A program made the translations under genes and the position numbers. Below, piece by piece: positions 1 to 64,000 of a stretch of 64,000 nucleotides of DNA. Below the pieces are notes generated by a model. That model was not told the DNA's origin, did no database searches, and worked only from the letters and a program-made list of their open reading frames with translations. This DNA comes from Podarcis cretensis. Its lineage: Eukaryota. Each line of letters begins with the position of its first letter. Positions within the stretch are counted from its first letter, which is position 1. Location of the stretch: contig OX638149.1 in the NCBI GenBank assembly GCA_951804945.1, positions 88,412,001-88,476,000 on the forward strand. The letters are read 5' to 3'.

Positions 1-404
1 CTTAATAGTGAATCAAACACATACTCCTTTCAGAGTGTTGGGATTGGCATAGAAAAAGTCAGGCTTTTTCCTCTTGTAGTCAGCTATTTGCCCATTTGTC
101 AGTTACTTTCAGACATGCAGCTTGCTGTTGCAGGTACTTCTGGATCCCCACCCGGCTCTGTTATAACACTACCTGGCAGCAGCACCCGGGAGAAAAAGAG
201 TAGCCAATCGTTCTGGCATGGCAGATGCACAAAGCATGCAAAATGGCTGTGTGGGTGAATACAAGCAGTTATTAATTAAAACAAGGCTCTCTGGGATTGG
301 AGGCGTCTCTTGAGCCATTGCAAAGGTGGCTTATTGGCTGTCCTGAGAATGCTTCCACTGTGCTAAACCTTTCTTCTCTATCTTCTTTTGCCTTGTACTT
401 CCAG

Positions 405-3400
405 TTTTGTGCCAGAGTCTGCTCAGGATGCTTGATCTTAGCGATAGTAGGACACTATGTTCCTGGAATCATGATTTCCTACATTGTCTGTGAGTATAAC
501 TGGGCTGTTTTATCCCTTAAAATTAGACATGTGACTTAACTTAGCATATGCCCAGGAATTTTCTTTATCCAGCTCATTTAAAAGAAATTAAAAGCACATA
601 ATAGTTCCGACACCTTGTGGGGAACAGGGACACAGATTGAATTTAATGAGGCGCAGCTGATGGAGGGCTGGACACTGAGTAATCTTTGGAAAATTTGCTG
701 CTTCTTTGTCTCTGAGAATATATGCTTCTAACACTTTCTGGACTGTCTCCAGTGCTCAGTATCTTGCTGTGGCCGCTGGTGGTGTACCATGAACTTATCC
801 AGAGGATGTACACACGCTTGGAGCCCATTCTGATGAAACTGGACTACAGCATGAAGGTGGATACCTTGCATCTTAAACACGAAAAGAAAAGTAAGACAAC
901 AGCTCCACAGTACCTGAAATGCATAGCTTTTGATGATAGGATGCAGGATGTAAGTCCCAGCAAGTAAAAATTAGAAACTGGGCTGGCTAGCTAGGAGCAT
1001 TCAGTCCAGTGGGGTGAGGTCCAAAATCACTGGAGATGGCTGGATTTTAATTTGCATTATTGTCCAGTACAGTGGTACCTTGGGTTACAGACCCTTCAGG
1101 TTACAGACTCCGCTAACCCAGAAATAGTACCTCGGGTTAAGAACTTTGCTTCAGGATGAGGACCGAAATTGTGTGGTGGCGGCACGGCAGCAGCAGGAGG
1201 CACCATTAGCTAAAGTGGTATCGTGGGTTAAGAACAGTTTCAGATTAAGAACAGACCTCCAGAACGAATTAAGTTCTTAACCCGAGATATCACCGTACTG
1301 TGAGGAAGCACTGTCTGTATGAAGCTTCTGATAAAATATTCCCCTGGTCCTCTTCTTATAGGACTAGTTTGACTGATGTCCCATTAAGCATTTTGTATAT
1401 GTTTTCTAACAGAGCGTCAAGGAAAGAGTGAGCCCGAAGCTGGCAATGAGCTGATGGCAGAGACTGAAAGTGAGAGTGAGGCGGAGCTGTCTGGGTATTC
1501 TCCAGTGGTAAGAGCATGGGAAGGGATACATGTTGGTGTTGAGCTTCATTCCCAATAATTCATTTCTTTCAAGTGATGTGAGTTTGCCTGCAGGGTTGGA
1601 AGGTCTGAGATCTTGTACATGTTCCCTTCATAAAGGCTACTGTATTCAAGCTGATTTAGGAACTTGCAGGTTTTGGAGGGCCTTCTTCCCCCACCCTCAC
1701 CCCTTTGGGCCTTATCTTATCTTCTCAACACTATTATCACCAACTGCTCTTTTTTGTCATTGTTACCACCTATGTGCTTGCTGGGCAAAGAGCCAGTGAA
1801 CAAGCAGGTATTGGCATCTGTTGCCCCTCCTCACTTTCCCAGTGGTCTTGACCACAGCAAAAGGCAGGTGAACAAGGAGATTGCAATGATGAAGAGGCGG
1901 AGAAGGTCCAGTGGTGGCTCGTCAGTGGTCCCACTCCTGAAGTGTGGCCCCTTAGCAGATCCATCCTGACCCTTGATGCCTGTCCTGGAAACGTGGCATG
2001 ATACTTCAGATTCAGGGGGACAGAGAGGAGTGGTCAGGTTGGCATTGTTGGGGGCATCTCTCTCCAAATGCTCCCTCCAACTTCTGACTCTCCAACCTTT
2101 CTTTTCAGAGCCAAAATCACTCTATCTCTCAGGGTTTAGGTGGAAGAGTTAGTCTTGGAGGATAGCTCTTCCTCATTATTGCCATCACTAATTAGATATA
2201 TAACCAACCTGGTATGTTGGATCTGGGTTCAAATTCCTGTTTGGTCAGAGTGGGTCAAGTGGGTTAACTGTTTAAGACACAACAGCATGTCCAATTTTAA
2301 ATCCGGAAAATAAGATGGCAGAATCCCAAGTCACTGATTCCTCTACAGTTAATCTTACAACTAATTTTTGTAATTGGAATATCCATCTTTTTGATAATCC
2401 ATGCATTGTTTCCATTCAGTAAAAGGTTAATATTTTTAGTGCATCCCTCTTTGAAATCCAAGTTAATATTGGCTCAGACTCTGACGGCAGAGATTCTAGG
2501 CTAACAGGTGGCACCTAGTGGCTCCACTGTAAGGTGTAGATTTTTAGCCACAAGAACAAAAAATGTCCTCACGCTCCTCCTTTTTGCAGGTGGATGTGAA
2601 GAAGACAGCTCTGGCGTTGTCAATTACAGACTCTGAGCTCTCTGATGAGGAGGCCTCTATCCTGGAGAGTGGAGGCTTCACTGTCTCCAGAGCTACCACA
2701 CCACAGCTGACCGACCTGTCTGAAGGTGCCATTTTCTTACTCCCCAAACCCAAATGCTGCATATTATTTGGGGCCGCTGTGTGGTAGAGTACAAGTTGTG
2801 TGTTCCCTTCTAGAGTGTTCAGAGATCAAAACTAGGATATGAAGGGTAGTTGTAGGGCTTAGAATTCATGAGAATGATGAACTTTGGGTTGAAAAGGACC
2901 AAAATTAAATCTGATTCCTGATTTCCAGACTTTGAGTGGCCCCTGAATACAGCTGTCTTCACCAGGAAACATGGATGTACTTGTTTACTATATTTTTACA
3001 TGTTACCGTGCAGAGTCCAGTGTCTTTATTATATCTTGATTGATGATAGACATCCAGGACTGTTCTGTAACTTGCAGGCCATTGGGAGAATGCAAGTAGC
3101 TCCCTTACTATGGTTACTGGTGCCACACACAAACAGCCCCAAGTTCTTCTGCAGCATTGTGAAGTCTTCAGGGATTAGCTGTCCACTCTAGGCTCTCCTT
3201 GCCTGAGCTTTGATCCCCCTATACTCTTCTCCCCCACCTAAGATGAACAGCTGACATTACCAAGGCAACATATTTCACTGAGGATTGCAGTCCTTGAGGC
3301 TGTAAGCCAAAAAGACTCACTTCTTCGACCAATCCATTTCCTTGTCACCCTAGCCTTGCCTTACATCAGGAGTGGTAAACCTTTTAAGACCAAGGACAGC

Positions 3401-6400
3401 ATTTCCTCTCTGCCAGTGATTGGTGGACTGAGCAGAAAATGTAAATTTTGCCTCTGTATAGTAGGCTACTTTCTAAGCACGCTTGCACACCCATTTCTCT
3501 CCTCCATTCAGGCCAGCAAGAGGCAGTATCAGAATTCAGTGACACATCCCAGCCAGGCAAAAACACTCAAGGAAGGGTACAAACCAGGCTGGTAAAAGGT
3601 GTGGCTTTGGCAGAGAAGGGTGTGGTGAAGTAGAAAGTGTAGCCTTACCAAATCCTGAGGGCCAGATGGAGAGGCTTAGAAGGCTGCATCTGGCCCCCGA
3701 ACCTGAACTTCCTTTCCCCTGAACATAACTTTTATTCATTTGCAAGCCTCCTACCCCCACACCACACACAACAGTGTAAATTGCAAATCAGAAAGGACGG
3801 TATTTTAATGCAGAAATTAGCACACTTGTACTATATAGGTGTTGTAGTAGCTAGTGGTAATGTGGTATCATTACTGCTAAATCTCTGTGTATGTGAAAAT
3901 CCAAAGTATTGGATCTTGTTCCATAATAGCTCATTTACACACTTAGAAGTAGCAGTTGCAGCCAATTCCACTGCAGTAGCATGCAGAGCTTTTCCTGAGG
4001 CTTTACCAATGAGGAAGAACCTGGTGGAGTAACTTCAGGGAGCCCCAGCCTGCAATGCTAAGTATGATTGTGTTTGTTTGTATAGTGCCTTAGAGTGCTT
4101 TGAAGCACATCAGCTTTATTATCATGTTATCCTAGCTGACTTGTATGATAGGTCAGGGTTGTTGCCATGGTACATGTTAGCACCAATGACGTGGGGAAAT
4201 GTCATGTAACCCTGGAAACACAATTTAGGTAGCTAAGTTGGAGCTTGAGAGCCAGGACCTTCACGGTAGATTTATTTTAAATGCTACCTTTTCCTTGCAC
4301 AAGGCCAGCTAGACAGGCAGGGTTGAGTAGTTCAGTGTATGGGTGAGTTGGTGGAGAGGTTTGGATTTGTTAAGCACTGAGAAATGTTCTGGGACAAGCC
4401 AGGCCTGTACAGAAGGGGCAGGCTCCATTTCAGCTGGGACGGAACCAGACTGTATATGCTTAAAAGGTGGCAGAGCAGCTATTCAGCTGTTTGCTGGGAG
4501 AAAGCCACTTGAAGCTGAGGAGCATCTTATTTGGGGCAAACCATCCAGGGGAATCCAGGAAATTTCAGGGTGGTTAGTTTAATGTCTCTTCTGGGAAAAC
4601 TGGTGGCAAGCATAATTAAAGATTGGAATACCAAGCATATAGAAGGACAAGCTTTGCTGAGTCAGAATCAGTGTGGCTTCTGCAAGGGTAAGTCCTGTGT
4701 TTTAGAATGTCAGCAAGCACATAGAAAGAAAGAAGTGATCCAATTGACATAGTGTACTTAAACTTTCAAAAAGCCATTGACTATGGAGTCCCTTGCCCAA
4801 GACACCTGATTAAGTTTAGCAGCTGTGAAATAAGAGGACATGCTGTTATAGATCAGGACTGGTTAAGAAACAGCAGAGAGTAGAAATTAATGAAGGGTTT
4901 TCCCAATGCAGTGGTGTCCAAACTTTTTTCAAAGAGGGCCAGATTTGATGTAGTGAAGGGCCATGAGGGCCAATCAAAGGGCCAACCAAAGTTTTTAAGC
5001 TTTTTTCAGGATTAAAGTTGTGGAGGTTTTTTTTAGGATTTTACCCCAGGAAATAAACAGCCACAGGGGCCGGATTAAACCTACGAGCACGGCCGAATTA
5101 GGCCCCCCAAATGGACTTTGGACATGCCTGCAATAGAGGGATGTAGGAAGTGGGGTCCACCAAGGTTTGGTGTTGGTACCAGTGCTTTTTAAACTTGTTC
5201 ATAAATGATCTAGAGTTGGGAGTGAACAATAAGGTAGCCAAGTTTGCTGCTGATACTAAATTGTTTGGGGTGGTTAAAACAGAAAGGAATTGCGATGGGC
5301 TTCAAAAGGAGAAGTAGACATTAAAATGGGAAATGCAATTAAATGTAAGCAATGTAAGATTATGCATGGTGTAGAGAAAGAGAGGTGTTTCTCATAATAC
5401 AAAAATCTGAGGACATGTAATGAAGCTGCATGTTAGAAGATTCAGAACAACAAGAGGAGGTTCACATAGCACATACCGTAATTTAAACTATGGAATTAGT
5501 TCCAACAAGACGTAGTAATGGCCACCAATGTGGATGGATTTCAAAGACAAATTTCTGCATGATAAAGCTATCAATGGCTGCTGGCCACAATGGCTTTGTT
5601 CACCATCCACTAGTGTGTCTGAATTCCAGTTGCTGGGAGTTCCAAGTGGGAAGAGTGCTGTTTCGCTCATATCCTGCTTGTGGATTTCTCATAGGCATAT
5701 GAGAACAGGATGCAGGACTAGATGGGGCTTAGGTCTGATTCAGCAAGGCTGTTCTTATGTTTTTATTGCCCCCATATTGTAGTGCAGGGGGCAGGAGTGA
5801 GAATGAGATAGTGGTGGTATATCTAAAGCACCTAATGAGTACATGGCAAAAGTGAGATTCAAACCAAGGAATTCCTGATTTGTACACACTCTTCATAGCC
5901 ACTATGATACGCAGCTTTCATACATCAGCATTAACGTGCATGATACTGCATACATTTACCAACTCAGATTTGTTCTGGTGAGATGATTGAACAAGAAAGA
6001 AAAGCAGTAGCAAGATCATAGTGGGGTTGTTGACTTTTAATCAGGGAGTACAACTATAGAACAGCAGTAACTGACCTGTTAATGAGAGAATAGGAAAGAA
6101 CATTTCTGTGCAAGGTCAGGATAAGATGATAAGGAGGCACACAAAGGCAAGTACAGTAAGTGTATTCAGAAAACAGACTGGCAGCTGAGCTTGGAATGGC
6201 AATTGATGATTGAGAACAGGGAATTCTGGGGTGTTTGAGGAGGCCATGTTCATACTCCCAATATGCTTTTCAGATCTGGACCAGCAGAGCCTTCCCAGTG
6301 AGCCAGAAGAGTCCTTCTCCAAGGACTTGGCAGAGTTTCCTTCTGTGGAAGAGTTTCATTCCAGAGACTTGGGACCACCCAGTGAGGATGACAACTTTGC

Positions 6401-6953
6401 AGTGCCTGCCCACACTGCCCACCAACTGGACTCGGCTGAGAAAGACGGTGTGACGGCAGCAGCCATGAGTTCAGACACATCCATCCTGTGCCTGGCCTCA
6501 CCCCTGCACTTTGTAAATACGCACTTCAACGGGAACGGGCAGGCAGTGGCAGGAGGAGCCCTGGAGCCCCAACCTGTCACTGCCCAAGGCCTGGGGCTGC
6601 ACATCGATTCACTGAGCCAAGAGATTGTCACCACCGCTATCAGTACAGTAGTGCAGAACACCCTGTCGGCCCTGCTCCGCTCCTCTGAGGACAACGAGGG
6701 GCCTTCTCTCTCTGAGTTCCTGCCCACTGAGCCCGAGGAGAGACTGAGCTTCCAGGCCCAGCTGTCTGAGAGTGCGGAGGTGGGGGCAGCCTCTCTGCCT
6801 GGGGAGGAAGAGGAGGAGGAAGCTGATGATTTTGAGCTGCTTGATCAGAGGGAGCTGGAGCAGATGGATGCAGAGCTTGGCCTTTCTGGAGAGACAGAGG
6901 CTCCAGCGACACCGGCTCTCCCTCCTGAAGAAGAATCCTTGCCCAGCTCCTAG
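405..6953 (+). CDS. RETREG2: Reticulophagy regulator 2 (FAM134A), 3' part; 5' exons lie upstream of the window
   Basis: Phase-consistent GT-AG exons: 405-489 ([28 protein letters not shown]), 753-890 ([35 protein letters not shown]), 1413-1507 (..[16 protein letters not shown]), 2590-2725 ([30 protein letters not shown]), 6274-6953 (stop TAG). Shows the end of the reticulon-homology domain and an acidic tail with the FAM134 LIR motif DDFELL (6825-6842). Confidence 0.95.
1070..1295. mobile_element. Tc1/mariner-type non-autonomous DNA transposon (MITE)
   Basis: Imperfect TIRs CAGTGGTACCTTGGGTTA / TAACCCGAGATATCACCG flanked by TA; second copy at 42177-42401. Confidence 0.8.
4520..5760 (+). mobile_element. 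Decayed CR1 LINE fragment (RT region to 3' end), interrupted by a MITE
   Basis: Remnant peptide [33 protein letters not shown]; GGGGTCCACCAAGGTTTGGTGTTGG (GVPQGSVLG-like) and AAGTTTGCTGCTGATACTAAA (KFADDTK-like); tail TTCTTATGTT. Confidence 0.8.
4909..5130. mobile_element. hAT-like MITE nested in the CR1 fragment
   Basis: TIRs CAGTGGTGTCCAAA / TTTGGACATGCCTG; GGGCC subterminal motifs. Confidence 0.65.
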
Positions 6954-9238
6954 GTCCCACTGCTCCCCTGTATTTCTGCAGCTGCAAGGGAAGGACAAGT
7001 GAACACACAGCAGAGTTTGGTCACTGCTGACTGGGGACGGCAAAACATCCACATTCACAGTGTTATGTCTGGAATAGTGAGTCCTCTTCCTAGTGTTGGC
7101 CTTCCCAGAAGAGTGTTGCGTCTTGCCCACGCTTCCTAGTGGTGATGCAATCTTTTTGGTCTGCTGCTGCAATTTGTCTGTCTTTGTCTATTCGTTTTGT
7201 TTTTTTGCACGCCGCATCCTCAGCTAGATATCCCCGCTGCTCGCACCCACTGTTCATGCCCCCCCCAGTAGGAAGGAAAGCAGTTTTATTGGATGAAGGG
7301 GGGTGCCAGGGGGTCTTCATTGTAAATATTTTTATGAAAACTTTGGTTTGTTTAGTTGGGAAGAGGGATTGGTGGTATGGAGAAAACGGGTTGAGGTGGA
7401 TTTTCCCCCTTGAGTTAGAAATTTGGGGGTGGAGGGGAAGTAGGGCTTCAAAGGAGACATTGTGTGGAGTATATTTGCTGTCAGGACAAGATGAGGGGGC
7501 ACAATTGAGCTTTGTTTCCCACCTTGTACAAGAATAGCAGCTGCTTTTGCACTTCCGAGCACTAGCCCTTTCCCTTACTTTCACCCTACAACCCAATTTC
7601 CTTTATTCAGTTGTGTGAATATGACACCTGATTTGGGCTCCAGGAAGTGGGTAGTCTGGTCCTGTAGATTCTCAACTCCAAGGCCAGGCTGCCTGCAGGC
7701 TCTTTAATCCACTTGGGAAAACACAAGCAATTTGCAGTGACTTGAAAGCTTCCTCTTCCACTGCTGCACTTTAAAAGCAAAATCCCCTTATATCTACTTC
7801 TTGTCACCTTTCTCTAAGGCCTGGCTGAGCCAGCTCTGGCCTATGATGCACCCTGGCCAGAGCACAATCTTCTGCTGCCCTCAGCCTTGCCTTAGGGAAA
7901 AGAGCAGAGCAGCTTGAAAAGGAATGATGCGTGTGGGACATTGGGAAAAACATTCTCCAACTCCAAGCTCTCTAGGCTTATCTCCACTCTACTCCCACTC
8001 TCAAATCACTTTTGAAACCTCAGGGGTTTCACTCTTTATAGTCTTTTGCTAATTGGAGTAGTGTGCCCATTTATGTTCTCAGGAGAAAGGAGGGACTAAA
8101 TAGGAGTGGAGGATTGTTTGGGTTTTTTTCTCCAAAGGTGGTTACTGCCCCTGATACCTATTGCTGCTTGCACAGGTTTGCAGAATATTAATTCTAGGAT
8201 CTGATGGCTGAGTCTTTCAAATATTGATTTTAAGTTGCAATGATAAAGTGGGTTTTTAATTAAATGGAAACAGAGATGCCCCCTATTGGGTGTGTATCTT
8301 TGTTAAGAGGCATCAGTCTGTCTTCAGGAATAGCGTTCTTGGCTGAGTGGATACTGCTTGCTCCCAGTAATGGATCTCATTTTTTGCCTCTTTTCCAATG
8401 ATTGCTGGAGAAGCTGGGTGGGTTGGGGAGTGTCATGAATTGGCCATTTTCTTGCTGTTGAAAATTTTCAAGCTGGGCACTTCCAGGCGATTCCTGACGC
8501 TTTCACATTCTCACAAGTGACTGCAGCTTTGCAGATGCAGGCCCTGAAGCTGTGATAGCTTGCCCTGCAGGCCTCAGCATTTTAAACTGCACTTCTGAGA
8601 GTTTATGACCAAGGTGAAGGTGCTGCCTCTCAGCAAGAGGGGCCACCAATCAATTCCAAGCACATTTGCGAGACCCCAGTTCTTGCCTTTTGCACCCTTC
8701 AAGTTTCATCACTTGCTGAGTCAGTCACTGGCCCAATCTTTGTATCGAGGATGGCTGCCTGTCTCAGGTTCCTTCAGTCAAATGATCTTGTTCTCCAGAG
8801 TTGGTTTCCTTTCTGACCTGTGTTGCCTGCCCCATCCCATCCCAGCCCCAGTCAAATGTTGAGGGGAGGATGCCTGTTAATACAGCTTCCTCCTAATGTC
8901 TGCACTTTGGAAATGGGCAGCCACATAGCACTGAGTGTTGAGCTTGCTCGCCTTTGTGTTGTGTCCTGAGCACAAATTTTGCTACCCCTACCACCAGCCA
9001 GAAGCCCTAGCTTTCCCATTCTGGTGCAGGAGGCATGTTATATGTTTGTGTTTTTCTCTGAAGCTCTAAGCTGTCTTCCTCTCCTTTGGTGGCAACAGCG
9101 CCATAATGCTCCATGATAGGGGCCTTCTGAGGAAGGGCTGGGAGGCTGCTGATGTCACCCAGGAAAGGCAGAGGGCTTTGAACTGTGTAGCGGTGTTTAT
9201 TCTATGGCTAAATATTTAAAACAAACTGTAGTCTTTTT

Positions 9239-9244
9239 AATAAA
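9239..9244 (+). terminator. Probable polyadenylation signal of RETREG2 (3' UTR ~2.3 kb)
   Basis: AATAAA followed by a GT/T-rich stretch, downstream of the stop at 6953. Confidence 0.6.
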
Positions 9245-11164
9245 AAAGGTTCAAAGATGTGAATTTTGGGTTAAAAATTCTAACTCTTCATCTTATCCAA
9301 TCACTCAGAAACCCCGCCTTTCTCAATTTCTCTGGTATCCCTAATGCACTGGGATCTGGCAGCCATTTTAAGCCTATGTCCAGATGGTTATTACCCTAGT
9401 TATGGTCTTTCCTGATAGTATTCAGTATTCCATTGCACATGCATTGCAGCTCCACTAAGACGCCATTGTTCGCTCAAATTCGGGAAGTTATGTCCAGTGT
9501 TCAGTAACTGCTGTAGGTGAGCAGCTGGCACAACCTTGAACTGAAGGCAAGATGGCATTAATGCTACACGAGCCATCATATCCTTTAGTATCTTCTCAGT
9601 TCCAGTTCTCACAACCACCCAAAGTTGTAGTAAGCATGTGCCTTGTACTATGTCAGGATCCAGGTGGGAATACACACAATTGCATGCTGTACCATACAGT
9701 TTTGTTTGTTGTTGAAAACTAGTGCATTTGGAGTGAAGAATAGAACTTTGCTCTTCATGCTAATGGACACGACAGCTTGAGGTGGTTTCTTAATGCTGCT
9801 GTTCCCCTTTATTGCTTCTCATTTAACAGCTACCCTAAGGTAACTGAGAAGTCTGTAAAGCCTATTAACAGCAGGTGTCATTTGAGGTTGGATAGCTGAG
9901 TAAATTAAAGGAATAGAGATACAGCTATAACTCTCCTAACTCATCTAACCTAAGTTTTTCCATGCAATGTGGAAACCGTTGTCAGTTCAGCTTCCTTTTC
10001 TGCTAGATTCTCAAAGCAAGATGATTAATCCAGTTTAGCTGCTTTTGATTCTATGTCCCCGGAGTTCAGCCCCCATGCACAGCAAAGATGGACTTTCCAA
10101 ACAAATGGTGCTAAGCTTGCAAAATTAGTTTACTACAGGTGCATTGGGTTCTTCAGCATATATGGTTTTCAGCCCATGGACTGCATTCCCTTCAGGCAGG
10201 CTTCCAAGGACCACAGTGCTGGTGATTGTAAATTTTAACTTTGAACTGTAGGTTCTTTCTATCCTACATCCAGGCAAGCAAAGGGCATTATCACAATGCT
10301 AGGACACATTTCAGCCAGGCAAAAACACTCAAGCGGGGCTGCTAAGAAGAGTCCTAAGGATTAGATAGTGAGGCTTGGTGGACTGCATTTCGGGCCCGAG
10401 CCTGAGTTTTCTTATCTCAGACACACTGCGTGATACAGTAGCTCTCACAAAAGCCTGCTTTTATTTGAGTGTAAGATTATGGCTCACATATCCACATTTA
10501 TGCAGAAGTAAGCCCTACAATGTTCAGCATAGCTTGTTTACAGCTGAATGTGTTTAGAATTGCAACCTTACTTTTTTCATTTGTACATTCCCCCACTAAT
10601 TTCCAACACAAATATGGAAGATAATTTTTCATGTTCAATTTTGTAACAAATGTTTCAAGTTAGGTAGATTATGTGGCAAAATGTTCATATATTTTCTGCA
10701 TCTAAGTGTGTTTTTGGCTTAGGGTGTAATTCAGTGTAGCACTTAGTGGTGTAGGTATGCATGAAATGAGGTCCCCAATCCTCTAGCACAAATTTTAGGG
10801 GAAGAGGGAGTCCTGTTGCATGAATGGATGCCATTCTGCACCCACAACTTATTTTTTAAGACCTTTGGGTGGGATTCAACTCTCTTCCACCAATTGCCTC
10901 TAGGCTACATCCATATGGAGGAACATGTGAGAAAACAAACCAGGTTTTATTACAAAAGCACACTATTAAATATAAAAAAAAACAAGAGACCAACTGGGTC
11001 AGGGTCCTAGTCAAAGAAATACTGAAACAAATAATGCATGCAATCCATTACAGTTGATCAGAGGCTCCAGGGGGGATACTATAACTCCTATCAAAAACTG
11101 AAAATGCTTCCTGCCTTCTGACCCACAACTTAACCTGCAAAAGTCAAAGCAAAAGAGGTACTAC

Positions 11165-11170
11165 TTTATT
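11165..11170 (-). terminator. Candidate polyadenylation signal of STK36
   Basis: TTTATT on + (AATAAA on -), ~490 nt past the stop codon. Confidence 0.45.
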
Positions 11171-11659
11171 CTGGCCAGCGATGCCACTGTTCTCTTTTCT
11201 GCTTTTAAGTAGCGATGCTTGGTGACTTGTGGCTGTCCACTCTTATTCTTCAAGGGGAAAGGAAGAAATTCTCAGAAAAAAAGAAAAAACAACTTCATGA
11301 AAGACCAGTATCCCAAGGCACTTAATGTAGAGTGCACTGAGCTAAGGTTTTTGCTACACATGAGCTACACGTCTTGTTTAGGTAGGAGAACACAGCAGCT
11401 TGGCTTTTTCCGTGGATGGTTCATAGCAAGAAAATGGTGAATGGATCTGAACAGCCGACTGTGGCACCTCTGTTCAGATGATGTAAAACAGAGTTCTACT
11501 TCCAACTATTTCCAACTTCAGCTAGAAAGACTAGCACGCTCTTGACATTTTGGCATATCGAAGGCCACTCCAAGACAGTAGCTGCAATCATATTTCAGCT
11601 CCATGGTTCTCAAAACCTGGTGTTTGGAAGGAAGAGCACATTGGAACCCTCTTGAATTC

Positions 11660-14600
11660 TCAGGCACTGTGTGCAGGCTGCAGGAGGTGGATCAATTTCT
11701 TACAATGCCTTGATGATGAGGGCCGTGGGCTGCTGTAGGCACTAGTCTGAGGTTTGTTACATGAAAGTGCTTCCAACTTTTCACTTGCTCCGAGTGACAC
11801 CAGCACCTGGAAAGGAGATTGGGACAGATATATGTTGTGCCCTGGCATAGCCTATTGTGCTAAGCTATGTAGGGCATTAGCACAATTACTTAGAGAGGGC
11901 CTGTGTTTTTAATCCTGCCTCCAACATCACTTCCGCATTATCAGGACACTGTGTTGGGATTTCCATCTACTGCAAGTAATGCACAGCTGATTGAGGAATA
12001 TGTTATGTTGGGGATGGGACTGAAAACAAGGCCCCCTTTTGAGTAATTATGGTAACTCCCTCAATGTGAATAACACAGCAATAGGATTCTATAGAGAGCG
12101 TGTATCTTCAATGTCTGGTACTGAGAAAGATGTCATTCTGACAGAGCTGTTCAATAGTGGAACGAACAGACTCCCATGAGAGGTGTTGGACTCTCCTTCC
12201 TTGGAAGTTGTTAAACGGAGGTTGGATGGCCACTTGTCACATATGATCTAGTTGAGATTCCTGCATTGTAGGGAGTTGGGCTAGATGACCCTCAGGAACC
12301 CTTCCGACTTTACAATTCTATGATTCTTGGGGAGCACAGTCATGTTTTCATAGAAAGGGGACTAGCAACTTAGGGTTGTATTCAGTGTACTGTCAGTGCA
12401 AGGCCTTTTGGCTGTGCAAAGTAACTCCCCTTCCTCCCTGCAAACCCTCTAAATCTGTTAAGGGGCTTCCACAGCCATCCAAAGCAAATTTGGGGAAGGT
12501 GTGAGGTGCACAAGAATCAAGGAAAGTTCCATTGCACAAATGCCAATCCTTGCACTAACAGAGCAAGTGCATTGGATACCACCCTTACACATAAAAAGTG
12601 ATGATTGTAACTAGGTAAAGGAAGAATGAGATCTACTGTTGGATGACCTAATATAAGCTCAGGGACACTTGGAACCAACAGAAAGTTATCATGGAAAAAA
12701 CATCTATTCCTTGAGAATCCAGTGGTGTGATAGTTTGGAGCTCACTTATGTGCAACTGTTTTTGAAAGAATGGAACAGGTTGAGTTATATTGATAACTGC
12801 TAATTAAGATGACAAAGCAAGTCAGCTATCACACACTGACTGTTTGTAAAGTGCTTCTCTCATAGAAAGGAAGGGTCAAGAGAATATGGCAGCTAATAGC
12901 AGCAATGAACTCTCAAGCCCCCCACCAACAAGAACCTACCAATGTCATTTTCCTTTTTTGCCCCAATGTACAAACCTCAATTCTTGACCAGCAAGCAAAG
13001 CTTCATTATCCTCAACAACCACGGCAGGTAACCTTGCAATAAGGCTTCCGTTATGCATTGTCAGGAATTAACTGAAGCACAATAAATCTGACTGCTGGTT
13101 TATTAGGGCCTGCCCTCAGCTCGCCAAGTCTTTTCCCTCCACAGTTGCTGAACTAATACCTGGTGGATCCTGGGCTGCTGGCCAATAGATCGAAGAGCAA
13201 TGAGTGCTGCCTCTTGCACAGCTGGTTGCGAATCATGGCAGGCCACATCCAATAGACGACCAGGTACCCTGCTCTGGATCAGCAAATCTTCCAGTTCCAC
13301 CGACTGGCGGCCCAAGTTGCCCAGTGCTGAAGCCGCATTACAGCGGGTCTTGGCTTGCGGATCACTCAGGAGCTGAACAACCCAAGGGACTGCTTTGCTG
13401 AGGGCTGGAGTAAGAGGGCCAGCCTGGTAGGCTGCATTGCCAACAGCAAAGCTGGCTGAGCGTCGCACATGTTCGTCCTCATCCGAAAGGCATTCCAGCA
13501 GATGTTCCAGCAGCCCAATCTGGTCCTGCAGAACCTGAGGAAACCCCTGTCTGTGGCGCAGCAAGTTCCCCAAAAGGCTGCAAGTTTTGGCACGAACTGG
13601 GCATTCTTGGTGGCACAGCAGGTGGCTCAGTGGTTGGGAAGCAGAGTCTGAACCACATAGGAGTCTCTGTAGGAAAGGCAAGTGAGCTGGACTGGCCCGA
13701 GCTATGTGGGTGAGCAGAGAGAGCAAGTCTGCAGTAAGGGCTACTTGGTCTGATAGCAAAATGGCAGACAAGAAGGCAACAGCATGCTTTGAGGCAGCCA
13801 CCCCCACCACCTGCTCAATGACTCCCTCGTCGCTCAGCACCAAGTGGCACAGGAGACTCAATGGCAACTCTGTCTCTGAGAAGGGAAGGTGGTGAATGCA
13901 GGCCTACAAAGAAAGCAAAAGCAGAATAGTGTCTCAAAGTGTGCATACCAGTATGAAGTTGGCACCAACAAAGTTCTGTTTGTGCAAAGACTTCTGCTTA
14001 TGCTATGGAACTTACTTTCCTCACCCTAGCCACAAAATCTATTTGTAGTCTTTCCACAAACTGGACAACTTTGTTGGAGATAACTCTGAACCTTTATCAT
14101 TTTAAAAATGTTTCCCATAAAGGGTAAAAATTCCCTTATGTCTTTATGAGACTGGCATTTCCATCCCTTCCCCAGCCTACAACCCCCTTCAAAAAAGGCA
14201 TTTGGTGCCTTGTTTTATGAAAAGCAGTTTTTTGAGTGCATCCACATAAGCACAACCACCATGAATCAGGATAAAAGGCATTGCTTTGTGTGGAGCAGAG
14301 CAACTGGTCTGGCTAAGGCAGAGTCTGCATCTAGTGCTTAGACGACCAACATGAGAAAAGGTTTACCTGGAGTAACCGTGCAGGGATTTCAGAGTCCCTT
14401 AGACCTGTTGTAATAAGCTCTAAAGTTTCAGGGTCCATGTCCAGAGCAAAGGGGAAACAGAACAGCTGGCAAATTTGGAGCACAACAGCTGATACCAGCT
14501 CTGGGTCACCATCCTCTTGCATCTGCCTGGAAGAGGGAAGAAAGCTGTCAAAGTGAGGTGTTAACTTCCAGCTGTAAGTATATTTGGGCTGCAATAGTAA

Positions 14601-17600
14601 GCTCCAGACTCCGGTCTGAAACCCTGGAGAGCCTCTTATCTGTCAAGTGTAGACAATAAATGAAAATGAGGTAGACTAATAGTCTAACTTGGTATAAGAC
14701 AACATTCTATATTCCATCTGCCCTGCCCTGGCCTTCAACCATTACATGCTGGTTTTAAGGGATGTCTTGAACAAAAAGTTAATTGCTCTGAGCCAAATCA
14801 CTGTTTTTTATAAAAGAAGCAAATATGCTCTTTTATAGCTATGTTACACCAAGCGGGACACGGGTGGTGCTGTGGTCTAAACCACTGAGCCTAGGGCTTG
14901 CTGATCAGAAGGCCGGTGGTTCGAATCCCCGCAATGAGGTGAGCTCCCATTGCTTGGTCCCAGCTCCTGCCAACCTAACAGTTCGAAAGCACATCAAAGT
15001 GCAAGTAGATACATAGGTACCACTCCGGCGGGAAGGTAAACAGTGTTTCCATGTGCTGCTCTGGTTTTGCCAGAAGCGGCTTAGTCATGCTGGCCACATG
15101 ACCCAGAAAAACTGTTGGCTCCCTCGGCCACTAAAGTGAGATGAGCGCCGCAACCCCAGAGTCATTTGCGACTGAACTTAACTGTCAGGGATCCTTTATC
15201 TTTTTTGTGTTATACCAAAGCAGAAATAGGCTTAATGTGCACACCTTATTTTGACTGTAATTTTTGGAATTAGGAATCAAATACATTGGTGAAGTTTGGA
15301 AAAGGGCAAGGAATAAAGGTTTACATAGGGATGCTGTAATAAGAAGCTGAAACTGAGGAGAGTTTGGGAGATATGCAGAGCACAACTAGTGCCTCTTTCT
15401 AATCTAATCTAATCTAATCTAATCTAATCTAATCTAATCCAATGGCCGGCTCAATAAAAACCTTTATGGACAAGTATAATCCTAAAAACTTCATCTTTAA
15501 TATAAAAACAAAGGTTGTTAGAAAGCCAGATTCAGCTGCATGTATCTGGAACATTCCTGAGATTGAACATAGGGACACAGAAGGTTGCATATCATCCACT
15601 TCTGCGTCTTGGGGCAGCTTTCTTGCTGAAAATGGAAGTTGGTAAGAAGGGGAGGAGCTAGACCAAAATCAGGGTTGGGGGAGACTGTATTGCTGTGCTG
15701 TGTTTGGGTAAATGACAAGTATGTTTCTATGCAGCAGCCCCCTGCCCTTGTCCCACTCTAGCAGCATTTAGTTTACTTCCTTCTATAGCTCAGCCTCGGA
15801 TTTATCACTCACGTTTGTGCCAAGTAAGTCAGGAAGTCAGGTTCAAGCAGCTTGCTCAGGGTTGCCATCATGACCCCATTGGGCTGGCCCAGGTGGAGAA
15901 GGCACTGGTGAGGCTCTCGTGTGAAGATGAAGAGGGCTAAGCTCAGGAAGAGCAAGGTTCCTACAGCAGGGAAAGTACGAGTGAGAAGCCCCTTAGCCAC
16001 CTATTCAATGTCCCCTTGCCTTTCCCAATCGGAGAGGTGACTGCCAGAACCAGGCCTGGCACCATGGAAAGACTGTGAGAATCCTTATATACAGCCTCAC
16101 CAAGACGAACCTCCTCAGCTCTGTCTTCTGACACGTAAATAGCAAGAGGAGACGCCCAAGAGGCAATTTGGGGTGGTTCTTACTAAAGGAAAGCCACTTT
16201 GTACCTTGTGGTGAGATGAGGTTCCAGTATGGCTCTGGTGCCTGCTGGCCAGCTCTCGGGGTGTCTCCTTCCATCACTGGCTCCTGAGAAGTCAAGTGGA
16301 GCACCATGGCAAAGCGATGCCACACGATGCCCCAGAGTTCGGAGGTAGCAAACTCCCGCACTACTCCTGCATCTCCCTGACAGAAGAGGAACAAGCCCCA
16401 AAGCAGTGAGATGGGAGCCTAAACACCCTATTCTGCATTGCAGCTCAGGGATTTGGCTCATCAGAGACACCTTAATTCCGTGGATGCTCCCTCTGTAGCC
16501 TGACAGACCTAAACCCTTTCTGACTGGACCTCTCTTCCCACCTGTATCTAAAAAGCAGGAAGCTGGGCGTCCACTAAGAGGAATTGCTGCACATAACTCA
16601 GCTGATATGCCCAGAAAGGGCAGAGACTTAACTGCCCTCCCCATTTTGCTAGGGAATTTAAGGTCTTCATCGCCACCAACTGTAACATATATTTTCAAAG
16701 ATGGAACGGGGCCAGTCCTGCAGAATCCTAAGACTCTGCTTTTATTACATTTTAGCTATCATAATATATTTTAATTGGGTGGAAGCAAACTTCTAGTCCA
16801 TAAGAGGGGGAAAACAATGTGGTAATATGCAGGTGGCTATAGGTGAGAATTTGGCTGGAGTTTCTTCACGCACACAAATATACATACACAGCAAATTGTA
16901 TATATAGTGCAATGTCCTCATCAGTATTTTTTTAAACTTTCAAATTCTATAGAAAGAACTGAGCCACCTAGCCAGAAAATATGCTTGGAAATTATCATAT
17001 CTGTATAACTATGTTAGCAAACTGAGTTGTTTAGGTCCAGTTCTAGACTGTGCTGTCTTTCTCTATCTCAGTGTTAGCCAACCTGGTGCCCTCCAGATGT
17101 TTGGAACTCCACCTCCCATCAGCCCCAGTTAAGTGTAGATTAGAAGATGGTTGGGGTGATGGCAATTGTGGCCCAAAACATTGAGGATGCCAGGTTGGGG
17201 AAAGCTGCTCCGTCCTTTGACCCAAAGTGGCCCTTCCAGTTGTGGATAGGGCAACCTCCAAGGAAGTCCATGAACAGACAGGACAGCACCTGGATGAGAG
17301 CCAGTTCCCTACTGCCAAGAGCTGAGGGGCTACACATGGCCTTGGCAGAATTAAGCAAGCCATTTCTTACCCTACCCCATTCTGCTTCACCTAACAGTAA
17401 ATACTTTCCCTAATACCTCCTGGATCATTTGTGTACATCCTCTTGAGCAGCCTTTGCCAACTAGGTGCCCCCAGATGTTAGACCATAACTGTCTGTTGGA
17501 CCACATGCTGGCTGGGGCTGATGGGAGCTACAATCTAGCAACATCTGGAGGTCACCAGGTTGGCCAGTGCTGCTCTAGAGAATGCAAGGAAGCTGCTTGG

Positions 17601-20600
17601 TGGGGCATGAAGTCATACCTGGCTTAATAGCTGCAGCATCAAGAGCAGGAGCCCATCATAGAAGCCAGCTCCCATGGGAGGTGGCAGGCAGAGCTGAAAG
17701 ACACCAAGAGAAAGGACTAGACCTGAGACAGTGACCTCAAAGTCAACCACTATATGGCATGACAAGCATGACACAGCCAGTGGCCTATGTGTCCTGATTT
17801 GCCCCTGTCTGTCTGGAGCTGATTTCTTACCTCCGCAGGTTCTGTGAATACAGTAGCTATAATGGCCATGGCTTCCTCTTGCCTGATCATCACAGCAGCA
17901 CCATTTTGAATGAAGTGTGTCAGCAGCAATCCTGCAGCACTCTGCATAAGACAGAGAGACCTCTCTGTGTGCAGGAATGGCCAGAATGCCTTCTTTACTT
18001 GAACTGGATGCAAATCTAGTTATTAGACTCCCCGCAGGAATGGCAATGCTGCTTTCTCCTTCATAGTCTACAGAAGTCCAACTCCGATACCTCTGGTATG
18101 ACAGGGTAACAGGCAGACCATTTCTTTGCAGTCCAGAAGTATCTAGTACACATTTGTGGGAACAGTGGGATACCTCTTTTTCACAGCTTGTGAAGCTCTG
18201 TCTACAATACCTCCAACTGTGTGAGGGAAGATAACTGTTTGGTCCTTTCCTTGACCTTAGTGAGAATCCATCACTCGCCATTGGGTGCAGTGTGGAAGAG
18301 TTTCTCGTGAGTACAAACCTACAGCTGGGGCTACTGACAATCAGATTACACATATGGGGTAAAAGAATCTATATAGACAGTTCTAAACTCTACCCCGGAG
18401 TAGAGATTACTCACTAGAACAGAGGTAGCTGTTGCATGGTTGAAAAGGGCCACGGCTTCCTTCAGCACTATTTCAGACCTAAACCACAATCAAAGAAATA
18501 GCAGCATTAGAAGGATGAAGCAACAAATGCCAAGGCCCTCATCTTTAAAGCTAGCAATACTTGCCAGACACTTAAGTGTGTGCCTGGAAAAGGAACGGCA
18601 GCCAAAAACTAAGGCTGGGGCTGCACTGTGGCTCAAAAAATGTGGTTATGTCATGTAGCAGATTCAGTGGAATCCTAAAAACCAGTAATTTCATTTTCTA
18701 AACATCAAGAAAACTTCTTGGCAGCATTGTTGCTCACTGCTGGGTAGTTTCTGCTTCAGACTAAGAAACCATCAGTTCGACACAGCTTACAGTCACCAGA
18801 AGTCTAGTCCTTAACAGATGCCAGCTCTCTCCTTATGTATACTCTGTGTAAATAGCTGGGAGGCTATTGCTACTGGGCCCCACTCTGGGCAAGTTGCTCC
18901 TGAGTTTAGGGCAGCTACATCAAACATTAAAAGAGTGAAGTGGGAGGGATGTATCTGCTTACAGAGCACAGTGAAGCACCATTGCACATCTTCCTGCAAA
19001 ACATCTCTTGGACTGGCACGTTTTGCGATGGGGCATATCCCTCAAAACCAGGGTTGTGTTGGACATTTCCGGAGAACTGCAGATCAGTTTCCCTTTTTTG
19101 TCAAGTGCCTCCCTATTTTAGCACTGACTCTCCTTACTTCTTGCCAATGCACTTCTTGTCAATCCACACCACTTAAGTTAAGTCCCTGCGAGCCTTTTCC
19201 CTTGTTCCCAAGCAGTCAAGGCAAGAATATGAACGGTGCCAAAGCAACAATACTTACTGAGGTGGGAGGATCTGTAGCTGGAGGAGCAGGAGGGAGAAGA
19301 GTCTCAATGAGGCTTCAGCTGCCTGTACTTGTGCCACTTCAGTCAGTGGGACCTTTCAAAGAGACAAGGCTCAGTCCTGAAACACTGGCCCCACAAACCA
19401 TCACCTTTCCATCCCATATCCACTCCTAAGAGAAGCTATCCAATGTTCCTCTCACAATGTTTTGCTCTAAAACCATGCTCATCTCAGTGCCCCTCCCCTG
19501 CCCATGCCAATCATGTTGGAACGCCTTTCCTGTTTCCACACCATCCTTTCCCTGATGCAGTTTCCAGTTCCTTGCTCATTAACTCTCAAACCCCAGCATC
19601 TCCGGTTAAAAAAGGATCAGGGAGTAGGTTGACGAGAAAGACCCCCTGATCGAGATCAGGGAAAGACACTTCCAGTCAGAGTGGACAATATCAGATGGAA
19701 AAATAGTTTGACCTGGTAAGAGGCAGCTTCCTTTCTCCCCCACCCCACCTTCTTAGGGCTGAGACTTTGCATGTGCTCATGATGAGGCAGTTCTCTTTGC
19801 AGTTTCAGAATAAAAAAAAATACCTTGCCTTGCAGGGCACAAATCAGGGAACTCAGTCTTTCTGGAGTTGCTAAGCGATGGCACAAAGTCAGACTGACAT
19901 GGCAACAGGCATACAAGACCTGGGTGATGGAAATGCAAAGCAAGGTCAGACCACCGAGGCATCATCACTTTTTTCCCAAGTGAGGGGGGAAAAGGGAATG
20001 GATCAAGGCATGTTGCCTCCAAGGATAAGATGCCCTGGGCACCAATTCCCCGACTCCCAGAGAAGCAAAAGGAACATGGGGAGACGCGTTACCTTCATCC
20101 CATTGAGAGAAGAGGCAGAGCGCTCAATTCCTGAGAGAAGACTTGGCAGCAGGTCATTCTCTTTCTCAATGAGCTTCTGGGCTACTTGCTGAGAGATCTG
20201 CAATGGAAATCCCTTGCCTTCAGTGCTAACACCATTATCAGTTTCCACCACTTGAGGGAGCTATATAGCCAACCTCTCAGAAACATAAATGCCAATAAAA
20301 CTCCCACCTGCTTTTTGGCCTTATGACATCTGCTGTGCCCTCCTGGGATGCCGCAGGATGCAGCTAAGGCTGCAGTAGAGGCACTCCACTCTTGCACTGC
20401 CTTTGCTTCTTTGGGGAACACTGGTGGGGGTTGGGGAGCAAACAGAATACACCAAGTAATGTTAAATACACCAACTGGAAGTGGAACAGAAATGCCACTT
20501 ATAGTGACGACATCTATTATTGTCTACTTTTATTTGTCACTTTTTTGCTCAAAGTGGACCCAACGCAACTTACAAGAATAATACAAATATTAAAACTAAA

Positions 20601-23600
20601 ACAGAATAAAAACCTAAAAATGCATCCTCTATATAAAAGGGAGGTCTACTACATCCATCCTACCTTTAAACCATCAAATTAAGAGTGAAAAGCCTGGGTA
20701 AAAGAAACATTTTTGCCTGGTGCATAAAAATAGAGATGACTCTAGGCTTGCCTCTCTGGGCAGAGCATTCCATAATTAGGCAGCCACCACTGAAAAGGCC
20801 TGTTCTCATAGAATTGTAGAGTTGGAAGGGACCCCAAGGTTCATCTAGTCCAACCCCCTGCAATACAGGAATATCAACTAAAGCATCCATGACAGATGAC
20901 CATCCAACCTCTGCTTAAAAACCTCAAAGGAAGGAGAGTCCACAACCTCCCAAGAGAGACCACTCCACTGTTGAACAGCTCCTACTGTCGGAAAGTTCTT
21001 TCAGATGTTTAGTCTGGAATCAGGAGCCATTTTGCATTATCCCAAAATGCAGTCAGATGGGCACATTCTCCACAGCATTTGTTACCTTCCTGAGCTGGCT
21101 GCTTACAGCTAGCCCCGCGGCAGAGCATTTCCAGAAGGCGGTGATGCTCCTCAAACAAGCTGGTGTAAAAGGGAATGGAGATGGATGGGCAGGCACAATC
21201 CATGCTCTCACACAAGTGGGTGAAGCACTGTAAGGATAAGAGACAAGGGATGCTGTTGCAGTGAGGATAGTATAGGTCTGGGAGTTGTGGGGAGCCTAGA
21301 GCAAGAGTGGGGAGACTTTTTCAACCTGAGGCCCGCATTCCCTTCTGGGCAACCTTCCAGAAGCCATATGCTATGCTGTATGTAGCCAAAGACAAAAGAG
21401 GGCATAGAAATGAATGTACTACAAATATGTTATATATTTTGGGATGTAGGAACAATAGCTGCTCCTCATCTTTGAAAAAGTCAAACTCTGGGTTGGAACC
21501 GATTTCTGTCCCAAGCCTTAAAACACACAGGTTCCAGGGGTAGGCAGGGAGAAGTGAACATTAAATTGAGAAGAAAACTGAATTAAATTTAATATAGTTT
21601 CCCTTAAATTAAATTTAATGAAATTAAATTGAGCATTGAACATTAAAAGGATGCTGAAGGGAGAAGGAGAGAGACTGAGACAAGATGGAGATGAGTAGAC
21701 CAGGAGATAGGAGGCTTCAAAGGGACCCTTACCATCAGGCTTTGTTCTCGCAGCTTGCTCTCTTGGTCTGTGGGCTGAACCAGCAGTGCAGGTAAGAGAG
21801 CAAGGAAGCGACTGGCAGAACTGTGGAATGCCTGCAAACTAGAGAAGTATCTGTGTTTATAGGTTTGACATAGAAGCTTAGCCTTGAAACATGGCAGTGA
21901 GCTCAACACAGGCACTCAGATTCCCTTTTTCTTTGGCCAGTACTGTATAATTGTGTAATGCTCAGAACCTGTATGATGGCAGGTAACAAGGGACATTATA
22001 TGCCATTTCCAGTTCTCAGACTAAATACTGGCACAAGGCATCAGAGTGTGGAATGAAACTGCTTCTTTTTGGTATTTACTGTATTCATGCACACTGTGCT
22101 TTAATTTTGCCTACTCCTATACTGCCGACAACATAGAATAATTCACCTTCATATTTCATCTGCCATGAAAGTGTCTTACCTTTGCTTCTTTCCACTCTGC
22201 TGTCGGTTGAAATCACTGGCAAAGTAGGCTGACAGGACAGTGATTAAGTCTATCAGTAGGGTGATATACCAGGGCTGCTGTGGGATAGAGAGAGAGGTAT
22301 GTGTTCTTGGGGCTGGATTCCAACTGGTTGGGTGCCCCATAGAAAGAACCAGTAATCAAGAATTACCGGAATCATCTGCCAAGGTAAGAAGAATGGGAGG
22401 AGGAGGAGGAAACTAACAGAGTTCTGAGTAAAGTGGGCTGAATTCTGTGCCAAATTTAACCTTTGTACAGATGCACAGAATCTGTAGAGGAAAGACTGTT
22501 TTCCATTACAGTGTAAACTCCATGCGGCACAAAATTTGGAATCAAAGAATGAGGCTTTTAAATAATCTCACCAATAAATGTTTTTAGTTCCCAGAGTTAT
22601 CCACATATATGTTAAAGATGCTGGTATCAGCTGTGGTAAGGTCAGACACCCTGGAGGTTTCAAGCAATCAGGTGATAAAGTTACTCAGCCAAGCCCTCGG
22701 TTCCTAGTCCCTTGTCCGCCATTCATACCTCCTCTTCTTCCGAGCTGCTTATGATTCTTGTCAAAATATCCCAGATTCTGCAGAACACTCTAACAGTGCT
22801 TTTAACCTTGTTAAATACTTTTACATAATGAACCTTCTTTTTTTAAAAAAATCCAAATACTATATGCTTAGTTTGGATTATAGTCCAATAAGAAAAAGGT
22901 CCAAATAACAGCCTGCTATACACCTAGATGCTTTAACTCTTCAAAATGCAAGTACCCGACATGGTGTCCTCCAGATAATGTGGTCATCATCCCTGACCAT
23001 TGACCATGCTGGGAGGGAGGGAGTTGTAGTCCAAAGCATCTGGAGGGCACCACGTTGTCTACCCCCTGTTTTGGCGAATGCCTCTTCTCTACCTGCTTGA
23101 TGTTGATACTCTCCAGGATACTTCCCGCTAGCTCCACAAGGAAGTGGGATAATCCTGTGTCACTGCAGAAGTTGTACAACAGCTCCGTGTCACAGCGGGT
23201 ACCTAACAAGTTGCCAATAACATGGAGGGCAGGGCGAAGATGGGAAGCTCCCTCCAGCATTCCCTCCAGCACCTGTATAAGGAAAAGGGGTAAATGTACA
23301 TAGGACATACAACTCTTCCCCATACAGGGCAAGAGTCATGGCAGAAACAGAGACCTTCCCCACACCAATGCCTAAAGTGCTCTAGAAACACCATACAAAC
23401 TACTGATTCCACAGTCACTCTGTCTTCAACAGCATCACAGCACACTCTTGGCATCCCAAAATTCATCCATGAGATGTTGCTCCCAACTAAAGAGTTAATG
23501 ACATGCCCAGCTTCCTTTCTAGGATCCACACATTTTTATAAGACCTCTATACCCTGTCAGGGACGCGGGTGGCGCTGTGGGTAAAACCTCAGTGCCTAGG

Positions 23601-24125
23601 ACTTGCTGATCGCAAGGTCGGCGGTTCGAATCCCCGTGGCGGGGTGAGCTCCCGTCGTTTGGTCCCAGCTCCTGCCCACCTAGCAGTTCAAAAGCACCCC
23701 TAAGTGCAAGTAGATAAATAGGTACCGCTTTATAGCGGGAAGGTAAACGGCGTTTCTGTGTGCGGCACTGGTGCTGGCTCGCCAGTTGCAGCTTCGTCAC
23801 GCTGGCCACGTGACCCGGAAGTGTCTCTGGACAGTGCTGGCTCCCGGCCTCTTGAGCGAGATGAGCGTGCAACCCTAGAGTCGGACACGACTGGCCCGTA
23901 CGGGCAGGGGTACCTTTACCTTATACCCTGTCAATTCTTAAGAGTCTCCATCTTTCCAAGCTGTCCCTAGTCTCTATGTATGTGGCTCATCATGTACTAG
24001 CTGAAAGGCCAAAACTACCAAAGGAATTCAACAAGGAAAGAGTGTTTCCACCAGTTTCTTTCCTCTTCTCTCTGTAGGAAATCTCGCTTAGCTTCTGAAG
24101 GACATACCCAGCATACAGCAAACAT

Positions 24126-24173
<48 letters not shown>

Positions 24174-27100
24174 TAGCCCTTCCCTACAACTCACCTGCCG
24201 ACCAGAATCCTTGAGTCGGGCATGGATGCGCTGCACAAAAGCAGGGTCTCCCAGAAGGCTCAGTGGGGCACTCAGCTGCACATGGGAAGGATCTGTGGCA
24301 TCTATCAAGTGCTGCCACTCCTCATCGCTATCCAACTCCTAAGAGGCAAGAGTAAGTCAGTGAGGACCACCACCATCAGAAAGCCAAGAAAGTACTTCCT
24401 TGCAACTATGCAAATGACTGTGGTACCTGGCCATGCACTCACCTCAGTCTCCAGATCCACAGTGTCAATGCTGCGTCTGCCTCGTGCTTCTGCTCTGCCA
24501 CTTTCTGGCCTCAGCTCTGGGAATTCCCGCTCGTAATCCTGTGTGATCCGATTCTCTCTGTCCATGAAGAAGAGGGATGAGAGGCTGAAGGCGGGCTACA
24601 CAACAATGAAATGTTCTCACCCCAGCTTTGGTTTTCTCTTGTAAAGGACCCCTGGACAGTTAAGTCCAGTCAAAGGTGACTATGAAGTGCAGCACTCATC
24701 TCGCTTTCAGGCCGAGGGAGCTGGTGTTTGTCCACAAACAGCTTTCCAGGTCATGTGGCAACGGGACACCGTGAAGAGTGCCAGAGAGAACAGAAATGCC
24801 ATTTACCTTCCTACCACAGTGATACCTATTTATCTACTCACAATGGTATGCTTTTGAACTTCTAGGCTGGCAGAATCTGGGACATATATATGTCAGCTAA
24901 TTTAGTTGATTCCAGTGTTGTCTTGGTCATTTGGTATTACTTAGAGCAACAGTATCTCTATCTGAAAGTCCTGCAAGCTGGAACTTACATTTCTATGTAT
25001 AACTTTGTCCAGAGCTGTTTTGCTGAGCCTATTACTTCTACAGCAGTAAAAGATCTGGACCTTACTCTGATTCTGTGTGGTGTCTGGTACTGCCAGCTTT
25101 AGATCCACACTTCCCTTGCACGTGTATCATATACCACATTCTCAACAAAATAAACGCATTTCAACTCCTTCTTCTCACCGAGGTGTGGGGGAAGATTCCT
25201 TTTGCTCCCACTCCATTCCCTTTCCTCCAAGGCTAGGGTGCCTTTGTTCTCCAGTGCCAGGAGCTGCCCGATTCGCTTCTCTGGGATCTGTCTGAGCAAG
25301 GCAGGCTTTGCGTGTGTGGCTCTGGACCCCCTTGGGGGTTTCTTCCTTAAACAAAACCCTGGATTTCCCCATCTCCTGTAAGAAGTCAAGCAACACAGGA
25401 TGATTCTAATGGACTGCACCCCACCATACCGTAAGTCGCCTTGCCAGCAATGGTACTACCCGCCTCTCACCTTTCTCCGAGCCTCCTGGGCCATCTTCTG
25501 CCGTGCTTTCCTCAAGATCTTTGACTGGCCACTGTGAGGGGCCAGCGAGTGTGTCTGCTGCTCTTTCAGGGCCTGCAGTTCAGGAGGTAGTTTGCTGGTG
25601 AAAGGGTTGGTAATGCCTTGATCCGCTGTGTCATCAATCACTGCAAAAGAGAAGGTCCATGTCGGTGACTGGGCTTGCTTGAATTGGGCTCTGTAAGGAA
25701 AGGCAGATGCAGGAGCCAGATGGGGGGAAATTGCAAGTAAGCATGGCAGCTGGTACTCACCAGTGACCCGCCCTGCAATGAAGGGGTGATAGAGTAGCTC
25801 TGGCCAGGACAGGCGCTGCCGAGGGTCTTTCATCAACAGGCCTTGCAAGAAGCTCTACACAGTAATGAGAGATGGTCACTTGCACGTCCTCACACTACTT
25901 ATAGTCTATAACCCCAGCTGCTAATTTTACAAGGAAAACCTTGGAGTCAATGAAATTCCTTGGTCGCTGTGGGAAGAGTCTATTCAATCCATGCATACAA
26001 AAAGCACATTTTCCAGAATGTTCCCATTTTTTTCATTTTTAAGTTTCTAGCTCTGAAGATTACTGAAAAAAGTCTTGCAAACATGGCTGCATATTCTGTC
26101 TTAAGAAAGAAACCTGGTGGCCCCAATACCACCTAAACATGTTTGCACACAGAACTACATTCTTTGGTACAAGGTAGCAATGTGGTGTCCTTCAGACATT
26201 GTAGACAACATTACCCTAACCACTGGCCAAACTGGCTGTGGCTGATGCAGTCAAAATCATTGGGGGGGGGGCATCCCTGCCTTAGCAAGTACACTCTTAT
26301 CCCAGTCTAATCCCCACAGGCAGTGGGGTAGGATAAGGATTGGAGAATGCACTTAAAATCTGTATTTCTACCTTTCAGACATACACAACAACAGTGTGAA
26401 AGAGGCCAAGTGGCATGAGTGAACAAAATCTAAGGCGTTCAAGCTTCCAAGGAGAGAACAAACTCAAACCACAGATACATACAGTGTAATGCCAGAGATA
26501 CAGATAGCTGAATTTGAGTCATGGGAAACCCAAAAGTATAAGCTTCTAGAGCAAAATATATCTCTTATGGCCCTTAGCAGGGCAATCTACCTTACAGGGC
26601 TCTTGTGTGTGGATAAAATGAGACTAAAGAAGCAATGCATCTAAACCTGCCCTGAGATCATTGGATGGAGTTGGGAAGGCATTTAAGTACAGTTACCTTG
26701 AAGTTGGGGCTTATATTTTTTGGCCACTTGATGGGGTCCTTGATGATCAAGCTCACCAACTGGAAGATGCTGTTGGTGTAGAAGGGTGGTGTCCCCACAC
26801 ACAGCTCATACAGAATGCATCCCACTGACCAGAGGTCAGCTGTGTGGTCGTAGGGTTTCTCTTCCACTAGCTCAGGCGCCATATACAGTGGAGTGCCTTT
26901 TATAGATGTCAGCACCATGGTGTGAATACTCATTGCACGGGCAAACCTTCCCAGGAAAGAAAGAAGACAACTGAGACCTTTCAGTAATGAGACCAGAGAT
27001 TGGTTGGGGAGATCAGTTCTTAACGTACCTACCCAAAGTCACAGAGCTTGATCACTCCTCCTTTCCCAAGAAGGATGTTTTGGGGTTTCATGTCACGGTG

Positions 27101-29231
27101 CAAGATTCGGTGGGAATGCAGATAATAGAGCGCCGAGACCAACTGAGAGGCAATATCTTGCACCTGAAAGAAAATGACAACCCTGATACTTTGCAAAGCC
27201 CATTTAATCCTGTAGGGATGCTCCACATCTCCAGCATAAAACTTCCATTCCTTTTTGTTATCTTCACCGATGCCCCTCAATTGTGAATCACAAGTCCTTC
27301 CCCAACACACAGAAATCTACTTGTATTATCCTAAGACACTTAGATCTATTTTTATCCTTGCGGGCAGCAGAGAGCAAGCATTTCCACTCTTCTATGTACC
27401 CTTCAGGTATTTGAAGACTGCAATCATGTCCATCTGCTGCTAGACTTCTCTTCTCCCGATTCAACGCTAGTTCAAAACACATATGTTCACTCAGGCATCA
27501 CTTGAAGTGTGACTCCAGATATTCTTATTTATTTAGAATAAGGGCTGTAACTCAGTGGTAGAGCTTTGCATACAGAAGGTCCCAGGTTCAATCCTCAGCA
27601 TCTCTAGATAGGGGTGGCAATGTCCCTTGTCTAAAACACTGGAGAGTCATTGCCAGTCAAAGCAGACGTAACTGTGCTAGATGGACTAATGGTTTGACTC
27701 AAGGCAGCTTCCTATCTTCTTATTACTAATCATGGTGAATTTTATACTGAGTTTGTAATGTTTTATGGTTTATTGTGTTTTTATATTGTACCATACACCA
27801 CTTTTGATATTCCAGTTTGAGCAATATATAAACTGGTTAAAAACTTAATAAACAAAAAGACGTACAGTACCAACTTCCTTAAACCTTTCCTTGATTTAAT
27901 CTGTTCTAATATCATCCCTGGTATCAAATTCAGAGGGATGGGTCTCTAGTTTCTCAGATCATCTTTTTAAAGATTGGGACTGTCTTGTAAGCACCTCAGT
28001 CACTATTCCAGGAGATGTAACAGGTTCATGTCAAAGTACACAGCTGGAGGGTTTATGGCCTAGCAGAGACTGACACCTACCCAGACTCCAGCTACTCTCC
28101 CATTCCTGGAGTCATTCATCACACTGAATCCCCACTTACTCTTCGCGTCATAGTTACCTGCTCCTCAGGCAAGTTCCCATCATCCTCAAGGATCTGAAAA
28201 AGCTCCCCTTCAGCATAATCTGTCACTACTACAACCTAAAGGAGATAAACAAGACCAGAATGCCAATGAGAACATTTTCAAAGGTGGGACACTTGTGAGT
28301 AGGGAATGACAGTATGACTAAGCTCTCTGTACTGTTTGAAGCCAACAGGAAACCACCATCAAAAGAAGAGTGTGCAGCAGCTACCAACACATTTTTATTT
28401 GATGAAGGTCCCTATGAAGAGCTCCAAACTCTAAGTGTGTTGGGACATTCTTTGGATAATGTCATTCTGCTGATAGGTCTTGGCAGGCTAATTACCTGAT
28501 GCAGCCTCATGAACCAATAGGCTTGATGTGGCAATCCACACTTCTACAGACAAGATGTGTAATTTAGATAGCTGTTACCAAAATGGCTAAATTTTAGTTC
28601 ACTCCTCCTAGGTACTCATTGGGACATCTGGAGAACACCATATAACCTAAACTTCATCAAACAAAATGTAGCCGTTTTCAGGCCTTTCTGCTTCTTGGGG
28701 GACTTTCCACAAAGCCAGGAAGACACCATTTTCTTCTTCACCTCCCACACTTAAAAAGGACTCCCAGCAAGTCCTTTACCTCTTTATCAGTCTCAAAACT
28801 GTCAAGCATCTGGACAATGTTGGGATGATGAAGCCCCCTCATGATCTCAATCTCTCGCTGCAAATTCTTCAGCTCTTTCTGTGAGCGACCCACTTTAGGG
28901 ATAAACTTCAAGGCCACCACCTGCCAAAAAATAATTATTATTTTAAAAGGCTGGAAATGTGTCATACACTACTTTCCCCTCTGTCCCTGAAAAACTCATT
29001 GTGAAACAATGACCACTGCAGGCTCAGGAGCAGACTTCTTATATAGCAATCTTTGGAAACAAATCTCCCTAAATTAACTCTCTTGCCTGTTGATGAGGTC
29101 CATCCCCGTTCCCTTGTGCACTCTGCCCTGTTCCCTTGTGCTCTTACCTGTGCACTGTATTTGCGACGCCCCTTGTACACTCTTCCAAAAGAGCCTTCGC
29201 CAATCATCTCCAAGACATGATACTTCTCCAT
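11660..29231 (-). CDS. STK36: Serine/threonine kinase 36 (Fused homolog), complete, 26 coding exons, ~1319 aa
   Basis: Exons (minus strand): 29231-29148, 28920-28780, 28235-28158, 27163-27033, 26946-26697, 25854-25761, 25640-25471, 25375-25179, 24557-24443, 24338-24195, 23272-23093, 22277-22180, 21838-21733, 21227-21086, 20420-20308, 20197-20093, 19919-19824, 19352-19258, 18478-18415, 17941-17831, 17693-17619, 16376-16205, 15960-15813, 14526-14367, 13903-13160, 11806-11660. All are GT-AG, phases match, total 3960 nt. Kinase motifs [40 protein letters not shown]; C-terminal HEAT/ARM repeats. Confidence 0.95.
12130..12328 (+). mobile_element. CR1 LINE 3' end fragment
   Basis: ..GACTCTCCTTCCTTGGAAG..CTAGATGACC..CCCTTCC..ATTCTATGATTCT tail; related copy on - at ~20808-21020. 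Confidence 0.7.
14855..15207 (+). mobile_element. Sauria-type SINE, full length
   Basis: GGGACACGGGTGGTGCTGTGG head, B-box GGTTCGAATCC, degenerate ACCTTT tail; degenerate TSD TGTTACACCAAGC / TGTTATACCAAAGC. Confidence 0.85.
15399..15438 (+). repeat. (CTAAT)8 pentanucleotide microsatellite
   Basis: Perfect tandem repeat visible in the sequence. Confidence 0.95.
20808..21020 (-). mobile_element. CR1 LINE 3' end fragment
   Basis: ATAGAATTGTAGAGTTGGAAGGGACC..ATCTAGTCCAACCCCCTGCAAT is the reverse complement of the 12130-12328 type sequence. Confidence 0.7.
23560..23921 (+). mobile_element. Sauria-type SINE, young full-length copy
   Basis: tRNA-like A/B boxes, ACCTTT tail, perfect 12-bp TSD TATACCCTGTCA (23548-23559 and 23922-23933). 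Confidence 0.9.
24129..24170 (+). repeat. (GT)n microsatellite, ~25 nt into an STK36 intron
   Basis: About 21 GT units. Confidence 0.95.
24643..24885 (-). mobile_element. Older, degenerate Sauria-type SINE
   Basis: GTAAAGGACCCCTGGACAGTTAAGTCCAGTC..TTTACCTTCC..TACCTATTTATCTACT matches the reverse complement of the other copies. Confidence 0.7.
27542..27718 (+). mobile_element. Older tRNA-derived SINE
   Basis: GGGCTGTAACTCAGTGGTAGAGC (A box) ..CCCAGGTTCAATCC (B box) followed by a non-tRNA body; no complete cloverleaf. Confidence 0.65.
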
Positions 29232-29999
29232 GATGGGAATGTGGGGAGGGGTGGGTATTAATCTGAAAGGGCAGAGACAAGAGATTAAGCTAATCACAAA
29301 TAGTAAATGAAAAATGTAAGCACAATGGCAAAGCATGTCAATTCACAATACCATTTTGCAAAGTTATCATTATTATTTATTATATTTGTATACCTCCCTT
29401 CATCTGAAGATCCCAAGGCTGTTCACAACAGAAAAATGCAAAATAAGCATACAAATCATGCATGTGTGGTCAAAACCAAGAATCAAAAAGAAAAAAGGGA
29501 GCGAAGCAGTCAGAAAAGGTTGGGGAAAGGGAAATAGACTCTGGCAAAGCCAATATTACATACATATCAGGCAAACAGCTCCAAAGAGGGGTCCCAGATC
29601 TCAGAATAGTTGTGCTTTTTGCACCTCCAGGCAAAATGCATGAGATGCATGACAAGAAATCTCTCCAACCAAGGAGCTATTGGAGGAGATATCAAGTCCT
29701 TGCAATGCTGTAAAACCATTTGCTTAGCCACCAATAAAGCATGCAAGTTCCAGGACATTAGGATATAACAGAGCCATCCATGACCATCCAAATATTTCAG
29801 CGACAGTCTCATAACAAAATTAATTTGAGCAAGCACCTTCACCGAAAAAGAAGCCAATGCAAGGCATGTTTTTAATGCTTCCCAAGAAAAAAGTTAAGGC
29901 ACCCCTGGTCCAAAGTGCCCATCAGGAGTCCATCAACACACACAGTCTTTTTAGCCATATTCTTGCCTGCACAACTCTCCGAATCCCTTTTGCTATACT

Positions 30000-30480
30000 G
30001 TATAAAGTCCTCACCCGGCCACGGCGTCTTGAAGAGCCTCCTAAGGCGACGATCCTACGCCCACTTACTTAGGAGTAAGCTCCGCAAAAGTGAAATGGGG
30101 CAGAGAAATGCACACAAGGTCGGGCTGTGCGCTGCAGCCCGACACCGGCTCCTTCGCCTCAGCCTCCTCCAGAGGAAGGACAGAAGCACCCACGTCCCAC
30201 CCGCCCCGTCTGACAAAGCCTTTGCAGCGCTGAGCCCCGGCGGGGGCCGTTGGAACCCGGCGGCTCGAGAGTAGGGCGGGGCGGGGCGGGCGGAGGCTGG
30301 TTATCAGCGCAGGCCCCGCGCAACGGCGTCTCCCGGCTGTTGCCTAGCAACCCTCAGCGCCGGAAGAGAACCCGGCAAGAATTCCAAAGCGGTTGAGTTT
30401 CCGGGCCTGTCAAGATGGCGGCGACCGGCGACAGCGAGGAGCAGGAGGAGTTGGCTGCGGATTGGTAAGGGAGCGGTTCG
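30000..30480. promoter_or_regulatory. CpG-rich bidirectional promoter STK36/RNF25, including the probable non-coding first exon of STK36 (donor at 30064-30068 on -)
   Basis: Head-to-head genes. GC boxes GGGCGGGGCGGGGCGGG (~30274-30290), X-box GTTGCCTAGCAAC (30339-30351), ETS CCGGAAG (~30360-30366), YY1-like CAAGATGGCGGC overlapping the RNF25 ATG. Confidence 0.85.
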
Positions 30481-33400
30481 GCCTTGTGTGTCCTCCTTTC
30501 TCTCTCAGCGGAAGGCAGATGAGCAAATGCCTGGCGTATCCCCCCCCCCTTTCCTCCTCTGTTTTCTGTAGCCCAGGCCATCTCTTCACGAAGGAATTTT
30601 CTGGTTTCTTCGTTCGTCTTGTTCTTATGTAATGTTCGACATGTACGATGTGGTTCGTCATCTTCCTGGGTCTCGTCACAACCCCCGCTATTTCTGAGGG
30701 TAGGGGGCTAAGAGAGAAAGGCAGCGCCCAGTAGCCGAACAAGCAGCGATATGAATCTTATATCCAAGCCAAGTGCAAAATCCATTCCCTGGGCCAATCC
30801 TGTTCCTCCTCGCCCTTTGGTCTTCTAGCAGGGTTTTTTTTTTGTTTGTTTGTTTTTACAAACTCCTTATGAAAAACCGTAGATAGAGAAATAAATACCT
30901 TCTCTTTACCGCACAGTTACCTGGCTAGAAGCATATGCCAACTGAGATCTCTTCTCAGTCAGCTGCTGTTATGCCACTGGTTCCTTATGGATATTATGAA
31001 AAAATACTCCATGCAACAATCTCACTCTCGGTTAGTATTACAGCTGTGTTTCTGCCCTTTGCAGTATGGAGCTGTGTCGTTTTTCAGCCACAGAATCAAA
31101 ACAGAAAGAAAGTGACAGCCTTTCTCAAGCATGGTAAACTACCCACTGTTGTGGGAATTGTGTGTAAGGTAAAATTCTGAGAAGTAGCCAGAGAGAAATG
31201 TTTTTGTGGTTTTCATTATCACTGGCAGCAGCAAAGGTCTGCTAGTTTAGACTCTGTGCCCCTTCACAAGTGCCTATCCTCTTAAGTGTTTTAGTGGCAT
31301 TTTTAAAATTCAGGTTGTTATGTTGGATTGCCACAAGATGTCAGCATTTACAAATGGGTTGCATGACCCCCAAAACTTAAATTAATGTAGGCGTCTAATG
31401 TGATGTATGTGTTATTTGTTCTTCTTGAACACTGATTTGCCTGCCATGGTGATACTCTAAAGCAGTTTTGCCCTGGTGGGCTAGATCTTTATCTCTCCCA
31501 CCCCAATGGGCCAATTTTGAGAAGTGTGTGGGACCACCTACCTGTCAATCATTTGGTGACATATTGATATCAGGTGATTGACAGATGGACTGTTCCAACC
31601 TACTGTCATTGTTGGCCCTGGGGGAGAATTGAACTCCCTATGCATTAGCTCATGCAAGAGTTGTGTGTGTCTCTATGTGTTTCTGTCCTGCTCTGTACAT
31701 ACTGGGAGGTGCCAGTCCAGTTCCAGCAGGAAGAGGCTGATGTGCTTGATCTGAGCTGAATTGAACTTCCTGAGCATCAGCTAATGCATAGGAGTTCAAT
31801 CCTGATTTCTATCTGCCCCACACATAACATCATACATGATGGACTGGAGAAACCTGAGGAAATTAGCCTTATGTATCATATTAATATATTTTTTTTCTTA
31901 CTCAGGGCTCTGCCTTCAGAAGTGGAAGTCTTGGAGTCCATCTACTTGGATGAGCTACATGTGTCTAAAGGAAATGGAAGGTAATTGCAACATTGTCAGA
32001 TCCTTTGCTGGTTCTTTGTTTTATGGTATTGATCACTCCTGTGATCTTGCATATGTCATTGTGGAACTTGATTCCTGGTTTAGAAGACTGTACCCTGTTT
32101 TTGGATTAGACTACAGTGTCCTGCACAAACTCGGAATGAATTGCAACCCCTGATTCATGTTTGTTAATTTCCCAAAATATTAGTCACTTCTTTTTTCCCC
32201 CTCCTTGTATTTGATACTACCATTCTGAAATAGTTACCTTTGTAAGAATATGGGGTGGGAAGAATGAAAGGTCTGCATTATGCCTGCTTCAATCTCCTTT
32301 CAGCCTGAGAAAGGAAGGAATAACAACCCACCTGCATTATCTCTCCTGTTCCATCTTCCTTTCATTTGACACCAGACTCTCACTTGAGCCTCTCTTCAAC
32401 CCTAGGTCTGTGCCGTGGGAAATATCTATCACCCTTCATCCAGCAACTGCAGAGGACCAGGAGTCTCAGTATGTCTGCTTAACCTTGGTGCTATCCGTGC
32501 CTCTTCAGGTAAAGCCTTGTATGTCCTGAGTGACTATTTTGCTATGTAGCACTTTAGCATGGCTGTACTACTCATTTTGACTTGGCTGTGTTTCTTATTA
32601 GTATCCAAATGAAGTGCCAAAGATAGCCATCCAGAATCCTCGAGGGCTGTCAGATGAGCAAATCCAAAAGTAAGTGTATTATGCAAACTCTTTCCAGTTC
32701 AGTGCAAGAAGTAAGGTTTTCTTTGTTTCAGTCTGTCACACTTTTAATGGAAAGTGTGGGGAGGTGGGAGCTTCTTTATATTGTGTTCCACCTGCCCAAT
32801 GATCTTATGTGGAATATGTATTATGCAGCTGTTCTCTTAATTTAGAGCTGTGCTATGAAGGCTGTTGCTATGTTACTAACATTGGGAGCATGGGGAATGA
32901 GGTTACAAACAAGACTGGAAGTTCTAATCATGTAATCAACATGTTTGGGTACATATAAATTATGGTGTTTGTGTGTAAAATTGGCATTGGGGGAATACAT
33001 GTTAAAGGAGATCTTTCCCTTAAAAGTTATTGATAGGTGGACAAAATTAAGAGATGAGAGGCAATGCATCTTGGTACATTACTGTATCAGAAATGCAGCG
33101 TCTTCATCCAAAACAAAGTCCCAGCTTCTGTTGCTCTTTACACGTGGCTTACTAGAAACTGCTTTCCCTTCCATGCTTTCCCTTCCCCTAGAAGGGCTTC
33201 AAGCTGCTTTTTCAATTGCAGTCTGGTACCACTTCCTTCTAATTTGTACTGAAGTAGCTACTATGTCAGATGAGATACTGGGTGAGAGGCTGGAGCCCAT
33301 CCTGTATTGCTGTTGAGATTGCTATTGCAAGTGGCTGATTTAGCCACTCCAGTTCTTGCCATCTCACTTCCCTGGACATCTATTCTAGCCTTTCTCCTTA

Positions 33401-36400
33401 CCCTGCCCCCTTTTTTGCCTCCATTTTAGGATTTCCCAGACACTACAATGTACTGCTGAGGCCCAGCTGGGTACAGCTATGTTATATGAGCTAATAGAGG
33501 TAAGAGAACAGAAAGGGGAGGCAGGCTGTCCAGACCTATGGCTTGGGCTGTTGCGCCTTTATTGTGTGAAATGACAAACTGACCCTCTCTGTCTTCACAG
33601 AAGGGAAAGGAAATCCTTACAGACAACAACATCCCTCATGGGCAGTGTGTGATTTGCCTGTATGGCTTTCAGGTAAGGGCATGCTGGATTGGCATCTTGT
33701 TTTCATTTGTGGTAAGCCATAGGGAATAAAAGCACTAATATAAGGAGGTGGAAGAATGAGGTGAAGCTGGGACTCACTCAGAAAGGAAGGAAGAGGGAAT
33801 GGGAACTTGTTGGGATGTCTCTAGATCCCTTCCTTAGTGCTGTGTTGCATTCTGTTCTGCAAAAGTGTGTGCATGTCTCCCCACAGTGGGAAGGGGAGTA
33901 ACAGTGGGAATGGGGTGCAAAAAGCCCCTGTTAATGTGATTGTTTGAATCTGAGCCAGCATCCACAAATATTACATATGAATTGAAATTGGATTGAATGG
34001 GAATTATTATTTCAATGTATCCTGAAAACGCACAGTGTAGCTGATTTGTATTAATAGGAATCTGTGCCTTCCCCTGTGCAGGAAAATGAAGCTTTCACTA
34101 AGACGCCATGCTACCACTACTTTCACTCACGTTGCCTTGCCAGTTATACAGAGCATATGGAGGAAGAGATCCGTGCAGAGAGGAAAGAAAGAGTACAGCC
34201 TTTGGCACCTCTGCCCAAAGAGGTAATAGCTCCTTGCATGCACCCCACAGCTGCTTCTAGAACTTCACCAACTTTTTCCTCCAGGAATGGCTTCTGAATC
34301 TGGATCAACATTTCCAGTTCATTTTGGTTATTAGTTATAGCGTTGAGAGCTGTGGACAGGATTTTCCCAGATAAATGTTGAAATGGTTTTCCATGGTTCA
34401 GTGCTGTGCATACTTTCGCATTTGCAAGTTATTTTGTCTACAGAGAACAAAATGTTAAGTGATGTGTAAAGTCTGGGAATCTAGTTAAAGACCAGAGGAG
34501 ATGGTCAACATATCTTCCTTTGCTTCAAATACTAAAGAACTGGGGTTCTGTAGATAAAAGCAATCTTCGCAGCTGTAATGCAAGTGACCAAAAAGTAAAC
34601 TCACATTATATCTCATTGAACACCTGTGTTGGTGTGCTTATTGGTGGAAAAGATTGTGAATGGACTTCAACATACACAAAAAAGCTTTGCCAAGAAACAA
34701 AAGTTATCTTCCTCCACTCCCAAACAATAGAACAGTTCTGAGGGCAGGGTTGCTAGTGGTGAGTCTTCACTCTGGCCCAGGAGCATCTTATAAAAGAGAG
34801 CGCTTTACTGATGGATGTTTATAGAATGAAGTTAACTAAGTTCCCAGGAGGCTTGGATGATGAGCTCAGAATCCAGGCTGCCCCGTGATCCTTGTAGTCA
34901 AACTGCACAGCACTCTTCTGCCAATAACACTGTTGTTGAGTGCTAGAGCTCCCCAGGATGAGTAGCAGTTTATCAGGAAAATATTACTCTCTTAAGACAC
35001 ACTGGCGGAGTATGAGAACAGTAGCTGTATATCCCATGACTAGGTCTAACCAAGGCTGAATTTTGTTGTTATTACCTTGTGTACAGGAATTTGAAGTGCA
35101 GTGCCCTGTGTGCAGGGAGCCTCTGGTTTATGATCTTGCAACATTGCAAGCAGCACCACCTCCACAGCAGCCAATGGTAAGGAAACTTTCAAAACAGACC
35201 TTTCACATGGACTTGCTGCTCTTTAAAAGATGCACCAGGCAGGCAGCCTCTTGCTTCACTATTCTCTCTCACTTATTGGACCTGTTGGGCAACCCCATTT
35301 CTCCAAATGAGGTCTGTTAAGTGTTATTTCCAAATAATCATATACCTGGTGCTCTGTATGTCTGCAGGTGGCTATGAGTTCTAACATTCTTGCCAATTTT
35401 TACTTCTACACCAGGGAGAGGAAATTATTTTCAGCCAGGGAGCTGTCTTCCTTTCTATTCAACCTTCCAGGGGCCACATAGGAATTTTATTGTTTGTATA
35501 GCAGGCTAGTTTCACACCCCTTCTTCATTTAGGCAAAAAGTATTAACAGAGTGAAACAACAGATATAGTCAACCCGTGTCTTTGCTTCCCCGTTACACAA
35601 TAGGTAGTACATTTAGTTGTGTTTAGAAATACCAGCTTAGGTTCTAACTAAGAATCCTCTGGGAGGAGCATGCTGTGACTGGAGTTTTACTAATGAGATG
35701 CTCTTGTCTGTGTAAGGAGGTGGGAGGCTGCATTTCCCCCCCCCCCAGTCTTTCTCTCTGCCTGCCCCCCGGCAGCCCCTTTGCCCATCAGATCTGGAGG
35801 GTTGAGAGACCCAGAAGGCTCTGTTTGGGCCAGTCATCTAATTACATGCCTCTCTTTCCTCAGGAGGTGTACCAACCTGACACACAGACACTGCAGCACA
35901 GAGAACAACTGCGCCTGATCTATCAGAAGCAGCAGGAGAAAGGAGGCATCATTGACCCTGAAGCAGAAAGAAATCGCTACTTCATCAGCCTGCAAAAGGT
36001 TAGTGCAGGCAGCAGGAGTACTAAGAGGATAATGGTCATAGGGAAAGAATGAAACAATGGAGGTAGTAATTTTTACTTGCTGAGACATCCTGTCTTGTAG
36101 CACAAGAGAGAGCTTTGTTATTTGCATCCTAGGCAATTCTTTTAAAGTGCTGATGACACTTGTTGCTGGCAAGTTTGCAAGTTACTATAGGTAAAGATTT
36201 AAGCAGCAAAGGCTGGGGAAGACAGATGGGGCGACATCGATATATTAATTCCTGTGGGATCTTTGCCACTCAGACTGAGAATCAAGCCTGCTGGGTTTAT
36301 GCATTTTCTGCCCTTCATTTTGGTTTCTATCCTTTTTAGCCCCCAGATACCACTGAACATGAACAAGTAGCCATCTCAGAAAATGTTCTGGATACTGACA

Positions 36401-37080
36401 AGGAACTGAGGCCATCAGTAGGCTCAGAACATACCCAAGGAACTGCAGAGGCTGCTGTTCCAGTGAGGAATGAACCTGAAAAACCAGAGAGACCACCTGT
36501 CCCTTTGCATTTCCATAGCAAGAGAGAGAGGACTCGAGAGGAGAAACCATCTATACAAGGCCCTGGCTGGCAGCTGCGCTACAAGTCACTGGAGACACCA
36601 GCAGAAACTCATTGTCTTCTCACTGTTGAGGGAAAATCCAGAACCTTCAGTAGAAGACCCAACTGGAGAAAGGAGAGGGGACAGCGAAGCTGTGGGAGGT
36701 ACAATCAAGACTTCTCAAAATCTTGCAGCAGAGACCAAGTGTCTTCACTGGTGGAGAAAAAAGAGCTGCGCACCAGAGGAATCTCACCAACCAAAGAGGG
36801 AATGTATTTGAGAGAGGAGAAAAATGTTGTGGGGAAATGGACGCAGGAGCAGAAAAGTCAAGCCCATGACAGTGAGGAAGTAAACTTGGAGGTTAGCCAT
36901 AATGAGCTCAGGGGGTCGGCCAAGTGGCAGGGTCGCCGTGGGATGCAGGATTGTAGGCAGTGGGAAAAGCCCAAGGGCAGAGAACATGCATCTTATATTA
37001 AAGTGCCAAGAGGCCGAGGACGCACCCCATTGAACTCAAGGAGAGAGCTGCAGAGCCAAGAGACTGAGGATGGCTCCTAG
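30415..37080 (+). CDS. RNF25: E3 ubiquitin ligase RNF25 (AO7; RWD + RING-H2), complete, 10 exons, ~514 aa
   Basis: Exons 30415-30464, 31906-31980, 32406-32508, 32602-32669, 33430-33499, 33601-33672, 34082-34222, 35087-35176, 35864-35998, 36340-37080; phases consistent, total 1545 nt. Motifs LPSEVEVLESIYLDEL, YPNEVP (RWD), CVICLYGF..CYHYFHSRC..CPVCRE (RING), QQEKGGIIDPEAERNRYFISL. Confidence 0.95.
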
Positions 37081-37290
37081 CAGGCAGGAGTTGAGGCTTG
37101 AGGGGCTTTTTCTAGGAACAAACACTGGTGATTTTGTTGTGCTGTCAACCATTGGCCTTGATTGTACGGAAAAGCAGATCTGTCTTGAAATTCTCCTCTT
37201 GGCCATGGGTGGTTTATGTCTTGCAGAGTAGGGGTATATTGTCCTCAGAAATCAGAATTACTGTCTGTGGACTGTAGTAAATAACTGAAT

Positions 37291-37296
37291 AATAAA
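37291..37296 (+). terminator. Polyadenylation signal of RNF25
   Basis: AATAAA ~210 nt after the stop codon. Confidence 0.65.
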
Positions 37297-37433
37297 TGGT
37301 AGCCAAATGCTATTGCCCATGGGTAAACTGTAGGATCTTACAGTGAATCAGCGCTGTGTAGAGGACTGTTTGAGGCTGAATCACTGAACTAAAAGCCAAG
37401 CTTGAAAAATAACTATTAAGTAACCCTGTTCTA

Positions 37434-37644
37434 GGGACGCAGGTGGCGCTGTGGGTTAAAGCCTCAGCGCCTAGGGCTTGCCGATCGAAAGGTCAGCGGT
37501 TCGAATCCCTGCGGCGGGGTGCGCTCCCACTGCTCGGTCCCAGCGCCTGCCAACCTAGCAGTTCGAAAGCACCTCCGGGTGCAAGTAGATAAATAGGGAC
37601 CGCTTACCAGCGGGAAGGTAAACGGCGTTTCCTTTACCTTTACC
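37434..37644 (+). mobile_element. Sauria-type SINE with internal deletion
   Basis: Head and ACCTTT tail retained, 3' body missing; perfect 13-bp TSD TAACCCTGTTCTA (37421-37433 and 37645-37657). Confidence 0.9.
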
Positions 37645-40600
37645 TAACCCTGTTCTAAAATAGGTGCTAAAAATAGAAGGACCATAAGGGAGTACAGGTC
37701 TCCTTGTTTACTGTCCAGAACTATGGAGAGGACTTGCCATTAACAGTGTCACTATTTTTAGACATGCCTTATTGATGGTATTGGCATATGTGAAAAGAGT
37801 GGACTTGAATCAACATTGACTTGGCGGCTGTTGACCACAGAGGGTTCCTTAAGCCCCCCAGCTGTGGCCAAACTGAATGTTGGAGTCTCCCACTGCCTCA
37901 TTGTAATTGGCTAATGTTCAGTAGTGATTGACCTTGAACTGCAAACATCAAACATGCCTATTCTAAAGGGCCTTTAAATTATAATAAGTCCAACTCCTTA
38001 CTCACCCAGTAGTTGGATTTGGAGCTAGTATTGGCAACAAAGGCTTCAGCTCCAGGTACACCAAGGCTCTTGTCTTTGCCTGTTTTCACAAATGTGATAT
38101 CCTGCAATGGTTTACTAACTGTAATCCTGTCCAGAGTTCACGTGACTTATGTTTTGGGTCTTATCATCTTTGATTCGAGCCAAATTTGGTTTTGTTGGGG
38201 TGAGAAGTCTCTCATGCTCAACTGGCTTTCCCTTCCTAACCTTATGGCTTTGTGTATGTGCATTCACCCACACACCATTCAAGAACAGCTCTACTCTCCA
38301 TTTGGGAGGGTAATACCAATGTACCTACCTATTTTTAGGCTACACAGTCCCTGTCATCTCCCTCAGCAAAATGCAGCCTTGTCTTCATGGGTATTTCTGC
38401 TCAGAGGAGGAATCTGTAGTAATATGGAGTACATGTGGCCACTATGCAAACATTTTGAACAGACTTTCCTCCACTTGTATTTCTATTTTGTCACATATTT
38501 ATGGCCTTCCTCCCCCCACAACAAATTTTACCCTAGGCTGTGTGAAAGTTCCCAAGCTGCTTAAATTCCTTATATGTCTGCAAAATGTCCCCCCACCCCT
38601 CCCCAAGTGAAGCTTTGCCAGACTTCATAATTTTCTTTTTCTGCTTAGCCATAGTAACATTGTAGATGTGTGACAACTTTACAGAGCACAGTGGCCAAAA
38701 TGACCTTACAATAGAAGTGTGACTGATTTTAAACCAGTTCATGCTAGAGGCTAAAGGATGTCATTACTTATTTGCATGCATGCACATATACCAGTTTGAG
38801 CAGTTCTGCCTATTAAAAGGATTGATGTGAGATTGATTTACCTCCCTGCACTGTGGTGAGGTGGAATTTGTGGTGATGTGATGCAAAACAGGAGTATTAA
38901 AAGCAATTTGAGTAAACCAATCTATGATTCTCTTTCGTGGATAAAGAACATAGCTGCTGTGCTGCATGTGATGAGACCATTCAACATTAGAAACCATCTA
39001 AAAAGAGGCAGGGAGGTAATAATCTATGACCCATGTAGTTTAGCTAAAATGAGGAACCTTTTGATTATAAATGAAAAACAATCGGGTTCTAATCTGGACA
39101 TCTTTCTGTTGGATTCACATTTTCTTTTTCTTTTCTTTTCTTTTGTAAACTATTCTTCTAAGGAGAAAGGCTGCTTCATTTTGCACCACTTGAAACTTCT
39201 GAACAATAATGAATGGTAGCCTACATAGAATATAAAACATGGGTAACACAGTATCTAGATCCTGATTGGCTTTTCTGGACAAGGTTATAATACCGACATA
39301 GGTCCAAGTCCAGGAATACCTAAAAGCTATACATCTTAGGGACTTGGGTCATAAAAACTGACCCAAAGGGGCTAATTGGTGAGCAAAGTGCATATAGCTC
39401 CTGTAAGTGTGCATTAGGTAAAAAAGAAAAAAAAAAGAAGGTAAGAGCTGGATGACAGGCTACTTTATTAGAGTACACAAACTGATCATTTGAGCTTGGA
39501 TGGATTATTTCAGATTACCTGTTAAAGTGAGCAGTCTTCCTGATTTGCTTGAACCAAACGTGCAGATATACAATGTCTGACTTTGCCCTATTGAGCAGCC
39601 ATCTTGATCTGAAGGGAGGTTATACAATGATGAACACTCATCCTGATGTGTGGAGGTTATATATATTTCCATCTATATATATTTCCATTTTTATACCACA
39701 CATTTTCATGCAGTTCCCAAATTGCAAAGAGTCTGGTTTTTAAAAGTGGATTTTGTTGCAGCAAAGCACTTATTCCACTTGAATTGTATAGACTTATTTT
39801 TCTGATATGCAACTGAATCCCTTCGAAATGTGTAATGGGAGGGTGCCATGCGAGAGGTATGGCAGAAGAGAGAGATGAACGTGCTCAAAACTGGAACAGG
39901 AGCCAAACATTAGACAAGTAGGAAGGGATGAGGCTGGGAAATAAAGGGACAAGAGGAGCAAAGGAGTGAGGGTACCATGTTGTGGGACTGAAGGTGAACA
40001 AAATACTGTTTGCCCCATTTGCTCTCTAGGACTGTTGAGATCCTTAAAAAATATCCATCATTATTAATAAGTGTTTGATTATAGGGCATACACAGCGTAC
40101 TCATGGAGGAAACAGCTGCTGCTTTTTTTTTCCATTCTGACATTCTTGGTGAATGGCTGTGCCTTCTTTGAGTAGGTCTCAAGGCTTCTGGATCTGTGCT
40201 GTTGATCACATCCTCTGCTTGACACTTTCCCCTTCTACTGTTTTGCTGTCTCCTGATAGTTCTGCCTTCCTTTTTACCAACTGCTCTCGATCCTTTGAGG
40301 ACTCTCGCCCTCATTTCATAAACCCACCCCATTTTCTTCCATCATGTCCACATCCAGCAATTTCTTTTATAAAATCTCTGAAGTGCAGGATCCGTTTCTT
40401 CCTGAACCTTCCTAGTCTTTCCCATGCTTTCGCCTATTTGTCTGTGATATACTGTCCCACCCTGGGTTAAAACTAATACCTCAAGTATCTTCTCTCTCCA
40501 CCCCCCCCCCCAATGTATGAAAGAACAATTCCCCCTTTCCATGTTTTGCTGTTGTAACATTGGCAAGAAGAGCAAGTGCTGTTTCACACCTGGGTGTTGC

Positions 40601-40608
40601 TATAAATA
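40601..40608 (+). promoter_or_regulatory. Candidate TATA box of the olfactomedin-like gene
   Basis: TATAAATA ~350 nt upstream of the putative signal-peptide exon; no CpG island, consistent with a tissue-specific secreted gene. Confidence 0.4.
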
Positions 40609-40791
40609 GAAGTGGAACCACCTGCCTCAAGGAGAACACTCAATGGCACTAACAGTACGTCCTAACCCAGCCTGCATGGAGAACCTCATTGTAACCATTA
40701 ACTCAGATCAAACAGACTTGGGAATCGTTAGAGATCTGGCAGTGCTGTTTACGGCATACGTAGCTTACTGCGCGCGCACACATATATATGT

Positions 40792-40875
40792 GGTTGTTTG
40801 TTGTTGTTTAGTCGTGTCTGACTCTTCGTGACCCCATGGACCAGAGCACGCCAGGCACTCCTGTCTTCCACTGCC
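40792..40875 (-). mobile_element. 3' end fragment of an RTE/BovB-like LINE
   Basis: (TTG)n tail plus AGTCGTGTCTGACTCTTCGTGACCCCATGGAC, typical of the BovB-family 3' terminus. Confidence 0.6.
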
Positions 40876-40952
40876 TAAACTCGACACAAGTATTTCCAAG
40901 GTGGGAAGAGTGAGTGTGTACATTGATGTTTGGGTGATGGGCACCATTTTGA

Positions 40953-41009
40953 ATGAAAATAGTGAACCAAGACATTATTTTGGTGTTACTTTGCCCATTT
41001 TTGGCACAG
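40953..41009 (+). CDS. OLFM4-like putative exon 1 (signal peptide MKIVNQDIILVLLCPFLAQ)
   Basis: Hydrophobic N-terminal stretch. A phase-0 GT donor (weak, GTTCAG) joins to VAA-DQ in exon 2, giving a plausible signal-peptidase site. Confidence 0.5.
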
Positions 41010-42176
41010 GTTCAGTCATCTGTCGAGATCATAACGAAACATTGCACAAGGGTTCCCAAGATGGGGGCAGCAATCTTTGGCAATGTTTGGATGCTGGATG
41101 CCAAGCCTGTGCAGAGCTTGTCTGAGACCCATGGCAGAAGTCCCCTGCTGACTGGGAGGAATGGGGTACGTATTATTGGCATGACAGTCCAGCAAACCCC
41201 TGCCCCGTCCCCCAGCTGGCTTAGCCCTCTGAGGCCCGGGGCAGGTATGCCTGGCTCCCCCCACTCTACAAAGGCTTCCTGGTCACTATCTTGAATCATG
41301 ATGGCAGACCAAAACATGACTTTGGCATGACTTCACCCAATTTTTGGTGTGACATGTCTAAACTCACAAATTACACTATCTGTTTAAAAATAACAACAAC
41401 AACAGGTTCCTAAAAATTCCCAGGCAGTGCCAGGCACCCCCTGCTAATAAAAGTGGGGGAACCATCTTAGTGATATTTTATATTAAATCCTGATGGGATT
41501 CTGATGCTGATGTGCTGGGGATGCTGTGAAAATTATTCCGTGCATGAATGGGGAACTCTTACCTGTGATTCCTGCATAGCAGGGGTGGAATAAATGAGCT
41601 TTGGAATCCCTTCCAAGTCTACAATTCTACGATCCCACAATAAACACCCATCTGGAAGCACCCCAAAAGCCCAAGACGTACGAGAAAACAAATGATTATT
41701 TCCCTTTGGCTTTGACACATCAAACAGGGTTTTAAATGCAATAATTCCTACTTGGAAATAATTTATACAGTGGTATAAAGAGGCATGACATGGGTCTGGA
41801 GATTCTTGCATTTCATTCAATATTGTGAAACAATGTTTTTGTTCAGGAATCACATGAGACGCAACCAGAACTTAGTACTACAGTGAGTTACTTAAGCTGC
41901 ATATATACCTTTAAAGCATATTCTGCTTCTGGGCACTGTCCTTTACTCCTTGCAGAGTTACGATTCCCAGCAACCCTTAAAAAACTGCAGTATCTAGAAT
42001 TCTTTGACGGAAAGAATGTGCTTTGAATATAAAAGTGTAGTGGATATACTCCAGTGGGAAGGGAAGGGCAGGAGAGTAGAGTGTGAAGGGATCGTGGTTT
42101 AGCACCAGCAAGAGTAGATCGAAAGGAGTGGATTGAGGCTGTAGGAGAGCAATCAGCTCATAGGCCAAACAAACTA

Positions 42177-42401
42177 CAGTGGTACCTCAGGTTAAGTATT
42201 TAATTCGTTCCGGAGGGCCATTCTTAACCTGAAACACCACTTTAGCTAAGGGAGCCTCCCGCTGCCGCCGCGCCGCTGGAGCAAGGTTTCTGTTCTCATC
42301 CTGAAGCAAAGTTCTTAACCTGAAGCACTATTTCTGGGTTAACGGAGTCTGTAACCTGAAGTGTATGTAACCTGAAGCGTATGTAACCCAAGGTACCATT
42401 G
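42177..42401. mobile_element. Same MITE family, opposite orientation, in OLFM4-like intron 1
   Basis: TA|CAGTGGTACCTCAGGTTAAG ... TAACCCAAGGTACCATTG|TA; internal sequence is the reverse complement of the 1070-1295 copy. Confidence 0.8.
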
Positions 42402-42653
42402 TAGAAGCTTTATTCTTTCAAATGGTAACTACCTAGACTCAGTACAATCTGTTGGAAGAGACTTTGCCCAAAAAACACAATGTAGAAGGCTCAGTCTAGA
42501 GCTGAATGGGGAGCATTTGCTGGCTAAAGGATGTGGTGGGGAGGTTGCTGTTCTCAGGAAACTATCCTGACCTTAGTTGACTATCAGGTTATGAGAAAGG
42601 GCTAAATCAAGCGATGAAGCATCCCATTTGCCTTTCTGCATCCATCATCCCAG

Positions 42654-42827
42654 GTTGCTGCAGATCAGATCATCTTCCACAATGGACCAATAGCAAGTGA
42701 TGACGAAAACAATAAATGTATCTGCAGCATAGAGCTCCCCGACACTACTTTTCCTTCACATCTGATATTTATCCTGGAAAACGCTTATAAGAACCTGAGT
42801 ACTATTTATGAAGAAGAAGCGAGCAAG
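42654..42827 (+). CDS. OLFM4-like exon 2 (CxC multimerisation region); absent from the ORF track
   Basis: cag|GTT...AAG|gtaagg, 58 open codons: VAADQIIFHNGPIASDDENNKCICSIELPDTTFPSHLIFILENAYKNLSTIYEEEASK. Resembles OLFM4 CQCSVSLPDTTFP...FEKELSK. Confidence 0.85.
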
Positions 42828-43440
42828 GTAAGGGGGCACACTTCGGCACATAGACAGCATACCAAATATTTATTCCCTGCCTTGAATCACTAATGCTGTC
42901 TAGTTCTGACTGTTTCCAGCAGCTGAACAATATAACACAACACAATCAGTGACTACAGTATCTATCATATGAGCACTGATCCAGAGCATATTTTCTACAG
43001 CGTTTATATTTGCTTACATGTAAGATTGGCTTGTTAAGAAATTGAACTGCATCCCTCTCATATTATTTCTTACAAGTCTGGCTGATGAAGAATTGATCAA
43101 GATTGGCTGATGAAGCATTGAACGAAACAGATTGGTTATCCGGAAACTCTGTTCTGGAGATATTTGGTGACTTTTGAATTATTCTACCGCGGCTGGTGAA
43201 GAAGATTTAGAGACTTTGGTTGTAATTTCTGATCATTTGTATTAGTCTATAAATAGTGTTTAGTGCCATTGTTATTGGCCATCATGCTGTGTTATATTGT
43301 TCAGCTTGTCTATATTGCAACACAGGGGTCTGTTTACGGATTACTGTTCCCAGCAGCTGGCAACACTACACAGGGGAATGGTACTGGTGGGGTGTGTGTG
43401 TGTGTGACAGAATGTGGCTCACAGATCTTTCAAGGCATGT

Positions 43441-43441
<1 letters not shown>

Positions 43442-43471
<30 letters not shown>

Positions 43472-43731
43472 AAGAAGAGGAGGAGGAGGAGGAGTTTGGA
43501 TTTGATATCCCGCCTTTCACTCCCTTTAAGGAGTCTCAAAGCGGCTAACATTCTCCTTTCCCTTCCTCCCCCACAACAAACACTCTGTGAGGTGAGTGGG
43601 GCTGAGAGACTTCAAAGAAGTGTGACTAGCCCAAGGTCACCCAGCAGCTGCATGTGGAGGAGCGGAGATGTGAACCCGGTTCCCCAGATTACGAGACTAC
43701 CGCTCTTAACTACTACACCACACTGGCTCTC
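43442..43731 (-). mobile_element. tRNA-derived SINE (Squam3-like) with (CTC)n(TTC)n tail, in OLFM4-like intron 2
   Basis: Head GAGAGCCAGTGTGGTGTAGTAGTTAAGAG on -; near-identical to the copy at 54200-54436. Confidence 0.8.
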
Positions 43732-44044
43732 TTAACCCTTCCTCCAAAGCACTGTTACTGGATAGCCCTGGTAAAATAGTCCACCACCACCCACTATAAA
43801 CTAAATTTGTCAGTCACAGAAGTGCTCCGAGTTCTCCCATCTCCACACCCCAATGTTTGTGAAAGTGCAAAGTTGAAGTCTACTCATTGTCTGGATACAC
43901 CTTCAAAACTGAGTGATAAAAGAATGGTTGTTCCAGAGAAAAGGACAAGCATGGAAGCAACAATTGTAATGAAATGGTTGTTCATGATTTGTGGAAAGAT
44001 GTTTTCAGTATCCTGCTAAGTGTGTGTCCTGCAAATTTCTCTAG

Positions 44045-44254
44045 GCTATGAAACTCCAGACAGACTTGGCATCATTTAATGGTACCTTGGAGAAATTAAC
44101 TGCAACAGTGTGTCAGGTTGAGATGGAAGGTATCAAGGATGAAGAAACTTATCAAGACCTCCTAGAAAAAATTAATCATACGAAGCGATGGGCTCGGGAT
44201 CTGACTAATGCTCTAAGTGCAACTGATGCGGGCATTACATCTTTAACCGAACAG
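44045..44254 (+). CDS. OLFM4-like exon 3 (coiled coil)
   Basis: tag|GCT...CAG|gtaggt, 70 open codons, phase 0/0, heptad-like sequence. Confidence 0.8.
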
Positions 44255-45812
44255 GTAGGTACAAAATGTCTGGGAGCACAGCAGTTTGAATTGTGCTTGC
44301 ACATTGTACTGAATACACCAAGAGTGGTGCTCCTGTTTGAGAGGATTCAAACCTGCTTTAGAAAGGGCATTTGCGGGACTGTTTGGGGCTCTTCAAGGAA
44401 ACTTTAAAAATATTTCTGTGCAATGCTGAGTCCTCCATGGCAAGAGAGCTGCTTCAGGGAGCAGGAAAACATGGGATGAGAATTTTGCCTATTTTAATGC
44501 TTACCACTAGCATAAAGTCTCAAAAGAGGTTATTCCTTCCTTACCTCTCCTCGTTATTTTTTTAAAAAAACCAGACACTTTCAACATTCCATGGCTCATG
44601 GACCTAATTAAGAATGTTGTGAGCAAAGGCAAAAACCTCTGCTCCAAGGCATGTAAGATGGAGCCAAGCATCATTTTCATCAGGGATTTGGGGACTGGTA
44701 GTCCTACTAACTTAGTAGCACTAAGCCCATCCCTGAGCCAAAGGATGCACTGCCAAGGCTCTTTGAGAACCTGCTGCCACAACCACTATCCTCTTTCCTG
44801 GCCTCAAAGGTGATTTCTTAGCAATTGAGGACAGGGATGTGAGGAGGGAGGCTGTGCAGAACACAAGTGCCTTCAAGCCTTTTGCAAGTGCTTGCACTGA
44901 CTTCTTGCAGAAAGCTTAAGCTCACAAAAGTGCAATCCTTTGGAATTCAAACAGTGAGATATTCATGCATCCCTAGACGTAATGACTAGATGCACCTAAG
45001 TTCTGTTCAAATGTTCTTCAAAAGTGGGTGAGAATAGCACATGGAGGGGAGGGGAGGGGAGTTGGGGCCATGCACTCACATCTCCATCCACAGCATCCCC
45101 ACTGCCCCTCCTCTGACATACACACATTGAACGAGGAGGTCTGGGAAGGGGACCTCAGTGGCTGAGCATATCATAGATCCCCCCTGCAATTGGAAAACCA
45201 GTACTAGCAGGTTTCCTGATCTCAAGGAGGATTCTAAGGGCATTCCCTTAGGCAACATCCACACCATACATTTGAAGCACATGGCTTCCCCCAGAGAATC
45301 CTAGGAAATGTGTTTTGTGAAAGGTGCTGGGAACTGTAGCTCTGGGAGGTGTAAACTACAGTTCCCAGGACACTAACTGCCCAATTTCTGGTTGAAGCCT
45401 TGATGGGCTGAGATATAATGGCTCAGGCAGGCCTTAAGATATCCTGGACCCAAGTTGTTCAGGGTTTTGAATTTTTCTGAAAACTGCAGGTTCTTTTCAC
45501 ACATAGTACATCTTTATTGTAAGATGCTTAGCTGGGGGGTAGGATTTGAGAAATAAAGGCATACCCCCTTAGCACTTCTGAGATATTTCCCAGCCATTCA
45601 GAAGTCTTGGAGAAGATTCAGCTATTAAGAACAATCAGTCAATGTCTCTGGGTCATAGAATTATAGAGTTGGAAGGGACCGCAAAAGTCATTTAGTCCAA
45701 CTTCCTGCAATGCAGGATCTTTTTGCCCAATGTGGGGCTTGAACTCATGTCCCAGAGATTAAGAGTCTCATGCTCAATCCATACAATAACAAGAGAAGTA
45801 ATTGGTTACATC

Positions 45813-45817
<5 letters not shown>

Positions 45818-45862
<45 letters not shown>

Positions 45863-45863
45863 T
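45818..45863 (+). repeat. Compound (CT)n(GT)n microsatellite
   Basis: Direct observation. Confidence 0.9.
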
Positions 45864-45999
45864 TTGTGCATGCTTTAGCCTCTCTCATTCAATCACTCAT
45901 GAAGCTGTCAAACACATCTACTACCACAACACACAGGGAGACGCTGCAGTAGAAAATTGCTTGGGGCTGTTCAATTAAACATGTGCTAATATGTTTCAG

Positions 46000-46171
46000 G
46001 TCTCCAATGTCTCCAGTATTGTGTGGGAACTAGAAAAGTTTGACGAGAACAATGTGTTGTTGACACATAGGGAAATAGCCACGCTCAAGAAACAACTGGC
46101 TGATTGCGAAGACTCTGTTACAAATCCCAATTCTGGCCTCTCTCCCTCTGGAAAAGGGACTCCAGAGTTTG
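46000..46171 (+). CDS. OLFM4-like exon 4 (end of coiled coil and linker)
   Basis: cag|GTC...TTTG|gtgagt; resembles OLFM4 LDKNNVLAIRREIVALKTKLKECE; phase 1 matches exon 5. Confidence 0.85.
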
Positions 46172-48712
46172 GTGAGTCCTACCGTGTGATTGTGGGCTGG
46201 AACTTCTCCTTACATTGGTTTGTCTATAAGCTACATTATCATCACCATCATTATGATCACCATTATCACCGTCACCAGAATTAATATTTGTTGCTTTTTT
46301 CATAAAAGTGACTGAAAGCAGCTTGCGCTGTAAAAACCACCATTAAAAACAAATATAAGAAAAAGAATAACATCACGGCATAAAATGCTCATTGTATATA
46401 AAAGAGCAGATCCAAGTCAATCTGCCCCACTAAAAATGTGAGTGGAAGAAGACACCACAAACATAGTTAAGTACTCTCCCAAATGAAGGGCCAAAAGCCT
46501 AGGAGAATAAAAAAAAATGTTTTTGCCTGGGACCTAAAAGCAGATAACGCAACCAGGCATGCCTCCCTAGGGAAAGCACTCTACAAACGGGGAGCCACCA
46601 CTGAGAAGGCTTGCTTCAGTCTGGTCACCCCACAAACTTAACCCAGCTTCTTCTCACAACTAGCACATCCTCAGCGAGCTATTTGAGGCACCACCTGACC
46701 CAGGAAAATTTTGCCGTCGTTTTAGCTTTGAGCTCTTTCACTAGATCAGTTCTCAGCCTGTACCTGTAGAATTCAGGGTAAAAGGAATTTCCTAATAATT
46801 ACTGGATTACCTCCCACTTAATAGTTCTTTATATTATAAAGAGGCCTGCAGAGCCCTTCTGGTGCCACAGGGTCCCCCCGCCATTTGACATTAGACTTGA
46901 AAGAAGCATTCTGTTGCACTTACTAATAGAATGTAGCATGTGCTTGTGCTTAGTGCTCACAGCAGTTCTCAGGTTTGCCAATGATCCCAAAAGGGATGAT
47001 GACCACCTGCTTTAGTGAGAATTTTGGAAGGCAAACATGTAATGAACAGCTGATCAATGACAGTACAGAGGAGGAATTGGGAAGCATTATGCAGAGAAAA
47101 CACAGCAGGGCAGAGGAGTCTGGGTTGGGGGCCTGACCCGTTTTCTAAATGCAGTGGGATAAAACTTGGCAGAGCTTTTGAAACAAGCAGAATGCCTAAC
47201 ATGGTCACAGAAAACAAAGATGATTTAGTTACTTATCTTGTAAAATTTATGCACCTCTTGATTGTTAAAAAAACACAAAAAAAACCTCAGAGCAGAGAAA
47301 AACTTGTCAAGAGGAGCCACAAACAAAAGTAATTCCCTTTCTATTCCCTGGCAGGTAACTGCAACAACAAGGTGTTGATAAACGTTAGCAAGCCACTTAT
47401 AGTGAAAGTCAACTGGTGAGGTTTAAGCTACAAATTCGGAGCTTGGGGAAAGGACTTTGCTGTTGGAAACAAGAATCCTGACGCATACTGGGTTGCCCCG
47501 CTCAACACAGACGAGCGTTTGTTGGAAACCTACCGCATCTACAACTCCTATTCCGACCTGCTGCTCTACAAAAACCAAATACAGAAAAGCCTTTCTCAAT
47601 TTGTTGGGTTCACCTGGAACTACACTAACTGTGGGCAGGGAAGCGGAACTATTTTGTACAACGGCAGCTTCTATTACAACTGCTACAACTCCAGGAACCT
47701 GTGCAGGCTGGATGTGCAGGCTGGATGTGTTCAACAACTGGTACTCTTATAGCGGAATCAATTGGCAGGACTTTTGATTTCTCCGGGGATGAGAATGGAC
47801 TGTGGCTCATTTACTCCACGGAAAAAAACAAGGGGAAAATAATGATTGGGCAGCTGGATCCCAATACTCTGACAATAGTCAAGTCATGGCAAACCTCACT
47901 GTACAAGCCTAAGGCAACCGGCACCTTCATGATCTGTGGGGTGATGTATGCCTTGATGCGGGTGACTGAACACAACGAGAAGATCTTTTACAAATATGAC
48001 ACTAACACAGCCACAGAAGGCTCTATGGACATCATCCTGGAAAAGCTCACAGGCACACCGCAAAGCATAAGCTACAACCCCAATGACCACAAGCTATACA
48101 TGTACAATGATGGCTACCTGGTCACTTATGATGTGATATTCCGACGCGTCCCCCTGTTCCAAAAGAGGAGCGTGATCAGTGTGAAAGAGCCAGATACTTT
48201 TGCGATGGTCGGTAAAAACCACTTCAGCTCACAAGACTTTGCCATAGCTTGAAGGAGAAACAAGGCCAGGCACGCACAACATTTACATATTGGCAAATAC
48301 ATATTTTAAATGGTAAAAGTCTTGATTGTAAGGCCAGCAGACAGATTCTATCTTTAAAGGGTATAATTAAACAAGCCCTTTTCTTCACAGTGCAGTCAAG
48401 TGTCTACCTGTGTGAAGAGAACATGTCACAGGGTTGGCTGCTCTCACCATTGAACCTCCACTGCCTTTCCCTCGCACCAAATGATTCTGGCAGTAACAGG
48501 ATTAGGGCTTTGGTGTGGAATCTGCTATAGATCATGCCACTGAGTAACTAGGAGTTCATAAACAGCAGACATACACCCTGAAATCACCTTGTGTGTGTTG
48601 TGTTTGTGTGTGTCTGTCCCCTCCGGCTAGTTATGACACCTTTTGGGCCTCTCCTCAGATGTTAACATTTGCCATCTGGAGGACATAAGTTCCACAACAC
48701 CTGAGCTTCACA

Positions 48713-48766
48713 TTTATTCATTTTCAAGAGTTGCATTGTAGGAGTTATGTTGGGTTGCTCTTTATT
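48713..48766 (-). terminator. Candidate polyadenylation signals of BCS1L
   Basis: TTTATT on + at 48713-48718 and 48761-48766, 150-200 nt past the stop. Confidence 0.55.
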
Positions 48767-48915
48767 TTCTTTACAAAAAGGTGGCCTCACTGAGGTGGAC
48801 ATGTGGATGGCATCATCCTCATGATTATCTCATCCCGCCTAAACAAATCCATGCATGCAAACAACCCTTTTCCTGGGGAAGCCATATGCAAAGCGGTCTC
48901 AGGGTTTGTTCAACG

Positions 48916-51900
48916 TCAGGATATAAGAGCTTGCACATTCTTAAGGGCTGCGTCCGGATCCGCCTTGTATAGCATGAAGTGGCCTTGGACTTGTGCGGCA
49001 CTGATCCGATCAGAGGCAGACACGGCCTGTTTGGCAAACTCCTCAGCCGCAGCTGCTGGCTGGTCTGGGTAGAACCTCTGGAACATGCGCCCGAGCTGCC
49101 ACTCTGAGCAGTACCCCACGTACTGCTTCAGGTCCACCCGGCCGGGCCGAACTAGTGCTGGATCGAGCCTGCAGGGAAAGAGGAGAAGACAAATGAGGCT
49201 CAGCAAATGCTCAGGTGGGAAATATGGTTCTCTATGCTCCTCTCACTTGGGGTATCATCTCCTTGTTCTCTCTCCAACCCCAAGAAGATACAGGGCTAGG
49301 GGAATCTGCTCTCCCCTTTATTTTTTGAGCTACTCTCTAAAAGAATATAAAGTAACAGTGCCTTGTAATTTAACTACACCCACGTCTTGCTGCACTCACC
49401 CATCATGCTCCTCTTTCTCCATACCTGCCAAGTTACCCATCCCCTCCTACAATCTCAGAGGAGCCTGCATGGAACCAGGAACAGTAAACAAGGACAGAAC
49501 CAGATCTTCAGCTTCTGTGTTAAATGCTGCAAACCAGCATGACCAAAGGAGGCAGAAGTCCATATGTATATATACCCCAGACCATTCCCTAGCAAGCATG
49601 ACCCCAGCGTTACCCAAAGCCTTACCAGCCAGTTTTAACTGGCTGACCCTGTCTGCTGAGCATTTGCTCTTCTACCCTGCACATGACTCCTTCAGCACCA
49701 GGCTTACATGGCTGGCAGAGTCCTGTGCTTGTGGGAGAGGATGTGTCACAGGTCTTGGAGACTACAAGAGCCCCAAGATAAGATTCTCTTCCGTCTTCTC
49801 CTATAGTATCATCTTCTGGAACAGGAAGTGTGTCTTCATTCCTGCTGCCTTCCTCCTTTTTATACTTACCAGCTTTTTATAGTTACCAGCTGGTCCCCAG
49901 AAAGGCAGACTTTGCCTCATAAAGACAGCACTTCCAAACTGCCCTCCTCTGTTACTCACTGCAATCTTCTTCTTGACTGAGTTACAAGGAAGCTCATGGA
50001 GTTGCCTTGTGTGAGCTAGGGATGGACAGATCAGTTTATTTGGGGTCCATGTCCAAAGTGTTACAGGTGTTAAGTCTGCTCTGTTGCTTTTCCACTTTAA
50101 AATCTGTATTTTTTTAATTTAAAAAATCCATACAAAAATTCGTATTTAAAAATGCAATTTATTATAAATGCATATTTAAATAGTATTTATCACAGGGTAT
50201 GCATCTCTAAATGCATTTCCTCCTAAAAAAATAATCTTAATGCATTTTTGGAACCAAGGACTGTATTGCAAAATTTGGAGGAGTGGGGAAGCTGAAGGAT
50301 AATTGTGAATTCGTTTGGGAGATACAAATTTGGCTAGCTTGCTTGAAAATGCAGACAAAACAAAACTCTCCTCCACCCCTAGCTTGTCTTCAGCTCAAAA
50401 ACACCAATGGAGACATCTTAGGCACTGTGTTACTTGAGGAATCCTTGGTCCCACCAAGGGAAGTGAACCCTTTGGATTGAAGTGGCCTACCACCAAAGGG
50501 ACTCCATTTGCAGGCTTCCTCCCAGCCACTGAGCGGTGAAGTAGGCTGATTTGCTGGAATACTGGTCCTTCCTGTGTGTGTGTGTGTGTGTGTGTAGCTG
50601 TTTCCCTGGCAAAACAACAGTCCTGCTCCTGTCTGCGTTTGGGCTACCGAGGGATTCAAAAACCTGCCTCAGGGGATACCTAACTTCTCCTCGTGGCATG
50701 CTTTGGCACCGAATGTGAGAGGGTTGAGTGGAATGGGTTGGGCGAGGTTATCATGGTGTTAGTGTCCTCACCACATGCCGGCTGGTGGTTTCAATGCGTC
50801 ACCAGTGTGGGACTTCATGTTGTAAGGGGAAGGTGATGAAGGAAATTCTCTATGGGACTGTCAGTTGTTGCTACATCGTCTCCTTCCCCTCCCCCTTTCC
50901 CCTTCCTACTTCTGTTACAACAGTTTTGATTTAGCTGCTAGAGGAATGTAGAATCCTAAACCACTGTAGACTCCAGCTTATCAGCCACTACCTTCCTTGG
51001 GTGCCATTAAATGATCATTCCCAAGCAAAAGGTTATCTTCTGCAGCTAACAACCTCTCTATCTGCCCCCATTTTCTGTGCAGTGCTTCTGACCTGTCCAC
51101 ATAATTGGTGGTCATGAATACGATCCTTGCTTCGGAGGAAGCCACACCATCCAATGCGTTGAGAAGGCCACTGAAAGTCAGGCGTCCCATGCCTTGGTAT
51201 GCGCTGGGGTCTGGAGGGAAACACAGCGGCACAGAGACAGCTCAGAGGGAGACACTATAGGTACAGTTGCGACCAAGGGCTGCCCAAATTCTTTCTAGGT
51301 TTATAGCCTTCCAGGGGAAGGGCAACAATCCCACTGTTGTGGTCTTATGTTACAGTAGTACCAGCTTTATGCTCCCTGCCTGATGTGCAGTGGTTTGCGA
51401 AATGTTCCTGACACACTGCTGTCCAAATAGATACATGAAGGGGTCAGAGAAAATCATGCCACCTGTTGGCAAAATGCAAGTCGATAGAAAGCAGGACAAT
51501 AAACAGTCAGGATCCTATGTCAAAAGAAGGCTGGCAAAAAGAAGTGCCTCTAGGATCTCTGCTGGCGAATCTCTTCCACAATGCAAAAGATGTAAACCTG
51601 TCCCGAAGCGCCTGTCTTGTTTCAAGTCTCTCTTTGTATATGGATAACTGATTTGGAATAGGTGTCACATTAAAGCCTGCAGATAACTATTTATCATTAT
51701 ATTTATTCAATCTATTGGTAGCTTGCTACATAAAAAGTATCGAAGTAACTCACAAAGTTTTAAAGACATAAAGCAAAAAAAAACAACAACACTCAATAAG
51801 AAAAGAGAGCAATACGTTGCAATTAAAAAGAAACTGTACAAAAATCCAGAGAACAGACACAGTAAAGCAGCAGGGGGGGAAACTTGGCAACAAAGCATAT

Positions 51901-54900
51901 CATCCAGCAAATCATCACCATCTGTCAAATACCTGAGTTAAGTTTTTAAAGGTAAAGGTACCCCTGCCCGTACAGGCCAGTCGTGACCGACTCTAGGGTT
52001 GCGCGCTCATCTCACTCTATAGGCCGGGAGCCGGCGCCGTCCAAAGACACTTCCAGGTCACGTGGCCAGTGTGACGAAGCTGCACTGGCGAGCCAGCACC
52101 AGTGCCGCACACGGAAACGCCGTTTACCTTCCCACTATAAAGTGGTACCTATTTATCTACTTGCACTTAGGGGTGCTTTCGAACTGCTAGGTGGGTAGGA
52201 GCTGGGACCGAACGATGGGAGCTCATTCCACCGCGGGGATTCGAACCGCCAACCTTACGATCAGCAAGTCCTAGGCACTGAAGTTTTACCCACAGCGCCA
52301 CCCGCGTCCCGAGTTAAGTTTTTACCTGGTGCCAAAAGAATTTTAATGATGGCCCCAGGAGGACCCCACTGTGAAGAGCATTCCACAAGGGGGGAGCCCT
52401 GACTGGAACACCCTCTTCCTTTTCACCACACTCCAGACCTCCCTCATAGTGGGCATTAGTAGGAGGATAAAAAATCGAAGGGTCTGGGTAGGTTTGTAAG
52501 GGAAGACATTTTCCAAAAGACATTGGTGTCCTGAGTCATTGACCCCTCTTTGTCAGCACCAGGTCACCAACCCGAATCCCATTGCAAAGTGCAGCTTGGA
52601 GGAAGGAGCTACTATTCAGCTCTCATTCCCCCCACTCTGAATAATCAATTAGCTTGGGAAAGTTGCTGCGGTGCAGCACTTAATCAGGATGCCTCCACAG
52701 AGTTACAACACAGGGGTGATGAACGCTTGGTCCCAGCTCAGTCAGAGGCAGCAGAAAAGGGCAGCCTGGAACAAAAGAGTGGGGAGGCACCATCTGCCTG
52801 TCACTCACTTTCGGCAGCAAGATCCCGGCTGATGAAAGCAGCGTCCACGTCCTCCAGGAGGATGATGCTCTGTTGAGGAGCTACGCTCAGGAGGTGGTTA
52901 AGACGATCGTCAGAGAGGCTGCGGTCACTCAGGCTCAGGAGACAGATGCTGTACTGAAGTTCTCCAGCAAGGGCTGTGCTGTGATAGACAAAGGACAATG
53001 TTTCCACTGAAGAAAATTATGACAACACCTTGTGCAAAGGTGTAAGCTGTAGGGAGTGATTCCTGACCAGGAGCTACACAAGGTGCCCAGGGAGGTACCC
53101 TCAGAGACTGTATCCATGGTCAACAACTTTGAGAAAAGGGGGGTTTTGGGGGGGAAGGAAAGCTGAGGACATGGTACTCACATGAAACTGCTCTTTCCAC
53201 AACCTGGGGGCCCGTACAGCAGGTATCCTCTCCGATAGGGGATTCCTACAGACAAAGAGGCTAGTCAAAAGGCAGAAAACTCAGCCTATTCCAACTTCTT
53301 ATGAAATCTGAGCTACCATCATCACACCCGAGAATAAGAATGAGCTGATCGATGATTCCTTGAGCTCACTCCATAGTGGCCAATTCCAGCTGCTGATAAA
53401 GAAATATATTGCACAGGGCTCTGACAGAGTACCCAATTTCCTGCCACCCTAAAGGTTTAGGGCACCCTGAACAAAAGCACTACTTTAACCAACTTGGCAA
53501 ACAGTTGATACAAAATATTGTGGCAAATGCCAGAAACTTAGTGAACGTTTGGTTTATCAGTACTTGGCTGTGCAGAGACTAGCCAGGACAGTCTCTTTCG
53601 TAGAAAGTAAGGGATAGTTCCTAATTCTCAAGGATTGGGACTATGCAGGGGCTGTTGTAGAGACTGCAATGAGGTACGAAGAGGCTTCCCGCTGCACTCA
53701 TAAGAAGAGAGAGGCATCATCACAGTTGGGAGTCCAAAGCAGGAAGAAGGCGCAGACAGTTTGGAAATGACAGGGATGCAGAAGGCAGCAGAGATGCCTT
53801 TGTGCGCAATAGCAGAGGGCATTGAGAATGATAATCTGGGCTAAATAATGGGATATGCTGGCTCCGTAAGTGGCATCCCACCTGCCTTAATTTAGCTCAT
53901 AAAGGAAAAGCTCAGGTTGTGAGGGTATCTGAATGTCACTCCCTGAAAAGTAAACTCACCTCGATCAATGTACCACTTGGGGTTACCAGTGAACTCTTTC
54001 ACATCCTGCACAATTCTCTCAGACACTCCTTTCTCAAGCACTACAGAGGTGAGCGGACGCCGACGTCGTGGGAAACCAAATGGCCGCCATTCAGCCCCCA
54101 TGGCTGTGTACATCACTGTCTTTCCTTCTTGCTGCCTCAAAGCCAATTCTTTGGCTGCAGAGAAAGGAACAAAGCTGAGGAAAGGGAGCTAACTGGTTAG
54201 AGAGCCAGTGTGGTGTAGTGGTTAAGAGTCTCGTAACCTGGGGAACCGGGTTCATGTCTCTACTCCTCCACATGCAGCTGCTGGGTGACCTTGGGCCAGT
54301 CATACTTCTTTGAAGTCTCTCAGCCCCAGTCACCTCACAGAGTGTTTGTTGTGGAGGAGGAAGGGAAAGGAGAATGTTAGCCGCTTTGAGACTCCTTCGG
54401 GTAGTGATAAAGCGGGATATCAAATCCAAACTCTTCTAACATCTGGATACAGATGGGAAGGAGGTAGAGGGAAATCGCCTGTCTGCTAAATATAACAAAG
54501 AAGCAAGGAAGCATCACCTAAGAGAATGTGTCTATTTGGAGGATAGCCCCAGCTCTCGGTAGGGGTACTTAAGGAACTGGAGTTCTGTGAACTCTGATGC
54601 AGAGTGATATAATTTGTACCTCCTGGAATCAGGTGCAGAACAGAACATAACTAGCCATCAGACTTTGGCCTTCTCTAAATTTTGAAATACAGTTTTCAGT
54701 TCAAAAAATGCCCAAAGGCATGCAAAATGCATAATTTGGAATAAAATACATTTAAAAATCCATACAATGAGCTACAATCATAGCTACTTCATAAAAATAT
54801 ATTTAGGTATGTATTTAAACATGATTTTTTGCATATTTGTTTTTTTAAAATTGCAGATTAATGCAGAAACAGGATGGAATGGACTTACTAAAGAACACAT

Positions 54901-55628
54901 GTAAAACAAACCTGGGCCCAGAAATAGACTGATCTATTCATCCCTAGTGCCAACATCATCATTAAATGTATTATCCACCCTTGCCAGCAGGCACCACTAC
55001 AACCAAGGAGAGCTATTGTACCTTCCTGCAGGATGTTGAAGAAAACTTCTCGGTTGCTACCGATTGCTGTGAAGGTGACAGATTCCCAGGGGGTGCCCGT
55101 ATGCAGGTCAATCATTTGTTTCTCCCGGTTCCGTTCAATGCGGATCCACTTCCTTTTATACCTGGAAGCAGAGCAGGGAACATGTGAACAGGAACTGGTG
55201 TTGGGGAGACAACTGGATGAGCAAGCGTGCAATATTCATGACCACCACTTCCTTATTAGCCTTGCAATACTTCTGCCCATCCCAAAGACGTTCCATGGCC
55301 TCACTTACCAAATGAAATGGTTCCCAGGGCTGGGGATAAAGTCAAACTTGGTACTGATACGGCCACTCTCATGCTGCAGGTATGAGGTCTCCACGCTCAG
55401 GTGCTGGGTGTGCTTTGCATGGTGAGAGATCCAGCTCAGCAGCCAGTGGTAACTCTTGTCCTTGCTTGGCACCTCTAGGGTGATCATACAATGCCGCCTG
55501 AAAGCCACCAAGCCAAGCTGTGCCCCTTTACGGGCCAGGGCCAAGGCTGTACCTACACCCACCAGGCCAAAGCCTGCTCCGAAGTATGGATTGTCCTTCA
55601 GGGCCGAGACAAAGTCAGAAAAGGGCAT
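48916..55628 (-). CDS. BCS1L: Mitochondrial chaperone BCS1 (AAA ATPase), complete, 7 coding exons, 419 aa
   Basis: Exons 55628-55309, 55161-55022, 54154-53960, 53245-53182, 52978-52809, 51210-51093, 49168-48916; total 1260 nt. Motifs [17 protein letters not shown], Walker A GPPGCGKS, Walker [21 protein letters not shown]. Confidence 0.97.
50573..50595 (+). repeat. (TG)n microsatellite
   Basis: Direct observation. Confidence 0.9.
51949..52310 (-). mobile_element. Sauria-type SINE, young full-length copy
   Basis: Reverse complement closely matches the 23560 copy; perfect 14-bp TSD GAGTTAAGTTTTTA (51935-51948 and 52311-52324). Confidence 0.9.
54200..54436 (+). mobile_element. tRNA-derived SINE (Squam3-like) in a BCS1L intron
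   Basis: GAGAGCCAGTGTGGTGTAGTGGTTAAGAG..GGGTTCATGTC..GATATCAAATCCAAACTCTTC. Confidence 0.8.
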
Positions 55629-56604
55629 TGTTGTGGGTGGGGAAATAACTCCAGTGCTAAAGAGCCATTCCTAGCAGCATTTCTTCTAAACACCACAACA
55701 ACACATGGAGAGGAAGAGAAAACAACAACAAATTAATTATGATGATATGGGTGGCAAGTATATTGGTCATCTAATTACTTCTTCCAGAAGACAAGCTTTA
55801 TTGACAAATTCTCTTTAACCTGGGTGTGAGGAGCTTTGACCCTCCAGATGTTGCTGAACTACAACTCCTTCCCTGGCCATTGGCTATGCTTGCCGGGGCT
55901 GATGAGAGTTGGAGTTCAGCAACATCTGGAGAGCCAAAGTCTCACCACACTTGCTTTAGCCTCTTCCATGCTACCTTATTTTAGCAAAATAAATACCCTG
56001 GCAGATCCCTCCCCACTGGAAAACCAGAATACAAGTAATTATGCATACATACTCACAAATTCAGCTTCCCTCTCTATAGTAGTTTGAAAGATTGCAAAGC
56101 AAGGCTGCCGCCATTTTGGCTTGTGTAAAGAAAACTGGATATTCCCTAGCTTGCTTTTGTCGGCGTAATCTGGAAAAATTGGTGAAATTGCACTCTGTGC
56201 TTGGGCCGTGTCTTAAGCAGCCCATTCCCCATGCTGTTAAGTTAGCACACCGGCTTCACTGGGTGGCTTAAAATAGTCGAAGGCTAAATGCCTGGAGCGT
56301 CACTCATTCATCTTCTCTTTCTCTAATGTGTGTATGTGCAGAGATAGGTATAAAGCCAAGGCTGCAGCAGCATTGGCAGGAGTATGAGGTATTCACTGAG
56401 AAGAGGTTTTGCCCAGTGCAAGGTACCAGCAGAGAAGCTGAAGGTTACATGCTGTGTGGTCCCTATAGCATGCTGAGCTCGTTAGGATTCTTGCTCCGTG
56501 CTTGCAGTCATGGGATTGTTTTATGTTACATGACGGTGTATGTTTTCATTCCACAGTGTGGGAAGTGGCGGAGACGGAGCTAGTATGGTAAAGTTTTACT
56601 TCTA

Positions 56605-56849
56605 ATTAGTTAAACCTTGGTTGTCGAACATAATCCATTCTGGAAGACCGTTCAACTTCTGAAATGTTCAATAACCAAGGTGTGGCTTCCGATTGGTTGC
56701 AAGAGCTTCTTGCACTCAAGTGGAAGCTGTGTCAGACGTTTGGGTTCCAAAAAAAGTTCGAAAACCGAAACATTTACTTTCAGGTTTTCAGCATTTGGAA
56801 GCCAAAGCATATGGTAACGGAGGTGTTTGGGAACCAAGATTTGACTGTA
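56605..56849. mobile_element. Probable mariner/Tigger-like MITE
   Basis: Imperfect terminal inverted repeats TAGTTAAACCTTGGTTG / AACCAAGATTTGACTGTA and repeated TTCGA/CGAA subterminal motifs. Confidence 0.5.
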
Positions 56850-57599
56850 TAGTAGAATAGTTCGTGATGTACCAGCATCTCTTAAAAGTTTATGTAGCTA
56901 GGGTGTTTATGCTTATCTTAAACACAATAAACACTTTATACTTTGAATTGAACTGAATGGGGAAGGAGTCTTCTTAACCAGGAATTCTATCTGCTTTCTC
57001 CACATCATGCATAATTTTATATAACATGTTCCCCTTTACCTGTTTTTTCCTGAACTAACGTCCCCACCCCCACCCCTACCATTGTAGCTCTTTATCATAG
57101 GGAAGTTGCTCAATTTGGACTGCCCTTTTCTAGCTCAAATGCTTAGGCATGCCCAATGAAGTTTTTGATTTCTTGAGCAGACCCCGTCCCCATGCCACCA
57201 CAATCAAATTTTGAAAGGTCACTCAAAAGTAGCTTGTTGTGTGGCCCAGAAAGCTAGAGAAACATAACTCGGCAACTAGTTACTCCGCCAAATACATGAG
57301 GGCCGAATAGTAAATCAATCATGTTTTGCAGCTCATATTCACTTTGAATTTCTTCTGTTTGAGTTAGCATTTTGTCTGCTCTGTGGAGCTTGCTGTTTAT
57401 TCCCAATAGCATTTGTGGAAAGTAGAAACTGAACTGATGCTCTCTGAAAAATTTCATTACTTGTGTGTGTGTGTTTTTTGGAAAGTCAGCCACAGCCCAA
57501 ATGTTGGTTGCTGCTCTGGAAACATCTGCCTACCACGACCAGAGATAGGAAAATTTATAATACTTTTCTCCACACTTTTAAAAGGGGTGCGATGCTGAG

Positions 57600-58700
57600 G
57601 AGGAAACCTCTCTATGGGGTTAAGTCCCATTGAGTCCAATGGAACTGACTCCCGCCTGAAATGATGCAGGGTCTCAGGCTCAATTTCCTGTCTCGAAAGG
57701 AGAATCGTCTGAACCCGCCGCCCTTTTCTCTTGCAGCACTTAATCGCCCCCATAGCATCAAGAAGGTCCTTTCCTTCGTGCCCCCTTCCACACGCCCGGC
57801 ATAAAGGAACAACACCCGCAGAGTGGAACACGCTCTCCACGCATTAAAGACCTCACCTCCGGGTAGCGCCTCTCTTGCCTTGCTTTTCTCTATGGTTCTT
57901 TGACCGGAAACAATTCTTTTCTCTACTCTATCGTCCCCCTAGATATAGAGATATGAAAAGAGTTGCATTAAACTTATACTGTAAATGTATAAACTTATAA
58001 ATGTATATTAGCATAAATATCCTTTGATGATGATTCTCTACAAATGCATAATGACAGTCGTTTTGACATCTTCGGGGTGAATCCTCTATCTTGCCTTAGG
58101 AACAAGAATTCGATCCTAAATCAGAAATTACGATAAGGGTAGTGTGCAACTCTCACCTTTTTCTATCTCTACGATAACCCCCAGCTTCAGAAGGCGGAAG
58201 TTGGACCGAAGTCGGCATTTCCTGTGCTTATATGTGACAGCAGAGCGGACGCGTTTTCCGGCACTCTATGGTCCCTGAGGGAGCGTTACGTGTCTATATT
58301 TTTTCCTTCGCGGTCACGCCAACCCAACCATTTGCCTGCCTGCCTGGGTTCTGGACTTGCGAGGTGAAGATTAATCCCTTTAAAGCGGTTACGGCAACCC
58401 CTGGAAGTCGCTCTTGAAAGCTTCCCTTTATGGTGCCGCCTCTGGTCCCGGAACGTCAGTCAGCAGTTACCATAGAGTTGCGGGGTGGGAGCGGGCTCTG
58501 GGCGGCACAAAGCGGGGAGGGGGGATGAGTCTCGTTCTTCCTGGGGGGGGGGGAGAGAAGTGAAAGGAAAAGCTTTTGTTTTGTTTTAAGTGGAATGGGG
58601 CTGTGGGGCTCCTCGTCGGCCTAGGAAGGCGGTGGACAAGCAAACCAAAGAGGGAAAGGGAAGGAGGTGCCCGGTGGTGAGTTGACTTGGGTGGGCCCTC
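57600..58700. promoter_or_regulatory. Bidirectional promoter BCS1L/ZNF142
   Basis: CpG-enriched region between divergent genes. ETS-like CGGAAG/CCGGAA sites, donor-like sites at ~57855 (-) and ~58677 (+), clustered CTCTATGG motifs. Confidence 0.7.
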
Positions 58701-59274
58701 CAAGACTCTCACGGCATAGCTGTCAACTTTTCCCTTTTCTTGCGAGGAATCCTATTCGGAATAAGGGAATTTCCCTTAAAAAAAGAAAAACGTCGACAGC
58801 TATGTCTCACAGGGGTGCAAGGAAGGCAAAAGGTGCTCCCAGAGACTCATTGGCCCCCTAATGCTGTTGTATGTGTGCTTTGTAATGGGGTTGGGGCGGG
58901 CGGGTCATGGCCTGAAAAGGAAGGGGCCCCCACAGGGCTAAGCTGAGCCCTGGAGTTGGTTACTGGCCATTCTGCCTCAGGCATCCTCGTTCATCCTTTC
59001 CCTTAAAATATCCGTATTTCTCTCTCTCTTTCTCTTTCCTTGCACTTCAGAGAGCAGTAAAGATGGCCCACGCCTGGCACTGGGAGCCTGAACGGCTGCA
59101 GAAGAAGCCCACCAGGAGGAGGAGAGGAAACCGGGTGTGTAAGTTCAGCCTCATTGTTTTAAAGCCTGCTTCACCACCCAGTCAGGTGGCTAGATTCCTA
59201 CAGGGCTGCTTTACCCCAGCTAGTTGGGATCACTTGCCAGCTGCTATCCAAAAACATGCAGGAGAGGGGATATG

Positions 59275-59615
59275 GTAAGATGTGTATAAAACGATGCATG
59301 GTGTAGAGAAGGCAAACAGAACCATGTTTTTCTCCTTCTCTCCTAATATTGGAGCTTGGGGTCATCTAACAGAGCTGAAGGATAGGAGATTCAGGATATA
59401 TAGAAGGAAGGACTTCTTTATACAGTGTGTAATTAAGGTATGAAACTCACTGCCACAATATGTAGTGGGAGCCAGTAGCTTGTGTTACTTTAAAAAGGGA
59501 GCTAGACAAATTCACAGACAATAAGGCTATTAGTGGCTTCTAGGTGTGATGGCTATATTCTGCCTCTAGGTTCAGGGATATCATGTTTCTAAATACCGTT
59601 TACAGGGGAACAACA
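59275..59615 (+). mobile_element. Decayed CR1 3' fragment
   Basis: ATGCATGGTGTAGAGAA..GATTCAGGA..AAGGCTAT, similar to 5363-5580. Confidence 0.55.
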
Positions 59616-60906
59616 GTGGGCGAAAGTTTGGCAGAAGCTGACAGGACTTTTAATTCTAAATGGGCAGTGCCCTTCATTTTTTCTGGAAGTTTTGTTAATC
59701 ATAGAAATAACTATATCATCAAGCATACATGGCACTTGCATATCTAGCACGCTGTTACTTATGTTAATTTGGTCTGGAATCTTTCCTCTAAACAGTCTTG
59801 GGCATGATTATCTGAAGATGCATGCCAAAATGATTAGGTAACATATTTGTGAGTTTTACTGTGTGCCAGTAGGCAGTTCTGTGTGCTGTTCTTACAGGAA
59901 GCAAATTCAAACCCCCAAAATGTATGTCCCAGTGTGAGTCTAATCCTGGAAATTAGCTTTTCATCCAGTTACAACTGCCCATCTCTGAGCCAGGTTTATC
60001 TGGAATGAATGCAGTGGAGTTCAGCTGTATATGAAACTATTATCAAGGTGTTTAGACTCCAAGATTTGAAGAAAGAAATCTGGAGAGAGTGTTCCTATAG
60101 ATTAAAGTACTGGGCTTTACACAGGAAGAATTAACATACCTTTACCAGCTAGAGTGAAAAAGAACAGCTTGGTATTATATATATAATCTAGTACAGGAAG
60201 AAGTCTGCAGGATTGTAGTGTTGGGCTCTGCTGTGTTGCTAAAGCAGAACATTCTGCATATTGGTTCTGGGATGTAATATGTTTTGCAGTAATGGAGATG
60301 CTTTTAACTGAGCTAATAGAAGACAGTAGACTGTGCTGGCCAGTGGAAGTAGACTGGCAAAACCTCTTCAGGCTGTGAGGGTAGGCTGCAAATAACCCAA
60401 TAAATTGCTATCTTATCTAATGGTAGAGCAAGCCCCATTATGTTTTGACAGCCTAGATGCAGTGATAAAGACTATCAAAGTGTTTTCAGCTTTAAATTCT
60501 TCAGCAGTTTGCCTTAAGCCTCCATACAGTTGGTTTTAGTCTATTCCAGACTTGATTGTAAAAACCACTGACATAGCTGCATAAACTTTCATCTTTCCTC
60601 TGTGCTTCTCTTCTCCAGGAAAGTAAATCTGTGAATGTCCTGAATTTTCCCATCCTGAACCAAATACTGTCCTGTTGAGCTTTCTGCTTAAGCAGACATA
60701 GTTGCCAACTCCAATAGCTGCCTAATACTAACAAAGCTAACAGTTAATATTGGGCATTACAAAACCACCCCATACTCATTTAATTTGAAAAACTTAATCC
60801 TTGGTTGCTTCTCTTCAGGAAAGCAATGGTACCATTTTCTTGCTATGTTTTTAACAGGAGCTGTACTCCACTTTATGTCATGGTGCAAGGCTACACTGAG
60901 GAGTGA

Positions 60907-63378
60907 ATGACAATGAGCACGGGAGCAGTTACAACGGAACCTGTGGGAGGAGACAAGATGAACGCACTATGCCAGGAGCTCTTGCTACCCGGCTCAACAG
61001 ATGCAGGAAATGAGAACAACCATAGCATCTCCAGTGAGAACTTAGTGGTGGGACAAAGCTTGCTTTTAACAGAGGCTTCTGTGGTAGGAACAGAAACTGC
61101 TGGTGTTGAAATATTTGTAGAAGCCGTGACTAGCAGCATGTCCCTCAGCAATCCTGGCAGCACTACAGGTATGTTGTGCCCTGATGGGTCTTCATAACCA
61201 TGTAAGAATGAACCACTTTGTCACTGTCATCTTTTAGTGTGAGTGGTTTCTGTCATGTAGCATTTGTATTCTAAAGGAACATCAGAAAGAAGCCTTAGGA
61301 TCTTAGGTCTGGTACAAAAGGCCAAGAGACCTGTGAAAGAGTAGTCTGGCTTTTCTGCACCTGATACTGTATTCTGCAATTGTAAGTTGCTTTGATACAT
61401 TTTAAGTAGTCAGCAGCAAATAAATGCAAGAAAAATGAAGGTAAAGTTTGTACATCTGTTATCTGGGAGAAGGGATATCTGCCACATTCTGTTATCTGCT
61501 CTAGGAATTGGAGAGAATGGAGATTGTGTTCTGATTGGGGTTCCTGGGTCCTTGTTATTATCAATTGTCCAGCAAATCACCAAGATAAGCTATGACTGTG
61601 GCTAGATTTGCTTGAGGTACTGTGAGCAGCTGAGATGGAAAAGGTGCAAGGTGTATTTGCCTAATAGGAGGAGGCAGGGATTTATTTTCACTGTATCTGA
61701 TGGGATATTGCTGAGCTTGCAATAGGCATGAAGCTTACTGTGGATCTGTTTGCTGCACCTTCATAAGGCTGCTTATGGGAGCTACCGTTCAATGTCATGG
61801 TGATAAATATTGGACTAATGCCATGGAATATAAGGACCAGAGGCCTTACTATGTTCTTTGAGGTCTACAGTTTTGCCTGCAGTGCCTCTGCCATACTCAG
61901 TACAAATGACTGAACTATCTTTAGGACTAAGAAGCTAATGTCTTTATTAGGGCAAAGGGGCTGATACTGTGTGCCTCAACATCATCCTCTGCCCCCGTCT
62001 CTTTTAACAGTGCTGAGGAGCATGAGGGGTATAGAATATGGGAGATGGGAGAGTGCAGTGCGGTGCCTTGGAGGACATCAAGAGCATAGGATTTGCAGGG
62101 TACCATATTTACAGCAAAGTAGGGTAGGATGTTTAATGAAGGAGAAGACACCACTTACAGGGATGTTTAGGTGGTGGCATGCGGGAAGGGGGCTTAGGTG
62201 TTAAAGATTTGGAAGCTTACAAGGGAGTGATTGGCATCAGTGATCTTGCAAAGGAATTTGAGAGGCAAGATTCATATAGGTGGTACACACTGAGACAGGA
62301 TAGTAAGGGACACGTTTGAAAATTAAGCAGTGGTCCTACCATTGCCCTCCTTCAAATCAAACTGGTGATCTTTTCCTGTGAAAATGTTTGGGTGTGGTTC
62401 TAAACACCTGAAGAATGGAGAGTCCCCGCCCCCCGCTCCAACCCATTTGAATTGAATCCTGTGTTCTGATAACAGTTCTTATAGGTGACTCTCCACCTAT
62501 ATGCTGATGGCTGTGACAGAGCTTTGGAGAATCCTTGCCTGTAAGCTGACACAGTTTTTAGTAATTTTTGCCTTGGACGAGATTTGAACTGAGGCATGAG
62601 GTAGGTGTGTGTGGATTTTTTTCTACCTTATTTTCAGCTGTTTTTTTTAAATATCTCCTTACAGAGGTCTTGGTTAAAGTTGTGGAGCTCTATTTCTGCG
62701 AACGGTGTGGGCAGAGCTTCTCTGACCCTGGCCTGCTTTCCCAGCATCAGTGCATTGAGCTTCCCAGAGGACAACTTGCAAGCATCCCTCAGCTCCAAGA
62801 GCTACCACTGGGCCTTACAAGCCAGAGCCTGGCTGTCTCTGGAGAGCAGTCGACAGTCTATGAGGCACAAGCGCAGGGCTTGCTGGATAGAAGCAGGCAG
62901 GACCCTGAATTCTGTACCGATCCCCTCTTGTGCCCTGTTTGTCAGGTGGAGTTTGCCTTGCCCACTGAGCTGAAGGAGCATTTCAGGGACCACCAAAAAC
63001 CTACGGGTCCCCAAGTGTGCTTTGAAGAAGGCTGTCATTTCAGCTCGGAGGATCGCAAGCAACTCCGGGGGCACCTGCGGCACGTCCACCAGGTGTGCCC
63101 AGTCACCTGCACCTACCGTGGCTGCTCGCTCTTATTCCGAAGCCGAGAGGACATGGACCTTCACCGCAGAAGCCACTTCCCGTTTCACTGTAGGCACTGT
63201 GACTTCATCAGCGGCAACACCAAGCAGTTTGGGCAGCACCGACACAGCCATCTGCAGGAGGCCACACAGCAGGATGTGGAGGCAGCGCTGGAGACGGGAG
63301 CAGTCGCTGAGAGCACTGAGCACAGCTTCACTGCCATAGTGGGGAAGCGGCTCACCCATCACCTGCTTCTAACATCAG
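60907..63378 (+). CDS. ZNF142: Zinc finger protein 142, first two coding exons; continues beyond the window
   Basis: Exon 60907-61168 (..MNALCQELLLP..VEIFVEAV..) and exon 62665-63378 (VLVKVVELYFCERCGQSF..HQC; several C2H2 fingers, e.g. CPVCQVEF..HFRDH, CRHCDF..HRHSH). Phase 1 junction is consistent. Head-to-head with BCS1L as in mammals. Confidence 0.88.
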
Positions 63379-64000
63379 GTACTTGGGGCTGAGGTAGAGA
63401 CTAGGGTGGGCAGAAGGGGGAATGCTTGGGAGCGATGCCAGCCACCTACTTCTTAAAAACCCCACTGGATCCTAGGGGTCTTTTAACTCACTTTTGTGAC
63501 AGCTTCCACTTCACTTAGAGACAATGCCATAGGCAGAGGTAAAGGGGTGAAGCTCCATTAGTCAGCTGGCTTTGTGGAATGACATTGTTTGTGGATGTGG
63601 AAAATTATAGCATGAAAAGATGGTGGTAGATTCTGAATGGTGAACCATGGCAGGGAAAGGGATTTGAAATGGTGGGAAAGTTGGGGGAATGCAGTAGCTG
63701 AGAGCAGCTCTCCCTTTGAAAATGCCCAAAGTTTAATCCTCCTCTCTGTCAAACCATGAAGGTCTTACTTCCACTTTTTATGTGTCTTAATTTTAACCCT
63801 CTTTTCTAGTTCCTGTTCTACTTCCCTTTGCCTGGTTCTCAATATGCATTTATTTGCATGTTATCATTTGCTCATCTCAAGCCTTTTCTCTATAAAAAAA
63901 TGGAGTCCCTGGTTTATATTTCATTTTCTTTCCAAGGAAGGGAAGAACCACTAAGCAAGGCTGAGAATTGCTTGGAAGTTCAGAGTGGTTGGGATGTGAC

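Follow-up and report, generated by a model that had tools for sequence, protein, structure and literature searches.

In human, RNF25 adjoins BCS1L, and OLFM4 is situated on 13q14. In the wall lizard Podarcis cretensis a gene with introns and an olfactomedin domain occupies the interval between RNF25 and BCS1L, which raises the question of what this gene is, how it came to this position and whether it still works. The window referred to here is the whole stretch of DNA analysed, 64,000 nucleotides in length, and all the positions given are those of the window. The analysis suggests a lizard paralog of the OLFM4 subfamily that has probably moved into the RNF25-BCS1L interval and is, in this genome, likely a young pseudogene, since two frameshifts and a stop disrupt the reading frame of its last exon. 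A literature search, mostly outside subscription journals, returned no paper on the gene or the locus.

Locus and exon organisation

The first-pass annotation had described five phase-compatible exons for a secreted protein in the ~11.8 kb between RNF25 and BCS1L. The stops of both neighbours have been located with 11,835 nt between them and the gene inside, and the position is thus borne out. Earlier exons of RNF25 are present at 31910-36001, where they are matched by P0366; its final open frame gave no match in a Pfam search. The last coding exon of BCS1L, with its stop at 48916-48918 on the minus strand, has 80 of 84 residues the same as BCS1 of Lacerta agilis. The features of the interval and its flanks are as follows.

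36340..37080, plus strand: final open frame and stop of RNF25, the upstream neighbour (stop-to-stop frame 36340-37077, TAG 37078-37080)
40104..40148, plus strand: possible remnant of a signal-peptide exon, weakly supported (hydrophobic run and good GT donor, without an in-frame ATG)
40953..41009, plus strand: exon 1 of the first-pass annotation, unsupported (ATG and hydrophobic run; weak donor, score -2.7)
42654..42827, plus strand: exon 2, with CxC at 42717-42725 (AG/GT, phase 0; 85-91% identity to Podarcis models)
44045..44254, plus strand: exon 3, coiled-coil region (AG/GT, phase 0; 94% identity to Podarcis models; long helices in the ortholog model)
46000..46171, plus strand: exon 4, last part of the coiled coil plus linker (AG/GT, phase 1 at its end; 97-98% identity to Podarcis models)
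47355..48252, plus strand: exon 5, olfactomedin domain, broken (AG acceptor; Pfam OLF in two frames)
48366..48371, plus strand: possible polyadenylation signal ATTAAA, 114 nt past the ancestral stop (motif only)
48916..49170, minus strand: last coding exon and stop of BCS1L, the downstream, tail-to-tail neighbour (Pfam AAA_lid_BCS1, E 1.2e-22)

Exons 2-5 are well founded in their splice ends (AG acceptors throughout, GT donors on exons 2-4), in their intron phases of 0, 0 and 1 and in their matches to Podarcis. Together they share 94% identity with Podarcis models annotated as 'olfactomedin-like', and 87-97% per stretch with the Podarcis muralis model P0001. The CxC motif is present as described, as Cys 22 and Cys 24 of exon 2. 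The olfactomedin domain (OLF, PF02191) is recognised in exon 5 as two pieces, covering profile positions 15-95 (E 1.3e-14, 54.8 bits) and 124-246 (E 1.8e-45, 155.9 bits); both are above the curated cut-off of 23.9 bits and they lie in two frames, so that the domain itself stands and a single continuous open frame for it does not. With three GT-AG introns between exons 2-5 the gene is not a retrocopy. The exon junctions align with ungapped columns of OLFM4 proteins in a comparison made at the protein level, columns at which the introns of OLFM4 may also fall. A stretch resembling a TATA box, ATG and CxC at 43248-43430 in intron 2 was rejected, as it runs into a GT microsatellite and is without a Pfam match.

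Exon 1, said to code for the signal peptide, could not be upheld. Besides its weak donor, the segment 40953-41009 is used by none of the four lacertid gene models and falls outside the ten best matches to a profile built from nine ortholog signal exons. The top match to this profile in 37081-42650 scores 5.7, at 40110, and one of the 21 other background bins is higher, at 8.9. Neither the profile scan of 37081-42650, with and without one indel, nor a list of all its ATG-to-GT candidates revealed a signal-peptide exon above background. Signal-like first exons exist in Zootoca and other lizards; three of the four lacertid models are without one.

Orthologs, a tandem paralog and the OLFM4 subfamily

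Annotated orthologs with an open frame exist for 22 species of lizard. The models of Podarcis muralis (XP_077779540.1), P. raffonei (XP_053231030.1), Lacerta agilis (XP_033016803.1) and Zootoca vivipara (XP_034966191.1) represent the same gene as the window copy, which is 94%, 94%, 88% and 85% identical to them respectively and shares their clade and exon ends. In the tree this lizard clade, referred to here as A, is supported at 100/99 and the window copy is placed within Podarcis at 97/92, with amniote OLFM4 separate.

A second group of lizard proteins, paralog B (Anolis XP_062823376.1, Eublepharis XP_054826063.1, Heteronotia XP_060118452.1), forms the sister clade of A (A+B 100/99). It is encoded on the same sequence as A under neighbouring accession numbers and has 37-39% identity to the Zootoca A protein. 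A profile search for a remnant of B at the window interval, in six frames of five intervals, revealed none, the best score being 4.7 bits, in a reverse frame.

The best non-lizard matches are amphibian (up to 46%), with OLFM4 behind at 41-44%, and turtle genes group with A+B at 86/85. In the list of 120 matches every named one is an olfactomedin, an olfactomedin-4 or a '-like' protein, the rest being unnamed OLF-domain models; no snake is named among those listed. Myocilin and noelin match residues about 291-470 only, and look-ups in atlases returned OLF clusters only. The unnamed proteins P0397 and P0399, which may be mammalian Olfm5, lie on the OLFM4 side of the tree.

The gene is not the one-to-one ortholog of OLFM4, as shown by the separate clades and by the skink Tiliqua, which carries OLFM4 on a 242-Mb sequence and the present gene on a 314-Mb sequence. 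Forcing A alone with amniote OLFM4 is rejected (p-AU 6.9e-05, in a test that also excludes B and four unnamed rows). The corresponding p-AU for A+B constrained to join amniote OLFM4 is 0.051, and 0.036 with the turtle genes added, for groups that were named after the first tree had been seen; the derivation from an old lineage distinct from OLFM4 is therefore borderline. A and B might instead be fast-evolving duplicates of amniote OLFM4, copied in the stem of lizards, whose affinity to turtle and amphibian genes is a long-branch error. The unrejected value of 0.051 and the long stems of A, B and A+B (0.36-0.82) agree with such an origin; we consider it unlikely, though the strongest competitor, as three trees separate both groups, OLFM4 of Callorhinchus joins amniote OLFM4 at 96-98 and the amphibian matches precede OLFM4 among the best non-lizard ones.

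Position of the gene in other genomes

Lacerta agilis encodes the gene and BCS1 on one 133.75-Mb sequence with accessions 12 apart, and the skink Lerista on one 23.7-Mb scaffold. A model of Anolis sagrei has RNF25 (residues 1-271) fused to paralog B, and the accessions of A and B are 2-3 apart in Eublepharis and A. carolinensis. The RNF25/BCS1L position thus recurs in lacertid, skink and anole. Among the listed matches, and as read from sequence lengths and accession order, the relatives lie on a sequence other than that of BCS1 in 14 of 14 amphibians, 5 of 5 cartilaginous fishes and the one turtle. The rows of Spea, Dendrobates and Callorhinchus included in this count look scaffold-level and weigh less, and those of Hyla, Ascaphus, Rhinatrema, Nanorana, Ranitomeya imitator, Engystomops, Geotrypetes, Pristiophorus and Latimeria were left out, with BCS1 or the relative on a small scaffold, in a different assembly or without a length.

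The first-pass annotation had offered either a duplicate translocated in reptiles or an ancient paralog lost from this place in mammals. Each is half right, in that the lineage looks older than amniotes and the position looks specific to lizards. That an ancient gene resided at this very locus and was lost there in mammals is improbable: the apparent pre-amniote age of the lineage is in keeping with it, and the turtle data come from a single species, whose copy sits on an unplaced scaffold of 233 kb, tuatara and crocodilians being outside the comparison, but in none of the 20 non-lizard assemblies is a listed relative found on the BCS1 sequence.

Under the preferred reading, a branch of the subfamily other than OLFM4, to which turtle and amphibian genes also belong, would have been copied or moved at the DNA level into the interval ahead of the divergence of geckos and other lizards, and a tandem duplication there would have given A and B. 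B would have left no trace at the locus in this lacertid, and A would now be evolving without detectable purifying selection in wall lizards, with different lesions in different lineages.

Lesions of the last exon

The assignment to the OLFM4 subfamily is sound; the working state that had been attributed to the gene is not, as the exons no longer code for an intact protein. Samples X3 and X4 carry the species label of the window and belong to one study, and X15 carries another species label. The lesions of exon 5 are given below.

47417..47419, plus strand: premature TGA at an Arg codon, polymorphic (Arg in all four named lacertid orthologs; CGA in X3, X4 and X15)
47700..47729, plus strand: frameshift 1, where a tandem duplication of 13 nt replaces a longer stretch, 29 nt being lost net (repeat of period 13, 2.3 copies; X15 has 29 extra letters, X3 and X4 read as the window)
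47750..47752, plus strand: TAG met in the shifted frame, at residue 318 counted from exon 2
47772..47775, plus strand: frameshift 2, a T run lengthened by one T (X15 is one letter shorter, X3 and X4 read as the window)

The net shift of both frameshifts is -28 nt, the frame stays unrestored and three frames are needed in exon 5 to match the orthologs. Because the other samples read CGA, the TGA is polymorphic. The open frame stops at residue 207, or at 318 if the TGA is ignored, of about 493, with loss of the propeller core. The DExGLW and CG motifs are present in the DNA of the window but beyond the frameshifts, and the frame ends before DExGLW, a motif with Glu in 65 of 65 and Trp in 64 of 65 aligned proteins. 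The window copy therefore likely no longer yields a folded protein, and is probably a recently dead gene and not a new working one.

Both frameshifts recur in X3 (depth 8.8) and X4 (depth 111-123) and are thus common to all three samples of the species label; for the same reason they are not assembly errors. That the lesions are such errors, or the interval a chimera, is very unlikely despite the typical error shapes of a single T in a run and a short tandem duplication, since contigs of two other samples reproduce both frameshifts, run X1 (possibly the source sample) has 1.00 of the sampled words, a single contig of another sample covers 45880-48570 unbroken, and exons of related gene models include 39859-39915, 40835-40900 and 48661-48738, which ties the gene to both flanks in other genomes.

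Variation between samples

Within the species label four of the five coding substitutions listed are residue-changing, and X3 has a further 3-nt deletion. In X15 both frameshift sites are open; it has its own change of TGG to TAG at 47887-47889 and a Glu to Gly replacement in DExGLW. Of its listed coding differences from the window 14 alter the residue and 2 are silent, against a neutral expectation of about 2.8:1 (P = 0.0006 if dN/dS were 0.3), in a count that mixes two X15 forms and leaves out 7 unlisted rows. The stop-bearing contig of X15 is one record of depth 6.2 with a 761-nt skip (46889-47651), and X15 appears to hold two forms because other records of it cover the skipped part; the broken form might be an allele of low frequency or a distinct duplicate. 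X15 also covers intron 4 from 46886, unspliced across the acceptor of exon 5, with exon 4 and the joint of exons 4 and 5 uncovered, a pattern that is neutral as to expression. X5 is without a listed record over exon 5, a gap that carries no meaning under the filter applied.

The frame is open in the RefSeq-type models for P. muralis, P. raffonei, L. agilis and Zootoca; the P. raffonei model has Cys for the Trp of DExGLW, the sole such row of 65. Departures from 211 near-invariant columns number 28 and 22 in the Podarcis models and 26 each in Lacerta and Zootoca. Podarcis is not separated from Lacerta or Zootoca by this count, and since it departs no more often than these, a genus-wide decay is unsupported by it.

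An intact allele could still segregate, since alleles are merged in the contigs and the other samples number only two. The gene might accordingly be a working one with segregating nulls, of which a common broken haplotype was sampled while intact alleles persist under selection. The polymorphic TGA, the two forms of X15, the open frames of the named Podarcis models and the intact splice sites of exons 2-5 are consistent with this. It is nevertheless rather unlikely, with both frameshifts in 3 of 3 samples of the species label and further changes accumulated on the frameshifted background.

A truncated product of about 318 residues, with CxC and coiled coil, may also be imagined to work as a secreted, oligomerising protein without propeller. 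Exons 2-4 are open, exons 3-4 are 94-98% identical to the Podarcis models, all three lesions are confined to exon 5 and, with the lesions in the last exon, nonsense decay is not expected. We regard this as very improbable: the search of 37081-42650 found no signal-peptide exon (three of the four lacertid models also lack one), a second stop segregates further upstream, and the clustering in exon 5 needs no special cause because this exon makes up 898 of the 1454 nt of exons 2-5. A pseudogene remains the likely reading.

Significance of the locus

The secreted protein described earlier is thus not encoded in this genome. In many lizards the orthologs were already labelled 'olfactomedin-like' by automatic annotation; the gene can now be placed in a lizard clade of its own, separate from OLFM4, with a sister gene in tandem and a probable change of position. 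It is possible, and put forward tentatively, that A and B were a lizard-specific pair of olfactomedin mucus scaffolds, present at RNF25/BCS1L from the lizard ancestor onwards and used in a secretion peculiar to lizards (nasal, vomeronasal, oral or skin gland), and are now being lost stepwise, B being gone at the locus in lacertids, both perhaps in snakes, and A dying in wall lizards with independent nulls segregating in several species. If so, the gene would be caught in the middle of its loss, with living intact and null genotypes that can be compared; with an ongoing loss, the well-sampled wall lizard genus would supply natural knock-outs for a protein of mucus type, as well as a dated example of relaxed selection. 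The family is ordinary and the interest is of a modest, evolutionary kind, with no new mechanism and no bearing on a major open question.

Predicted product and comparison with known systems

In the Zootoca ortholog a single open frame covers the whole propeller, DExGLW and CG motifs included, and lacertid proteins have 7-9 N-glycosylation sequons. The alignment-based model of the ortholog (pLDDT 82), preferred to a single-sequence fold that reached pLDDT 38, has helices at 48-99, 104-153 and 160-182, and its top Foldseek matches are olfactomedin propellers. The open-frame product is predicted to be a secreted glycoprotein in which a signal peptide and CxC are followed by two long helices and, at the C-terminus, an olfactomedin propeller. 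As bullfrog olfactomedin and OLFM4 suggest by analogy (PMC4206993), it would polymerise by disulfides into a scaffold of mucus or gland secretion; bullfrog olfactomedin is described there as forming disulfide-linked aggregates in nasal mucus. The labelled rows of the tree and matches hold relatives other than bullfrog olfactomedin and tiarin themselves.

Amniote OLFM4 (subfamily V), with five exons in human according to PMC4206993, shares the CxC, coiled coil and C-terminal OLF domain with the lizard gene but forms a clade apart from it in three trees. The nearest non-lizard relatives are the amphibian olfm4-like arrays and turtle olfactomedin-like genes, with 40-46% identity and the same architecture; these lie on sequences other than that of BCS1 in the compared assemblies, whereas the lizard gene lies beside BCS1L. 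The frames of the lizard 'olfactomedin-like' models are open, in contrast to the stop and two frameshifts of the window copy. With unitary pseudogenes this copy shares introns, an orthologous place, frame-breaking lesions, of which both frameshifts are common to the two further samples, and an excess of residue-changing differences.

Gene organisation and neighbouring genes

The gene between RNF25 and BCS1L is a real lizard paralog in a known subfamily, that of OLFM4; it has already been annotated automatically, and this species carries it in broken form. The DNA of the window comes from a lacertid lizard and has the order kinase exons (-), RNF25 (+), window gene (+) and BCS1L (-). Sequence matches support RNF25 and BCS1L, and the kinase exons are presumably STK36-like from the reading of their frames and the usual gene order. 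The stop codons of RNF25 and BCS1L are 11,835 nt apart, in agreement with the previous estimate of about 11.8 kb. Judged by eye, four insertions in this interval and the introns are taken to be short interspersed-repeat-like (37435-37650, 40780-40880, 42190-42400 and 43490-43730). A repeat at 46552-46613 attracted many contigs in the comparison of sequencing runs. TATA-like motifs with an ATG 35-55 nt further on occur at 40601-40660 and at 43248-43430; the latter stretch lies in intron 2 and, through a GT microsatellite, mimics a CxC exon.

Exons 2-5 have AG/GT ends and are separated by introns of phases 0, 0 and 1; their positions in the first-pass annotation stand. The P. muralis model shares 87-97% identity per stretch with these exons. 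The proposed exon 1 is not upheld: its donor is weak (score -2.7), and against a profile built from the signal exons of nine orthologs it ranks below the first ten candidates. The top-ranking candidate (40110-40148) has no in-frame ATG, and a higher score is reached in one of 21 other background bins. Three different starts, none of signal type, are given by the models of P. muralis, P. raffonei and L. agilis, leaving Zootoca as the only one of four lacertid models with such a start. Either the signal exon has decayed or the annotations were made without RNA.

Lesions of exon 5

The Pfam OLF domain is matched in two separate frames of exon 5, which signals a break of the frame. Three lesions have been identified:

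47417, + strand, premature TGA
47700-47729, + strand, first frameshift, a 13-nt tandem duplication occupying the site where 29 more letters are expected
47772-47775, + strand, second frameshift, an extra T

The two shifts total -28 nt and do not cancel each other, so that with the TGA the exons do not encode the intact protein previously proposed. Counting from exon 2, with about 493 residues expected, the frame ends at residue 207; with Arg in place of the TGA it would end at 318.

The predicted model of the Zootoca ortholog has a pLDDT of 82 overall and above 90 through most of the olfactomedin domain, and its top Foldseek matches are the olfactomedin domains of noelin and myocilin. The propeller comprises about residues 200-470 and the first frameshift falls near residue 320, hence more than half of the propeller is lost, including the DExGLW motif (Glu in 65/65 and Trp in 64/65 of the aligned proteins). 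The window allele would yield at most a truncated chain, lacking the propeller and a clear signal peptide.

Lesions in other samples

Contigs of four of the 24 listed runs were compared with 45880-48570; one of the four, X5, has no listed record for exon 5, a gap without meaning given the filter used. Runs X3 and X4, two other samples of one study carrying the species label of the best-matching run of the window, cover exon 5; neither differs from the window at either frameshift and both have CGA at 47417. The frameshifts are therefore common to the samples and the stop is polymorphic. In X3 a single contig spans 45880-48570 and has an extra 3-nt deletion at 47978. Four of the five coding substitutions listed for X3 or X4 alter the residue.

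In run X15, labelled as a different, related species, the 29 letters are present and the extra T is absent. One of its contigs (depth 6.2) has its own TGG-to-TAG change at 47887-47889 and a Glu-to-Gly change in DExGLW. The coding differences listed between X15 and the window comprise 14 changing and 2 silent, about 2.8:1 being expected without selection (7 further difference rows lie outside this count), with P = 0.16, 0.012 and 0.0006 for dN/dS of 1, 0.5 and 0.3. Coding divergence (10/279) is not below that of intron and flank (7/629). The TAG-bearing contig joins 46889 to 47651, skipping 761 nt, with 3 shared letters, no GT-AG ends and a 23-nt side; if genomic, this would delete the exon 5 acceptor. 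The skipped region is covered by other X15 records, which indicates two forms within X15; the broken form could be a minor allele or else a duplicate. In X15, guessed to be RNA, cover extends unspliced over intron 4 and exon 5 (46886-48570) and leaves out exon 4; read-through from the opposite-strand BCS1L could account for this, strand being invisible in contigs.

The P. raffonei model has Cys in place of the DExGLW Trp, and two close models, P0385 and P0468, use little or none of exon 5; this hints that more copies are broken. Departures from near-invariant columns number 22-28 of 211 for Podarcis, Lacerta and Zootoca and are no more frequent in Podarcis, which disfavours genus-wide decay. 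On the lacertid stem (branch 0.3), about 20 otherwise near-invariant positions were altered in one burst, earlier than the lesions.

Clade membership and origin

The protein tree groups the window gene with two models of Podarcis (97/92). Its lizard clade (A) and a tandem paralog clade, also of lizards (B), are sisters, both at 100/99. Open-frame orthologs occur in at least 22 named lizard species, which range over geckos, skinks with girdled lizards, lacertids with a worm lizard, anguimorphs and iguanians (16 placed by the tree, 6 by identity alone). Among the 120 matches listed per search, none in the same identity band bears the name of a snake, the tuatara, a crocodilian, a bird or a mammal, a survey outside which stand six Logan proteins without species name. 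No snake ortholog of A or B is named among the matches listed, though snake BCS1 records are many; P0024, a long-branched clade A protein, could be from a snake.

One-to-one orthology with OLFM4 is ruled out, as Tiliqua carries OLFM4 and the window-gene ortholog on different sequences. A and B stand apart from the OLFM4 of mammals, birds, turtles and the skink, a group joined by Callorhinchus OLFM4 at 97-98; they themselves group with turtle 'olfactomedin-like' genes (86/85). Forcing A+B into amniote OLFM4 gives a p-AU of 0.051, and 0.036 when the turtle genes are added; these values favour a lineage older than the amniotes, yet this origin is insecure.

Position in other genomes

Positions in other species were deduced from record metadata (sequence lengths and accession order). 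In Lacerta agilis the gene (XP_033016803) and BCS1 (XP_033016815) are on a single 133.75-Mb sequence, and in Lerista both are on a single 23.7-Mb scaffold. In Anolis sagrei, a model with the name RNF25 isoform X1 (XP_060629374.1, P0366) fuses RNF25 residues 1-271 to paralog B, likely an annotation error or a read-through transcript. It departs from RNF25 immediately ahead of the last RNF25 frame (window 36340-37080), which is of low complexity, 246 codons long and without Pfam match. The accessions of A and B are spaced by 2-3 in Eublepharis and A. carolinensis and by 27 in Heteronotia. We infer the ancestral order RNF25, B, A, BCS1L; a profile search of the window's interval gave no remnant of B. 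A Phrynosoma model has two B-type domains in tandem and a Varanus model is apparently part B and part A (P0003, P0020), which suggests that lizards have a tandem array whose size varies.

In 14/14 amphibians, 5/5 cartilaginous fishes and 1/1 turtle, the sequence carrying the listed relatives differs in length from the one carrying BCS1, a count that leaves out Hyla, Ascaphus, Rhinatrema, Nanorana, Ranitomeya imitator, Engystomops, Geotrypetes, Pristiophorus and Latimeria. Two histories had been proposed, arrival in reptiles and loss from this locus in mammals. With 0/20 of these non-lizard species having a listed relative on the BCS1 sequence, loss in mammals is disfavoured and arrival, in the lizard stem, is favoured.

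Functional implications

No description seems to exist of the relocation, the tandem pair or the possible ongoing loss, though they are ordinary kinds of events; ongoing loss across wall lizards, if true, would raise the interest of the case. Nothing on the gene or the locus was found in the largely open-access literature covered. Of PMC10990284 and PMC7971075, checked for matching terms, one cites the review PMC4206993 and the other names OLFM2.

The lacertid proteins have a CxC motif and 7-9 sequons. By analogy, the intact lizard protein is likely to be secreted and to form disulphide polymers in some mucosa or gland. According to that review, bullfrog olfactomedin is a secreted component of nasal mucus and forms disulphide polymers that involve the N-terminal CxC, and OLFM4 forms disulphide-linked polymers and binds lectins and cadherin (PMC4206993). 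Olfactomedin-4 is listed among the abundant proteins of caiman tears (PMC7412644); this places the OLFM4 subfamily, but not the window gene, in a reptile secretion.
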